Virus record (IMG/VR): IMGVR_UViG_2690316115_000011
Coordinates: 1 to 10,655 of that record
Length of the DNA: 10,655 nt
Direction: 5' to 3' (one strand)
Source of the DNA: a virus
Taxonomy: Duplodnaviria > Heunggongvirae > Uroviricota > Caudoviricetes
In this document: piece by piece, positions 1-10,655 of the stretch
How the letters are laid out: each line of letters opens with the position of its first letter
How positions within the stretch are numbered: position 1 is the stretch's first letter
The notes under the pieces: generated by a model
The model's input: only the letters and a program-made list of their open reading frames with translations
What the model was told of the DNA's origin: nothing
Database searches by the model: none
Program-made: the position numbers and the translations under genes

Positions 1-69
1 ATTTTCAAGAACCGTTCTGACAGCTTCGGCTTTGAACTCTTTAGAGTAACGTTGGGTTTTTCTGCTCAT
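1..69 (-). CDS. IS3-family transposase OrfA, N-terminal fragment (runs off window)
   Basis: Reverse complement of 1-69 translates to MSRKTQRYSKEFKAEAVRTVLEN, a typical IS3-family OrfA helix-turn-helix N-terminus. AAGGAG sits 8 nt upstream of the ATG (revcomp of 67-69). Not in the ORF track because it is partial. Confidence 0.7.
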   Translation of the reverse strand, partial: MSRKTQRYSKEFKAEAVRTVLEN

Positions 70-133
70 TATTAGCTCCTTCTGATGCCATTCTATTTCA
101 GGAAGGAGTGTCCGTTAAACTCAGGCTACCTCA
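1..133 (-). mobile_element. Terminal ~133 bp of an IS3-family insertion sequence (IS600-like); element continues past the window start
   Basis: Minus strand of 70-133 reads TGAGGTAGCCTGAGTTTAACGGACACTCC..., a TGA-initiated terminus with a GGACAC core as I recall for IS3-family inverted repeats. It is followed by an AAGGAG SD and the transposase OrfA start. The boundary at 133 is inferred; 123 is an alternative. Confidence 0.55.
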
Positions 134-814
134 GAATGCTTTCCCTACAGATTCAGCCAGGCGACTAAGGTGATAGTTCGTCAGTTTATCCAGTTCATGA
201 TGCGCGGCGCGCACAGCAGTAAGCAGGCTCTGAAGGTAACTGTCCTCTGTGTCCATCTCCATACGGATCACGTTATTGCGTTGTTCTGGTGTGGCATGAT
301 GCCGGTATTTTCCATCTTCATCTTTGCTGAATAAGAAGAGGTGAAGGAAGCGATGAGTAAGGCTCAGAGTGGCGACGGGAATTTCACACTCAGAACAGTC
401 ATCGTCGCTGTCCGGGGATTCGTTTTTCTCCACATCATCCGGAATAGTTCCGTCCGGGTCATCGTTGTCATCGCCAGCAGTTGTGGCATCTTCACCGTTG
501 ATGTTGTCATTGAAGGGTATAGCCATCATGGTGATGCCATCTTCCCCGCCTTTTTCATAGCGGTTGCAGAATTCAGTATCAAACACGCCTTCCGGTGGAA
601 GGTCATTCACGACGGGGAAATTTACGCGAACGGGTTTTTTGAAATCATCCTCGTCGTAGCCTGCATCGTCCATGGCTGCAATGCAGCGGGAAACTGCGAC
701 AGAAAGTTTTCTGGCATCAGCCCAGAAAAAACCGCCTTTGATGCCAAGGCGTTTTCTGACTTTATCGTTTTTTGCTTCGCAGTGTAGTGCAAAAGTCTGT
801 TTATCAGCGCTCAT
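131..814 (-). CDS. Hypothetical, strongly acidic protein (227 aa as called); 3' end probably truncated by the IS insertion
   Basis: ORF track. Long D/E-rich central segment (DDAGYDEDDF...DDNDDPDGTIPDDVEKNESPDSDDD). Its stop codon TGA (revcomp of 131-133) is the first three bases of the putative IS terminus. Confidence 0.55.
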   Translation of the reverse strand: MSADKQTFALHCEAKNDKVRKRLGIKGGFFWADARKLSVAVSRCIAAMDDAGYDEDDFKKPVRVNFPVVNDLPPEGVFDTEFCNRYEKGGEDGITMMAIPFNDNINGEDATTAGDDNDDPDGTIPDDVEKNESPDSDDDCSECEIPVATLSLTHRFLHLFLFSKDEDGKYRHHATPEQRNNVIRMEMDTEDSYLQSLLTAVRAAHHELDKLTNYHLSRLAESVGKAF

Positions 815-893
815 TGTATTTAAACCTCTGGCTGGATTAGAATTAGAGGCCCTTTGTCTGATTTCTCCGAATACGGTGACGCAGGGAGAAATC

Positions 894-924
894 CGGTAGC
901 CTGCGCTGCCGGATTTTTATTTCA
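894..924 (+). terminator. Possible plus-strand intrinsic terminator (hairpin plus T-tract) between two minus-strand genes
   Basis: ccggtagcctgcgctgccgg folds as an 8-bp stem (one G-U pair) with a 4-nt loop, followed by atttttatttc on the plus strand. No T-tract in the minus orientation. Confidence 0.35.
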
Positions 925-1308
925 GTGGAAGGTTGCCTGGTTTGCTGTTTTGTGAGTTGTTTTTCCCTTTTCGTGCTGGCATTCAGAGCAGTCGCACTCA
1001 GAATTTTCTCTTGCAAATTCAAGAGCCTGCGCCAGTGTATGGATTTGTTGTGCTCCAATGTTGCTTCTGACGACTTCACATGCAGCATGAATATATGGGC
1101 TTGGTGTTTTGCCATTTAACCCACATGAAACCAAACGACTGTCTTTATATTCGTTATTTCCAACTTCTGTAAGCACTGAAAAAGAAAATACAAAGTCGAT
1201 TTTGTATTCTTTGCATATTTTACTGATGCGTTCTGCAATTTCTTTGAGTTCATTTATTGCATCAGGACTGGTTTCGGAAAATATTTCATTTTGCGCAAGT
1301 TCTTTCAT
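922..1308 (-). CDS. Hypothetical protein, 128 aa, with C-terminal Cys cluster (CDCSECQHE)
   Basis: ORF track; ATG at revcomp 1306-1308 with a weak GGAA SD. No family recognised. Confidence 0.5.
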   Translation of the reverse strand: MKELAQNEIFSETSPDAINELKEIAERISKICKEYKIDFVFSFSVLTEVGNNEYKDSRLVSCGLNGKTPSPYIHAACEVVRSNIGAQQIHTLAQALEFARENSECDCSECQHEKGKTTHKTANQATFH

Positions 1309-1381
1309 TTTGATTTTTCCGTGATTGATAATTAATGCGGTTTTTATTTCGGCAGATATGGAAGGTGTATTTTATTACTCG

Positions 1382-1601
1382 TCACAACGACTCTGCTTTT
1401 ACGGGTAAGCCATCGCGCCCGATGAAAACTTTAATCATGCAGTCGGTAATGCATGTTTTTGTTGTGAAGTTACGAATATAGAGTTTTCTCTTTTCAATAT
1501 TGTTTGCTGAAGCGATATATGTCCGACCTTCATGAAGAACATAATCGCCAGGCGTCACGCACTGACGTGGTATTTCATCAGTTCCGAAGTGATGAGCAAT
1601 C
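1382..1601 (-). CDS. Small protein, 73 aa from the internal ATG ([15 protein letters not shown]...); possibly a Kil-type host-division inhibitor (KilR-like)
   Basis: The ORF track start is a GTG; the ATG at revcomp 1599-1601 is preceded by GGAG at 8-nt spacing. The size and position in the leftward early operon of a lambdoid prophage match Rac KilR (73 aa), but I cannot verify the sequence from memory. Confidence 0.45.
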
Positions 1602-2060
1602 ATAATTATCTCCATTTTCACAAATGAACTTTGTTGATGCGGTGCCTGGTGCCTCCAGGTGGCGTTAACCAGTTAACAATTAACGCCGGGTCAGGGGACG
1701 ATGACTTTCCGTGACATCCTGTCGGTTTAACTGTTCCGCGTGCGCTGAGCCGCATTCACCGCATCACAAAATTCACTTTAAAAAGGGCGGACATCAGCAA
1801 TCGGCAAACCGATATCCGCCAAGGGTTACACACAGCAATGTTGTTATTCACAACCGGAAGCGCACGGTCGAAGAAATCTAACGACAATCCTTCTATGGGA
1901 AAGAGTCTTCGCCTCGCGCTTTCGTGTAGTACCCTGGCTTTTCAGGGTAATGTCTGTTCAGTAAAGTGAGAGTGCCGGAACTCACCCGTGTCCGGCGCAC
2001 GATCTCCACCTCACCCGTGGAGAACTCCTCAACTACAAACCCCGTAAGGAGAGTGAATTT

Positions 2061-2270
2061 ATGACACAAGAAGAAAAAGTGATGTTTCTGATGCGGCTGG
2101 CTGTCGATACCTACAACACACAATTCAGGGAGAAAGATATACCTCAAAAGGCAGTTCCTGCCGCGGTAGATAAGGGCGGTGCTATTGCCGTATTTTACGA
2201 TGCATTTGAATCATTTTTTGATGAAAAACTCGACGCTGTTAGCGACTTCGGAACATCGAGTAATAAATAA
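2061..2270 (+). CDS. Hypothetical 69-aa protein, convergent with the leftward operon
   Basis: ORF track. Strong SD AAGGAG at 2046-2051, 9 nt before the ATG. Non-repetitive, protein-like composition. Its 3' end overlaps the 3' end of the minus-strand gene 2239-2598 by 32 bp. Confidence 0.45.
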   Translation: MTQEEKVMFLMRLAVDTYNTQFREKDIPQKAVPAAVDKGGAIAVFYDAFESFFDEKLDAVSDFGTSSNK

Positions 2271-2598
2271 CGTTCATTACGGTTCTTAAACAACAATCAG
2301 TGGGCTTGATGTTGTTCTTTTCAAGCTCACTTGCCATCACTTCCATTATTCTTGCGCTTACACGAATTATTTGGTGGCTGTAAGCGACGCAACTATCGCT
2401 GATATTGCTGTTTATTTCTATTACTTCATTTTCACTGGCGGCGCTAAATTTGGATATGCCGTTTCCATTGTCCTGTTTCAGTGCTGTTTCCGCTATCCGG
2501 ATGCGTTCCTGCGTTGCGGAATTTGGGCTAAGTCGATAAACCTGTCTGGCATCTTCCAGAAGCAGGGCGATAATGTGCTTCAGTTCTGTTTCATTCAT
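2239..2598 (-). CDS. Hypothetical protein, ~119 aa (start moved to internal ATG, MNETELKH...)
   Basis: ORF track 2239-2619; GGAG lies 7 nt upstream of the ATG at revcomp 2596-2598, so that start is preferred. No family recognised. Confidence 0.5.
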   Translation of the reverse strand: MNETELKHIIALLLEDARQVYRLSPNSATQERIRIAETALKQDNGNGISKFSAASENEVIEINSNISDSCVAYSHQIIRVSARIMEVMASELEKNNIKPTDCCLRTVMNVIYYSMFRSR

Positions 2599-2629
2599 AG
2601 TTAACTCCGGTAGTTGCAATTTATTAATA

Positions 2630-3343
2630 TCAGGCGGTCAGCTCTTTAAGCTTCTGAACTGCTTTATTCATTTCATCCATACAGTCGATGAATTCGTCCA
2701 GTTTAAGCTGCATTTTTCCGGCGGCCTGAAGGATTTCAAGTTTTAAGGGCGCAAGTTTTTTGTTGAATGCATCATCTTCCTGGCGTTTTTTCTCCGCAAT
2801 TTCGGCGGCTTTCAGCAATTCTTCAGCCTGTTTTCTGAGTATTTCTGGTGAAGGTGAAACTGCTTTGAGGTTATTCATTTCAGGTTCCTGTTGTTGCAGA
2901 ATTAATTTGTTGCATTCTCTGCGTGAGCGTTTCATTGCAGATTCGCACTTCTTGCAATAAATGGCTCTCCCGTCACGCTTGCTGGCATCTGAATAAAAAT
3001 CATTGACTGATTTTGTCTGCCCGCATCTGGTACATAATTTTGATTGAAGGTCCTTAATGATTGTGACGTTTCCTTCCCGCTTGGGATATCCATATTTTTT
3101 GTAGCGTAAAAAGGTTACTCCGTTACCAGAACCTTCTTTTCTGACCTTAAATACAATGATGCTTTCCCGTTTATCGATAAAATCTATGAGCTGGTTTCTC
3201 TCCTTTCCTGACAGTTCGGCAAATGTCTTAACTTTTTTAGTAACTTCCGTAAGGCGAACTCCATCAGGCATTTTTTCAACGAAGTTTTTAATCTCTGCAA
3301 GCGGACGCCATAACTTTTGCGGCAAAACTGAAGGCGTGGTCAT
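2630..3343 (-). CDS. Hypothetical protein, ~237 aa, with CxxC...CxxC zinc-ribbon-like motif and K/E-rich probable coiled-coil C-terminus; translationally coupled to N
   Basis: ORF track. On the minus strand the N stop TGA is followed directly by TTG ATG; GAGGTGA sits upstream of that ATG (revcomp 3341-3343). Motif CTRCGQTKS...YCKKCESAMK. Confidence 0.6.
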   Translation of the reverse strand: MTTPSVLPQKLWRPLAEIKNFVEKMPDGVRLTEVTKKVKTFAELSGKERNQLIDFIDKRESIIVFKVRKEGSGNGVTFLRYKKYGYPKREGNVTIIKDLQSKLCTRCGQTKSVNDFYSDASKRDGRAIYCKKCESAMKRSRRECNKLILQQQEPEMNNLKAVSPSPEILRKQAEELLKAAEIAEKKRQEDDAFNKKLAPLKLEILQAAGKMQLKLDEFIDCMDEMNKAVQKLKELTA

Positions 3344-3346
3344 CAA

Positions 3347-3730
3347 TCACCTCGCCGTCAGTTGTTTTGATTTCCGGTAGCCTGCCGCGTAAATGGCTAC
3401 GTTTGGAAGACATACACCAGTTTCTGGTTGCTTATGTCCAAACTCATTCGCGTACACAATGGCTGCTCGCTCCAGATTGTGTCTGTATTCTTTCTGTTGC
3501 CAGATCACGTCCTGTGCCATGAACTTAATTGGCTTAGCGTCTTCTATGCGCTCAGGCGTTTCGTGAGTACCTTTAGCCTGAATCTGCGCTCTGCTTAGAG
3601 TAGGGCGGTGTAATACTTCTGAACTTATTGCTTCTTCGCGGGCCAGCACGCCGTTAGCTAATGCCTTTGCCTTTAAACGCTCACGACGACGAGAACGTGA
3701 ATTGCCTTTGAACTGAGTTCTGCGTGTCAT
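3347..3730 (-). CDS. N: N-type transcription antitermination protein (non-lambda allele, Arg-rich N-terminus; resembles Stx-phage H-19B/933W-type N from memory)
   Basis: First gene downstream of pL/nutL. N-terminus MTRRTQFKGNSRSRRRERLKAKALAN is an arginine-rich motif. AGGAGG lies 6 nt upstream of the ATG (revcomp 3728-3730). 127 aa. Confidence 0.8.
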   Translation of the reverse strand: MTRRTQFKGNSRSRRRERLKAKALANGVLAREEAISSEVLHRPTLSRAQIQAKGTHETPERIEDAKPIKFMAQDVIWQQKEYRHNLERAAIVYANEFGHKQPETGVCLPNVAIYAAGYRKSKQLTAR

Positions 3731-3895
3731 ATAGACCTCCTGATGAACTTTGGTGGTGTGGTAGGTGGGAGACCCATTTCGACCTGTTTCGGCCTACTTC
3801 AATTCGGCAATAGTCCCGCAGGCCTCGCCGCTTTACGTGCGACATATTCCCGTCCATGAACCCTTCACCACACCCCAAAGTTCACTTTGGTTATT

Positions 3896-3910
3896 GCGCT
3901 TTGTCAGCGC
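3896..3910 (-). promoter_or_regulatory. nutL boxB-like hairpin (GCGCU-GACAA-AGCGC on the leftward transcript)
   Basis: Plus strand gcgctttgtcagcgc gives a 5-bp stem and 5-nt loop GACAA on the minus strand, in the pL leader between pL and N. The loop is identical to the nutR hairpin at 6074-6088. An adjacent second dyad is gattcaaatatgaatc. Confidence 0.6.
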
Positions 3911-3978
3911 CGTAGATTCATATTTGAATCGTTGTATATTCACCGCCCTGGTGAGTAGTGCGTCCTGCTGATGTGTTT

Positions 3979-4041
3979 AGTATCACCGCCAGTGGTATTT
4001 ATGTCAACACCGCCAGAGATAATTTATCACCGCAGATGGTT
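3979..4041 (-). promoter_or_regulatory. Lambda-type OL1-OL2-OL3 operators with pL promoter
   Basis: OL1 tatcaccgccagtggta (3981-3997), OL2 caacaccgccagagata (4005-4021), OL3 tatcaccgcagatggtt (4025-4041). On the minus strand the pL -35 TTGACA is revcomp of 4002-4007 and the -10 GATACT is revcomp of 3979-3984. Confidence 0.85.
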
Positions 4042-4190
4042 ATCTGTATGTTTTTTATATGGATTTATTTTTTGCAGGGTTGAGTGGCTTGGGAGGTGAT
4101 CGAGAGATCTGAATTGCGATGTTTAGTGAGTTGTATCTATTTATTTTTCAATAAATACATTTGGTTATGTGTCTTTAGGTGGGGGGGTGA

Positions 4191-4219
4191 GGCAAAGAAA
4201 ACCCGGCTCTGTGGCCGGG
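4191..4219 (-). terminator. Intrinsic terminator ending the cI-operon transcript (timm-like)
   Basis: Minus strand cccggccacagagccggg (6-bp GC stem) followed by ttttctttgcc, immediately downstream of the stop of the 253-aa gene (4228). Confidence 0.7.
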
Positions 4220-4227
4220 AATAACAT

Positions 4228-4989
4228 TTAGGAATCAAGGTCAGGTAGCATGATTTTCTCAATCAACGTCAATGCCCTTTGGTCTCGTTCAGCAAAATAT
4301 TTAGGAGCGTACTGAGGCAGCCACACTTCGTTGAAGTGTTGTTTGAAATCTGCAAGATATTCGTTTGGGTATAGACGTACCGGGAATGTCCGGCCATCTG
4401 GGTACTCATGGTTATATGTTGGGAATGTCTTCGGCTCAACCCCCCGGTTGTCACGGAGCCATTGCGAGAAAACCCTACCCTCTGAAATATCAGGGACCAT
4501 TTTTTCTGGCAGCGTATATCCGGCCTGTTCAAGTGGCGCAACCAAGTTAAACGTCAGTTCATTAAGCATAGAAAAGTGCGTATGAGGAACTCTGCCTCGG
4601 TTTGTCATATACCGCTTAAGGTGGATAGGGAGTTCGGCAGGCGCTCTTTCACCTGACATCCACTCACGCACCCATCTCGATACTTGCACTGCAAATTTTG
4701 GAGATAGCCACTGAGCTAAATTAATTGCGATGTCTGGATGAACCCAAGTCCCTTGATTCTCTGCTCTTCCGCCTTTAAATGATTGAATTAACTCCGATAT
4801 GGGAATCCCCATATCGCGTGATAATTCATCAAAAAAATCTTGTGTTGTTTTTAGTCGTGTATAGTCAGCAAGTAGCTTCCCCGCAGACTTGCACATCGCG
4901 GTGGCATTGATGTATCCGTCTTTGGTGCGAAGATGGATGACTTCTCCATCAACTTCTCTAGCGATTAATGCAAGTTGAAACTGTGTCAT
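4228..4989 (-). CDS. KilA-N/APSES-like domain protein, 253 aa, with uncharacterised C-terminal half; occupies the rexA-rexB position; candidate exclusion/abortive-infection gene
   Basis: ORF track. Start is 31 nt after the cI stop with SD AGGATGA. Residues ~1-105 show KilA-N/APSES-like motifs (INATAMCKSAGKLLADY ... GGRAENQGTWVHPDIAINLAQWLSPKFAV), comparable from memory to the yeast Mbp1 APSES core. The rest is unrecognised. Confidence 0.75.
   Translation of the reverse strand: MTQFQLALIAREVDGEVIHLRTKDGYINATAMCKSAGKLLADYTRLKTTQDFFDELSRDMGIPISELIQSFKGGRAENQGTWVHPDIAINLAQWLSPKFAVQVSRWVREWMSGERAPAELPIHLKRYMTNRGRVPHTHFSMLNELTFNLVAPLEQAGYTLPEKMVPDISEGRVFSQWLRDNRGVEPKTFPTYNHEYPDGRTFPVRLYPNEYLADFKQHFNEVWLPQYAPKYFAERDQRALTLIEKIMLPDLDS
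4795..4816. repeat. 22-bp near-palindrome cgatatgggaatccccatatcg inside the KilA-N gene (codes DMGIPIS)
   Basis: 9-bp perfect inverted arms CGATATGGG/CCCATATCG. Matches 21 of 22 positions with the palindrome at 10624-10645. Confidence 0.9.
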
Positions 4990-5020
4990 AAATCATCCTA
5001 TTACGTGAAAAATAAAACAA

Positions 5021-5737
<717 letters not shown>

Positions 5738-5744
5738 TTAAATC

Positions 5745-5808
5745 TATCACCGCAAGGGATAAATATCTAACACCGTGCGTGTTGACTGTTTTACCTCTAG
5801 CGGTGATA
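5745..5808. promoter_or_regulatory. Lambda-type OR3-OR2-OR1 operators with divergent pRM and pR
   Basis: OR3 tatcaccgcaagggata (5745-5761), OR2 taacaccgtgcgtgttg (5768-5784), OR1 tacctctagcggtgata (5792-5808). pR -35 ttgact (5782-5787) and -10 gataat (5803-5808). Confidence 0.9.
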
Positions 5809-5834
5809 ATGGTTGCATGTACTAAGGAGGTTGT

Positions 5835-6035
5835 ATGGAACAACGCATAACCCTGAAAGATTATGCAATACGCTTTGGGCAAACCAAGACGGCTAAAGAT
5901 CTCGGCGTATATCAAAGCGCGATTAACAAGGCCATTCATGCAGGCCGAAAGATTTTTTTAACTATAAACGCTGATGGAAGCGTTTATGCGGAAGAAATAA
6001 AGCCCTTCCCAAGTAACAAAAAAACAACTGCATAA
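5835..6035 (+). CDS. cro: Cro repressor (66 aa), lambda type
   Basis: [64 protein letters not shown] matches lambda Cro from memory. SD AAGGAGG before the ATG. Confidence 0.95.
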
Positions 6036-6042
6036 GTAACAC

Positions 6043-6088
6043 CGCTCTTTTCACAATGGACATTCGTCCTACGTCGCTGACAAAGCGA
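6043..6088 (+). promoter_or_regulatory. nutR: boxA-like CGCTCTTT (6043-6050) and boxB hairpin UCGCU-GACAA-AGCGA (6074-6088)
   Basis: Directly after the cro stop. boxA matches the lambdoid CGCTCTT(A) consensus. boxB has a 5-bp stem and the same GACAA loop as the nutL hairpin. Confidence 0.65.
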
Positions 6089-6173
6089 GTCCCAAGATAT
6101 CTGACCAACTAAGGCCATATGCGTTTCCACGCATACCTTTCAACTAGCTATTCACTATTGGAAATCATAAGAA

Positions 6174-6470
6174 ATGACACAAACAAGTTACAGCAAACTA
6201 TCCCAGCGTGACGTTGATCGCGCAGAAACAGATTTACTCATCAACCTGTCAGCTCTGACGCAAAGGGGACTGGCAAAGATGATTGGCTGCCATGAATCGA
6301 AGGTCAGTCGTACCGACTGGCGATACATCGCGGCGATTTTATGCGCGTTCCAGATGGCATCTGATATCAGTCCGATCAGCCGGGCTTTCCAGCATGCCAT
6401 TAACGTTCATGCAAATAAAAAACGTCCGGTTGGGGCCGGACGTTCTGAGCAAATCCTGATGAATATCTGA
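6174..6470 (+). CDS. cII: CII-like transcriptional activator (98 aa), non-lambda allele
   Basis: Position after cro/nutR. Shares ESKVSRTDWR (lambda KSQISRWKRDW) and C-terminal NKKRP...RSEQI with lambda CII as recalled. Confidence 0.8.
   Translation: MTQTSYSKLSQRDVDRAETDLLINLSALTQRGLAKMIGCHESKVSRTDWRYIAAILCAFQMASDISPISRAFQHAINVHANKKRPVGAGRSEQILMNI
6413..6442 (-). terminator. oop-like antisense RNA terminator within the 3' end of cII
   Basis: Minus strand: 7-bp perfect stem cgtccgg/ccggacg with a 6-nt loop, followed by ttttttattt. Same location as the lambda oop terminator. Confidence 0.55.
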
Positions 6471-6540
6471 TATTCAGGCAGGGCATGGAGCAATACACGG
6501 GAATAATTCTGCCACATCTGGAAGAATTTCGCCAGCAACA

Positions 6541-6690
6541 ACACCAACCGCAGCAGCCTGAAGCCGATTGGGTTAACCCGGAGATACCGGGACCGTCTGT
6601 GAAGATGTGCAGTCACACCAATGTGCAGTCACACCAACCGCAGCAGCCTGAAGCCGATTGGGTTAACCCGGGAGATACCGGGACCGTCTG
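6541..6690 (+). repeat. Two ~60-bp direct repeats (6541-6599 and 6631-6690) with an embedded GGGTTAACCC palindrome; a 16-nt tandem repeat tgtgcagtcacaccaa x2 at 6606-6637
   Basis: acaccaaccgcagcagcctgaagccgattgggttaacccgg(g)agataccgggaccgtctg occurs twice, differing by one inserted g. Confidence 0.85.
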
Positions 6691-6723
6691 CGGTATGGAG
6701 TAAATCTTGTATGCGAGGGGACT

Positions 6724-7800
6724 ATGCGTAATTACGCAACAATTTCACCTCAGTTCTGGTTAGGCGATACAGGGCGAAAACTAAGGAAGTCTGGTCCGGA
6801 ATGTATGGTAGTGGCGTTGTATATGATGACCTCGCCTCATTCCAATATGCTGGGCCTTTATTACCTGCCTGTTTTGTACATTGCTCACGAAACCGGACTT
6901 GCTCCTGAAGGGGCTTCTAAGGGGCTTCAAATGGCTTGCGAGGCTGGTTTTTGCAGCTATGACCATGATTCTGAGGTTGTATGGGTGCATGAAATGGCAG
7001 CATGGCAGGTTGGTGAATCGCTGAAACCTGGCGATAACCGTTGTGCTGGGGTAAGAAATGAATATTCCGCGTTGCTGGAAAATCCTTTTTTATCATCCTT
7101 TTATGATAGATATAAGGATGATTTCCACCTGGATGTCAGACGTGAATCATGTCGGAAAATTGAAGCCCCTTCAGAGCCCCTTTCAAGCCAAGAACAGGAA
7201 CAGGAACAGGAAAGGGATAAAACCCTTCTGGTCCATGGCGAAAAAATCGCCACGGACCCACAGGGGGATTTTTGTCCTGTTCTGACTGAACGTCCAGGAC
7301 CAGCTGGCACGACACCGGAAGCAGATTCCGGGCGTTGTGTGCAGCAGGTGCTGATCGTCGAACCGGAGCAACAACGCCAACCGCAGCAGCCTGAAGCCGA
7401 TTCCGCGATGAGCGGGAAGCCGATTGGGTTAACCCGGGCGATGCCGGGACCGTCTGCGGGACGAGTTGATTATCCTGACGTGTTCGAACGGGTCTGGCGT
7501 GAATATCCGCATCGGGCAGGGTCAAACCCGAAGAAATCCGCGTTCAATGCCTGGAGGGCCAGATTACGCGAAGGGGTGTCACCGGATGTCGTGCTGGATG
7601 GCGTGAGGCGTTACGCAAGATACCTGGAGGCTACCGGGAAAGCGGGAACTGAATTTGTTCAGCAGGCATCGACGTTTTTTGGCCCGAACAGGAATTTCGA
7701 AAATCCGTGGTCGCTGCCGAAGGCTGGCGCAGTCAGCCTGCGTTGCGTGAATCACATTTCTGAACCGGACACCGAAATTCCGCCGGGTTTCAGGGGGTAA
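6724..7800 (+). CDS. Replication initiation protein (O-like, non-lambda; YdaU/replisome-organiser-like by position and motifs), 358 aa
   Basis: ORF track. SD GAGGGG before the ATG. Position after cII and directly upstream of the DnaC-like gene. Low-complexity acidic linker SSQEQEQEQE. Family assignment is from memory. Confidence 0.75.
   Translation: MRNYATISPQFWLGDTGRKLRKSGPECMVVALYMMTSPHSNMLGLYYLPVLYIAHETGLAPEGASKGLQMACEAGFCSYDHDSEVVWVHEMAAWQVGESLKPGDNRCAGVRNEYSALLENPFLSSFYDRYKDDFHLDVRRESCRKIEAPSEPLSSQEQEQEQERDKTLLVHGEKIATDPQGDFCPVLTERPGPAGTTPEADSGRCVQQVLIVEPEQQRQPQQPEADSAMSGKPIGLTRAMPGPSAGRVDYPDVFERVWREYPHRAGSNPKKSAFNAWRARLREGVSPDVVLDGVRRYARYLEATGKAGTEFVQQASTFFGPNRNFENPWSLPKAGAVSLRCVNHISEPDTEIPPGFRG
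7373..7456 (+). repeat. Third, diverged copy of the 60-bp repeat inside the O-like gene, containing a short internal duplication of gaagccgatt
   Basis: acgccaaccgcagcagcctgaagccgatt[ccgcgatgagcgggaagccgatt]gggttaacccgggcgatgccgggaccgtctg; the bracketed 23 nt is absent from the upstream copies. Confidence 0.8.
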
Positions 7801-7806
7801 TCAGCC

Positions 7807-8547
7807 ATGAAAAACATTTCGACTGGAGGGATTCTTGAACGGGTGCGCCGTCTGGCACCACCGCACGTGGCAGCACCGTTCCGGACGACCGACGAATGGC
7901 GGGAATGGCAACTGGCTGAGGGCCGTAAGCGCAGCGAGGAAATTAACCGCCTGAATCATCAGGCGCGGGTTGAAAAAATCCTGAACCGTGCGGGCATCCA
8001 GCCGCTTCACAGGAAGTGCTCATTCGGGAACTACCGGGTGCAGAACGACGGTCAGCGCCATGCTCTGAGCCAGGCGAAATCCATTGTCGATGAATTGATG
8101 ACCGGTTATACAAACTTCGTGTTCAGCGGGAATCCGGGAACCGGAAAAAATCATCTGGCGGCGGCTGTGGGTAATCGTCTGCTGAAGGCCGGTAAATCCG
8201 TGATAGTGGTCACCGTGGCGGATGTGATGAGCGCGTTACATGCCAGCTATGACGACGGACTGTCAGGGGAAAAATTTTTGCGTGAACTGTGCGAAGTGGA
8301 CCTCCTGGTTCTTGACGAAATTGGCATCCAGCGTGAGACGAAAAACGAGCAGGTGGTACTGCACCAGATTGTTGACCGCCGGACGGCATCACTGCGCAGT
8401 GTCGGGATGCTGACAAACCTGAATCATGCCGCAATGAGCACGCTTCTTGGTGAGAGGATTATGGACCGGATGACCATGAACGGTGGTCGTTGGGTGAATT
8501 TTAACTGGGAGAGCTGGCGGTCAAACGTTGGACGTCAGGGTATGTGA
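7807..8547 (+). CDS. DnaC-like replicative helicase loader (AAA+), 246 aa
   Basis: Walker A SGNPGTGKNHLAAAVGNRLL, Walker B DLLVLDEIG, then QIVDRR...GMLTNLN...LGERIMDRM...WVNFNWESWR. Collinear with E. coli DnaC as recalled. Confidence 0.9.
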   Translation: MKNISTGGILERVRRLAPPHVAAPFRTTDEWREWQLAEGRKRSEEINRLNHQARVEKILNRAGIQPLHRKCSFGNYRVQNDGQRHALSQAKSIVDELMTGYTNFVFSGNPGTGKNHLAAAVGNRLLKAGKSVIVVTVADVMSALHASYDDGLSGEKFLRELCEVDLLVLDEIGIQRETKNEQVVLHQIVDRRTASLRSVGMLTNLNHAAMSTLLGERIMDRMTMNGGRWVNFNWESWRSNVGRQGM

Positions 8548-8572
8548 GAATTTTTGACGAGGTAAATTTTCG

Positions 8573-9343
8573 ATGGAAACCGTATTACATGCACTGAAAG
8601 CGATGGGAAAAGCCAATTCTGTTGAACTGGCGGCACGACTTGATATCAGCCGTGAAGAAGTTCTCAACGAACTGTGGGAGCTCAAAAAAAATGGCGTTGT
8701 TGATAAAACGGGTCACACCTGGTTTCTGGCTGTCGAAGGTGAATCCCGGGTAACCGAAGAGCGGCCAGTAAAATCTGAAACACAGGATATGCTGACCGAA
8801 GAGGTCGCTCCAAAAGTTAGCGCTGACATGATGATTGAGTTTATCTCTCAGGAGGGGGCTAAAACCTGTGAGGAACTGGCGGGGAAGTTCGGTGTCAGCA
8901 CTCGTAAGGTTGCTTCCACGTTGGCGGTGGTAACAGCAACGAGACGCCTGGTACGCGAGATCAGCAACGGAAAATTCCGTTACAAAATGCCTGATGTCGA
9001 AAACGGCGATTTGAGCGCCTTATCATCGCAGAATAAGCAATCACACCATGACGCAGAAAACAGCGCGGCAGGCGATGAAATGAATCGTTTTCCGTTGGCA
9101 TCAGAGAGCACGGCAAAGGCCAGTACAGATGAGTTTATCCGAGAAGTTCCATCATTCACCGAAAAATCTGCCAGTTCGGTGATGCTTCCATCGCTGCATG
9201 CTGCCAGTCGAGAACTTCGTCGCGCCAAAAAACAGGTCCAGAAGTGGGAGCGAGTCTGCGCCGCGCTGCGGGAGCTGAACAAGCACCGGGATATTGTTCG
9301 ACAGATTGTCGATTCATCCGGTCGTATTGTGTCGGAAAAGTGA
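8573..9343 (+). CDS. Hypothetical phage protein, 256 aa, with two winged-helix-like segments
   Basis: ORF track; GAGG upstream of the ATG. No family recognised. Confidence 0.6.
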   Translation: METVLHALKAMGKANSVELAARLDISREEVLNELWELKKNGVVDKTGHTWFLAVEGESRVTEERPVKSETQDMLTEEVAPKVSADMMIEFISQEGAKTCEELAGKFGVSTRKVASTLAVVTATRRLVREISNGKFRYKMPDVENGDLSALSSQNKQSHHDAENSAAGDEMNRFPLASESTAKASTDEFIREVPSFTEKSASSVMLPSLHAASRELRRAKKQVQKWERVCAALRELNKHRDIVRQIVDSSGRIVSEK

Positions 9344-9358
9344 TTGCCGGAGGCGCTT

Positions 9359-9754
9359 ATGGCGAAACCTTTTACACACGAACAGCGGGAAGAACTGAAG
9401 GCACGAATTATCGGATTGGTACGCAAAAATGAACGCATGACGATATCGCAACTGGAGAGAGCGACGGGAGCAGGCTGGCATTCAGTCAGACGTTGCCTTG
9501 TGGATGTACTGGCTTGTGGCGATTTATACATGTCCGGTAAATACGGTGTTTTTGCATCAGAACAGGTGTATCGCGTATGGCGTAAGACACCGGAGAAAAC
9601 AACTGACCAGACATTGATTCGAAAGTTACCAGACGGAGAAATTCGCCGCTACGATAGACGCCTGAACATAATCTGTCGCGAGTGCCGGAATAGTGAAGTT
9701 ATGCAGCGCGTGCTGGCTTTCTATCAGGGGAATTTTCAGGAGGCGGTACTGTGA
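9359..9754 (+). CDS. Hypothetical phage protein, ~131 aa (start moved to ATG at 9359)
   Basis: The ORF track start at 9344 is TTG; GGAGG at 9349-9353 precedes the ATG at 9359. No family recognised. Confidence 0.55.
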   Translation: MAKPFTHEQREELKARIIGLVRKNERMTISQLERATGAGWHSVRRCLVDVLACGDLYMSGKYGVFASEQVYRVWRKTPEKTTDQTLIRKLPDGEIRRYDRRLNIICRECRNSEVMQRVLAFYQGNFQEAVL

Positions 9755-9810
9755 GTAAATTAGCTATCAGGCTTCAATTGTCGCTGGCATTCGCATCAAA
9801 GGAGAATGAG

Positions 9811-10395
9811 ATGACCACTTTTACAAAAGAGCAGTTAATCAGTCATGTTAGTGAAAATGTAAAGGCGATGAAATTTGCAGTAAAACAGACAGCATTCAAA
9901 AATTCTCTCGAGGCAATTGAGTTGGATTTAGCACTGGCCCTTGTTGCTCAGGCTTCGCTGGAAGCAGAGCCCGTGCTTTATATGAATCGATTTACCGGAA
10001 AGACATTCTCACTGGAAGAGCAACCCGGTGCTGATAAGGAACCGGAAATATACGTGCCGCTATATGCTGCCCCGCCAGACAGCGCCGCCATGCTTCAGGC
10101 TGGAAACTTTCGGGAAAAGAAGGGTTCGTCAACCAATAATTTTCGGGAAATCTCGGAAACGTCAACCAACCATCCGGTAACTCTGGATGGTTGGATAAGC
10201 TGTAGTGAGCGAATGCCGGATGACGGTCAGCACGTAATTATTTTATGTGATGGCGCATTCGTTCTTTATGCGCAATATCGAGACGGTGAGTTTTTTGATG
10301 TAGTCCGTGATGGTGATGAATTTTTCGAAACACAGAGCCGCAATGTAACCGACTGGATGCCGCTACCAGAACCGCCGCAGGAGGTGCGCCAATGA
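9811..10395 (+). CDS. DUF551-like phage protein, ~194 aa (start moved to ATG at 9811)
   Basis: AAAGGAG at 9798-9804 precedes the ATG at 9811. C-terminus DGWISCSERMPDDGQHVIIL...DWMPLPEPP matches the DUF551 signature as I recall it. Internal imperfect tandem NFREKKGSSTN/NFREISETSTN. Confidence 0.65.
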   Translation: MTTFTKEQLISHVSENVKAMKFAVKQTAFKNSLEAIELDLALALVAQASLEAEPVLYMNRFTGKTFSLEEQPGADKEPEIYVPLYAAPPDSAAMLQAGNFREKKGSSTNNFREISETSTNHPVTLDGWISCSERMPDDGQHVIILCDGAFVLYAQYRDGEFFDVVRDGDEFFETQSRNVTDWMPLPEPPQEVRQ

Positions 10396-10475
10396 ACTGG
10401 CCTGAAGCATTTGCAATTACAGGCGTTGCTATGGCTATCACCTTTTTAGTATATGTTATTTGTCGGTGGGGGTAA
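10392..10475 (+). CDS. Small hydrophobic peptide, 27 aa (MNWPEAFAITGVAMAITFLVYVICRWG), overlapping the upstream stop (ATGA)
   Basis: Found by reading; below the ORF-track size cutoff. One predicted transmembrane helix. No clear SD of its own (possible coupling). Confidence 0.35.
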   Translation: MNWPEAFAITGVAMAITFLVYVICRWG

Positions 10476-10510
10476 AAACGTTCGCCGGGATTAACACCAA
10501 AGGAGGGAAT

Positions 10511-10615
10511 ATGTCGGATGATATATCACTGGCAATGGAAGGTGCGCTGGCTGTTATTGCTGTTGTGGGCGTTTACTGCCTGGTTGTGTTTTTGATGGAT
10601 CGACTAGGGAACTGA
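10511..10615 (+). CDS. Small hydrophobic peptide, 34 aa (MSDDISLAMEGALAVIAVVGVYCLVVFLMDRLGN)
   Basis: Found by reading. SD AAAGGAGGG 4-5 nt before the ATG at 10511. One predicted transmembrane helix. Confidence 0.45.
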   Translation: MSDDISLAMEGALAVIAVVGVYCLVVFLMDRLGN

Positions 10616-10623
10616 ATTCATTA

Positions 10624-10645
10624 CGATATGGGAATTCCCATATCG
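10624..10645. repeat. Perfect 22-bp palindrome cgatatgggaattcccatatcg
   Basis: The two 11-nt halves are exact reverse complements. Differs by one base from the copy at 4795-4816. Confidence 0.9.
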
Positions 10646-10655
10646 GGTAAAAACG

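Follow-up and report, generated by a model that had tools for sequence, protein, structure and literature searches.

IS600 was found to interrupt a RecE-family gene at one end of the window, the whole 10,655-nt stretch of prophage DNA that was analysed. The insertion lies at codon 227/228 and truncates a gene of 690 codons, and we put the probability of a simple insertion with a duplicated TTC at about 0.93. In this event IS600, of which the reference copy has 1264 bp, would have transposed into a gene of the same orientation in the leftward (pL) early operon of a prophage that has lambda immunity and is integrated beside sapC. Translation of the interrupted gene would start at the native ATG (814), proceed through Phe227, and be halted by a TGA that the left inverted repeat supplies with its first three bases. 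The TTC would be duplicated at both ends of the element, and the distal part of the gene would follow the other IS end, with gam, bet, exo, a DUF4222 gene, an xis-like gene, and int after it. We infer that the IS600 copy at this site is full length; as 133 nt of it are visible, it may also be internally deleted or composite.

Table 1 Features at the junction of IS600 and the RecE-family gene in the window.
Feature	Position	Strand	Remarks
IS600 left end (IS3 family)	1–133	–	Terminal inverted repeat, 5' leader, and first 23 orfA codons
IS600 orfA, codons 1–23 (MSRKTQRYSKEFKAEAVRTVLEN...)	1–69	–	ATG 69–67; Shine-Dalgarno AGGAG 80–76
IS600 left terminal inverted repeat TGAGGTAGCCTGAGTTTAACGGACAC	108–133	–	Imperfect pairing with the right end
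TGA stop of the truncated gene	131–133	–	First three IS600 bases; CCC (Pro228) in the intact gene
TTC (Phe227), one copy of the 3-bp target-site duplication	134–136	–	Single in ML35; repeated at 108–110 of contig L014
RecE-family gene, codons 1–227 of 690	134–814	–	Residues 1–227 of ML35 WP_032207275.1; PF06630; NF007259
Context of the RecE-family gene			pL operon, between the kil side and gam

Members of the IS3 family have 5'-TG...CA-3' ends with imperfect inverted repeats, duplicate 3 bp of their target, and express orfA (helix-turn-helix) and orfB (DDE) as a fusion through a programmed –1 frameshift. The first 133 nt of the window were identical at 133/133 positions to the reference IS600 of E. 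coli E2865 (locus L012, 2501–2633). This reference copy (L012 2501–3764) interrupts ninF, is bracketed by the 3-bp direct repeat CGC within that gene, begins with TGAGGTAGCC, and ends with ACACCTCA. Counting places with a query coverage of 80% or more, the same 133 nt occurred with 100% identity in 3,004 of 5,426 complete E. coli genomes (E = 2e-62), where the copies are named 'IS3-like element IS600 family transposase' by PGAP. The match to IS600 is thus far beyond chance, and the element continues past base 1 of the window. Its right end, ACACCTCA, was present both in L012 and in L014, the contig that carries the second junction described below, giving termini of TG...CA. A comparison of the left repeat TGAGGTAGCCTGAGTTTAACGGACAC with TGAGGTGTACTGGCAATAGCGGACAC, the reverse-complemented right end, showed imperfect pairing in which TGAGGT and an inner CGGACAC were kept.

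The exact IS600 terminus was fixed at position 133 by two independent lines of evidence. The E2865 copy, which has a target duplication on both sides, starts with the same bases that end at window position 133, and because the 133 nt of the window are the first 133 nt of that copy, the terminus must lie there. Homology to the uninterrupted gene, in both phage PhiR5_2 and E. coli ML35, stopped exactly between positions 133 and 134; the PhiR5_2 alignment was perfect down to position 134 and random below it. A preliminary description of the window, made from the sequence alone, had guessed an IS600-like left end and had considered 123 as another place for its terminus; the element was as guessed, and the terminus is at 133, not 123. 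Its central proposal, that an IS3-family element inserted inside a gene, was borne out by the same identity and homology break.

The minus-strand ORF 131–814 encodes 227 aa from an ATG at 814–812, and its 3' end reads ...GGG AAA GCA TTC TGA. The TGA (133–131) opens the inverted-repeat string TGAGGTAGCCTGAGTTTAACGGACAC and is followed downstream by GGTAGCCTGAGTTTAACGGACAC, so that the stop codon is shared with the IS terminus, as had been noticed in the preliminary description. The 227-aa product matched Pfam PF06630 over residues 52–197 (E = 2.5e-13) and positions 1–199 of the NCBIfam model NF007259, and no defence-system match was obtained for it with PADLOC. It is without the 463 C-terminal residues of the intact protein: the truncation spares the part matching PF06630 and deletes the block that is most conserved with RecE (about residues 250–520) together with the C-terminal tail. 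We infer that the function of the C-terminal two-thirds is lost. Sixteen contigs, drawn from independent NCBI, ENA, and Logan samples, encoded the exact 227-aa protein; the junction is accordingly real and recurs. Among those listed, all the contigs with this protein end inside or at the IS, and its NCBI entry is named 'RecE family exodeoxyribonuclease, partial'.

Beyond the stop codon, as the preliminary description had it, the strand leads into a Shine-Dalgarno sequence and the N-terminus of OrfA. The orfA reading frame leaves the window at base 1, and its 23 residues matched Pfam HTH_Tnp_1 with E = 6.7e-5 (23.5 bits, against a cut-off of 24.1). For identical DNA in L012, the annotation gives an IS600 transposase with a programmed frameshift. 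The element has the orientation of pL transcription and directly follows the truncated ORF, and a sequence scan found no terminator-like site on the IS600 sense strand.

Several regulatory signals were predicted in the IS600 left end. On the minus strand, a hairpin may form at 76–108, in which CUCCUUC.CUG (108–98) pairs with CAGAAGGAG (85–76), and the pairing of its 5' arm would cover the orfA Shine-Dalgarno sequence. The predicted fold of the IS left end contained this local hairpin and had an overall z-score of 0.18, which is not significant. A promoter-like –35/–10 pair lies at 118–113 and 95–90. Transcripts from this pair would begin downstream of the 5' arm of the hairpin, and therefore only read-through transcripts from outside, such as those from pL, would hide the Shine-Dalgarno sequence. 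Considered jointly with the RecE-family fragment, these signals suggest a scenario to which we give little credence. Prophage induction (SOS, followed by pL transcription and N antitermination) could drive read-through of orfA/orfB and couple IS600 transposition to induction, or the predicted 108–76 hairpin, with CUCCUUC opposite the orfA Shine-Dalgarno sequence, could block translation solely from read-through transcripts. At the same time, an autonomous function of the RecE N-terminal region might persist in the 227-aa acidic fragment.

The uninterrupted form of the target gene was found in phages and in the ML35 prophage. A megablast search of window positions 134–1320 against phage genomes recovered six phages, Stx-type and lambdoid, with 95% or more of the length covered. 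In these, the region forms the 5' portion of a ~2.07-kb gene that carries the name exodeoxyribonuclease VIII. Over the 10,522 nt from position 134 to 10,655, the window differed from the E. coli ML35 prophage by three mismatches and no gaps (99.97%). The ML35 gene (L013 7609–9681) encodes an uninterrupted 690-aa protein, WP_032207275.1, whose residues 1–227 are identical to the window product and which then continues as ...GKAF-PHSANHRISPAEF.... The relatives of this protein were mostly 680–700 aa long (120 database matches listed), and no intact homologue naturally ending at residue 227 was seen. Since the ML35 gene reads on and most of the listed relatives have 680–700 aa, the stop at residue 227 is not native, and the 227-aa product is C-terminally truncated as had been supposed.

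The three differences between the window and ML35 are at positions 5774 and 5788, in the cI–cro intergenic region, and at 3480, in the N gene. The G at 5788 is private to the window, being absent from its closest contig (L002), and falls in the spacer just after the TTGACT –35 element of a pR-like promoter; the T at 5774 is private to ML35 and falls within an OR2-like site. The immunity region of the window is presumably lambda-like, judging by the lambda OR sequence. Position 3480 determines residue 84 of N, which is His in the IS-bearing lineage (the window, L002, and L003) and Arg in ML35 and PhiR5_2. At L013 12214–12282 of ML35, PGAP gives only a 69-nt 'regulator, incomplete' pseudogene, and the equivalent region of the window (3347–3730) contains an intact 127-aa N-peptide ORF, to which ML35 aligned gap-free with a single substitution. 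The ML35 label thus looks like an annotation gap with no real disruption of the gene.

The other end of the insertion was recovered with the missing C-terminal 463 aa as query. The search found a 443-aa protein (P0045) corresponding to M248–S690 of the ML35 protein and named 'Exodeoxyribonuclease VIII (putative partial) from phage origin' in its source. Its contig, CYAY01000039.1 (L014) of assembly GCA_001286405.1, starts in the IS600 right end, with positions 1–107 identical to the E2865 reference at 105/107 positions. Positions 108–110 are TTC, and from 111 the contig reads CCCCACTCTGCAAATC..., which is the ML35 sequence from codon 228. The TTC is thus single at the empty site of ML35 and flanks the IS on both sides (window 136–134 on the minus strand and L014 108–110), the two junctions coming from different assemblies; from these sequences it is the 3-bp duplication expected of an IS3-family element. 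The other IS end and target duplication, which the preliminary description had proposed to seek upstream of the window, were therefore found, though in a related assembly. A 506-aa protein (P0028) was also considered as the remainder of an IS fusion, and it was rejected as an N-terminally shortened call of an uninterrupted gene from Met185.

Beyond the second junction, L014 carries gam, bet, exo, the DUF4222 gene, the xis-like gene, and int, followed by sapC/D/F, ycjD, and fabI, with the same attachment site as ML35. Its prophage arm was 100% identical to that of ML35, and all 30 mismatches were in the chromosomal flank. With TTC on both sides and gam through int present in L014, the data are best read as a simple insertion in which the rest of the left arm was kept. 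The preliminary description had regarded the prophage left arm as disrupted. This holds for the one interrupted gene; it does not hold for gam, bet, exo, the xis-like gene, and int, all of which are in the contig with the second junction and are identical to those of ML35.

The first junction was represented by contigs of GCA_017117915.1, GCA_036036285.1, and several read sets, and the second by GCA_001286405.1. Every contig found breaks within the IS. The entries CTT77706.1 and CTT51999.1 are numbered too far apart for a single genome, and the accessions give no link between the two junctions. Their identical site, orientation, and duplication suggest that both are present in the window's own genome. 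The first junction was absent from all 5,426 complete E. coli genomes searched, and exact patterns for the first and the predicted second junction gave zero matches in the genome-contig and metagenome-contig collections. The pattern for the second junction had assumed GCCAGTA, where the real copy has GTCAGTA; because the first junction was also absent from both contig collections, the absence of the second there is uninformative.

Three other explanations of the junction were weighed against a simple insertion. If the stop codon were native and the IS ended at another place, such as 123, the 227-aa protein would be complete, with the IS just adjoining its gene. This is hardly credible, as the genes of the near-isogenic ML35 prophage and of PhiR5_2 run in frame for 463 more codons from exactly 134/133, and an independent IS600 with a target duplication on both sides likewise begins with TGAGGTAGCC. 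An assembly chimera, in which a prophage contig was joined to an IS600 repeat, would fit with IS copies being classic sites of misassembly and with all junction-bearing contigs ending within the IS. However, the same junction and exact 227-aa product recurred across independent samples and assemblers, and there is a complementary junction with a matching 3-bp duplication, whereas a chimera would not create a target-site duplication. A chimera is accordingly a most improbable source of the junction.

A rearrangement in the source genome deserves somewhat more consideration and is still improbable. IS600 could there border an IS-mediated deletion or inversion by which the distal part of the gene and gam–int were lost or moved, with a sister lineage keeping the simple insertion. 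The window does end inside the IS, the two junctions are known from separate assemblies, and IS3-family elements, especially with IEE, have been reported to delete flanking regions (PMC9397093). On the other hand, the second junction has the predicted site, orientation, and TTC, and the arm beyond it is 100% identical to ML35. The same insertion event, sampled in its simple state, is the simplest reading of these observations.

The interrupted gene had been described as an acidic early-left gene. The intact 690-aa protein is indeed acidic, with a pI of 4.55, and the description can now be amended to a homologue of RecE, corresponding to the N-terminal region of Exo VIII. It was 51% identical to residues 43–578 of RecE of the Rac prophage, hit Pfam PF06630, and matched positions 1–598 of 877 in NF007259 with 742 bits, against an equivalog cut-off of 1269. 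Residues 605–866 of K-12 RecE matched PDB 3H4R, the nuclease domain that has been crystallised. No PDB match was obtained for the 690-aa protein, and the C-terminal nuclease domain (RecE about 605–866) was not detected in it by sequence. RecE itself (exodeoxyribonuclease VIII of the Rac prophage, E. coli K-12 b1350, 866 aa) is encoded at the matching place downstream of kil in the early-left operon. Compared with K-12 RecE, the 690-aa protein ends in a short hydrophobic tail without the catalytic C-terminal nuclease domain, and its gene is immediately followed by lambda-type gam, bet, and exo rather than recT. By its sequence, the protein is homologous to the N-terminal region of RecE and has no detectable nuclease domain. 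The name 'exodeoxyribonuclease VIII / RecE family exodeoxyribonuclease', in wide use for the intact 690-aa protein, is probably misleading for the product of L013 7609–9681, because no nuclease domain was detected and lambda Red genes adjoin.

The genes gam, bet, exo, the xis-like gene, and int are upstream of the IS in window coordinates and downstream of it in pL transcription, and these are the genes that a predicted polarity of the insertion could affect. The prophage encodes an N protein (3347–3730, PF25694), and N-modified polymerase reportedly suppresses the polarity of IS insertions, a finding said to go back to Adhya, Gottesman and de Crombrugghe in 1974. N antitermination would thus probably reduce the predicted polarity. 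Polarity on these genes is expected to be partial at most during induction, since read-through by N-modified polymerase coming from pL is likely.

IS600 belongs to the IS3 group of the IS3 family and was first described in Shigella sonnei. The present copy is like the known element in everything visible, as its 133 nt, TG...CA ends, imperfect repeats, helix-turn-helix N-terminus of OrfA, and 3-bp duplication all match. The mechanism is no different from that of known IS600; the target alone is specific, and the right end in L014 is 2/107 off the E2865 copy. IS600 and related IS3-family elements have been amplified in both Shigella and STEC, including O121:H19, and they are known to inactivate genes; in O121:H19, IS600 inactivated lacZ (PMC9397093). 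The insertion described here is another ordinary instance of such gene inactivation. It also resembles the IS629, IS1203, and IS600 insertions in defective or variant STEC prophages, which likewise place an IS3-family element in a non-essential early lambdoid gene of a clonal lineage, but the present site occurred in 0 of 5,426 complete E. coli genomes. The truncation is already apparent in public records, which label both gene halves as partial. The appropriate label for the 227-aa ORF is a pseudogene fragment of a RecE-family gene truncated by IS600, and it should not be presented as a complete acidic protein. The insertion serves as a clonal marker of the prophage lineage and has little import beyond annotation.

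Two other features of the window were observed. The minus-strand ORF at 4228–4989, directly beside cI, encodes a 253-aa KilA-N/BstA_C protein that matched the PADLOC BstA model (E = 2.5e-20), and it is likely a prophage-encoded abortive-infection defence gene of a known kind. A repeat of roughly 70–90 nt (...CAACCGCAGCAGCCTGAAGCCGATTGGGTTAACCCGG...) occurs in three copies, at 6534–6602, 6624–6693, and 7367–7459. Two copies, 90 nt apart, are in a small ORF (6485–6703), and one is in the 358-aa replication gene at the O position. Each copy encodes QQPQQPEAD, and the repeats may be initiator-binding iterons or recombination scars.

Follow-up and report, generated by a model that had tools for sequence, protein, structure and literature searches.

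A probable RNA-processing and control cassette with a DicF-like element upstream of kil in a leftward prophage operon

DicF, encoded in the Qin prophage of Escherichia coli K-12, is among the oldest known bacterial small RNAs, and is usually treated as one sequence that occurs in one to four copies per strain. In the pL operon of phage lambda, N carries transcription past the tL terminators and RNase III processes the early transcripts, while sieB-type accessory genes on the opposite strand ('morons') occur in the pL region of lambda, P22 and Rac. Canonical DicF is a proven Hfq-dependent sRNA (PMC5069750; 10.1101/2023.04.14.536235). For Qin DicF, the 5′ end of a 190-nt species is generated by RNase III and the 5′ end of the 53-nt species by RNase E, and no promoter was found within the Qin dicF region (10.1101/2023.04.14.536235). 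Termination gives the 53-nt form its end, whereas that of a 72-nt form is made by RNase III; the 5′ end of DicF acts on xylR and pykA (PMC5069750).

In this study, a window of 10,655 nt (Caudoviricetes; IMG/VR record IMGVR_UViG_2690316115_000011) was analyzed, to which E. coli ML35 is 100% identical over 1560–2300. The initial annotation had pointed to a noncoding gap at 1622–2060 inside the leftward early operon, and had suggested that it may specify a small RNA or serve as a regulatory region. Over its full length, the gap matched the ydfC–dicB spacer of the K-12 Qin prophage, which is the site of DicF. Its alignment with Qin ydfC–dicB, two phages and the K-12 Rac sequence that precedes kilR showed conserved blocks on both sides of the DicF position, with CCGCCCUUUUUAAAGUGAAUUUUGUGAUG identical in all of them. 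The suggestion is supported by this homology and by the contents of the gap, in which a processing hairpin, a DicF-like terminator/sRNA element and a structured leader of kil were recognized. Its size, thought to be unusually large for a phage early operon, is ordinary, as the same spacer of 440–570 nt is the rule in prophages of the Qin, Rac and Stx types. All features described earlier were present in the sequence, with small corrections of coordinates. In minus-strand order, three small hairpins (two with the same loop), which come directly behind the upstream gene, are followed by a long hairpin, a DicF-like terminator hairpin with U5, and a kil leader of ~130 nt. These results indicate that the gap is probably a cassette that serves RNA processing and control in the leftward (pL/N) early operon, the counterpart of the Qin dicF–dicB spacer, with the neighboring plus-strand gene outside it; the architecture is drawn from sequence comparison and folding, and the processing from Qin DicF and lambda N.

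A different reading, in which the gap encodes one or more small operon-orientation proteins missed by annotation, could appeal to the minus-strand ORFs of 45, 43 and 84 aa, the only ones that the ORF list gives inside the gap. However, they have weak starts (TTG, or ATG within a helix and with no spaced Shine-Dalgarno), the central segments are hypervariable, and conservation tracks base pairing, not reading frame. Further, none of them is conserved, because 1-nt indels and many other non-triplet indels separate the homologous loci. Missed proteins are thus extremely unlikely, the indels ruling out a small protein in the operon orientation, and the earlier view that the gap lacks a convincing ORF in this orientation holds.

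The DicF-like element, a putative small RNA on the minus strand at 1780–1836, was recognized by a match to Rfam DicF, its fold and its homologous flanks. It comprises the 5′ stretch GCUGUGUGUAACCCUU, predicted to be unpaired, a 13-bp hairpin including three G-U pairs (1820–1808 with 1798–1786), a C and U5 (1784–1780), that is, the form of an intrinsic terminator. The '9-of-10 stem' noticed earlier is real and corresponds to this hairpin, with arms at 1786–1795 and 1811–1820. The 65-nt stretch carrying the hairpin had a folding energy of –22.9 kcal/mol (z = –4.5), and none of 200 shuffles was equally stable. The terminator scan missed it because its loop is longer than 8 nt. The match to the DicF model (RF00039) extended over positions 1–52 of 52, with a score of 29.2 bits (E 0.0042) that lies below the gathering score of 48 bits.

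Similar to Qin dicF, the element lies in the early operon after small early genes and directly upstream of the gene of a cell-division inhibitor, with blocks on either side that are homologous to the dicF flanks. The terminator scaffold GGCGG...CCGCC-C-U5, an upstream RNase III-type hairpin and a downstream structured spacer are also common to both loci. In contrast, the 5′ end UUUCUGGUGACGUU of DicF corresponds to GCUGUGUGUAACCCUU in the window, the anti-ftsZ loop UUUACUCCGUGACUGCUC to GGUUUGCCGAUUGC, and the downstream gene dicB to kil. The window also lacks a Qin-specific block of ~125 nt between the RNase III hairpin and DicF, and therefore the precursor is predicted to be ~76 nt, not 190 nt. 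These comparisons indicate that the window copy keeps the position and terminator scaffold of DicF and differs in its 5′ end and loop.

These differences coincide with the parts by which DicF reaches its targets. The DicF 5′ seed UUUCUGGUGAC, which serves for xylR and pykA, was absent, the 5′ end of the window element being GCUGUGUGUAACCC (module B), and the complementarity to the ribosome-binding region of ftsZ was lost with the replaced loop. In duplex predictions with ftsZ –32 to +6, a 38-nt target for which site accessibility is ignored by the method, canonical DicF reached –27.9 kcal/mol (z –1.9, 5% of shuffles as good), while the window element reached –21.6 kcal/mol (z –0.2, 38% of shuffles as good). 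An anti-ftsZ role of the window element was therefore rejected, its duplex being at the level of shuffles. Whole-length duplexes with a 120-nt ftsZ target and the longest complementary runs gave no discrimination, and the 120-nt test failed even for DicF. Within the window, the search for targets returned one complementary 9-mer, which is at chance level.

The window copy represents one allele type (B/win) among several mosaic alleles of the DicF locus. All of the 45 alleles found fold as a hairpin followed by U5. Adjacent matches to Rfam DicF (29.5–41.1 bits) and STnc100 (28–43.8 bits) were also obtained in K-12 Rac, Rac-SA53 and PhiR5_2; in K-12 Rac the DicF-like allele lies upstream of kilR and is unannotated. 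The sole stem difference between the window and PhiR5_2 changes a U-G pair to C-G. The allele of the window was found in 64 of 5426 complete E. coli genomes (~1%), including that of O104:H4 C227-11, and is annotated in none of them; divergent alleles of this kind escape annotation because their scores fall under the Rfam cut-off. Full-text literature searches (DicF-like alleles; DicF with kilR or Rac) returned no description of such alleles, although some relatives of dicF, the Rac copy among them, may have been reported as early as 1994.

The element might be a mere terminator with a drifting sequence. The hairpin at 1786–1820 would then be a plain intrinsic terminator of the tL type, the other structures would be processing or stability signals, no trans-acting sRNA would be made, and allele diversity would reflect neutral drift and recombination in a spacer. 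The absent DicF seeds, the shuffle-level ftsZ complementarity, the score below the Rfam cut-off and the lack of a target in the window are all consistent with such a terminator, as is the finding that conservation between alleles is confined to the G+C base of the stem and the run of U, the features that a terminator needs. However, the allele classes are internally conserved and the 5′ modules recur with different loops (module B, for instance, with four loop types), a pattern that looks like maintained functional modules and not free drift; no pairing is predicted for the 5′ stretch; and canonical DicF, at the same locus, is a proven sRNA made likewise. We regard a plain terminator as rather unlikely, if by no means negligible.

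We tentatively propose, as a possibility, that the DicF locus is a modular platform on which 5′ ends and loops are swapped by recombination, yielding a family of prophage sRNAs with different targets. The window allele would then be a functional sRNA that depends on Hfq and acts not on ftsZ, xylR and pykA but on other targets, and the Rac allele upstream of kilR would be a second, so far unrecognized K-12 member. In this tentative model the cassette, conserved throughout from the RNase III hairpin over the terminator scaffold to an STnc100-like leader, would gate the following toxic gene (kil, dicB or an Ash/Rha protein) and would mark a fixed insertion point for accessory genes on the opposite strand.

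Upstream of the DicF-like element, a long irregular hairpin was deduced from the fold and the consensus at 1850–1930 of the minus strand; its 17-bp basal stem is conserved, whereas the tip is hypervariable. The segment 1835–1960 folded with –43 kcal/mol (z –5.0), so that this segment, like the DicF-like hairpin, is far more stable than expected by chance. Of the 17 consensus pairs in the basal stem, three showed compensatory changes. The hairpin is homologous to the Qin stretch in which the 190-nt DicF precursor acquires its 5′ end through RNase III, and in homologous locus L005 this end maps, by length, onto the 3′ strand of the basal stem. By length, the processing ends of Qin DicF fall within the basal stem, which is conserved, and where the closing helix of the leader has its 5′ edge. 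Further upstream, the small hairpin ACCCUGAAAAGCCAGGGU (1931–1948, minus strand) was found by its fold and is conserved in most homologous loci; the stem placed earlier at 1932–1949 was recovered here at 1930–1949 with eight pairs. Its CCCUG/CAGGG pairing changes, as judged by eye, to CUCUG/CAGAG in some loci, and the hairpin has decayed in K-12 Qin. Finally, the direct repeat CTCACCCGTG was confirmed at 1981 and 2010, the second copy having been placed at 2009 before, and its CTCACCC(GTG) copies lie in the loops of two adjacent hairpins (1974–1996 and 2003–2023), which are kept in Qin-like and Stx-like loci, including loci that have no cargo ORF.

Downstream of the element lies kil (1382–1603, minus strand), which encodes a 73-aa FtsZ inhibitor of the KilR type (NCBIfam NF008465, 156.7 bits vs. 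a cut-off of 92; phrog_294 Kil; 'kil' in RefSeq). On sequence reading, its proximal 5′ UTR (1604–1634, minus strand) is unstructured and A/U-rich, carries a GGAG Shine-Dalgarno and falls outside the leader consensus structure. The structured leader itself (1635–1766, minus strand), whose relation to STnc100 is suggested by the Rfam match, consensus structure and covariation, ends 30 nt ahead of the kil start codon. In the consensus structure it is closed by a 10-bp helix (1766–1757 with 1644–1635) and contains the hairpins GGCGUUAA..UUAACGCC (1661–1687) and CCUGGAGGCACCAGG (1659–1645); the former is the 8-bp hairpin of the initial annotation, with arms (1661–1668 and 1680–1687) that are 100% complementary. 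Four of the 34 consensus pairs showed compensatory changes, indicating that the leader helices are maintained in this way across homologous loci. The closing helix covaried among 87 leader/STnc100 variants, its four pairs beyond GGUG/CACC being paired in 95, 90, 78, and 67% of them, each more than in all 500 shuffles. The folding energy of the segment 1640–1784 was ordinary compared with shuffles (z = –0.55), yet the segment is conserved, and the leader module (1623–1790) recurs in 4374 of the 5426 complete E. coli genomes.

The match of the leader to Rfam STnc100 (RF02076) covered the full-length model (1–206) at 27.8 bits (E 0.0073), below the gathering score of 47 bits, and homologous kil and dicB leaders scored 28–44 bits, in contrast to 52–165 bits for true STnc100 copies. 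True copies appear to be genes of the late region, such as the one downstream of stx2B (PMC12370729, PMC12711010). The leader has the architecture of STnc100/EcOnc27, with a closing helix next to GGUGAAU, internal hairpins and, as the terminal hairpin, CCNGGAGGCACCNGG with CACC behind it. Compensatory changes set the two groups apart: CCUGG/CCAGG of the leaders becomes CCGGG/CCCGG in true STnc100, with U-A vs. G-C in the hairpin. By eye, true copies appear stand-alone, with TTGACA-N17/18-TAAATT in front and a terminator behind, whereas the window element is a leader between the DicF-like terminator and the coding gene kil, and the promoter scan found no promoter in front of it.

The center of the leader is hypervariable between invariant blocks on both sides, and in phage P1, c4 is followed by icd, a cell-division inhibitor. 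By analogy with this arrangement, the leader could be an immunity antisense RNA of the c4/CI type, as in P1, P7, and P4, whose hypervariable segment pairs with a site in the same operon and shuts off the cell-division inhibitor. However, the Rfam C4 model (RF01695), which detects the P4 CI RNA at 74.9 bits, matched nothing in the window, and in 24 leader variants the hypervariable segment had no complementary partner above shuffles within 2.5 kb on either side. The missing partner site largely refutes an immunity RNA of this type, which we consider scarcely credible.

The operon is headed by the gene of the N antiterminator (3347–3730, minus strand; Pfam PF25694 N_peptide, E 2.8e-15; phrog_271; annotated as N in phage PhiR5_2). 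Similar to the lambda pL operon, it is thus an N-headed leftward early operon in which kil is preceded by an internal intrinsic terminator and which has stable hairpins of a kind that suits RNase III, but in contrast to lambda tL, the terminator of the window doubles as a DicF-family scaffold. By analogy, RNA polymerase is expected to pass the DicF-like terminator with the help of N. In the absence of N antitermination, leftward transcripts would end at this terminator, and therefore, as proposed here, the toxic FtsZ inhibitor Kil would not be made. In the presence of N, the polymerase would read through, RNase III would cut the long upstream hairpin and the leader closing helix, and RNase E would then trim the 5′ end, so that a DicF-like RNA of ~55–80 nt and a kil mRNA with a short leader would be produced. 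The released RNA would consist of the DicF scaffold, with the terminator hairpin and U tail as the part expected to bind Hfq, and of a 5′ end and a loop unlike those of DicF. Should it act in trans, it would have other targets than DicF; notably, it has no anti-ftsZ sequence of the DicF type. Each of these processing steps is carried over to the window allele from Qin DicF.

On the plus strand, the 69-aa ORF (2061–2270; 2046–2270 with its Shine-Dalgarno AAGGAG at 2046–2051, 9 nt before the ATG) was present as described, and its 3′ end indeed overlaps, by 32 nt, that of a minus-strand operon gene of 119 aa (2239–2598; phrog_2982, RefSeq WP_001005964.1). RefSeq annotates both genes in E. coli ML35. 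The 69-aa protein (RefSeq WP_000189936.1) matched phrog_2605 over its full length (E 1.5e-45) and has syntenic homologues at 46–60% identity. Its dN/dS of 0.35–0.44 and first 16 codons that vary almost only synonymously indicate that this ORF is a real gene under purifying selection. The AlphaFold2 model comprised two helices (mean pLDDT 62.7), neither the sequence nor the model showed an evident membrane segment, and the matches of a PDB profile search were at noise level (E above 0.3). No sigma-70 promoter of ≥9/12 was found by the plus-strand scan upstream.

In Rac, the opposite-strand slot beside the cassette is occupied by sieB; other loci have at least 15 unrelated small genes there, which, apart from one weak GhoS-like match, gave no functional family match. 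The 69-aa gene resembles the sieB-type morons in position, as K-12 Rac sieB sits in the same slot, on the strand opposite to the operon and ~200 nt from the DicF-like element, but its protein has no similarity to SieB or any named family. The comparison indicates that the 69-aa gene lies outside the RNA cassette and is one of many alternative small genes at a fixed junction, in opposite orientation.

The convergent overlap had been taken as a sign of a toxin-antitoxin-like pair or of antisense regulation. In this view, the 69-aa and 119-aa genes would form a functional pair (toxin-antitoxin-like, or a defense gene with a lytic-phase antidote) under antisense control through their 3′ overlap. 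The two genes do occur together in three diverged versions that retain the overlap (32, 29, and 23 nt) as well as the C-terminal 36 aa of the partner, and other slot genes likewise have their own specific overlapping partner. However, neither protein matched toxin, antitoxin or defense families in Pfam, NCBIfam or PADLOC. The partner also changes between homologous loci, from 119/118 aa to the 201 aa of Qin-like loci, and the 119-aa protein shares just its last 36 aa with the 201-aa one, so that strict co-occurrence of whole genes was not observed; in the Qin-like locus L010, no overlapping partner is called beside a 63-aa gene. In addition, tail-to-tail overlaps (11–47 nt) are generic in the slot, occurring with many unrelated genes, and overlapping convergent ends make linkage expected in the absence of a functional tie. 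A functional pair is therefore improbable, and the toxin-antitoxin proposal was not borne out. Antisense interference between the convergent transcripts is possible, as a generic property of the arrangement. Most likely, if expression in the lysogen is assumed, the 69-aa gene is a lysogen-expressed accessory gene that is opposed by leftward transcription in lytic growth.

The cassette bears on how toxic cell-division inhibitors such as Kil and DicB are silenced in lysogens, and the slot beside it offers a list of ~15 uncharacterized small prophage proteins to screen for exclusion or defense. If the divergent DicF-like alleles are not expressed, the locus would amount to a well-known module with an ordinary terminator and leader. 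If they are expressed, prophages would hold a set of DicF-scaffold RNAs with different seeds, the 'dicF copy number' of pathogenic strains would have to be read differently, and the alleles would provide a natural series for the evolution of sRNA seeds on a fixed scaffold.

The window, the early leftward region of a lambdoid prophage, carries on its minus strand, in this order, N (3347-3730; Pfam N_peptide PF25694, E 2.8e-15), a full 127-aa antiterminator ORF; genes encoding 237 aa and 119 aa (the latter at 2239-2598); the non-coding gap (1622-2060); kil (1382-1603; 156.7 bits to NCBIfam 'FtsZ inhibitor protein'); and then a 128-aa and a recE-like gene. Positions 1560-2300 were 100% identical to E. 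coli ML35, and 1300-2700 were 96% identical to phage PhiR5_2. At the N position of ML35 and O104:H4 C227-11, the RefSeq records show just a 69-nt pseudogene ('regulator, incomplete'), which is probably an annotation artefact. Positions 1-70 encode, on the minus strand, the start of an IS3-type transposase OrfA (MSRKTQRYSKEFKAEAVRTVLEN; PF01527 is matched by a near-identical ORF of the viral contig L066), and the recE-like ORF (131-814) encodes 227 aa vs. about 690 aa in ML35, so an insertion sequence seems to truncate recE in this prophage copy.

The gap, reported in the initial annotation to hold no convincing ORF in the operon orientation, indeed contained just short ones with weak starts, and related loci differed there by non-triplet indels. 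With permissive thresholds, an Rfam scan returned two adjoining minus-strand matches, to DicF (RF00039) at 1834-1785 (29.2 bits, E 0.004, below the cut-off of 48) and to STnc100 (RF02076) at 1783-1589 (27.8 bits, E 0.007, below the cut-off of 47). K-12 Rac (DicF 39.1 bits), phage Rac-SA53 (DicF 41.1 and STnc100 43.8 bits) and PhiR5_2 have the same pair, in the same order, ahead of kil/kilR. Further, alignment with the dicF-containing ydfC-dicB spacer of K-12 Qin showed homologous blocks flanking the DicF position, the junction after it (CCGCCCUUUUUAAAGUGAAUUUUGUGAUG) being identical in the two. The spacer measures 457 nt here vs. 567 nt in Qin and 441 nt in Rac, at odds with its description as unusually large, and the leader part, a structured element upstream of kil, was present in 4374 of 5426 complete E. 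coli genomes. The paired Rfam matches, the Qin homology, the similar spacer lengths and the wide recurrence together indicate that the gap is a non-coding cassette standard for this module and no unusual hole. Judged by its sequence, the cassette is homologous to the dicF-dicB locus, and by analogy with the processing of Qin DicF it may also work like it; the suggestion of a small RNA or regulatory region is supported by its DicF-like and STnc100-like elements.

All gap features listed in the initial annotation (hairpins, stems, repeat, ORF, overlap) were found in the sequence. The DicF-like element (1836-1780, minus) is a hairpin followed by U5, and the 9-of-10 inverted repeat (arms 1786-1795/1811-1820) extends to 13 bp as minus-strand RNA. 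Compared with shuffled sequence, the DicF-like hairpin (z -4.5) and segment 1835-1960 (z -5.0) were markedly stable, while segment 1640-1784 was no more stable (z -0.55).

To describe alleles, viral contigs (L014-L132) were scanned with the invariant junction CCCTTTTTAAAGTGAATTTTGTG as anchor. The 45 distinct versions at the DicF position, all folding as a hairpin then U5, were mosaics of four 5′ modules (UUUCUGGUG, GCUGUGUGUA, CAUGUUGAUU, CAUGUGUAGU) and at least five loop modules. In this redundant, anchor-biased sample the canonical allele was commonest (77 copies), with 24 of the Rac type and 3 of the rare window type; dicB lay downstream of 64 of 69 canonical copies and kil downstream of the Rac and window types, a linkage that is strong but not absolute, with recombinants both ways. 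The window allele has the 5′ module of the Rac type and a loop of its own. It occurred in 64 of 5426 complete E. coli genomes, O104:H4 C227-11 among them, with no feature annotated at it in any record listed. Both sequences behind the known activities of DicF, the anti-ftsZ sequence and the 5′ seed, were absent from it, and against the ftsZ start region it gave a duplex energy no better than that of shuffles (z -0.2; Rac type, z -1.3; DicF, z -1.9). Since the element differs from DicF in these two features and in model score, all three defining, it was filed as a variant of the DicF kind and not as DicF.

The leader (1766-1635, minus; 34 pairs in the consensus structure) consists of a 10-bp closing helix around hairpins, including the previously noted 8-bp hairpin, confirmed at 1661-1687. 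True STnc100 elements, retrieved via the motif TCACCGGGAGGCACCCGGCACC and confirmed by scores of 52-165 bits, share this architecture. A covariation check over 87 distinct leader/STnc100 variants showed that the four closing-helix pairs beyond GGUG/CACC were paired in 95, 90, 78 and 67%, with several pair types at each position; each value exceeded all 500 shuffles, a control that ignores relatedness, and the values are not probabilities. The leader is a diverged STnc100 relative, not a member. Unlike the kil leader, true copies have the look of stand-alone genes: by eye, many (L136-L255) carry TTGACA-N17/18-TAAATT just 5′ and, on the 3′ side, a G+C hairpin plus U run, and some contigs hold two or three in tandem. 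Besides dicB and kil, the leader was also seen upstream of a third kind of gene, whose 283-aa product combines Ash and Rha domains (PF10554, PF09669; L015 4995-5846, with similar loci in L038, L055, L063, L066, L073, L086 and L106).

Upstream of the DicF-like element, two adjacent minus-strand hairpins (2023-1974) carry in their loops the direct repeat (CACGGGUGAG on the minus strand; CTCACCCGTG, copies at 1981 and 2010). They were conserved across Qin-like and Stx-like loci, also without an adjacent plus-strand gene, and even in Qin, where such an ORF is absent. The short stem, placed at 1930-1949, forms a small minus-strand hairpin (1948-1931) retained in most loci. At its equivalent in Rac-type loci (L003, K-12 MG1655 Rac, about 2330-2375), inspection by eye found interleaved complementary segments, CCACC..CCCGG..GGUGG..A-rich..CCGGG, which look like an H-type pseudoknot; the CCCGG/CCGGG of this putative fold is swapped, by eye, for GCCUG/CAGGC in other loci. 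A long minus-strand hairpin (1930-1850) has a conserved 17-bp basal stem, with compensatory changes in 3 pairs in the consensus of homologous loci, and a hypervariable tip.

In Qin, DicF has a 190-nt precursor whose 5′ end is an RNase III product (10.1101/2023.04.14.536235). Counted 190 nt back from the DicF terminator, this end would map to the 3′ strand of the long basal stem, a length-based placement good to a few nt. The published 72-nt DicF form has an end made by RNase III cleavage (PMC5069750), and 72 nt from the DicF 5′ end leads to the 5′ edge of the closing helix of the leader. By analogy with Qin DicF and lambda N, the hairpin and U5 would terminate leftward transcripts not modified by N, keeping Kil off, while N-modified polymerase would read through; cleavage by RNase III in both the closing helix and the hairpin upstream, along with RNase E action, would then release a short-leader kil mRNA and a 55-80-nt RNA, which may act in trans. 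The main rival is that the DicF-like element is only a terminator, with no trans-acting RNA being made.

The 69-aa plus-strand ORF (2061-2270), with AAGGAG 9 nt 5′ of its ATG, is annotated in RefSeq and matched phrog_2605 over its full length. Other prophages have homologues (46-60% identity) at this place and in this orientation; in Qin-like ones they lie between ydfC and the dicF-dicB spacer. The dN/dS of 0.35-0.44, and the 2-5 synonymous and at most one non-synonymous differences in the first 16 codons, indicate selection on the protein and not on the DNA alone. Its structure model is weak, with two helices, and family, defence and PDB searches gave no function-giving match. A promoter scan found no good sigma-70 promoter for it; the best candidate by eye is TTTTCA(1939)-17-TAAAGT(1962), which Qin-like loci conserve as TTTTCA-17-TAAACT.

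This ORF lies at a fixed junction, adjoining the DicF precursor region and about 205-216 nt from the motif GTGCGCYTCCGGTTGT. In other prophages the junction is occupied by at least 15 unrelated small ORFs, also on the strand opposite the operon, which encode 61-106 aa and have strong Shine-Dalgarno sequences (L002, L021, L023, L026, L028-L030, L039, L050, L063, L072, L082, L100, L121 and L131); one is weakly GhoS-like. K-12 Rac has sieB there. The junction is a variable accessory-gene slot. The tail-to-tail overlap of the 69-aa ORF with the 119-aa gene was confirmed at 32 nt, and unrelated slot genes often overlap the upstream operon gene likewise, by 11-47 nt. The proposed toxin-antitoxin-like pair was not upheld: no toxin or antitoxin signature was found in the convergent pair, and the partner differs between loci, having 119/118 aa, or 201 aa in Qin-like loci, with just the last 36 aa in common (53% identity). 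As far as these sequences suggest, the shared end fits linkage through overlapping ends better than a two-protein system. Putative interference of the leftward operon with the plus-strand gene in lytic growth is plausible.

In K-12 MG1655 itself, an unannotated DicF-like element lies in Rac between kilR and sieB (L003 2225-2280, minus; RF00039, E 1.5e-5, below the cut-off), followed by an STnc100-like kilR leader, so K-12 may carry a second DicF-family member. No paper describing the divergent alleles or the Rac copy was found in a search whose scope left out the 1994 paper on dicF-related prophage sequences. The arrangement is ordinary and well explained for the locus; the lead that it offers is a putative set of RNAs on the DicF scaffold with swapped seeds, one of them in K-12.

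Follow-up and report, generated by a model that had tools for sequence, protein, structure and literature searches.

The window (the whole stretch of 10,655 nucleotides analyzed here, from IMG/VR virus record IMGVR_UViG_2690316115_000011) encodes, directly behind a lambda-type cI repressor, what its sequence identifies as a prophage abortive-infection protein of the BstA family, though a divergent one. Embedded in the codons for the KilA-N domain of this gene is a 22-bp palindrome that is deeply conserved (across phyla), co-varying and not described before; its sequence was not found in any of the papers searched. The initial annotation had implied that the gene was of a new kind. This is not supported, since the BstA family, the position of its members behind a repressor and their abortive-infection function are already known, having been published in 2021 (PMC8585504). 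Among the papers searched, there was no mechanistic follow-up of BstA.

The gene occupies positions 4228-4989 on the minus strand and was recognized from the ORF list and from its match to phrog_6287. It encodes a protein of 253 amino acids (RefSeq WP_000191544.1, 'KilA-N domain-containing protein'), the length given in the initial annotation. The gene preceding it on the minus strand (5021-5734) is an ORF for a cI repressor of the lambda immunity type (237 aa), with ~97% DNA identity to the cI genes of lambda and HK97; the cI in E. coli ML35 carries the RefSeq label of LexA family protein. Given the coordinates of the two ORFs, the spacer between them (4990-5020, minus strand) is 31 nt long. 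By sequence reading it contains an AGGA Shine-Dalgarno at 4996-4999, 6 nt ahead of the ATG of the gene, and so the start 31 nt after the cI stop, with a ribosome-binding site of its own, was read correctly at the outset. No promoter, hairpin or terminator was found on scanning the spacer. Also by sequence reading, a pRM-like promoter, TAGATA-17-TAGATT (5741-5769, minus strand), ends 6 nt before the cI ATG. We take it to be pRM from its identity with the lambda promoter, and it is presumed to be the lysogenic promoter of both cI and the downstream gene. It was not picked up by the consensus promoter scan, as expected of a weak, activator-dependent promoter.

At the other end of the predicted cI-bstA-like transcription unit is an intrinsic terminator (4193-4219, minus strand; CCCGGCCACAGAGCCGGG then TTTTCTTTGC), with a stem at 4202-4219 that has 6 G-C pairs and a 6-nt loop, accompanied by TTTTCTTTG. 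The pL promoter with its OL operators follows (3979-4060, minus strand), identified by promoter scan and by operator-like TATCACCGC/CAGAGATA repeats seen by eye. The pL-like promoter itself is TTGACA-17-GATACT at 3979-4007 (scan score 10/12), with OL operator sequences just upstream, and the next gene after pL is N (3347-3730). Both the GC hairpin with its T-tract and the neighboring OL/pL had been called from the sequence initially, and both were recovered here. The window is 100% identical to the chromosome of E. coli ML35 (2165932-2176586) in all three segments tested, and its immunity region is 99.8% identical to that of Escherichia phage PhiR5_2 (a 'PhiR5' match in a bioRxiv paper was set aside as an unrelated phage name).

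The N-terminal part of the protein (residues 13-112; 4654-4953, minus strand) is a KilA-N/APSES-type DNA-binding domain. The Pfam KilA-N model matches with E 8.2e-27 and 93.6 bits (cutoff 23.8), and the profile-HMM search thus bears out the KilA-N motifs first read by eye. The C-terminal ~145 aa had been said to match nothing recognizable; this does not hold, as residues ~120-250 (4240-4632, minus strand) match the BstA C-terminal domain by PADLOC, phrog_6287, BLASTP and PF26567. The full protein matches phrog_6287 ('BstA abortive infection system, replication inhibitor') with E 1.8e-82 (residues 1-252 on model positions 6-301 of 304). Searched one at a time, the N-half (E 4e-28) and the C-half (E 7e-50) each match that model, in collinear order; for BstA of the Salmonella prophage BTP1 the value is E 2e-150. 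In PADLOC, residues 120-237 align with positions 149-271 (of 292) of the BstA model (E 2.5e-20), with a score of 71 bits compared to 412 bits for BTP1 BstA. Given this score and the restriction of the match to the C-domain, automated defense finders may overlook the gene. By BLASTP, residues 133-251 are 29% identical to BTP1 BstA (E 5e-15), and hhalign comparison of a profile of 30 relatives with one of 28 BTP1-type BstA proteins gives 97.8% probability (E 7.6e-13, 111 columns). Common to both subfamily profiles are the motifs P..HFS..NE, VPDIS.G, H.YPD and YP...L..F. PF26567, the 'BstA-like C-terminal domain' by UniRef naming, is precomputed on every listed homolog of both subfamilies, BTP1-type BstA included. 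Our Pfam scan gave no C-domain match, as PF26567 was absent from the model set scanned.

A search of NCBIfam with the protein returned no match. Searched by sequence against solved structures, the C-domain was without a match and the N-domain gave only weak matches to Mbp1. The AF2 model (mean pLDDT 87.7, pTM 0.52) has two domains that are predicted to be well folded, with a linker of low confidence between them (residues ~113-120). Members of the subfamily of the window protein are ~250 aa long and are annotated only as 'KilA-N domain-containing' or 'hypothetical' in GenBank/RefSeq.

A survey of 5,426 complete E. coli genomes recovered the gene in 139, of which 22 have it at ≥95% nucleotide identity and 117 at ~78%; the complete cI-gene-pL order occurs in 18 E. 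coli genomes. In IMG/VR contigs, copies with ≥92% amino acid identity come directly after at least 10 different repressors, in the same orientation; each of these repressors has HTH and Peptidase_S24 domains and is 16-62% identical to the window cI. The copies at ≥96% identity all retain ~60 nt of upstream sequence, including a non-coding relic of the lambda cI 3' end (GTGGCCTGAAGAGACGTTTGGGTGA) that marks the cassette boundary. The spacer and the last ~25 nt of cI form this conserved left boundary in other immunity contexts. By 5'-region comparison, the conservation of the stretch from -60 to +45 of the gene does not go beyond that of the cassette, and the stretch was rejected as an independently conserved element, being only the cassette boundary with the cI 3'-end relic. 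The slot itself, which the initial annotation proposed to compare across lambda-immunity prophages, is filled elsewhere by DUF1828, NYN, PIN, SDH-protease or HicA genes. The ~78% allele, the commonest in E. coli (117 genomes), lies antisense in the nin region beside hokD, without a repressor. Thus, linkage to a repressor is not obligatory.

The family has 2,748 members (E ≤ 1e-5). Identity of 53-63% is retained across genomes of Proteobacteria, Verrucomicrobiota, Bacteroidota, Spirochaetia, Nitrospirota and CPR, with 61 residues invariant across phyla in the family alignment, and identity of this order across phyla indicates purifying selection on the gene. Nonsense and frameshift alleles also circulate. 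The nonsense allele G340T (E114 to stop), along with a further 2-nt deletion, is common to at least 10 loci; the window allele is intact.

Inverted-repeat search of the gene identified the dyad CGATATGGG-GATT-CCCATATCG (4795-4816), with perfect 9-bp arms, in codons 58-65 of the KilA-N domain. The consensus of the dyad in relatives is a perfect 22-bp palindrome, CGATATGGGAATTCCCATATCG. The window allele and the 78% allele are almost identical in DNA over a ~70-nt stretch that contains the dyad, and codon identity at equal amino acid peaks at 0.70 over the dyad stretch, compared to 0.3-0.5 elsewhere in the gene. The survey of the dyad covered viral contigs and species-level genomes and comprised 80 distinct sequences. 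It occurs at the exact position, with 8-11 of 11 pairs, in 45 of the 80 (background within the gene: mean 2.8, maximum 7-10). The other 35 homologs ('group B', with the motif QTGLPEQQ) are without an intragenic dyad.

The arms of the dyad vary between lineages in a compensatory fashion (CCGAAACGGGAATTCCCGTTTCGG, GGTCCATGGGAATTCCCATGGACC, CCGATGCCGGAATTCCGGCATCGG and TCGATATCGGTATACCGATATCGG), and these changes alter amino acids 60 and 64 together, in pairs set by base complementarity (M-I, A-A, T-V, V-T and I-I). Among the 45 sequences, 91.7% of cells are paired (75.5% when shuffled), 69 cells show a double change (18 when shuffled) and the covariation score is 0.41 (0.14 when shuffled). Compensatory changes occur at 9 of the 12 dyad pairs, and in all 45 the last base of codon 60 is complementary to that of the Pro63 codon, where the choice of base is synonymous. 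Over all 80 unselected sequences, 67% of cells are paired (54% when shuffled), with a covariation score of 0.30 (0.15 when shuffled). For each measure given here with a shuffled value, 0 of 500 shuffles attain the observed value, and slid controls pair at most 50% of cells. Maintenance of the dyad constrains four to five amino acids.

The dyad is present as a single copy per genome, and its half-sites occur at chance frequency in three whole phage/prophage genomes. Both findings favor a cis-linked site over the operator of a regulon, and the regulon-type reading was rejected on the chance-level half-site counts. No extra dyad copies were found in the flanks (±2.5-3 kb) of 160 loci. Three homologs that are without an intragenic dyad (L103, L119 and L161) have same-arm dyads 7-14 nt past the stop codon: TCGATATCG-TTTAAA-CGATATCGA, TCGATATCG-TGATCA-CGATATCGA and CCGATGCCG-AGATAC-CGGCATCGG. 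In L103, a separate GC-hairpin/T-tract terminator comes after the relocated dyad. Except for these three cases, the search of 'group B' genes for a dyad elsewhere returned only ordinary GC-rich terminators. KilA-N genes with unrelated C-termini also carry a dyad at the aligned codons, each with its own arms (pairs out of 11: podovirus 10, Bacteroides LoVEphage 8, Planktothrix PaV-LD 8 and Synechococcus S-SRP02 9). Thus, the dyad cannot be specific to BstA self-immunity.

The covariation would be equally compatible with pairing in RNA, and it is possible, if short of probable, that the palindrome is an mRNA hairpin (9-bp stem, 4-nt loop) involved in stability, processing or translation, and not a site in double-stranded DNA. 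The predicted folding energy is about -14.5 kcal/mol (z-scores -4 to -4.5), and the relocated copies, located past the stop codon but ahead of the terminator, would still be transcribed. However, the central -2/+2 pair co-varies from A:T to T:A (4/4, Fisher p = 1e-4), and this pair could not form in a hairpin, as the loop would be only 2 nt. The centers of two of the three relocated copies are palindromic (TTTAAA and TGATCA). G-U accounts for 6 of the 46 non-Watson-Crick stem cells, compared to about 17% at random, and is not enriched. Also counting against a hairpin are the lack of an Rfam family match at the dyad and the DNA-binding fold of the encoded domain. The -2/+2 covariation, the non-enrichment of G-U and the same-arm relocated dyads favor a double-stranded DNA site over an RNA hairpin.

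A second, orphan copy of the perfect dyad (CGATATGGGAATTCCCATATCG; 10624-10645) was identified by sequence search and placed using the context in E. coli ML35. This copy is in the intergenic stretch that separates a small ORF from hokD, upstream of the latter and 5.8 kb from the gene. The orphan matches 36 nt of the nin-type gene, centered on the dyad, and both flanking parts of the gene are gone. We infer that it is a minimal relic of a second (nin-region) gene copy that has retained exactly the palindrome. The orphan context occurs in 667 of the 5,426 E. coli genomes, O157:H7 included, at 1,457 places and with up to 5 per genome, and is much commoner than the gene itself (667 genomes compared to 139). 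No match to it was found among the deposited phage genomes of INPHARED.

The gene is probably best explained as encoding a BstA-family defense protein that is made by the lysogen and acts as an abortive-infection factor. The lysogenic pRM transcript of cI would run straight into the gene and end at the terminator at 4193-4219, and such read-through, judged from the anatomy of the locus and from BTP1, suggests constitutive production in the lysogen. By analogy with BTP1 BstA, BstA-Ec and BstA-Kp, the trigger would be another phage starting lytic DNA replication. The protein may then go to the incoming phage DNA and block its replication, and the infected cell would die without progeny, as shown for the homologs; death without phage release would protect the lysogen population. 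Homology and synteny thus support the proposal in the initial annotation of a lysogen-expressed, single-gene exclusion or abortive-infection determinant in the rexAB slot, with a DNA-binding domain and a separate effector half. The defense assignment is weakened by the lack of alignment between the N-domains of the two subfamilies, by a PADLOC match that covers the C-domain only, by the location of the ~78% allele away from a repressor and by the broken alleles.

A prophage with such a gene would need self-immunity on induction, for which the BTP1 solution is aba, in the bstA locus. The dyad at 4795-4816 could be the equivalent of aba, as it is single-copy, cis-linked and symmetric (9+4+9 bp) and shows covariation with the gene. 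In this scheme, the KilA-N domain of the protein would bind the dyad as a dimer, and amplification of the dyad on the replicating prophage would titrate the protein or switch it off. We put the dyad forward tentatively as a candidate cognate site of a dimeric KilA-N domain and an aba-equivalent. This is weakened by the different architecture of BTP1 aba, by the divergence of the genes that share the dyad (proteins only ~60% identical, although BstA-aba pairs are reported to be variant-specific), by its occurrence in non-BstA KilA-N genes and by its absence from 35 of the 80 homologs. More broadly, the covarying dyad at codons 58-65 might be the double-stranded DNA site of the very KilA-N domain that it helps to encode, a self-referential pair of protein and site retained across bacterial phyla and types of phage, used as an aba-like switch in the BstA types, with the orphans as decoys that aid the escape of lambdoid prophages. 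This extended scheme is conceivable, and we hold it with similar reserve.

It is unlikely that the protein instead regulates the development of its own phage (transcription or replication, in the manner of an antirepressor), with the dyad as an autoregulatory operator or roadblock. Three observations would suit a regulator: taken by itself, the N-domain has a further match to phrog_129 ('transcriptional regulator'); members of its KilA-N clade, dyad included, are fused to unrelated C-termini (podovirus, LoVEphage, PaV-LD and S-SRP02); and the nin-region copies are outside the lysogenic operon. However, the C-half is specifically a BstA domain, and three tested carriers of that domain are abortive-infection proteins (PMC8585504). 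The place in the cI transcription unit, found again with at least 10 immunity types, is in keeping with a function expressed in the lysogen. Neither a KilAC nor an ANT domain was found by Pfam, where KilA-N is the sole match, and the PHROG match of the C-half is to BstA only. A phage antirepressor (Ant, or KilA-N with KilAC) was rejected on the lack of such a C-terminal domain. The initial annotation had named, as counting against its proposal, a missing KilA-N match together with no protection phenotype, or close homologs with an established unrelated role such as that of an antirepressor; here, the KilA-N match is there and the close homologs do not belong to the antirepressors.

Very improbable is a decaying, functionless moron in which mutational template-switching (quasi-palindrome correction) keeps the palindrome, as the circulating G340T (E114 to stop) allele with its further 2-nt deletion in at least 10 loci and the widespread 36-nt orphan relic could suggest, but the window allele is intact, the family retains 53-63% identity and 61 invariant residues across phyla, the dyad is retained despite its constraint on four to five amino acids, and it is found outside the coding sequence in three lineages, which template-switching within the gene does not explain.

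Assignment to the BstA family has value for annotation, as the GenBank and RefSeq labels of the gene are 'hypothetical' or 'KilA-N domain-containing', 139 of 5,426 complete E. coli genomes have it and the PADLOC match is limited to its C-domain. The BstA paper left two questions, the target of the KilA-N-type domain and the way in which BstA is turned off by a short DNA element of its own locus. As a candidate ligand of the KilA-N-type domain, the dyad is precisely defined and has phylogenetic support. If the dyad is indeed the KilA-N site, it would be the first defined DNA target for the KilA-N domains of bacteria and phages generally, and this would suggest that orphan sites in other prophages (e.g., upstream of hokD in O157:H7) are anti-defense decoys. 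The variant described here combines a canonical KilA-N domain with BstA_C, is shorter than the tested proteins and has a different candidate cis element. An undescribed, statistically robust dyad and its orphan copies set this gene apart from a routine homolog.

BstA is a single prophage gene 3' of cI that is strongly expressed in the lysogen and causes abortive infection by stopping the DNA replication of the superinfecting phage (Owen et al., 2021; PMC8585504). BstA-Ec (E. coli NCTC10963) and BstA-Kp (K. pneumoniae Kp52.145) act like BTP1 BstA, and the authors point out that the arrangement is syntenic with lambda rexAB, with the cI-N region cited as a hotspot of mosaicism (PMC8585504). Like these three proteins, the window protein is a single two-domain protein with a KilA-N-type N-terminus and a PF26567 C-domain. 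Shared with BTP1 bstA are a position immediately 3' of the prophage repressor in the same orientation, a terminator of its own, the lambda rexAB slot between cI and pL/N and a wide occurrence in Gram-negative prophages. Unlike BTP1 BstA, the window protein is ~50 aa shorter (~250 compared to ~300 aa), and Pfam recognizes its N-domain as a canonical KilA-N (E 8e-27) but gives no KilA-N match for BTP1 BstA. Identity over the C-domain is only 29%, and the N-domains of the two subfamilies gave no alignment in hhalign profile-profile comparison.

Each bstA locus has a cognate DNA element, aba, that shields the induced prophage from its own BstA (PMC8585504). In BTP1, aba is a 63-bp element from -29 to +34 with terminal CCCGCC direct repeats; the BstA-aba pairs are reported to be variant-specific, and the aba sequence is defined for BTP1 only (PMC8585504). 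The repeat search of the window locus identified no aba of the BTP1 type (terminal direct repeats that bracket the start codon). The dyad is like BTP1 aba in being a short, partly or wholly coding element within the locus of the defense gene, inherited with that gene and single-copy in the prophage. Unlike aba, with its 63 bp, direct repeats and location at -29 to +34, the dyad is an inverted repeat of 22-24 bp at codons 58-65, and it is common to proteins down to ~55% identity and to non-BstA KilA-N genes.

Lambda rexA-rexB and 933W stk are lysogen-expressed exclusion genes that are co-transcribed with cI. The likeness of the window gene to RexA/RexB and Stk is in genomic slot and logic, a positional analogy only; there is no kinship in sequence or domains, and the window has one gene and no membrane component. 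No Rex or kinase model matched in Pfam or PADLOC. Exclusion of the RexAB type was rejected, as the slot encodes one soluble protein, Rex models are unmatched and position alone is in common.

Other carriers of APSES/KilA-N domains are yeast Mbp1 and S. pombe Bqt4 (transcription and nuclear-envelope factors) and the N-terminus of phage P1 KilA. No protein of the Mbp1, Bqt4 or P1 KilA type is known to have a binding site inside its own coding sequence. Cognate sites within the gene of the binding protein occur in lambda (O and the ori iterons), P22 (gp3 and pac) and B. subtilis (Spo0J and parS). Lambda O, P22 gp3 and Spo0J belong to unrelated systems, and they provide a conceptual parallel, that of a cis site embedded in coding sequence, for the binding that we hypothesize in the window.

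Within the cassette that carries the BstA-family gene, the 60 nt immediately upstream of the gene (-60 to -1) include a non-coding remnant of the 3' end of lambda cI (GTGGCCTGAAGAGACGTTTGGGTGA). This relic is present at 15 of the homologous loci compared (L006, L007, L011, L012, L019, L022-L025, L028, L029, L032, L037, L038 and L040) and is kept even beside an unrelated actual repressor. The gene has moved between immunity types by recombination, and the relic marks the boundary of these exchanges. Relatives with 80-89% identity (L053, L059, L060, L061 and L062) have in common the motif ACACACAGCGCG, located ~50-80 nt upstream of the gene. After the motif comes a small hairpin in which the base changes appear to be compensatory (aatcCG..CGgat vs aatcCA..TGgat).

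A G340T substitution that converts E114 to a stop codon is common to one E. coli locus (L005, genome match H5, 4039-4800) and the viral contigs L063-L069, L072 and L075, the latter with an additional 2-nt deletion at gene nt 633-634. The stop falls exactly at the interdomain linker, leaving an ORF that encodes the KilA-N domain only, and the allele is located behind lambda cI as well as behind another repressor. The allele could represent either a pseudogene that is spreading or a KilA-N-only form under selection.

A perfect copy of the 22-bp dyad found in the KilA-N codons also occurs apart from the gene, upstream of hokD (window 10624-10645). This orphan dyad is a 36-nt remnant of a second gene copy, of the type that lies antisense in the nin region. 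Its context was found in 667 of 5,426 E. coli genomes, at 1,457 places, vs no matches among deposited phage genomes. Lineage-specific versions of the dyad occupy the aligned codons of KilA-N genes whose C-terminal halves are unrelated, from a podovirus (MW202478), a Bacteroides LoVEphage (OY731444), Planktothrix PaV-LD (NC_016564) and Synechococcus S-SRP02 (MW822601), loci L167-L170. The dyad of MW202478 is the top-scoring palindrome across the entire 43.7-kb genome.

Homologs of the gene with 53-60% amino-acid identity were identified in genomes of Gracilibacteria, Peribacteria, Spirochaetia, Nitrospirota and Armatimonadota (genome contigs L132, L163, L137, L147 and L156, along with other loci). 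For an accessory gene of phages, such a level of cross-phylum conservation is unusually high.

Elsewhere in the window, three copies of an ~85-nt repeat (89-97% alike; 6534-6693 and 7367-7459) are localized close to the replication genes. Two of them lie directly upstream of a replication-initiator-like ORF (358 aa, 6724-7800) and the third inside it. Every copy includes AACCCGGG(A/C)GAT(A/G)CCGGG, and the repeats are possibly origin iterons. Sub-threshold Rfam matches to DicF (1785-1834, minus strand; 29 bits, gathering score 48) and STnc100 (1589-1783, minus strand; 28 bits, gathering score 47) lie between the kil-like region and N.

The slot between cI and pL, which holds rexAB in lambda and the BstA-family gene here, has other contents in other lambda-immunity E. 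coli prophages. Genes for DUF1828, NYN-domain or PIN-domain proteins, an SDH-family Clp-fold serine protease or a HicA toxin were read from E. coli genome matches H97-H120. The slot is a hotspot for cargo genes that are candidates for defence.

What the first reader, a model, noticed from the sequence alone, without database searches (positions are those of the whole stretch)
4795..4816. 22-bp palindrome duplicated inside the KilA-N gene and at the right window edge
Seen: cgatatgggaatccccatatcg (4795-4816, coding DMGIPIS on the minus strand) and the perfect palindrome cgatatgggaattcccatatcg (10624-10645) agree at 21 of 22 positions, with weaker similarity continuing on one side (tgaatt...). 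Seen: at the right edge the palindrome codes DMGIPIS on both strands; on the minus strand it ends an ORF entering from beyond the window (..FLPDMGIPIS then two stops). Inference: either a second KilA-N-like gene or gene remnant abuts the window end, or the palindrome is a protein-binding or recombination site shared by two loci of the mosaic prophage.
Basis: seen in the sequence. Interest (0 to 1): 0.6.

Follow-up and report, generated by a model that had tools for sequence, protein, structure and literature searches.

The report
Conserved DNA palindrome inside KilA-N genes
The 22-bp palindrome is real, and across many bacterial phyla and phages KilA-N DNA-binding-domain genes keep a palindrome at the same codons through paired DNA changes that override the protein sequence; the second copy at the window edge is a small relic of such a gene beside a hok/sok toxin locus.

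Summary
Observation confirmed: CGATATGGGAATCCCCATATCG (4795-4816) and the perfect palindrome CGATATGGGAATTCCCATATCG (10624-10645) are the only such sites in the window.

The window is a lambdoid prophage (100% identical to E. coli ML35). Copy A lies at codons 58-65 of a 253-aa protein with a KilA-N domain and a BstA-type C-terminal domain, encoded directly behind cI like the BstA abortive-infection gene of phage BTP1.

In 90 distinct KilA-N genes found through protein blocks outside the motif, 54 keep a perfect 9+4+9 inverted repeat at these codons, with 16 different arm sequences. All pairs show compensatory changes. The amino acids follow the DNA (D..S, V..T, S..D, A..A). Rare codons are fixed, and the AT-rich centre resists host codon bias. 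Mismatches show no G·T excess on the sense strand, so the constraint looks like DNA, not RNA.

Copy B is intergenic, about 47-68 nt upstream of the hok mRNA start. No ORF continues beyond the window. It is a fossil fragment of roughly 45 nt from a KilA-N gene.

Function is untested. My best guess is a portable DNA site read by the KilA-N domain itself, possibly an aba-like self-immunity mark. A neutral self-correcting palindrome is the main rival. I found no published description.

The parts
4795..4816 (-). PAL copy A: 9+4+9 inverted repeat (sense strand CGATATGGG-GATT-CCCATATCG) covering the 3rd base of codon 58 to codon 65 (DMGIPIS) of the KilA-N/BstA-like gene
4228..4989 (-). Gene for a 253-aa protein: KilA-N domain (aa 13-112) plus a BstA-type C-terminal domain (aa about 120-237)
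   Evidence: Pfam PF04383 at 93.6 bits against a cut-off of 23.8. PADLOC BstA model E=2.5e-20 over aa 120-237. tblastn to BTP1 BstA C-terminus at 29% identity, with the alignment. AF2 model at pLDDT 93.6. Foldseek top hits are Mbp1 and PCG2 APSES domains.
5021..5734 (-). cI-type repressor (HTH_3 + Peptidase_S24) immediately upstream of, and co-oriented with, the KilA-N/BstA-like gene; context that matches the BTP1 cI-bstA layout
10624..10645 (.). PAL copy B: perfect 22-bp palindrome, intergenic, at the junction between a small-ORF segment and the hok/sok module; its centre lies about 57 nt upstream of position 1 of the hok leader model
10601..10623 (-). Decayed KilA-N-derived tail next to copy B (minus strand taatgaattcagttccctagtcg, against KilA-N gagttaattcaatcatttaaagg, about 12/23 identical); better preserved in L496 (19/22) and L021 (17/22)
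10511..10615 (+). 34-aa hydrophobic ORF (annotated hypothetical protein WP_001278450.1) that ends 8 nt before copy B; part of the inserted segment that carries copy B
10470..10489 (+). First copy of a direct repeat of about 20 bp (gggtaaaaacgttcgccggg). The second copy starts at 10645/10646 (gggtaaaaacggtttgcgg...) and runs off the window. The two copies bracket a segment of about 157 bp (small ORF + copy B) that is absent from many hok-carrying phages
   Evidence: read directly from the sequence and the hok-upstream alignment.

Best explanation
SHOWN. The 22-mer is a DNA-level dyad-symmetric element that is an integral and ancient part of KilA-N-domain genes. It lies across the codons for the end of a long helix, a Gly-Ile-Pro turn and the start of the short helix before the beta-hairpin 'wing'. 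It is kept palindromic by paired substitutions that dictate which amino acids appear there. In this window, copy A is the resident element of a KilA-N + BstA-type gene sitting behind cI. Copy B is a relic of about 45 nt from another KilA-N gene, kept at the junction in front of a hok/sok module.

INFERRED. The element most likely works as double-stranded (or transiently extruded hairpin) DNA recognised by a dimer of the KilA-N domain that it helps to encode. It would be a portable 'self' site that always travels with the gene. It could serve autoregulation. In BstA-type abortive-infection proteins it could mark the phage's own DNA so that the defence spares it, making it a counterpart of the experimentally defined aba element of BTP1. 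On this view copy B and the many gene-less copies in other lambdoid prophages are captured fragments. They either add self sites or let other phages mimic 'self'.
For: Nucleotide-level constraint:
- In KilA-N genes found by protein, synonymous sites are saturated elsewhere in the gene. Codons 59-65 and the third base of the variable codon 58 are frozen (GAT 22/22, CCC 22/23, rare ATA 22/22, TCG 18/18).
- In 90 distinct genes from about a dozen phyla, ascertained only through the QGTWVHP and NLAQWLSP blocks, the arms have 9/9 Watson-Crick pairs in 54 and at least 8/9 in 75, with 16 arm types.
- The mean is 8.37 pairs against 2.33 in 24,210 control windows, none of which reaches 9. Synonymous resampling of the same peptides gives a perfect palindrome in 0.6% against 60% observed.
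- Formal count: 10/10 pairs with double changes, 101 doubly changed cells against 20.2±3.5 in shuffles, covariation score 0.383 against 0.113, and slid registers at most 0.08.
- Distant cultured-phage KilA-N genes (25-50% identity) have their best or near-best palindrome at the same position even when the peptide is unrelated, e.g. D3 orf11 NTSDSRD.

DNA rather than RNA:
- G·T (9) and A·C (13) mismatches are equally common on the sense strand.
- The centre is self-complementary AATT in 62/90. It is held against codon bias in high-GC3 genes: GGA/GGG 11/12 against 35% elsewhere, ATT 9/12 against 18%, ATA 8/8 against 5%.

Link to the protein:
- The element follows the KilA-N domain whatever the C-terminal domain.
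- There is normally one site per phage, inside the gene.
- The encoded residues sit in the winged-helix region of an APSES-like DNA-binding fold.

Precedent: BstA, with the same gene position behind cI, is neutralised by a DNA element inside its own locus that works as DNA and is cognate (PMC8585504).

Gene-less copies:
- They are far commoner than a composition-matched control palindrome (at least 119 against 7 viral contigs).
- They occur in 978 E. coli genomes against 139 with the gene.
- The hok-side copies stay palindromic while their KilA-N-derived flank decays, and L496 even carries a compensated pair.
Against: - No binding, regulation or immunity was or could be tested here.
- Many different arm sequences are hard to reconcile with one fixed protein specificity. 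Each KilA-N would need its own cognate specificity, which is not shown.
- Arms are identical among enterobacterial alleles from 77 to 100% amino-acid identity, so there is no sign of a fast specificity arms race.
- The mapped aba of BTP1 lies elsewhere (-29 to +34), has terminal direct repeats rather than a palindrome, and BTP1 bstA has no PAL. The window gene has nothing aba-like at its start.
- Owen et al. found that whole bstA loci did not cross-protect between variants, so a shared PAL could not be the only specificity determinant.
- PAL also occurs in KilA-N genes without a BstA domain, including giant-virus contigs, so a BstA-specific role cannot be the whole story.
- A common class (D..T, 'PIT') carries an A·A mismatch at pair 3-20.
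- The two copies in this prophage do not generally co-occur.
Confidence: 0.4

Rival explanations
1. Self-perpetuating palindrome with no function (mutational drive). Short quasi-palindromes are corrected to perfect palindromes by template switching during replication. Once the ancestral KilA-N gene had a perfect palindrome in a tolerant part of the protein, any change in one arm would be either reverted or copied to the other arm faster than a second point mutation arrives. That would give lasting palindromy, 'compensatory' changes and amino acids that follow the DNA, in any host, and also in decayed fragments such as copy B.
For: The constraint is symmetric on the two strands, with no G·T excess. 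It persists in non-coding relics whose flanks decay. It is independent of host phylum and of the C-terminal domain. The two centre variants GATT and AATC are reverse complements of each other, as expected from spacer inversion. Template-switch correction of quasi-palindromes is established knowledge (Ripley; Lovett and co-workers; cited from memory).
Against: - The 4-nt centre, which hairpin-templated correction cannot homogenise, is nevertheless held as RATY, mostly AATT, against strong codon bias in high-GC genomes.
- The element keeps the same arm length, spacer and exact codon position over very deep divergence.
- Imperfect classes such as D..T (A·A mismatch) persist in many lineages without being corrected.
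- Conserved perfect palindromes are not a general feature of coding sequences: 24,210 control windows in the same genes never reach 9/9.
- Gene-less copies sit at non-random places, next to a promoter or directly before terminators.
Confidence: 0.25
2. Recombination-prone hairpin or cruciform: the palindrome is a preferred break-and-join point for structure-specific nucleases or illegitimate recombination. That would be why fragments ending exactly at its edge are scattered at module junctions of lambdoid phages (in front of hok, in front of nin-region terminators).
For: Copy B and its relatives keep KilA-N sequence on one side only, and the homology stops exactly at the palindrome's other edge. 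In hok loci lacking PAL, the hok-module homology begins right where PAL would end. In other phages PAL sits between the stop codons of unrelated genes and a shared terminator. The single strand can fold at -8.6 to -9.4 kcal/mol, and the AT-rich centre would favour extrusion.
Against: This explains dispersal, not why the palindrome is conserved inside intact genes. KilA-N alleles show a local conservation peak at PAL, not a sharp identity breakpoint. Arms of 9-11 bp are short for cruciform extrusion or SbcCD attack (my knowledge).
Confidence: 0.15
3. mRNA hairpin: the inverted repeat folds in the KilA-N transcript and slows ribosomes, is cut by an RNase, or is bound by the protein, so that it tunes expression of a potentially toxic protein.
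For: All stem pairs covary. The hairpin is stable. A published survey reports conserved mRNA structure in sub-groups of KilA-N genes of eukaryotic viruses, without describing this element (PMC6563262).
Against: There is no excess of G·U-compatible over A·C mismatches on the sense strand (9 against 13), unlike real RNA helices. The loop is constrained to be self-complementary AATT, which an RNA tetraloop does not need. Copy B lies upstream of the hok promoter, and the sequence is a perfect palindrome irrespective of transcription direction. No T-run follows, so it is not an intrinsic terminator. Rfam has no match.
Confidence: 0.1
4. Binding site for a conserved host or phage factor other than the KilA-N protein (a global regulator, nucleoid protein, resolvase or restriction-type enzyme).
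For: The site is a perfect 22-bp dyad with a conserved GGRATYCC core. The same 22-mer recurs in unrelated intergenic contexts in enterobacterial phages.
Against: The arms differ among hosts (16 types), and the element occurs from Proteobacteria to Firmicutes, Chloroflexi, CPR bacteria, jumbo phages and giant-virus contigs. No single trans factor is shared by all of these. The only thing that always accompanies the site is the KilA-N gene itself.
Confidence: 0.05

Closest known systems
aba (anti-BstA) self-immunity DNA element of the BstA abortive-infection system, prophage BTP1 (Owen et al. 2021, PMC8585504)
   Same: A short DNA element inside the locus of a KilA-N(-like) + BstA-C protein encoded directly behind the prophage repressor. 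It acts as DNA, travels with the gene and is proposed to be cognate to its protein. The window gene has the same position and the same C-terminal domain.
   Different: aba is 63 bp spanning -29 to +34 of bstA, with terminal CCCGCC direct repeats. PAL is a 22-bp palindrome at codons 58-65. BTP1 bstA has no PAL, and the window gene has nothing aba-like at its start. PAL is tied to the canonical KilA-N domain, including proteins without a BstA domain. No immunity function of PAL has been tested.
Binding sites embedded in the gene of the protein that binds them: lambda ori iterons inside gene O; HK022 Roi site inside roi (both from memory; the Roi paper PMC178163 could not be read)
   Same: Dyad-symmetric DNA sites lie within the coding sequence of a DNA-binding protein, are inherited as one module with it, and constrain the local amino-acid sequence.
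   Different: Lambda has four iterons plus an AT-rich region and a proven replication role. Here there is a single palindrome at a fixed codon position across a whole domain family, binding is not shown, and the conservation works through covariation of arms rather than through a fixed sequence.
Quasi-palindrome template-switch mutation hotspots (Ripley model; E. coli thyA/lacZ reporters; from memory)
   Same: Short inverted repeats with a few-nucleotide spacer. A change in one arm can be copied to the other, which gives apparent compensatory changes on DNA with no strand preference.
   Different: Those are mutational hotspots seen in the laboratory, not elements conserved at one codon position across phyla. 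They do not explain the constrained centre.
Repetitive extragenic palindromes (REP/BIME) and intrinsic terminators
   Same: Palindromic. Some gene-less PAL copies sit between a stop codon and a terminator.
   Different: PAL is primarily intragenic. There are 0 to a few copies per genome and 82% of E. coli genomes have none. There is no T-run, and no REP-like sequence or copy number.
hok/sok type I toxin-antitoxin loci
   Same: Copy B lies about 47-68 nt upstream of the hok leader of a hokD-type locus.
   Different: PAL is not part of the hok/sok unit. Among 56 distinct upstream regions of Hok-ascertained loci only a minority carry it, and in the rest the module homology starts just after the PAL position.

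Membership tests
KilA-N domain (Pfam PF04383) / APSES-type winged helix | Match to the family profile above the curated threshold | tested here: met
   93.6 bits against a cut-off of 23.8, aa 13-112.
KilA-N domain (Pfam PF04383) / APSES-type winged helix | APSES-like fold (beta strands, helices and a beta-hairpin wing) | tested here: met
   AF2 pLDDT 93.6, with the wing at 68-71/80-83. Foldseek top hits are Mbp1 1MB1/1BM8, the PCG2-DNA complex 4UX5, and Bqt4.
KilA-N domain (Pfam PF04383) / APSES-type winged helix | Sequence-specific DNA binding | not testable with these tools
   Needs EMSA, footprinting or ChIP.
BstA abortive-infection family | [quoted passage not shown] | tested here: met
   PADLOC BstA model E=2.5e-20 over aa 120-237. 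29% identity to the BTP1 BstA C-terminus. The N-domain is a canonical KilA-N, not the divergent BTP1 type.
BstA abortive-infection family | Gene directly downstream of, and co-oriented with, the prophage repressor | tested here: met
   cI-type gene at 5021..5734(-) and KilA-N/BstA-like gene at 4228..4989(-), separated by 31 bp. Same layout in BTP1.
BstA abortive-infection family | Abortive-infection defence that blocks phage DNA replication | not testable with these tools
   Requires plaque and replication assays as in PMC8585504.
aba (anti-BstA) element as defined in BTP1 | Element of about 63 bp overlapping the start of the gene (-29..+34), with terminal direct repeats | tested here: not met
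   PAL is at nt 174-195 of the gene and is an inverted, not a direct, repeat. There is no aba-like sequence and there are no terminal repeats at the gene start.
aba (anti-BstA) element as defined in BTP1 | DNA element within the locus that suppresses the cognate protein in cis or at high copy in trans | not testable with these tools
   This is the functional definition. PAL is a candidate only by analogy.
Structured RNA element (mRNA hairpin) | Covarying stem with tolerance of G·U but not A·C on the transcribed strand | tested here: not met
   Covariation is strong, but G·T occurs 9 times and A·C 13 times on the sense strand, and the centre is self-complementary. No Rfam match.
Intrinsic (rho-independent) terminator | GC-rich stem followed by a T-run | tested here: not met
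   No T-run follows either copy on either strand. The scan does not list them.
REP/BIME-type extragenic repeats | High copy number, extragenic only | tested here: not met
   No site in 82% of E. coli genomes and a median of about 2 sites in carriers. The primary location is inside a coding sequence.
hok/sok locus (as a component of it) | Conserved in loci defined by Hok and the hok leader | tested here: not met
   Present in only a subset of 56 distinct Hok-ascertained upstream regions. Module homology starts after the PAL position.
Lambda O/ori-type origin inside an initiator gene | Array of several iterons plus an AT-rich unwinding region | tested here: not met
   A single palindrome per gene. 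The only other half-site-like 9-mers in the window (3773, 4671) each carry one mismatch.

The most novel reading that the evidence does not exclude
KilA-N-domain genes, from temperate phages of a dozen bacterial phyla to jumbo phages and giant viruses, carry their own recognition palindrome inside the codons for the turn of their DNA-reading surface. On this reading the site and part of the reading head are the same nucleotides, which makes a self-referential protein-DNA module. In BstA-type prophage defences this site would be the self/non-self mark (a palindromic aba), with arm variants defining cognate pairs. Other lambdoid phages would have stolen 22-45-nt fragments of it (copy B in front of hok, and the copies in front of nin-region terminators) as decoys against the defence.
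Probability: 0.15. Interest if true: 0.92.

Novelty: new variant of a known kind. Interest (0 to 1): 0.8.

Why it matters
If the palindrome is functional, it is a cis element hidden in plain sight in one of the most widespread viral DNA-binding domains, the ancestor of fungal APSES cell-cycle regulators. Here the DNA structure, not the protein, sets the local amino-acid sequence. It gives a concrete 22-bp candidate for how KilA-N proteins, whose DNA targets are unknown in phages, recognise DNA. It also gives a candidate for how BstA-type prophage defences of the canonical KilA-N class avoid killing their own phage. Owen et al. explicitly left open how aba DNA suppresses BstA. Gene-less copies are about seven times more widespread than the gene in E. 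coli, including up to four sites in O157:H7 genomes. That suggests either molecular mimicry between competing prophages or an unrecognised regulatory signal in Stx-type phages. If the palindrome is instead a neutral, self-correcting structure, it would be a rare natural example of a mutational mechanism shaping a protein sequence over very long times. Both outcomes can be tested with a synonymous recoding experiment.

Tried and rejected
1. Second KilA-N gene beyond the window edge: rejected. The frame is open for only 17 codons, and the apparent tblastn similarity running into the hok leader is full of stops and anchored only by DMGIPIS.

2. PAL equals the published aba element: rejected as a membership claim, because the position and architecture differ and BTP1 has no PAL.

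3. KilA-N gene and gene-less PAL as an obligatory pair: rejected. There is no KilA-N gene within about 7 kb of hok-type or terminator-type PAL loci, and one PAL per contig in the listed viral contigs. The gene is in 139 E. coli genomes and PAL in 978.

4. PAL as part of the hok/sok module: rejected.

5. Intrinsic terminator or known RNA family: rejected.

6. PAL as a sharp recombination breakpoint between KilA-N alleles: not supported. There is only a local conservation peak.

7. Extended palindrome TGAATTA...TAATTCA around copy A: not conserved in the family. Only the first outer pair is, at 71% Watson-Crick.

8. Literature searches gave nothing relevant. They covered the 9-mers; KilA-N with palindrome, synonymous or cruciform; and BstA with hairpin. 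The 9-mer hits were unrelated primers.

9. A megablast of the terminator-context element against cultured phages found nothing.

10. My quick regex classification of the 119 PAL loci over-counted the KilA-N class. I rely on the tblastn count (31 loci) and the flank listing instead.

11. The variant-palindrome sets, including the giant-virus and jumbo-phage examples, were found by DNA pattern and are therefore biased. They are used only as illustrations, not in the statistics.
Full report
OBSERVATION. Copy A is CGATATGGGAATCCCCATATCG at 4795-4816, and copy B is the perfect palindrome CGATATGGGAATTCCCATATCG at 10624-10645. Allowing three mismatches, they are the only such sites in the window, and no dinucleotide-preserving shuffle produced any. 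Copy A encodes DMGIPIS (residues 59-65) on the minus strand. Copy B reads DMGIPIS on both strands.

WHERE THE WINDOW COMES FROM. The right-hand kilobase is 100% identical to a lambdoid prophage of E. coli ML35 and 99.9% identical to prophages of O104:H4 strains. Using the ML35 record (L001; window x = L001 x+2401), the local order is: pL-side recombination genes, then a KilA-N gene (4228..4989, minus), a cI-type repressor (5021..5734, minus), cro, cII, replication genes, DUF1627/DUF977/DUF551 genes and two tiny hydrophobic ORFs. Just past the window edge come hokD, further toxin-antitoxin pairs and the nin region.

The 253-aa product of 4228..4989 has a KilA-N domain at aa 13-112 (Pfam 93.6 bits). 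Its C-terminal half matches the PADLOC model for BstA (E = 2.5e-20) and aligns with the C-terminus of BTP1 BstA. It lies 31 bp behind cI, the same layout as cI-bstA in BTP1. BstA is a prophage abortive-infection protein. Its self-immunity depends on aba, a 63-bp DNA element spanning -29 to +34 of bstA (PMC8585504). PAL is not that element. It sits at nt 174-195 of the gene and is an inverted rather than a direct repeat. BTP1 bstA has no PAL, the window gene has nothing aba-like at its start, and the paper does not mention a palindrome.

COPY B. Extending past the edge shows no gene on the minus strand: the DMGIPIS frame is open for only 17 codons. The Rfam hok/sok leader model matches L001 13093-13267 at 116.9 bits, followed by the Hok ORF. 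From my knowledge of plasmid R1, that position corresponds to the 5' end of hok mRNA.

I collected hok loci through the Hok protein rather than through PAL. Only a minority of the 56 distinct upstream regions contain PAL. In the others, the homology of the hok module begins exactly where PAL ends, directly after the stop codon of a small hydrophobic ORF. In the window, a direct repeat of about 20 bp (gggtaaaaacg...; 10470-10489 and from 10645/10646) brackets a segment of about 157 bp made of the 34-aa ORF plus copy B.

On the side away from hok, related loci retain sequence that follows PAL in KilA-N genes (gagttaattcaatcatttaaag, coding SELIQSFK). L496 keeps 19/22 of it, L021 17/22, and the window about 12/23. 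Copy B is therefore a fossil fragment of roughly 45 nt from a KilA-N gene. Its flank has decayed while the 22-mer stayed perfect. L496's palindrome has itself changed through a compensated pair (A-T to G-C).

THE MAIN RESULT. A scan of viral contigs for CGATATGGG-N4-CCCATATCG returned at least 119 loci, capped by the tool. The contexts are KilA-N coding sequence, hok upstream regions, a recurrent 'stop codon - ccatacaag - PAL - intrinsic terminator' arrangement in the nin region of other lambdoid phages, and assorted others. A composition-matched control palindrome gave 7 hits.

Pattern searches are biased, so I re-ascertained KilA-N genes through the protein. In 34 distinct DNAs down to 62% amino-acid identity, synonymous sites are saturated throughout the domain. 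Codons 59-65 are frozen as GAT ATG GGR ATY CCC ATA TCG, including the rare ATA codon and one of six Ser codons. Even the third base of the variable codon 58 is C.

I then used a profile whose search patterns lay outside the motif (QGTWVHP, NLAQWLSP). This gave 90 distinct genes from Proteobacteria, Verrucomicrobiota, Bacillota, Bacteroidota, Spirochaetia, Planctomycetota, Chloroflexota, Armatimonadota, CPR bacteria and others. At the homologous 22 nt:
- 54 genes have 9/9 Watson-Crick pairs, 21 have 8/9 and 11 have 7/9, with 16 different arm sequences.
- The amino acids follow the reverse-complement rule. Residues 59/65 are D..S, V..T, S..D or A..A. Residues 60/64 are M/I..I, T..V, A..A or V..T.
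- Even the near-invariant G61/P63 are replaced together (DLQIGRS, DMQICTS) with the palindrome retained.

Controls:
- Mean 8.37 pairs against 2.33 in 24,210 other windows of the same genes, none of which reaches 9.
- Random synonymous codons for the same peptides give a perfect palindrome in 0.6%, against 60% observed.
- The covariation tool finds 10/10 pairs with double-sided changes and 101 doubly changed cells against 20.2±3.5 in shuffles. The covariation score is 0.383 against 0.113, and all slid registers are at most 0.08.

Cultured-phage KilA-N genes at only 25-50% identity have their best or near-best palindrome at the same position although the peptide can be unrelated. These are Synechococcus S-SRP02, Planktothrix PaV-LD, Bacteroides LoVEphage, Pseudomonas D3 orf11, Salmonella Oslo and others. 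D3, for example, has AATACCTCG-GATT-CGAGGGATT coding NTSDSRD.

Pattern scans for two compensated variants found them in KilA-N genes of jumbo-phage contigs at about 30% GC and of giant-virus MAG contigs with T5orf172-like C-termini. These are illustrative only, because they were found by DNA pattern.

DNA OR RNA? On the sense strand, G·T mismatches (9) are no commoner than A·C (13), unlike real RNA helices. The four central bases are self-complementary AATT in 62/90. They are held against codon bias in high-GC3 genes: Gly61 GGA/GGG in 11/12 against 35% elsewhere, Ile62 ATT in 9/12 against 18%, and Ile64 ATA in 8/8 against 5%. No T-run follows, and Rfam has no match. The constraint therefore looks like dyad symmetry of DNA. 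The single strand could also fold, at -8.6 to -9.4 kcal/mol.

WHERE IN THE PROTEIN. The AlphaFold model (pLDDT 93.6) puts residues 47-60 in a long helix, G61-I62-P63 in a turn, 64-67 in a short helix, and then the wing strands at 68-71 and 80-83. The fold matches Mbp1 and the PCG2-DNA complex. The palindrome thus encodes part of the winged-helix region rather than a disordered linker.

DISTRIBUTION. PAL is not a generic repeat. Only 978 of 5,426 complete E. coli genomes have any match. Because the query is palindromic, each site is counted on both strands, so the median is about 2 sites, with up to about 7 in prophage-rich strains. The KilA-N/BstA-like gene itself is found in only 139 genomes, so most E. 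coli sites are gene-less copies. In 80 listed viral contigs no contig carried two sites, and hok-type or terminator-type loci have no KilA-N gene within about 7 kb. The pairing seen in this window is therefore not a general rule.

INTERPRETATION. What is shown is a conserved, covarying DNA palindrome that is part of KilA-N genes, with a relic copy next to hok. The mechanism below is inferred.

I favour (0.4) a cis-acting site read by a dimer of the KilA-N domain itself. The gene is the only partner that always accompanies the site across hosts. The core GGRATYCC is sequence-constrained. The site is normally single and intragenic. The BstA/aba system also provides a direct precedent for a DNA element inside such a gene that tells the protein 'this replicon is self'. 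Lambda ori inside gene O and, from memory, the Roi site inside roi of HK022 are older precedents for sites inside the gene of their binder.

Against this view: nothing was tested biochemically, many arm types would require cognate specificities, the arms are identical among 77-100% identical alleles, aba in BTP1 is a different element, and PAL also occurs in KilA-N proteins without a BstA domain.

The main rival (0.25) is a neutral, self-correcting palindrome maintained by template switching. It explains the strand symmetry, the host independence and the persistence in relics. It does not explain the constrained centre or the non-random positions of gene-less copies. Weaker rivals are a recombination-prone hairpin (0.15), an mRNA hairpin (0.1) and a site for another factor (0.05).

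NOVELTY. Full-text searches found no description of this element. The terms were the 9-mers; KilA-N with palindrome, synonymous or cruciform; and BstA with hairpin or aba. The closest hit, a survey of conserved mRNA structures, only uses a eukaryotic-virus KilA-N group as an example. I file the element as a new variant of a known kind (a cis DNA site embedded in the gene of a DNA-binding protein, and aba-like elements). Its function is open, and the synonymous recoding experiment in the next steps would test it directly.

Noticed in passing
window 4228-4989 (-) with 5021-5734 (-): The KilA-N gene is a BstA-type candidate abortive-infection gene sitting 31 bp behind cI (the position of rexAB in lambda and of bstA in BTP1). 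RefSeq annotates it only as 'KilA-N domain-containing protein'. Its N-domain is a canonical KilA-N, unlike the divergent one of BTP1 BstA.
   Followed up: yes
L001 13093-13507 (just beyond the right window edge; would be window about 10692-11106): Complete hok/sok-type locus: Rfam sok/hok leader at 116.9 bits, mok-like and Hok ORFs, and a terminator. A sub-threshold isrK-like match (31 bits) overlaps the terminator region. Further toxin-antitoxin pairs (Doc-type, RelE/ParE + HTH) follow in the same nin-side region.
   Followed up: partly
window 10470-10489 and 10645-10655 (continues in L001 to about 13066): A direct repeat of about 20 bp (gggtaaaaacg[g]tt[c/t]gc[c/g]gg) brackets a segment of about 157 bp containing the 34-aa ORF and copy B. 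Phages lacking the segment have a single copy of the repeat between the '...CRWG*' ORF and hok. It looks like an insertion or a repeat-mediated gain or loss.
   Followed up: partly
window 10393-10476 (+) and 10511-10615 (+): Two tiny hydrophobic ORFs (27 aa MNWPEAFAITGVAMAITFLVYVICRWG; 34 aa MSDDISLAMEGALAVIAVVGVYCLVVFLMDRLGN) lie between DUF551 and hok. The first type recurs in front of hok in many phages. No Pfam match for the second.
   Followed up: no
L091 1490-1560, L075 6060-6130, L046 6286-6360 and about 20 other viral loci: A recurrent module 'stop codon - (c)taccatacaag - PAL - ac.. - GGCCTCTTCGGAGGCCTTTTT' lies in the nin region of other lambdoid phages. It follows different genes (for example a C5 DNA methyltransferase ending ...VPPPFAEALVRANLPEMCEQREQAA) and precedes DUF1367/NinB-type genes. 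PAL sits 2-8 nt before an intrinsic terminator.
   Followed up: partly
L013 6600-6960 and L006 13620-13980: PAL sits between repeats of GGCAACCAATGCGCGC (three copies, operator-like), next to a run of TGTCCCGC iteron-like repeats, in an intergenic control region of an unidentified element.
   Followed up: no
L233, L248, L290, L292 (ORFs of 630-740 aa): Another protein family (...NGGPRMEAHAGHDIG[QNS]PISTIAASGSHQTPV...) carries the CGATATCGG/CCGATATCG arms with a variable centre. This may be a second gene family with an embedded palindrome. It was found by DNA pattern only.
   Followed up: no
L223 (244-kb contig, 27% GC), ORF of 445 aa: A KilA-N + T5orf172-like protein with a tandem motif '...GMGIPIDENPETGIPVS...', that is, two GIP turns in a row. 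The second carries the CGAAACGGGAATTCCCGTTTCG palindrome in an AT-rich genome.
   Followed up: no
window 4783-4828: Around copy A the symmetry extends imperfectly (TGAATTAtcacg-PAL-gagtTAATTCA on the sense strand). Across the family only the first outer pair is conserved (71% Watson-Crick), so the longer dyad is specific to the enterobacterial alleles.
   Followed up: yes
L001 1143-3215 with 59-844 and 1-62: The prophage carries both a RecE-family exonuclease and lambda-type Exo/Bet/Gam, plus a Rac-type kil gene, which marks a strongly mosaic pL operon.
   Followed up: no

Follow-up and report, generated by a model that had tools for sequence, protein, structure and literature searches.

In phage lambda the genes run in the order cI-cro-cII-(oop)-initiator-loader, and the origin, with its four iterons and an AT-rich region, lies inside the initiator gene O, whose product is a two-domain protein with a flexible linker. 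The same gene order is found in the 10,655-nucleotide stretch of viral DNA analysed here (the window). Its oop terminator and pO are homologous to those of lambda, its initiator also consists of two domains joined by a flexible linker, and a candidate origin likewise lies within the initiator gene (Table 1). Unlike in lambda, the initiator does not belong to the O family (it has no Pfam match) and has another, winged-helix-like N-terminal domain. The candidate iterons also differ from those of lambda: they are 11-bp AAGGGGCTTC elements in two clusters about 250 bp apart, and they fall in the part of the gene that encodes the N-terminal domain, not the linker. In lambda, finally, pO is not separated from the initiator gene by a linker-derived array.

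In the plasmids P1 (incC/incA) and F (incB/incC), control iterons flank the rep gene; they are the same short iterons as those of the origin and are bound by Rep. As in these plasmids, the repeats described here lie on both sides of a segment encoding the DNA-binding domain of the initiator, but they are coding-sequence copies of 60-113 bp in which the candidate iteron motif is absent, and they occur in one recent lineage only. The Rac/Tritos-type 'phage replisome organizer' genes (YdaU-like context) share with the window the linker, including a homologue (~80%) of the internal repeat copy C, as well as the C-terminal domain and a DnaC-like partner. Their N-terminal coding half likewise contains two iteron clusters, separated by about 260 bp; they differ in having another N-terminal domain, GTCACG iterons with a 10-bp period and no upstream linker copies. 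With lambdoid mosaic-joint scars, segmental duplications and minisatellites, our repeats share their site at a module boundary, copy-number polymorphism in near-identical genomes, patchy conversion and repeat-mediated deletion. Unlike in typical mosaic-joint scars, the duplicated piece comes from inside the neighbouring gene, so that recombination between copies removes exactly the origin-specificity part of the replicon. We found no description of these repeats or iterons in the literature on Eru-type Stx phage replication, on POCJ13 or on the iteron sequence.

Table 1. Features of the cII-replication gene region, in window coordinates
Feature	Position	Strand	Remarks
oop-type intrinsic terminator hairpin within the 3' end of cII	6419-6446	-	Stem of 11 pairs ahead of a T-run (terminator scan); matches the lambda oop terminator in alignment
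Segment homologous to the lambda cII-O intergenic region, oop 5' end, pO and first O codons	6471-6533		Alignment with lambda 38564-38769; non-coding in lambda
ORF72 (phrog_2751), 72 aa	6485-6703	+	Most likely spurious; oop/pO region plus linker-derived repeats
Copy A, upstream linker-derived unit	6534-6602	+	Repeat search and blastn; 1 nt missing relative to copy B (CCCGGAGATACC versus CCCGGGAGATACC)
16-nt tandem repeat ATGTGCAGTCACACCA, two units	6605-6636	+	Between copies A and B
Copy B, upstream linker-derived unit	6624-6693	+	Repeat search and blastn
Replication initiator/organiser gene, 358 aa	6724-7800	+	phrog_1701 matches; nothing in Pfam
Candidate iteron cluster 1, AAGGGGCTTCT AAGGGGCTTCA, 11-bp period	6908-6929	+	Codes for EGASKGL
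AT-richest stretch of the replication gene, GC 0.32-0.33	7050-7139		Holds a palindrome (7092-7122); candidate unwinding region between the clusters
Candidate iteron cluster 2, two of the 11-bp units of cluster 1, inverted in the window	7162-7182	-	Codes for EAPSEPL
(GAACAG)n hexamer repeat	7189-7215	+	Encodes (QE)n, start of the disordered linker
Internal copy C	7367-7459	+	Codes for aa 215-245 (EQQRQPQQPEADSAMSGKPIGLTRAMPGPSAG), end of the disordered linker; polymorphic 23-nt segment at 7403-7425 (CCGCGATGAGCGGGAAGCCGATT)
DnaC-like helicase loader, partner of the replication protein	7807-8547	+	Domain/PHROG profile annotation

Anatomy of the linker-derived repeats

A repeat search confirmed the near-identical repeats of about 60 bp, 90 bp apart, and the third copy within the replication gene that the original prediction had described. 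A 49-nt family (6554-6602, 6645-6693 and 7411-7459, the last two 92% identical) and a 36-nt family (6534-6569, 6624-6659 and 7367-7402; identity 89-97%) together make up copies A, B and C. Copies A and B start 90-91 bp apart, and blastn E-values of 1.6e-15 and 2.9e-12 between copies exclude a chance origin of the similarity. The palindrome and dyad claimed for all copies were also found in each: GGGTTAACCC occurs once per copy (6570-6579, 6660-6669 and 7426-7435) and is followed every time by a CCCGG..CCGGG dyad. Short palindromes of this kind are by themselves statistically unremarkable. The predicted 16-nt tandem repeat is present too, lying between the two upstream copies rather than ahead of them; it corresponds to GTGCAG(27 nt deleted)TCACACCAAC of a Rac-type linker sequence, and extra 16-mers are carried by an 88-aa variant of the overlapping reading frame. 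Copy C does contain 23 extra nucleotides, which repeat GAAGCCGATT, as had been noted. Instead of an insertion, they are better read as a segment repeatedly lost and regained between two GAAGCCGATT repeats, and a 23/24-nt presence/absence polymorphism is found in Rac/Tritos-type genes as well.

The replication protein itself has three parts, according to AF2 per-residue pLDDT: two folded domains, N-terminal (aa 1-142) and C-terminal (aa 247-335), and between them a disordered linker (aa 143-246, pLDDT < 50). Its N-terminal and C-terminal halves match different homologues and the gene is therefore a mosaic, with a boundary near aa 165 relative to Tritos-type genes. Foldseek searches of the PDB gave only winged-helix matches that were too weak (E >= 0.08) to permit a family assignment. 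On the predicted model, copy C is most likely ordinary coding sequence for the Pro/Gln-rich, disordered inter-domain linker. It travels with the linker and C-terminal module and not with the DNA-binding N-terminal domain: it occurs at ~80% identity in Rac/Tritos-type genes, which have a different N-terminal domain and GTCACG iterons, and a full-length homologue of 302 aa from a Klebsiella phage does without the linker segment that contains it.

Iterons form short (about 10-22 bp), helically phased arrays, lie next to an AT-rich unwinding region and are inherited together with the DNA-binding domain of their initiator. The repeat units form no such short array, being 60-113 bp long with a period of 90 or 113 bp, and the internal copy is single and isolated. 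Their GC content is 0.60-0.67 and they adjoin no AT-rich region, the nearest being the stretch inside the replication gene; nor are they co-inherited with the DNA-binding domain. Inspection of a unit by eye revealed no cII boxes (TTGC-N6-TTGC), DnaA boxes or IHF consensus, and a promoter and terminator scan of 5700-7900 returned pR-like and oop-terminator-like sites only, leaving the repeats blank. An Rfam scan of the whole window had no match in 6400-7500, and only sub-threshold DicF and STnc100 matches elsewhere. The predicted RNA fold of the upstream block is not unusual on the plus strand (z = -0.9); on the minus strand (z = -2.5) the signal seems to owe most to the oop terminator hairpin and to base pairing of one unit with the other.

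Distribution and instability of the upstream array

The array sits at the joint of a lambda-type cII-oop module with a non-lambda replication module. The lambda oop terminator, oop 5' end, pO and O start can all be aligned to positions 6400-6525; the start ATG of lambda O is aligned to CTG in the window. Read by eye, a -10-like CAGAAT is aligned to lambda CATAAT, and the -35 is weak. Alignment and terminator scan thus agree on homology to the lambda oop/pO module, whose transcription here is predicted to begin near 6490 on the minus strand.

The upstream block is present in 82 of 5426 E. coli genomes and in six phage records, all nearly identical; the six records represent four distinct phages, two being listed under both GenBank and RefSeq accessions. 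A close allele of the N-terminal domain (>=90% identity) was found in 78 genomes, the same number as carry an intact upstream block. Related prophages had been proposed as a check on whether the upstream copies are conserved, and they are not: the copies are absent from 469 further E. coli genomes whose N-terminal domain allele is 74% identical, and among about 40 relatives from other genera, which have this N-terminal domain too, the upstream region and gene body share no 12-mers except the GGGGCTT iterons in Acinetobacter. Rac-type and O157-type genes have no upstream copy, and some of the relatives that lack upstream copies lack copy C too.

Within the lineage, all 78 genomes keep at least one upstream unit; we saw no member without any. 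The commonest two-copy haplotype is shared unchanged by 26 of 34 loci, and each of the four distinct isolated or induced phages has two copies. Nucleotide diversity (pi) is 0.005-0.007 across the upstream array and the N-terminal domain, compared with 0.028 in cII and 0.034 in the linker, and it is sharply higher (0.03-0.17) through linker, C-terminal domain and dnaC, which indicates frequent recombination to the right of the N-terminal domain. The array and the N-terminal domain are one haplotype block, and this low-diversity block spans 6471-7185 rather than running from repeat to repeat. Together with the position of the mosaic boundary relative to Tritos-type genes (about aa 165), this led us to reject the repeats as the ends of an N-terminal cassette that can be swapped. 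The uniform two-copy haplotype could reflect constraint rather than recent common descent, and two copies in all four phages mean that the array is at least compatible with growth. Both observations count against reading the array as a scar, as do the retention of at least one unit throughout the lineage and the need of such a history for at least two illegitimate joins, for which no intermediate was found.

The number and structure of the units vary. One unit is present in locus L001 and in four viral contigs, two in most loci, three of 113 bp in L003 and three of 90 bp in the P0001 cluster. The 23-nt segment is in copy A and not copy B of L090, and in the only copy of L091. The motif GATGCC occurs in all four copies of L003 and only in the internal copy of four contigs, a distribution that suggests occasional conversion between copies. 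Some natural copies have a disrupted palindrome or dyad (GGGTTATCCC in L040, a unit of L016, and GCGGG in unit 1 of L003), and the Rac-type linker has no palindrome. Finally, in L002 the 5' part of the upstream repeat is joined to the 3' part of the internal one, with loss of the N-terminal domain, and the replication gene is annotated as a frameshifted pseudogene. Copy-number polymorphism, the patchy 23-nt segment and this deletion junction are all marks of a duplication or recombination scar.

A candidate origin inside the initiator gene

Judging from sequence conservation, the origin most likely consists of two AAGGGGCTTC clusters flanking the AT-rich stretch of the replication gene. The motif AGGGGCT occurs 177 times in 45 homologous loci, compared with 13 expected; measured from the gene start, 81 occurrences lie near +185/+196 and 83 near +430 to +500, and cluster 1 is at +185/+196 in nearly all of the loci. 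Cluster 2 points in the minus direction in 27 loci and in the plus direction in 12, with the motif kept, and the encoded peptide switches with orientation (EAPSKPL versus EGASKGL); SQEQEQ follows in almost all homologues. A cluster that can be inverted at the cost of a peptide change clearly exemplifies selection at the DNA level that overrides protein sequence. These clusters show what the 60-bp units do not: their repeats are short and phased, they have an AT-rich stretch beside them and they are inherited together with the DNA-binding domain. The winged-helix-like N-terminal domain would be the part of the protein that recognises them. The premise that the origin lies inside the initiator gene seems to hold here too, with the candidate at 6905-7185 and not at copy C.

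We also considered GAAGCCGATT as an iteron, as 8 of its 10 positions agree with the inverted iteron GAAGCCCCTT; we discounted it because the motif is also present in Tritos-type linkers, which accompany a different N-terminal domain. The initiator family occurs in E. coli (including O157:H7), Shigella Stx phages and Klebsiella, Proteus, Acinetobacter and Burkholderiales prophages. The clusters offer a concrete, testable origin for a widespread initiator family without a Pfam match.

Origin of the array and competing readings

The upstream units are probably non-functional leftover linker DNA at a module joint, with the origin residing in the AAGGGGCTTC clusters. The original prediction had offered a duplication of replication-gene sequence left by recombination as its second possibility, and the distribution of the array, its instability and the L002 deletion product favour that possibility. 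A fragment of linker sequence would have been left behind where recombination attached a lambda-type cII-oop-pO module to a non-lambda replication module. It would then have been tandemly amplified, by slippage or unequal crossing-over, in units of 90 bp, or 113 bp with the 23-nt segment. The result would be today's hypervariable minisatellite, which may occasionally swap short patches with the internal copy by gene conversion. Occasional recombination between the array and the internal copy would remove the N-terminal origin-binding domain together with the iterons, giving a dead prophage. Anatomy, polymorphism, the deletion product, the distribution among relatives, the lambda homology and iteron conservation are observed, whereas we infer the order of these recombination events, the array's lack of function and the recognition of the iterons by the protein. 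For the repeats alone the stakes are modest: they illustrate that a recombinogenic duplication can be left at a mosaic joint of a lambdoid (Stx-type) phage and then destroy the replicon in some descendants, such as L002, which is relevant to prophage decay.

Rather than leftover DNA, the units could be auxiliary cis-acting sites bound by the initiator or by another phage or host protein, with the upstream and internal copies pairing or looping across the origin segment and modulating initiation in the manner of control iterons in P1 or F plasmids. The retention of at least one upstream unit in all 78 close genomes, the high uniformity of the commonest haplotype, the 10-bp palindrome and 5-bp dyad in each unit, and the position of the copies on either side of the candidate origin would all fit such a role. 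We nevertheless consider it unlikely. The units lack the AAGGGGCTT motif, are GC-rich and adjoin no AT-rich element; all other family members do without upstream copies and some without copy C, which is in turn common to genes with a different DNA-binding domain. Copy number and internal structure vary freely, and the palindrome or dyad is disrupted in L040, L016 and unit 1 of L003, the palindrome also being missing from the Rac-type linker. A modest regulatory role for the array is conceivable.

Two more speculative functions are, in our estimate, improbable. Some factor might bind the units so that the copies pair and loop out the 0.8-kb iteron/N-terminal segment, the possible binders being the C-terminal part of the replication protein, a partner such as the DUF1627 or DUF977 helix-turn-helix proteins encoded downstream, or a host protein; this would make the array a lineage-specific brake or timer on initiation. 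Alternatively, excision between the repeats could be a one-way switch, driven by RecA or a phage recombinase, from an inducible Stx-type prophage to a replication-dead resident.

The 72-aa reading frame over the upstream repeats does, as predicted, partly reuse the frame of the replication gene, sharing QQxQPQQPEAD with the internal copy. ORF72 has most likely arisen by accident, as an open frame that runs through the oop/pO region and on into the repeats. That it is instead a real small protein, or a leader peptide translationally coupled to the replication gene, seems very unlikely, even though it is annotated in most records, has its own PHROG family and survives 90-bp unit changes in frame (42, 72 and 102 aa), and even though its stop codon lies 20 nt ahead of the replication-gene ATG and overlaps ATGCGTAA in frameshifted variants. 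Its ATG (6485) and 5' part fall within the segment homologous to non-coding lambda sequence, and a Shine-Dalgarno-like AGGG is just 1 nt from that ATG. Neither frame nor length is conserved: at least nine variants, among them ones of 42, 46, 51, 58, 62, 72, 76, 88 and 102 aa, differ in C-terminus and frame, and in L003, where no CDS is annotated, a stop falls within the first unit. Nor is there an excess of synonymous changes, as a hand count over the 5' part gave five substitutions that distinguish the window from L003, all of them non-synonymous. Pfam and NCBIfam searches of ORF72 gave no match, a search for a longer protein beginning MEQYTGIILPHLEEF, as a possible ancestral gene, returned small ORF variants only, and the unique 5' part of the region had no match beyond the lineage. 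The annotation of ORF72 (phrog_2751) as a 'hypothetical protein' is probably a misannotation.

The first suggestion of the original prediction, that the origin is, or is marked by, the internal copy, with the upstream copies serving as further iterons or initiator sites, fared poorly, and we regard it as highly improbable. Its appeal is that lambda-type origins, as annotated in lambda, lie in the linker-coding middle of O, and copy C is likewise linker-coding. Every point raised against auxiliary sites applies here too: copy C tracks the linker, the upstream copies belong to one lineage and the units are GC-rich and long. In addition, no iteron array has units of such length and spacing (60-113 bp, with a single internal copy), and a better candidate, the conserved iteron and AT-rich architecture, lies 200-450 bp upstream of copy C in every family member.

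Scarcely credible, finally, is the idea that the array is kept as portable homology that helps replication modules to be swapped with those of resident Rac-type prophages. It would fit the frequent recombination on the right-hand side of the N-terminal domain (pi 0.03-0.17) and the resemblance of the 5' end of copy B to the Rac-type linker, but Rac-type and O157-type genes have no upstream copy and so offer no partner for a double crossover, the mosaic boundary is near aa 165 and not at the repeat, and the sole recombination product observed at the repeats is a deletion.

The duplicated repeats and their natural variants

The features described in the original prediction were all found in the window: two ~60-bp copies (A and B) upstream of the replication gene, a third (C) within it, a GGGTTAACCC palindrome and CCCGG/CCGGG dyad in each, a 16-nt tandem repeat, and a QQxQPQQPEAD frame common to the gene and a 72-aa open reading frame (ORF72, phrog_2751). 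Blastn between copies gives E-values of 1e-12 to 1e-15. The repeats had been read either as origin or initiator-binding sites or as a duplication left by recombination, and it is the latter that our comparisons support: the best explanation is a scar of linker DNA where two modules join, amplified in tandem and prone to recombination.

Features of the window, by nucleotide position or residue of the replication protein
Feature	Position	Strand	Remark
STnc100, sub-threshold Rfam match	1589-1783	minus	28 bits vs gathering score 47
DicF, sub-threshold Rfam match	1785-1834	minus	29 bits vs gathering score 48
cI	5021-5734	minus	
cro	5835-6035		
cII	6174-6470		
oop-like antisense RNA module	6413-6525	minus	
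Terminator hairpin	6419-6446	minus	terminator of oop-like module
ORF72	6485-6703		
Homology to lambda oop 5' end and pO	~6485-6525		
Copy A	6534-6602		starts 90-91 bp before copy B
16-nt tandem repeat	6605-6636		
Copy B	6624-6693		
Replication protein	6724-7800		358 aa
Iteron cluster 1	6908-6929	+	AAGGGGCTTCT AAGGGGCTTCA
AT-richest part of gene	7050-7139		GC 0.32-0.33
Palindrome	7092-7122		within AT-richest part
Iteron cluster 2	7162-7182	-	inverted pair, GAAGCCCCTT CAGAGCCCCTT
(GAACAG)n hexamer repeat	7189-7215		encodes (QE)n
Copy C	7367-7459		23 additional nt at 7403-7425
DnaC-like loader	7807-8547		
DUF1627, DUF977, DUF551 genes			after DnaC-like loader in local gene order
Folded N-terminal domain	aa 1-142		AlphaFold2
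Region with pLDDT < 50	aa 143-246		AlphaFold2
Folded C-terminal domain	aa 247-335		AlphaFold2
ISEPDTEIPPGFRG tail, last 24 residues	aa 335-358 (7726-7797)		

A 1.1-kb query (6400-7500) matches the E. coli ML35 chromosome at 100%, and Shigella phages POCJ13 and 75/02 Stx and Escherichia phages PhiR5_2 and phiSTEC1589-Stx1c at 98-99% identity. Of 5426 complete E. coli genomes, 82 contain the upstream block, which is also found in six phage records (four distinct phages) and 36 IMG/VR stretches; its position is constant but its structure varies. Most loci carry two units (26 of 34 haplotypes are identical); one related locus (L001) and four viral contigs carry one, another locus (L003) has three of 113 bp, ORF cluster P0001 (102 aa) has three of 90 bp, and P0002 (an 88-aa ORF) has additional 16-mers. 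The 23 extra nucleotides of copy C are real but are better read as a presence/absence polymorphism between two GAAGCCGATT repeats than as an insertion, because every upstream unit of L003 has the segment. It is present in unit A and absent from unit B of L090, is present in the lone unit of L091, and has a 24-nt counterpart in Rac-type internal linkers. A GATGCC variant is common to all four L003 copies and confined to the internal copy in four other contigs, so homogenisation between copies is only occasional, as expected for sporadic gene conversion.

A natural deletion, L002, arose when an upstream unit recombined with copy C; it is found in three clonal wastewater isolates (E. coli SW071611, SW071619 and SW07163). 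Its junction runs from the upstream 5' part through GGGTTAACCC to the internal 3' part, joining cII to a frameshifted C-terminal remnant, annotated as a pseudogene, and then dnaC. With its N-terminal domain and the two iteron clusters gone, this prophage is presumably replication-dead.

The upstream block is composite. Window 6400-6525 aligns with the lambda cII 3' end, oop terminator, oop 5' end, pO and first O codons, with CTG opposite the O start ATG, whereas 6534-6693 is linker-derived. Allowing for a 27-nt deletion, the 16-mer matches GTGCAG...TCACACCAAC in Rac-type linkers, and unit B at its 5' end resembles Rac-type sequence (EQSHQ) more than it does the window's copy C. The oop-like module has a -10-like CAGAAT opposite lambda CATAAT and a weak -35. 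The ORF72 ATG lies within the oop 5' region, and the first 50 bp of ORF72, being homologous to the oop 5'/pO region, are non-coding in lambda. The ORF72 protein is not conserved: variants of 42, 46, 51, 58, 62, 72, 76, 88 and 102 aa terminate in different frames, a stop codon interrupts the first unit of L003, where no CDS is annotated, and all five substitutions between window and L003 in the ORF72 5' part, counted by hand, are non-synonymous. It is best explained as an accidental frame across the array.

A mosaic replication protein and its linker

No Pfam family matches the replication protein; it does match phrog_1701 ('DnaD-like helicase loader'), and its two halves are matched by separate PHROGs. 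The AlphaFold2 model, built from a 32-sequence alignment, predicts two folded domains; copy C encodes aa 215-245 and thus the last part of a disordered linker. By tblastn the protein is a mosaic, sharing only aa 1-155 with Acinetobacter phages and Escherichia phage Fraca, only aa 165-358 with Tritos and only aa 245-358 with many other phages. Klebsiella phage ST846-OXA48phi9.2 has a full-length homologue (302 aa) without the linker segment holding copy C. Rac/Tritos-type 'replisome organizer' genes share with the window a copy C homologue (~80% identity) but, unlike it, have another N-terminal domain, GTCACG iterons and no upstream copy. It is therefore the linker and C-terminal module, rather than the module for origin recognition, that copy C accompanies.

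This, and the confinement of the upstream copies to a close lineage, argue against the repeats being origin iterons. The close N-domain allele (>=90% nucleotide identity) is carried by 78 E. coli genomes, exactly as many as have the upstream block intact. Another 469, O157:H7 among them, have a 74%-identical allele in a YdaS/YdaT context with a Rac-type linker, and none has an upstream copy. Among 39 further relatives (Citrobacter, Raoultella, Proteus, Morganella, Acinetobacter, Burkholderiales and others), no 12-mer is common to upstream region and gene body except the Acinetobacter GGGGCTT iterons. Nucleotide diversity (pi) across an alignment of 24 loci is 0.028 in cII, 0.005 in the upstream block, 0.007 in the N-terminal coding part, 0.034 in the linker, 0.015 in copy C, 0.031 in the C-terminal domain and 0.17 in dnaC. 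The low values mark array and N-terminal domain as one young haplotype block, and by this measure the array is no more uniform than its neighbour. A regulatory role for the upstream units is improbable, and we grant it a slim chance because each close relative retains at least one.

The contrast between dnaC and the N-terminal part, in otherwise near-identical prophages, indicates that one origin module has been combined with different loader alleles by recombination in the linker or C-terminal domain. Around 7400-7450, the window's linker frame differs from that of Rac-type genes (L004, L006, L087) between two compensating 1-nt indels: a 23-nt segment replaces a 24-nt one, and a 1-nt indel follows ~45 nt further, so that homologous DNA is read as MSGKPIGLTRAMPG in the window and IQREADRVVPENTG in Rac-type genes. 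This difference in frame is in keeping with a sequence under little structural constraint. The C-terminal tail weakly matches the DnaT C-terminus (NCBIfam, E = 0.009), the C-terminus of a primosomal protein, which probably accounts for 'primosomal protein I' annotations; the tail may be a shared docking peptide.

A candidate origin within the initiator gene

The more useful outcome is a candidate origin, 6905-7185, for a widespread initiator family without a Pfam match. Two clusters of 11-bp AAGGGGCTTC repeats ~250 bp apart flank the gene's AT-richest part and are conserved in ~45 homologues from Gamma- and Betaproteobacteria (L005, L007, L008, L045-L083 and L087-L089). Across 45 homologous loci the AGGGGCT 7-mer is present 177 times where 13 would be expected. 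Of these, 81 lie at ~+185/+196 relative to the gene start, almost always forward, and 83 at ~+430 to +500. Cluster 2 runs in reverse in 27 loci and forward in 12, with two loci mixed, its peptide alternating between EAPSKPL and EGASKGL; inversion is tolerated because the cluster lies where the disordered linker begins. Retention of a motif despite changed orientation and translation is what one would expect of a cis-acting site, and on this comparative sequence evidence the AAGGGGCTTC repeats are likely to be the family's true origin iterons. Acinetobacter prophages have a third cluster immediately 5' of the start codon. In the searchable literature we came across no account of these iterons.

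Rac/Tritos-type genes have the same two-cluster layout with a different motif: two clusters of GTCACG repeats, 10-bp period, lie 260 bp apart in the N-terminal coding half (L004 1992-2300; L006 1458-1766). Immediately after iteron cluster 2, nearly all homologues encode SQEQEQ. QE copy number varies among the relatives read (L001 and L003 have one extra pair) and probably underlies the 6-bp length steps (1101, 1107, 1113) of close relatives; the repeat may be a DNA element or simply an acidic linker. Elsewhere, the minus-strand DicF and STnc100 matches would be consistent with a DicF-like sRNA locus in the prophage's early-left region.

Follow-up and report, generated by a model that had tools for sequence, protein, structure and literature searches.

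Between an early gene of the Ea22 type and a hok/sok toxin-antitoxin locus, a lambdoid prophage carries two very short hydrophobic ORFs, and the question they raise is whether they are toxins, regulators of lysis, accidents of the sequence or genes of another kind. The window analyzed here is the whole 10,655-nucleotide stretch (positions 1 to 10,655 of IMG/VR record IMGVR_UViG_2690316115_000011), which is lambdoid prophage sequence with 100% identity to E. coli ML35; the ORF pair is present at a coverage of at least 80% in 674 of 5426 complete E. coli genomes. An earlier note, made from the letters of the window, had suggested small membrane peptides of the type I toxin or holin-modulator kind arranged as a repeated unit. 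We propose that these are probably two unrelated, genuine phage micro-genes, which specify single-pass inner-membrane peptides and sit at a recombination-prone joint between the Ea22/DUF551 gene and hok/sok.

Genomic setting and composition of the two ORFs

Both ORFs, the ATGA overlap, the Shine-Dalgarno sequence and the two copies of an 11-mer lie exactly where the earlier note had placed them. The genic features are as follows:

9751-10395, plus strand: Ea22/EaA-type early gene with a C-terminal DUF551 domain (ORF list; Pfam DUF551, E = 1.1e-20)
10392-10475, plus strand: ORF1, a 27-aa single-helix peptide, MNWPEAFAITGVAMAITFLVYVICRWG (read directly; tblastn family; selection)
10499-10507, plus strand: Shine-Dalgarno sequence of ORF2, AAAGGAGGG, 3 nt upstream of the ATG (read directly)
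10511-10615, plus strand: ORF2, a 34-aa single-helix peptide, MSDDISLAMEGALAVIAVVGVYCLVVFLMDRLGN (PGAP; ribosome profiling; selection tests)

For the upstream gene, PGAP places the start at the ATG at 9811 (WP_000206792.1). Downstream, a complete hok/sok type I toxin-antitoxin locus begins 37 nt beyond the end of the window, and hokD, Doc-family and RelE/ParE-family loci all fall within 2 kb of the two ORFs. The location of the ORFs corresponds to the early replication/nin region. The lysis genes (holin, lysozyme and lysis-protein; L001 22364-23911) are found about 10 kb downstream, past the antiterminator Q, and the annotated holin of this prophage is of class II.

Among the 63 ATG-initiated ORFs of 20-45 aa in all six frames of the window, ranked by their best 17-residue Kyte-Doolittle mean, ORF2 (2.95) comes first and ORF1 (2.34) third, in keeping with the single hydrophobic helix that the earlier note had ascribed to each; shuffled windows yield 0.04 ORFs scoring at least 2.5, which places this hydrophobicity beyond chance. 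Searches with both peptides against Pfam, NCBIfam, PHROGs and PADLOC recovered no family above threshold, the sub-threshold matches being to generic transmembrane segments (PTR2, OadG_rel_small, KdpF, SecE, phrog_38566). Neither peptide appears in the supplements of 'The Cryptic Bacterial Microproteome', and neither matches the Hok/Gef family (PF01848 in Pfam). BLASTP returned no alignment of ORF2 with ORF1 and none with the neighboring HokD at E ≤ 100; because of this, we dropped both the notion of ORF2 as a Hok relative and that of the two ORFs as a duplicated unit.

The ORF1 family

The ATG of ORF1 (10392-10394) overlaps the TGA stop of the DUF551 gene (10393-10395) in the arrangement ATGA. 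ORF1 belongs to a family of 24-28 aa peptides with the motif M-x-W-P-E-A-F ... I-C-R-W-G, for which tblastn found matches in 92 phage and 227 plasmid records. Its hosts comprise lambdoid, Stx, P1-like and Vequintavirinae phages (e.g., 933W, VT2-Sakai, BP-4795, P1-like SJ46 and the Vequintavirinae phage Av-05), and it is mostly unannotated, including in reference phages such as 933W, where it sits in the early-left 'ea' region. The fetched loci hold 36 distinct ORF variants (35 of them ORF1-like) in many flanking contexts, and the frame, start overlap and motif are kept across at least 10 such contexts and four phage groups. The overlapped gene is usually of the Ea22/DUF551 type and the overlap is nearly always present in the family; it is retained in all 28 full-length variants, with the first base of codon 2 being A without exception, which preserves the ATGA.

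The substitutions between deep clades give a dN/dS of 0.12-0.25 (pS 0.6-0.78, pN about 0.2), the variable columns number 13, 10 and 23 at codon positions 1, 2 and 3, and the indels among variants keep the frame. No variation is seen at G11, A13, C24 or R25, and hardly any at W26 and G27 (27 of 28); the conserved residues use two to four synonymous codons, except for W26, tryptophan having a single codon. To judge from this comparative evidence, ORF1 is a genuine protein-coding micro-gene under purifying selection with a conserved start context. It is also dispensable, because some copies are disrupted: by a TAG at codon 3 in POCJ13, by ATA in place of ATG in eight P1-like contigs and by a frameshift in one instance. 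The start overlap suggests that ORF1 is made by termination-reinitiation coupling, in which case it should be produced whenever the upstream gene is translated. A pattern scan for ORF1 in species-representative genomes gave four hits, three of which are chance matches inside longer frames; the fourth, in a Pseudobdellovibrionaceae MAG, is MTWPEAFAIVGVA at the beginning of a longer protein and offers no taxonomic help.

Translation, subtypes and distribution of ORF2

ORF2 is annotated by PGAP as WP_001278450.1 and is the same as ECs_5710 of prophage Sp6 in E. coli O157:H7 Sakai. The translation of ORF2 anticipated by the earlier note is supported by published ribosome profiling, in which an N-terminally extended reading of the ORF2 frame, predicted to be an inner-membrane protein, was reported as XECs145 (Huecker et al. 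2017, PMC5597208). In LB, it displayed an RNA RPKM of 79.1, a footprint RPKM of 346.1, a ribosome coverage value of 4.35 and a coverage of 0.99, and in BHI the corresponding values were 121.3, 150.1, 1.14 and 0.84 (PMC5597208), which could suffer from multi-copy mapping because O157 genomes hold up to four or five related places. This high ribosome load was seen in growing, uninduced Sakai lysogens (PMC5597208). At 27 aa, ORF1 fell outside the profiled set because the study applied a cut-off of 30 aa. The 0.99 coverage takes in the last 24 nt of ORF1, for which it is only suggestive.

ORF2 has two subtypes. Subtype A has an ATG start and 34 aa, and keeps AAAGGAGGG in all copies save for one AAGGGAGGG variant; subtype B has 29 aa, an AGGAGG ribosome site and a GTG start in 20 of 20 variants. 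Comparison of A with B gives a pS of 0.58, a pN of 0.28 and a dN/dS of 0.31, and the non-synonymous/synonymous ratio within subtypes is 0.33-0.35 (binomial p = 0.006 for each). The earlier note had made its reading depend in part on conservation of the reading frames in related prophages, and both frames are maintained there under purifying selection. ORF2 is confined to E. coli-type prophages: an exhaustive HMMER search of 1.84 billion cluster representatives found only seven hits at E ≤ 0.001, all of them near-identical E. coli sequences, and the searches further included a 51-aa TTG-extended reading against a large protein set and exact-sequence look-ups. On the strength of the published footprints, the ribosome-binding site and purifying selection, ORF2 is a genuine translated small protein. 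We propose that it initiates at its own strong ribosome-binding site and that its levels in lysogens would be harmless to growth; a consensus scan found no promoter that would drive it in lysogens.

The 11-mer pair and the ORF2 cassette

The region from the end of ORF1 to the end of the window contains the following elements:

10470-10480, plus strand: left 11-mer GGGTAAAAACG, made up of the last codon and stop of ORF1 (GGG TAA) and AAAACG
10481-10644, plus strand: cassette body, with the spacer bearing the Shine-Dalgarno sequence, ORF2 and the palindrome (comparison of arrangements)
10624-10645, no strand assigned: 22-bp perfect palindrome CGATATGGGAATTCCCATATCG, a potential 9-bp RNA hairpin
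10645-10655, plus strand: right 11-mer, at about -47 to -37 of the predicted hok promoter

The 11-mer occurs exactly twice in the window, where 200 dinucleotide-preserving shuffles lead one to expect none. The earlier note had one copy following each ORF, which is correct for the right copy, beginning 29 nt past the ORF2 stop behind the palindrome, but not for the left one, which contains the last codon and stop of ORF1 rather than lying downstream of them. The start-to-start spacing is 175, such that the cassette body and the right 11-mer together form a 175-bp repeat period. The left copy is invariant in seven E. coli relatives and the right copy differs in relatives (GGACGAAAACG, GGGCAAAAACG); the exact 11/11 identity is lineage-specific because this second copy is not conserved. 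What is conserved upstream of many hok loci is the core AAAACGG(T/C)TTGC and not the full 11-mer, and we predict the hok promoter to be TTGCGG-N16-TAGAAT with its +1 about 37 nt past the end of the window. The A-tract of the right 11-mer is located where an UP element would be expected.

The cassette is missing from a direct ORF1-hok arrangement, found in 13 viral contigs and 933W, in which the junction TGGGGATAAAAACGGTTTGCGG is followed by the hok -10 element. This junction corresponds to the left flank of the window joined to its right flank with an overlap on TAAAAACG. The 11-mer pair is thus most likely a duplicated or split ORF1-stop/hok-promoter junction flanking a 175-bp cassette of ORF2 plus the palindrome, a better reading than the repeated unit envisaged in the earlier note, whose constituent ORFs are not homologous. 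The two copies of GGGTAAAAACG would then be the halves of an older junction into which the cassette, with ORF2 and a KilA-N-like palindromic fragment, may have been inserted, or else the cassette may have been deleted elsewhere, either direction being compatible with the arrangements.

The hairpin predicted for the palindrome is stable (-15.4 kcal/mol, z = -2.3). As an intrinsic terminator it was rejected, there being no U-tract after it on either strand. The KilA-N gene of the window itself contains a near-copy at 4796-4815, coding for DMGIPIS; an 18-mer of the palindrome has exact copies in many unrelated viral contigs; and in PPompW phages that lack ORF2, the palindrome travels with the hok module. 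These sequence matches make it look like a piece that KilA-N genes also possess, and like a recombination joint. Three assemblies display in-frame ORF1-ORF2 fusions. We considered programmed -1 frameshifting at G GGG G TAA for these and discarded it: complete genomes of the same lineage show G5 and separate ORFs, because of which we leave the fusions as homopolymer polymorphism or assembly error.

Linkage to hok/sok and the alternative explanations

In a sample of ORF2 homologues recruited without reference to hok, a hok leader or coding sequence is present just downstream in 71 of 71. The distance between ORF2 and the hok leader is constant within each subtype, at 74 nt in type A and 40 nt in type B. 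This raises the possibility, which we consider unlikely, that ORF2, and also ORF1 where the arrangement is of the 933W type, serves hok/sok as a functional accessory. It could do so as a membrane peptide moderating or conditioning the activity of Hok, or as a translated leader on a transcript that passes through the hok promoter and changes how hok/Sok are expressed. Besides the constant adjacency and spacing, this possibility is favored by the persistence of the linkage through 37% nucleotide divergence and different junction architectures, and by the asymmetry whereby hok loci often lack ORF2, yet ORF2 is almost never alone. Moreover, the type B ORF2 mRNA must enter hok because the hok promoter occupies the 40-nt stretch between the ORF2 stop and the hok leader. 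However, ORF2 is present at only about a fifth of the sampled hok loci and has no sequence similarity to Hok, and an E. coli lineage retains an intact ORF2 under purifying selection where ibrBA stands in place of hok, beginning at the -10 element; with the two only 40-74 nt apart, the linkage may just reflect proximity. A more general version, which we hold to be rather improbable, is that there are extended prophage forms of hok/sok with one or two dedicated micro-peptides co-transcribed upstream and acting with hok as partners or as a translated leader. Under that extended reading, the in-frame fusions would hint at peptides working as a pair.

A type I toxin function for either or both ORFs, i.e., as membrane-damaging peptides silenced by an antisense RNA, seems very improbable. 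It is consistent with the small size and hydrophobicity of both peptides, with the wealth of toxin-antitoxin modules in this region of the prophage and with two weak minus-strand promoter-like sites that face the start of ORF2 and the end of ORF1; nevertheless, such sites number three against an expectation of 2.0 ± 1.3, which is not above chance, and the Rfam scan of the region yields only sok, downstream of both ORFs, with no described RNA family antisense to either. ORF1 lacks its own leader and seems to be coupled to the upstream gene, whereas ORF2 has a strong, exposed ribosome-binding site and its ribosome load in exponential growth (4.35 in LB, 1.14 in BHI) is at odds with a toxin silenced at the translational level during growth. 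No toxin family, Hok included, matches either peptide, and we accordingly set aside the toxin reading of the earlier note. Its other proposal, of holin modulators or antiholins that tune the timing of lysis, has in its favor that these are small hydrophobic phage peptides, but we find it scarcely credible: both are much shorter than known holins; their place is in the early replication/nin region, about 10 kb ahead of the genes for holin, lysozyme and spanin, which come after the Q gene; translation of ORF2 takes place in lysogens that have not been induced; and further copies of ORF1 are located in the 'ea' region of 933W and on P1-like plasmids, in each case away from lysis genes. It is quite improbable, too, that the ORFs are open and translated by accident, with their conservation stemming from hitch-hiking on the end of the DUF551 gene and the hok promoter flank and from recent common ancestry. 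The narrowness of the ORF2 family, the disrupted ORF1 copies and several stretches invariant even at synonymous sites point that way; against it stand the excess of third-position and synonymous change in both ORFs, the upkeep of the ORF1 frame, overlap and motif across contexts and phage groups, and the unvarying GTG start and ribosome-binding site of type B ORF2.

Proposed function and significance

We therefore return to two unrelated micro-genes as the preferred explanation. Both peptides most likely span the inner membrane with their acidic N-terminus on the outer side and the C-terminus, which contains Arg, on the inner side. Their most likely role is that of small proteins modulating membrane processes, in the style of accessory 'morons', whatever their cellular targets may be, rather than that of toxins or lysis regulators. 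The ORF2 transcript probably continues into hok because there is no terminator between them. Both look like ordinary small phage accessory genes.

Since ORF2 was already annotated and has ribosome-profiling support, it is not new as a gene; what is new is its near-constant place directly upstream of hok/sok and a diverged subtype that starts with GTG. The more useful finding is ORF1, which is clearly under protein-level selection, is spread over at least four phage groups and has no entry in Pfam, NCBIfam or PHROGs; it offers a concrete case of the small-protein content of phages that is missed by annotation pipelines. Should either peptide act with Hok, which is a minority possibility, the view of a textbook type I system as two RNAs plus a toxin would change.

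Comparison with known systems

The nearest precedent is XECs145/ECs_5710/WP_001278450.1, which is the same protein as ORF2 with no difference in sequence; in the profiling study that described it, neither the linkage to hok nor the relatives of type B were mentioned. The E. coli type I toxins include Hok/Gef, TisB, Ldr, Ibs, ShoB, ZorO and DinQ. The two ORFs resemble these as small single-helix inner-membrane peptides of mobile elements, with a real hokD/sok immediately downstream, but lack sequence similarity to them, a matched antisense RNA and a folded leader; furthermore, ORF2 is well translated while cells grow and ORF1 appears coupled to its upstream gene. With the lambdoid holins and antiholins, such as lambda S105/S107, they share the nature of hydrophobic phage peptides, but are far shorter and belong to another operon and timing.

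AcrZ, MgtS and KdpF are validated small membrane proteins of bacteria and act as modulators of larger ones. The ORF peptides are like these in size range, in having one transmembrane helix and in their non-toxic expression, but show no homology to them, the sub-threshold profile matches to KdpF and the OadG-related small subunits reflecting composition only, and are set in a phage rather than among chromosomal core genes. Finally, the HK97 gp15 superinfection-exclusion protein is a prophage-expressed 'moron' membrane protein. ORF2 is much smaller than this type of moron and no promoter/terminator pair was found for it, but like them it is a lysogen-expressed prophage accessory gene whose product is predicted to reside in the membrane.

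Genomic Setting of the Two Micro-Genes

The window lies in a lambdoid prophage, of which it forms the immunity and replication region; its genes run in the order KilA-N gene, repressor, cro, cII, two replication genes, DUF1627, DUF977 and DUF551. Over its last 356 bases it matches the chromosome of E. coli ML35 (locus L001) with 100% identity. Of 5426 complete E. coli genomes, 674 carry the segment with ORF1 and ORF2 (10385-10655) at a coverage of at least 80%. In ML35, a complete hok/sok type I toxin-antitoxin locus starts 37 nt beyond the window end (L001 12393-12807; window-equivalent 10692 onward), and the 2 kb after it hold a small ORF followed by a Doc-family toxin gene, as well as a RelE/ParE-family and HTH pair. 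The window therefore ends at the border of a toxin-antitoxin-rich island within the nin region.

Features of the ORF1-ORF2 segment and its flanks
Upstream gene: 214-aa ORF, whose TGA stop is overlapped by the ORF1 ATG
10392-10475, + strand: ORF1, 27 aa, product MNWPEAFAITGVAMAITFLVYVICRWG
10511-10615, + strand: ORF2, 34 aa, product MSDDISLAMEGALAVIAVVGVYCLVVFLMDRLGN, with AAAGGAGGG 5′ of the start
10624-10645: perfect palindrome of 22 bp, CGATATGGGAATTCCCATATCG
L001 12393-12567: sok (Rfam model, 116.9 bits, E = 1.7e-27)
L001 12562-12717: hokD CDS

The two ORFs, the ATGA overlap and the ribosome site 5′ of ORF2 are all found as the earlier note described them, and among the 63 ATG-ORFs of 20-45 aa in the six frames of the window, ORF2 ranks first and ORF1 third in hydrophobicity. 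No similarity was found between ORF1 and ORF2 or between either of them and HokD, and neither belongs to a family in Pfam, NCBIfam, PHROGs or PADLOC. The preceding DUF551 gene starts at GTG 9751 in the mechanical ORF and at ATG 9811, with a GGAGAA ribosome-binding site, in the PGAP annotation; the N-terminus of its product, MTTFTKEQLI, is common to other Ea22-type proteins that precede ORF1 homologues. Loci L315-L317, L387 and L388 bear on the G5 run at the end of ORF1 (10468-10472): three metagenome/SRA assemblies have G6 here, which joins ORF1 and ORF2 into one continuous frame for a 74-aa product containing a pair of hydrophobic segments (P0008, P0009). The run is G5 in complete genomes from this lineage, and the sixth G reflects either a homopolymer polymorphism or an error of assembly. 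From 10406 onward, the -1 frame stays open into ORF2.

ORF1 Defines a Widespread Family

Curated libraries miss ORF1, which represents a new kind of phage micro-gene that is widespread but otherwise ordinary. It is unannotated in ML35 and in most genomes, and its exact peptide is absent from a 15-billion-sequence collection, in which the O157 variant is present. Searches with tblastn recovered it from 92 phage and 227 plasmid records, with carriers such as 933W, VT1-Sakai, VT2-Sakai, BP-4795, Min27, the P1-like SJ46 and the Vequintavirinae phage Av-05. A pattern scan of the fetched loci, mostly viral contigs, yielded 36 distinct ORFs, 35 of them ORF1-like (24-28 aa) and one a chance match that we set aside. 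The ATG overlaps the upstream stop (ATGA or TAATG) in nearly all copies; an exception is contig L071, where the stop lies 6 nt 5′. Codon 2 is AAC, ATC, ACC, AGC or AGT in all 28 full-length variants, so that its first base is invariably A and the overlap is preserved; this conservation implies translational coupling. The gene 5′ of ORF1 is usually of the Ea22/EaA type, with DUF551 or another domain at its C-terminus; SJ46 and contigs L014 and L071 display another kind of ORF at this position.

For ORF1, comparisons between deep clades (pS 0.6-0.78, pN about 0.2, dN/dS 0.12-0.25) and indels that are in frame point to clear protein-level selection. Variable columns are distributed 13/10/23 over the three codon positions. 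Residues G11, A13, C24 and R25 are invariant, W26 and G27 are kept in 27/28 variants, and all of these except W26 (Trp having a single codon) are encoded by 2-4 synonymous codons each; none of the six positions was imposed by the pattern behind the 36-ORF set, though G11 did belong to an earlier scan pattern that recruited many of the loci. Broken copies, namely POCJ13 with TAG at codon 3, eight P1-like contigs with ATA for ATG and one frameshifted contig, indicate that the gene is dispensable in some lineages, and it is not tied to hok at all. Codon 17 (10440-10442), in the middle of the helix, specifies Thr (ACC) in the window, Asp (GAT) in the common O157 variant and Ala (GCT/GCG) in most others; it is unusual for an Asp to sit amid a 19-residue hydrophobic segment.

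ORF2 Is a Translated Small Protein

ORF2 is an already known hypothetical small protein with evidence of translation. PGAP names it WP_001278450.1 in all fetched relatives, and its counterpart in Sakai is ECs_5710 of prophage Sp6. It is contained in XECs145, one of the intergenic ORFs of at least 30 aa with a ribosome-profiling signal reported by Huecker et al. 2017 (PMC5597208). For XECs145, that study gives RNA RPKM, footprint RPKM, ribosome coverage value and coverage as 79.1, 346.1, 4.35 and 0.99 in LB, 121.3, 150.1, 1.14 and 0.84 in the BHI control, and 73.3, 1.1, 0.01 and 0.37 under BHI stress (PMC5597208). Ribosome profiling, one of the checks proposed in the earlier note, thus supports translation of ORF2, which is densely occupied by ribosomes in healthy lysogens without induction.

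The ORF2 family has a narrow range: every relative in the databases is an E. coli-type sequence with at least 78% identity, and when 1.84 billion cluster representatives were searched exhaustively with HMMER, 7 matched at E ≤ 0.001. Beside the window's form (type A, ATG start), mEp460-like phages possess a diverged subtype B of 29 aa (MLVLKCALAIAAVMAIYCLAVVLMDRLSD), with a GTG start in 20/20 variants and an AGGAGG ribosome-binding site. The ORF2 frame, too, is under selection: over the three codon positions, variable columns number 6/5/12 in type A and 8/4/14 in type B, the per-site ratios of non-synonymous to synonymous changes are 0.33 and 0.35 (binomial p = 0.006 each), and the comparison of the two types gives pS 0.58, pN 0.28 and dN/dS 0.31. 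E. coli O55:H7 TB182A (L007 1327-1538) has a tandem duplication of ORF2 with a 107-bp unit, whose second copy has a TTG start and lacks a ribosome-binding site; PGAP annotates both copies.

A Mosaic Joint Upstream of hok

The 11-mer GGGTAAAAACG occurs at 10470-10480 and 10645-10655, two matches against none in dinucleotide-preserving shuffles. The earlier note had each ORF followed by this 11-mer; the two copies are indeed in place, but the first takes in ORF1's last codon and stop, while the second lies 29 nt 3′ of the ORF2 stop, past the palindrome. Relative to the inferred hok promoter, the core of this right copy occupies about -47 to -37; in relatives, the right copy is not kept as an 11-mer (GGACGAAAACG, GGGCAAAAACG).

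Arrangements upstream of hok in 76 evaluable hok loci sampled from viral contigs
ORF1 only: 15/76
ORF1, ORF2 type A and palindrome (as in the window): 7/76
ORF2 type B: 8/76
Unclassified ORF2-like: 2/76
Palindrome only: 5/76
Other: 39/76

Among the 15 ORF1-only loci, 13 have the ORF1 stop joined directly to the hok promoter, as does phage 933W, with the sequence ...TGGGGATAAAAACGGTTTGCGG...GTTAAGTAGAAT. Joining the left flank of the window, up to TAAAAACG, to its right flank from AAAAACGGTTTGCGG gives this very junction; hence, the 11-mer pair represents the two halves of an ORF1-hok junction, separated by a 175-bp cassette with the ORF2 ribosome-binding site, ORF2 and the palindrome. The cassette would have been either inserted in the window's lineage or deleted elsewhere via microhomology.

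The palindrome is separable from ORF2: PPompW phages combine it with hok, ORF2 being reduced to its last seven bases, and type B loci have ORF2 and hok without it. It forms a 9-bp hairpin (-15.4 kcal/mol, z = -2.3) and, lacking a U-tract, was rejected as a classical terminator. The KilA-N gene of the window contains a one-mismatch copy (4796-4815), which codes for DMGIPIS. More than 100 viral contigs, giant-virus MAGs among them, share the exact 18-mer core, often within ORFs bearing the DMGIPIS...GTWVHP motif of the window's KilA-N protein (as read from the flanks, untallied); the 69 newly fetched contigs range from 21% to 66% G+C. The palindrome beside ORF2 resembles a short piece derived from KilA-N at a recombination joint, and the exact nucleotide conservation of the 18-mer may be an effect of contig selection. 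In PPompW prophages (L011 649-1395), a paa/adfO adhesin-like gene replaces the sequence 5′ of the palindrome-hok module, and at other hok loci a 3′ remainder of type B ORF2 persists; together, these mark the stretch directly 5′ of hok as a hot spot of mosaic joints.

Function and Relation to the Adjoining Toxin

ORF2 itself is closely linked to hok. In a sample recruited by the ORF2 pattern alone, a hok leader or CDS lies downstream of all 71 homologues (35 type A, 36 type B), at a fixed distance of 74 nt in type A and 40 nt in type B. In the latter, the hok promoter fills the 40 nt between the ORF2 stop and the hok leader motif, leaving no room for a terminator, so that ORF2 transcripts would run on into hok. 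The linkage is not absolute: the E. coli lineage of SCU-106 and S19-651 (L387, L388 1359-2274) has an intact ORF2, with eight synonymous and three conservative changes relative to the window, and hok is replaced from its -10 element onward (TAGAAT to TAGATG at the junction) by ibrB-like and PAPS-reductase (ibrA-like) genes on the opposite strand. We regard a functional tie between ORF2 and hok as improbable, a minority possibility.

The earlier note had read the peptides as type I toxins or holin modulators. The former is not supported, as no antitoxin RNA was detected for either ORF, translation of ORF2 is open and the layout of the mRNA does not fit; the latter is contradicted by the operon position and the timing of expression. 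Substitution patterns show both ORFs to be coding units under protein-level selection, and ORF2 is translated in lysogens. We posit that each peptide forms a single transmembrane helix, with the acidic N-termini (MNWPE in ORF1, MSDDISLAMEG in ORF2) probably outward and the Arg-containing C-termini (CRWG and MDRLGN) probably cytoplasmic, and that both are likely non-toxic, small membrane proteins with an accessory role of the 'moron' type. The analysis also accounts for the 11-mer repeat and documents, as a clean case, a family of 27-codon genes that has gone unannotated; above all, it corrects the interpretation: the real type I toxin adjoins the two ORFs.

Follow-up and report, generated by a model that had tools for sequence, protein, structure and literature searches.

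Gene remnants and linker sequences at the boundaries of mosaic modules are an established concept in lambdoid phages. Another kind of embedded sequence is represented by Roi of phage HK022, a DNA-binding phage protein that reportedly has an operator site inside its own gene. A third comes from the defence repertoire of prophages. BstA is a prophage-encoded abortive-infection protein that blocks phage DNA replication, and some BstA homologues have only the C-terminal region in common (PMC8585504). A cognate DNA element within the bstA locus, aba, turns BstA off where its own prophage is concerned. In phage BTP1, aba is a non-palindromic 63-bp element that extends over the start codon and carries direct CCCGCC repeats at its ends (PMC8585504). 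Neither 'palindrom' nor 'inverted repeat' occurs in that paper, nor does it report stand-alone (orphan) aba copies in other phages.

Here we describe a 22-bp palindrome at the right edge of a 10,655-nucleotide stretch of DNA from a virus of the Caudoviricetes (the window, hereafter), together with its counterpart inside a KilA-N gene of the same prophage. The best explanation as a whole is that the right edge holds a non-coding vestige of a KilA-N gene, that the palindrome is selected and that it would serve as a DNA recognition site; we put the probability of this combined reading at about 0.5. Its component observations, namely the non-coding nature of the right edge, a palindrome shared with KilA-N genes, a position at a module junction and selection on the nucleotides within the gene, are highly probable.

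The palindrome resembles aba in several respects. Both are short DNA elements in the coding region of a prophage KilA-N-type defence gene that lies downstream of a repressor gene, both vary with the protein lineage (as cognate pairs in the BTP1 work and as covarying palindrome variants here), and in both cases embedding keeps element and gene linked. The palindrome, at codons 58–65, thus has the aba-type trait of a short DNA element within a bstA locus, but it matches BTP1 aba neither in sequence nor in position: it is a palindrome of 20–28 bp in a canonical KilA-N domain, a domain missing from BTP1 BstA. We considered and rejected the idea that it is the published aba, since aba of BTP1 is located at the beginning of bstA, a gene without any such palindrome whose one 7-bp stem, near codon 292, is unrelated. 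We therefore do not class the palindrome as an aba element; by analogy, an aba-like role in self-immunity may be a candidate function.

The likeness to Roi is that the coding sequence of a DNA-binding phage protein itself contains a palindromic candidate site. The N-terminal domain of Roi differs from that of the KilA-N protein, and the site described here is a candidate drawn from sequence. With the lambdoid linkers it shares a short conserved sequence at the joint between exchangeable modules, polymorphism for presence and absence, and flanking microhomology. Unlike them, the junction studied here is a perfect palindrome that is under selection in its parent gene, and the sequence is met again in phage groups unrelated to one another, virulent Dhillonviruses among them. 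We know of no described parallel for nucleotide covariation of such a degree across phyla.

The right edge of the window

Positions 10624–10645 form a perfect 22-bp palindrome, CGATATGGGAATTCCCATATCG. An inverted-repeat search returned two 11-nt arms that are 100% complementary, with 0 nt between them. Folded as a hairpin, the sequence has a 9-bp stem around an AATT centre, and the DNA hairpin has a computed free energy of −8.6 kcal/mol (z −2.76). The window ends in the order ...ATTA, CGATATGGGAATTCCCATATCG, GGTAAAAACG. None of the six frames through the palindrome contains a stop codon. The only other match to the 22-mer in the window at up to three mismatches lies at 4795–4816, on the minus strand inside the KilA-N gene. 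It agrees at 21 of 22 positions, has GATT as its coding-strand centre and encodes D59-M-G-I-P-I-S65. The chance expectation for such a match was 0 in 200 shuffles of the window; the same held for the 50-kb prophage, which contains two copies of the palindrome.

The first-pass annotation had seen, at this edge, a possible partial gene or gene remnant entering from the right, and had raised the question of whether the region carries two related genes. Its reading of the letters was accurate. The minus-strand frame (reverse complement of 10621–10653) does encode FLPDMGIPIS followed by a stop, TAA, complementary to 10621–10623, and the ATG at 10628 on the plus strand does begin MGIPISGKN. The resemblance to the 253-aa KilA-N protein is also real, the matching stretch LSRDMGIPIS being residues 56–65 (given earlier as approximately 55–64).

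To follow the two frames beyond the window we used the last 905 bases, at least 80% of which aligned in each of 383 complete Escherichia coli genomes. They were 100% identical to E. coli ML35 and 99.9% identical to O104:H4 outbreak strains. Flanking DNA was taken from the ML35 prophage (locus L001; window position = L001 position + 3750). In this DNA both frames closed at once, as had been proposed as a check on the gene reading. The plus-strand frame from ATG 10628 encodes MGIPISGKNGLR and stops after 12 codons. The minus-strand frame spans 17 codons from stop to stop (L001 6874–6924), and its sole start, the ATG of MGIPIS, gives 6 residues. A gene continuing on either strand was therefore rejected, and with it both the partial gene at the right edge and the region with two related genes. 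The ML35 annotation shows no gene between the window edge and hokD.

Outside the heptapeptide, similarity to the KilA-N gene is confined to about 15 nt of 3' flank, where in-frame stops interrupt the frame (S-stop-stop-IQFP against SELIQSF). We conclude that 10621–10655 is non-coding and that FLPDMGIPIS is a by-product of the palindrome. Because the sequence is palindromic, the same heptapeptide is read from both strands, hence an open reading frame on each; and because a 22-bp palindrome is shared, the resemblance to KilA-N is far beyond chance but seated in the DNA. What survives of the gene-remnant idea is a KilA-N vestige of about 37 nt, made up of the 22-mer and about 15 nt of flank; a pseudogene of useful length does not. 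The palindromic nature of 10624–10645 had been overlooked in the first-pass annotation, and it accounts for the whole of what was noticed there.

A real small gene, either the 12-aa plus-strand product MGIPISGKNGLR or an expressed tail of a KilA-N paralogue on the minus strand, has a negligible probability. There is an ATG with an open frame on each strand, including the plus-strand start that had been noted as an alternative without a Shine–Dalgarno sequence. Yet the plus-strand frame has just 12 codons and is unannotated in ML35, the minus-strand frame has 6 codons from its only start, the open reading frame is missing in about half of the homologous hok loci, and both frames follow automatically from the palindrome. 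A palindrome that encodes one peptide on both strands can thus mimic two related genes, and the gene prediction made here is a false alarm.

The palindrome inside KilA-N genes

The 253-aa gene (4228–4989, minus strand) lies directly downstream of a lambda-type cI gene on the same strand, 5.8 kb to the left of the orphan palindrome in the prophage. Residues 13–112 of its product matched the KilA-N family PF04383 (8.2e-27; 93.6 bits against a cutoff of 23.8), the protein matched PHROG 6287 ('BstA abortive infection system'; 1.8e-82), and residues 120–237 matched the PADLOC BstA model (2.5e-20). Alignment with BTP1 BstA gave 29% identity over residues 133–251. The N-terminal halves of the two proteins gave no significant alignment, and the PADLOC match is likewise C-terminal only; a search of solved structures with the KilA-N protein returned just weak similarity to APSES/Mbp1. 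The bstA gene of BTP1 also lies downstream of the repressor gene. From its predicted C-terminal domain and its location, and not from its N-terminal domain, the 253-aa gene is a BstA-like, putative abortive-infection gene.

Homologues were collected from viral contigs and from one genome per species. The KilA-N/BstA-like family numbers more than 2,700 proteins. The homologues collected belong to Enterobacterales, Alpha- and Betaproteobacteria, Verrucomicrobiota, Bacillota, Chloroflexota, Bacteroidota, Planctomycetota and others, and the C-terminal domain is kept in 78 of the 80 genomic loci. At the position of D-M-G-I-P-I-S the DNA sequence varies across the homologues and palindromy is kept. 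The variants include GATATGGGAATTCCCATATC (DMGIPIS), GATGCGGGAATTCCCGCATC (DAGIPAS), GATGTCGGAATTCCGACATC (DVGIPTS), GAAACGGGAATTCCCGTTTC (ETGIPVS), GATATCGGAATTCCGATATC (DIGIPIS), TCTATGGGAATTCCCATAGA (SMGIPID) and GTTATGGGAATTCCCATAAC (VMGIPIT). The arms reach 14 bp in some homologues, and the element spans 20–28 bp.

To address this pattern quantitatively, we aligned 89 distinct 51-nt segments, drawn from Proteobacteria, Verrucomicrobiota, Bacillota, Chloroflexota, Bacteroidota and others, and scored ten pairs, with shuffles and with partners slid by 1–3 columns as controls. Standard pairs filled 93.1% of the cells, compared with 78.6 ± 0.7% in shuffles, and 101 cells were changed on both sides, compared with 21 ± 3.7. 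Compensatory change was seen in 8 of the 10 pairs (6.5 ± 0.9 in shuffles). The covariation score was 0.367, against 0.112 in shuffles and 0.026–0.055 with slid partners; shuffle statistics can be inflated by kinship of the sequences, a concern that the slid controls answer in part.

Codon usage gave a similar picture. The isoleucine that follows the proline (position x6) is encoded by ATA in 60 of 60 cases, compared with 28% of nearby isoleucine codons. Glycine is encoded by GGA in 81% of the sequences (27% nearby), and proline exclusively by CCC or CCG, so that CCT and CCA account for 0 of 89 codons compared with 53% nearby. The third base of the proline codon complements the third base of codon x2, which precedes the glycine, without exception (G-C in 68, C-G in 21). 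Because of the compensatory changes and the frozen synonymous sites, these alignments indicate that the intragenic palindrome is kept by selection at the nucleotide level. They also indicate that the residues around the G-I-P turn (M/I, T/V, V/T, I/I, A/A) are set by base complementarity.

An AlphaFold model of the protein (pLDDT 87.8) places the heptapeptide across the end of a helix at 47–60, a tight turn at G61-I62-P63 and the start of a further helix at 64–67, so the peptide is structured, with x2 and x6 on either side of the turn. Judging from this model, part of the amino acid coupling between x2 and x6 could be structural. Protein structure cannot explain the pattern at synonymous sites.

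The element reaches beyond genes with a BstA domain. Complete or nearly complete palindromy is likewise seen at this place in more distant KilA-N genes that lack the domain, from cyanophages PaV-LD and S-SRP02, a Bacteroides phage and an uncultured podovirus. A search of 0.6–1.5 kb around the gene found no second copy of each genome's own palindrome variant. Literature searches with the sequence, for KilA-N together with palindrome or inverted repeat, and for work following up BstA found no description of the element. Its significance would lie in a palindrome that is selected even at synonymous sites, across phyla, within the codons of a DNA-binding domain.

Orphan copies and the hok/sok junction

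To the left of the orphan palindrome lies a 34-codon open reading frame (10511–10615, plus strand) that encodes a hydrophobic peptide, MSDDISLAMEGALAVIAVVGVYCLVVFLMDRLGN, listed as a hypothetical protein in the ML35 annotation. The two are 8 nt apart and travel as one module in the context of the window (context A). To the right, the next feature is hokD, of a hok/sok type I toxin–antitoxin locus. The Rfam model RF01794, which covers the hok leader and the sok region, matched L001 6942–7116 with 116.9 bits (gathering score 59). A hok-type promoter could be read directly: TTGCGG at L001 6908–6913, a 16-nt spacer and TAGAAT at 6930–6935. The putative −35 hexamer starts about 2–3 nt past the end of the window, and 12 nt separate it from the palindrome upstream. 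Counted from the beginning of the leader model (L001 6942), which we take to be the mRNA start from the known 5' end of hok mRNA, the palindrome lies at approximately −68 to −47.

Comparison of hok loci revealed an 11-bp direct repeat, GGGTAAAAACG, with its first copy at 10470–10480 and its second at 10645–10655 (both plus strand), the latter marking where the hok/sok module begins on the left. Between the copies lie 175 bp, comprising the small ORF and the palindrome, that are missing from hok loci such as L202. To survey the junction without bias towards the palindrome, 139 viral hok loci were gathered via the hok promoter. About 55 carry the palindrome intact, 7 have it with a 1-nt deletion, one has a decayed variant and about 70 are without it. 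Homology to the loci without the palindrome restarts 3–5 nt past it. Where an orphan lies upstream of hok, the gene to its left is one of three, which defines contexts A, B and C. The palindrome thus lies exactly at the joint between the small-ORF module and the hok/sok module. It is the immediate neighbour of hok/sok, but it is outside the Rfam model and missing in about half of the loci with the same promoter. We rejected it as a component of hok/sok, given that the Rfam match begins 47 nt downstream and about 70 of the 139 loci lack the palindrome.

The 15 nt that follow the palindrome on the minus strand (10609–10623) overlap the stop of the 34-codon ORF. They read TAATGAATTCAGTTC, compared with GA[AG]TTAATTCAATCA in KilA-N genes, and resemble the 3' flank of the palindrome in those genes at 10 of 15 positions (p about 0.013 by shuffling). 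The corresponding values were 11 of 15 in context B (p 0.003), 18 of 24 in context C (p below 0.0005) and 17 of 24 in L027 (p below 0.0005). The plus orientation and the other flank showed no similarity to the KilA-N gene. This flank similarity indicates that the hok-linked orphans are vestiges of KilA-N genes, cut at the palindrome on one side, and that the window copy is such a vestige of about 37 nt in minus orientation.

A scan of viral contigs with the 22-mer returned more than 119 loci. Their surroundings fall into several unrelated types: bstA-like genes, the region upstream of hok, a nin-region cassette and assorted other places. The conserved cassette consists of CCATACAAG, the palindrome, 9 nt and an intrinsic terminator, and it follows at least six different genes. 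A 24-mer, CCGATATGGGAATTCCCATATCGG, is intergenic in approximately 70–90 virulent Dhillonvirus genomes, just after the helicase/primase gene and amid iteron-like repeats, and about 70 of 159 Dhillonvirus records lack the corresponding 54-nt insert (duplicated flank plus palindrome). Among the Dhillonviruses that carry the copy are rolling, welsh and KarlBarth; EC115, WFI and jat are without it. The nin-cassette and Dhillonvirus copies have the palindrome alone in common with the KilA-N gene. Other variants of the palindrome are also orphaned in other viral contigs, among them remnants that are still KilA-N-like.

We also considered that orphan and gene might travel together and rejected this. 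Twelve hok loci with the palindrome had 7 kb or more of sequence upstream, and none of them held a bstA-like gene. Of 5,426 complete E. coli genomes, 139 have the gene and 633 the 55-nt context-A orphan. This orphan is found at up to four places per E. coli genome. Four Dhillonvirus variant copies carry single uncompensated changes, and within the orphans we saw one suggestive case of compensatory change, a context-C variant. To judge from these sequences, the orphans are dispensable and sometimes decaying.

The main rival to a selected recognition site is a neutral recombination scar, a reading that we consider somewhat unlikely. The palindrome would then be fragile: as a hairpin or cruciform it would cause breakage or template switching, KilA-N genes would break there during mosaic exchange, and the orphan would mark a KilA-N gene lost next to hok, with no present function. 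Such a scar would fit the KilA-N similarity on one flank only, with the other boundary within 3–5 nt of the palindrome edge, as well as the 11-bp direct repeat around the 175-bp insert. It would also fit the finding that presence and absence are both common, the occasional decay of copies and the occurrence of orphans without the gene. In the nin cassette and in the Dhillonviruses, however, both boundaries coincide with the palindrome edges and the rest of the gene is gone, although random deletion should rarely leave exactly the palindrome, and do so repeatedly. The diverged context-A copy L037 has all 18 stem bases unchanged and 6 of 27 flanking bases different, and the orphan is found in 633 genomes at 99% identity or more. 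Nor does a scar explain the selection of the palindrome inside the gene.

A small mobile palindromic element is a weaker rival, and we regard it as highly improbable. Here a 22- to 24-mer would spread alone, in the manner of a mini-MITE or of the Rickettsia-type palindromic elements, which tolerate insertion in frame, and KilA-N genes would be one old insertion site. The six stop-free frames agree with this, as do the unrelated contexts (including, for another variant, the inside of long unrelated ORFs), the flanking direct repeats (11 bp in the window, approximately 27–30 bp in the Dhillonviruses) and the up to four places per E. coli genome. Against it, the direct repeats differ in length, unlike the target duplications of transposases, and the repeat in the window encloses 175 bp and not the palindrome alone. 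The palindrome is ancient and vertically inherited in KilA-N genes, where it diverges along with the gene. An associated transposase was not found, and copy numbers are low.

A candidate DNA site

The selected palindrome could act as DNA or as RNA, and the 89 intragenic sequences bear on the choice. G·U accounts for 9 cells, compared with 61 other mispairs and with 13 cells of A·C, the wobble of the opposite strand. The proline codon CCT is absent throughout, although it would leave the protein unchanged and preserve a G·U pair in the RNA. Even in hosts of high G+C content, the centre GGAATTCC hardly varies. Because G·U is rare, CCT is unused and the centre is invariant where a loop could vary, these counts, small as they are, moderately favour selection on double-stranded or cruciform DNA and not on RNA.

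We further rejected an intrinsic terminator. The hairpin is followed by GGTAAAAACG on the plus strand and by TAATGAATTC on the minus strand, with no T run on either, and a terminator scan did not call the palindrome hairpin while it did find the hok terminator. Other RNA roles would include a 3' stabiliser, processing site or pause site at the end of the small-ORF message, an insulator of hok, or a regulatory structure in KilA-N mRNA. The stem is stable, in the nin region of other lambdoid phages an intrinsic terminator comes 9 nt after the palindrome, within the cassette found behind at least six different genes, and the window palindrome begins 8 nt past a stop codon, all of which would suit a hairpin at the end of a message. 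The lack of a T run and the negative terminator scan, the near absence of G·U and the avoidance of CCT speak against an RNA hairpin. So does the conservation of the AATT centre and of the GGA and ATT codons, where a loop would be free to vary, and so does the Dhillonvirus copy, whose surroundings past the helicase/primase gene are non-coding and full of iteron-like repeats. An RNA role is thus another of the weaker rivals and very unlikely.

For a recognition site in DNA, a possible though tentative mechanism is that a dimeric protein binds the palindrome as double-stranded DNA, or that recognition is of an extruded cruciform. The likeliest recognising protein would be the KilA-N domain, acting as a dimer; this domain is itself encoded in part by the palindrome. 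With the site inside the gene, mosaic recombination could not separate protein from site, and both would change together. In the case of BstA-like proteins, the palindrome could mark DNA as 'self', analogous to aba. The orphan in the window might then be a second self-mark on the prophage, a decoy in phages without the gene, or a fossil.

Several observations count against the site reading: the orphans mostly occur without the gene, are dispensable and sometimes decay, BTP1 bstA lacks a palindrome at the corresponding position, and the analogy to aba rests on a different N-terminal domain.

A more specific version of the recognition site, by analogy with aba, would make the palindrome a cognate self-mark and the counterpart of aba, with the orphans in phages lacking the gene acting as counter-defence decoys against the BstA-like protein of a resident prophage. 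We regard this version as unlikely. The decoy carriers would be lambdoid phages, here with the copy upstream of hok, and about 90 virulent Dhillonviruses, with the copy in an origin-like, iteron-rich region.

If the palindrome is such a site, it would touch on two questions of BstA defence, namely which DNA is recognised and how self-immunity works outside BTP1, and it offers a concrete candidate for both. Among the Dhillonviruses, 'rolling' carries the orphan and EC115 is without it; the two form a natural pair that bears on escape from defence.

The insert upstream of hok and the adjoining toxin–antitoxin genes

The 22-bp palindrome beside hok/sok (window 10624-10645) lies in a 175-bp insert bracketed by two copies of an 11-bp direct repeat, GGGTAAAAACG (window 10470-10480 and 10645-10655). 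The insert, which consists of a 34-codon hydrophobic ORF and the palindrome, is missing from many hok loci that are homologous in other respects. Together with its flanking repeats, it looks like a module inserted by a microhomology-mediated event. Just past the window end, a Doc-family toxin gene and a RelE/ParE-HTH pair follow at most 1.7 kb after hokD (7111-8860 of L001, the identical prophage DNA of E. coli ML35). The nin region of the prophage therefore stacks three toxin–antitoxin modules.

Terminator cassettes and origin-like repeats

In the nin regions of lambdoid phages, the same palindrome belongs to a conserved cassette roughly 75 nt long (2149-2215 of locus L002 and 27 other viral loci), where CCATACAAG is followed by the palindrome, 9 nt and an intrinsic terminator (GGCCTCTTCGGAGGCC-T run). 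The cassette stands behind no fewer than six genes that are unrelated to each other; one example site is just upstream of ninB.

In virulent Dhillonviruses, the palindrome comes after the helicase/primase gene (in Escherichia phage rolling, the region is L377 1990-2260, corresponding to about 15240-15510 of NC_073056.1). Its surroundings are non-coding and dense with CATTGGTTGC and GCGGGACA repeats, and this region resembles an origin. A 54-nt insert comprising the palindrome and a duplicated flank is present in about 89 Dhillonvirus genomes and missing from about 70.

The window itself contains three copies of a 9-bp palindrome, GGGTTAACC, at about 6570, 6660 and 7426 (L121 17502, 17592 and 18358). 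The repeats that hold them code for peptides resembling QPQQPEADWVNP and lie within a replication-initiator-like gene (6724-7800) and a short way upstream of it; the three copies are possible origin iterons.

KilA-N genes and other coding copies

The immunity region (window 4228-5734, minus strand) encodes cI and cro, both lambda-type; the slot downstream of cI, the rexAB position, holds a BstA-like gene instead. This gene joins a canonical KilA-N domain to a BstA C-terminal domain, whereas the experimentally tested published BstA homologues have a different, 'KilA-N-like' N-terminal domain.

Three separate KilA-N/BstA-like gene copies occupy distant chromosomal sites in the Thalassobaculaceae MAG OY729512.2 (L224, L226 and L227). 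Their palindrome-encoded heptapeptides are identical and their palindromes slightly different, one with an outer-arm mismatch. KilA-N genes of the GVMAG giant-virus contigs L383 and L385 and of very large viral contigs (L390-L436; 200-400 kb) likewise have perfect variants of the palindrome at these codons; the feature thus reaches beyond bacterial prophages.

A further variant, CGATATCGGAATTCCGATATCG, lies in frame within long ORFs of 790-990 aa on viral contigs L391, L401, L414 and L418. These ORFs look unrelated; two of them contain a second GIPVS-coding stretch a few dozen codons downstream of CGATATCGGAATTCCGATATCG.
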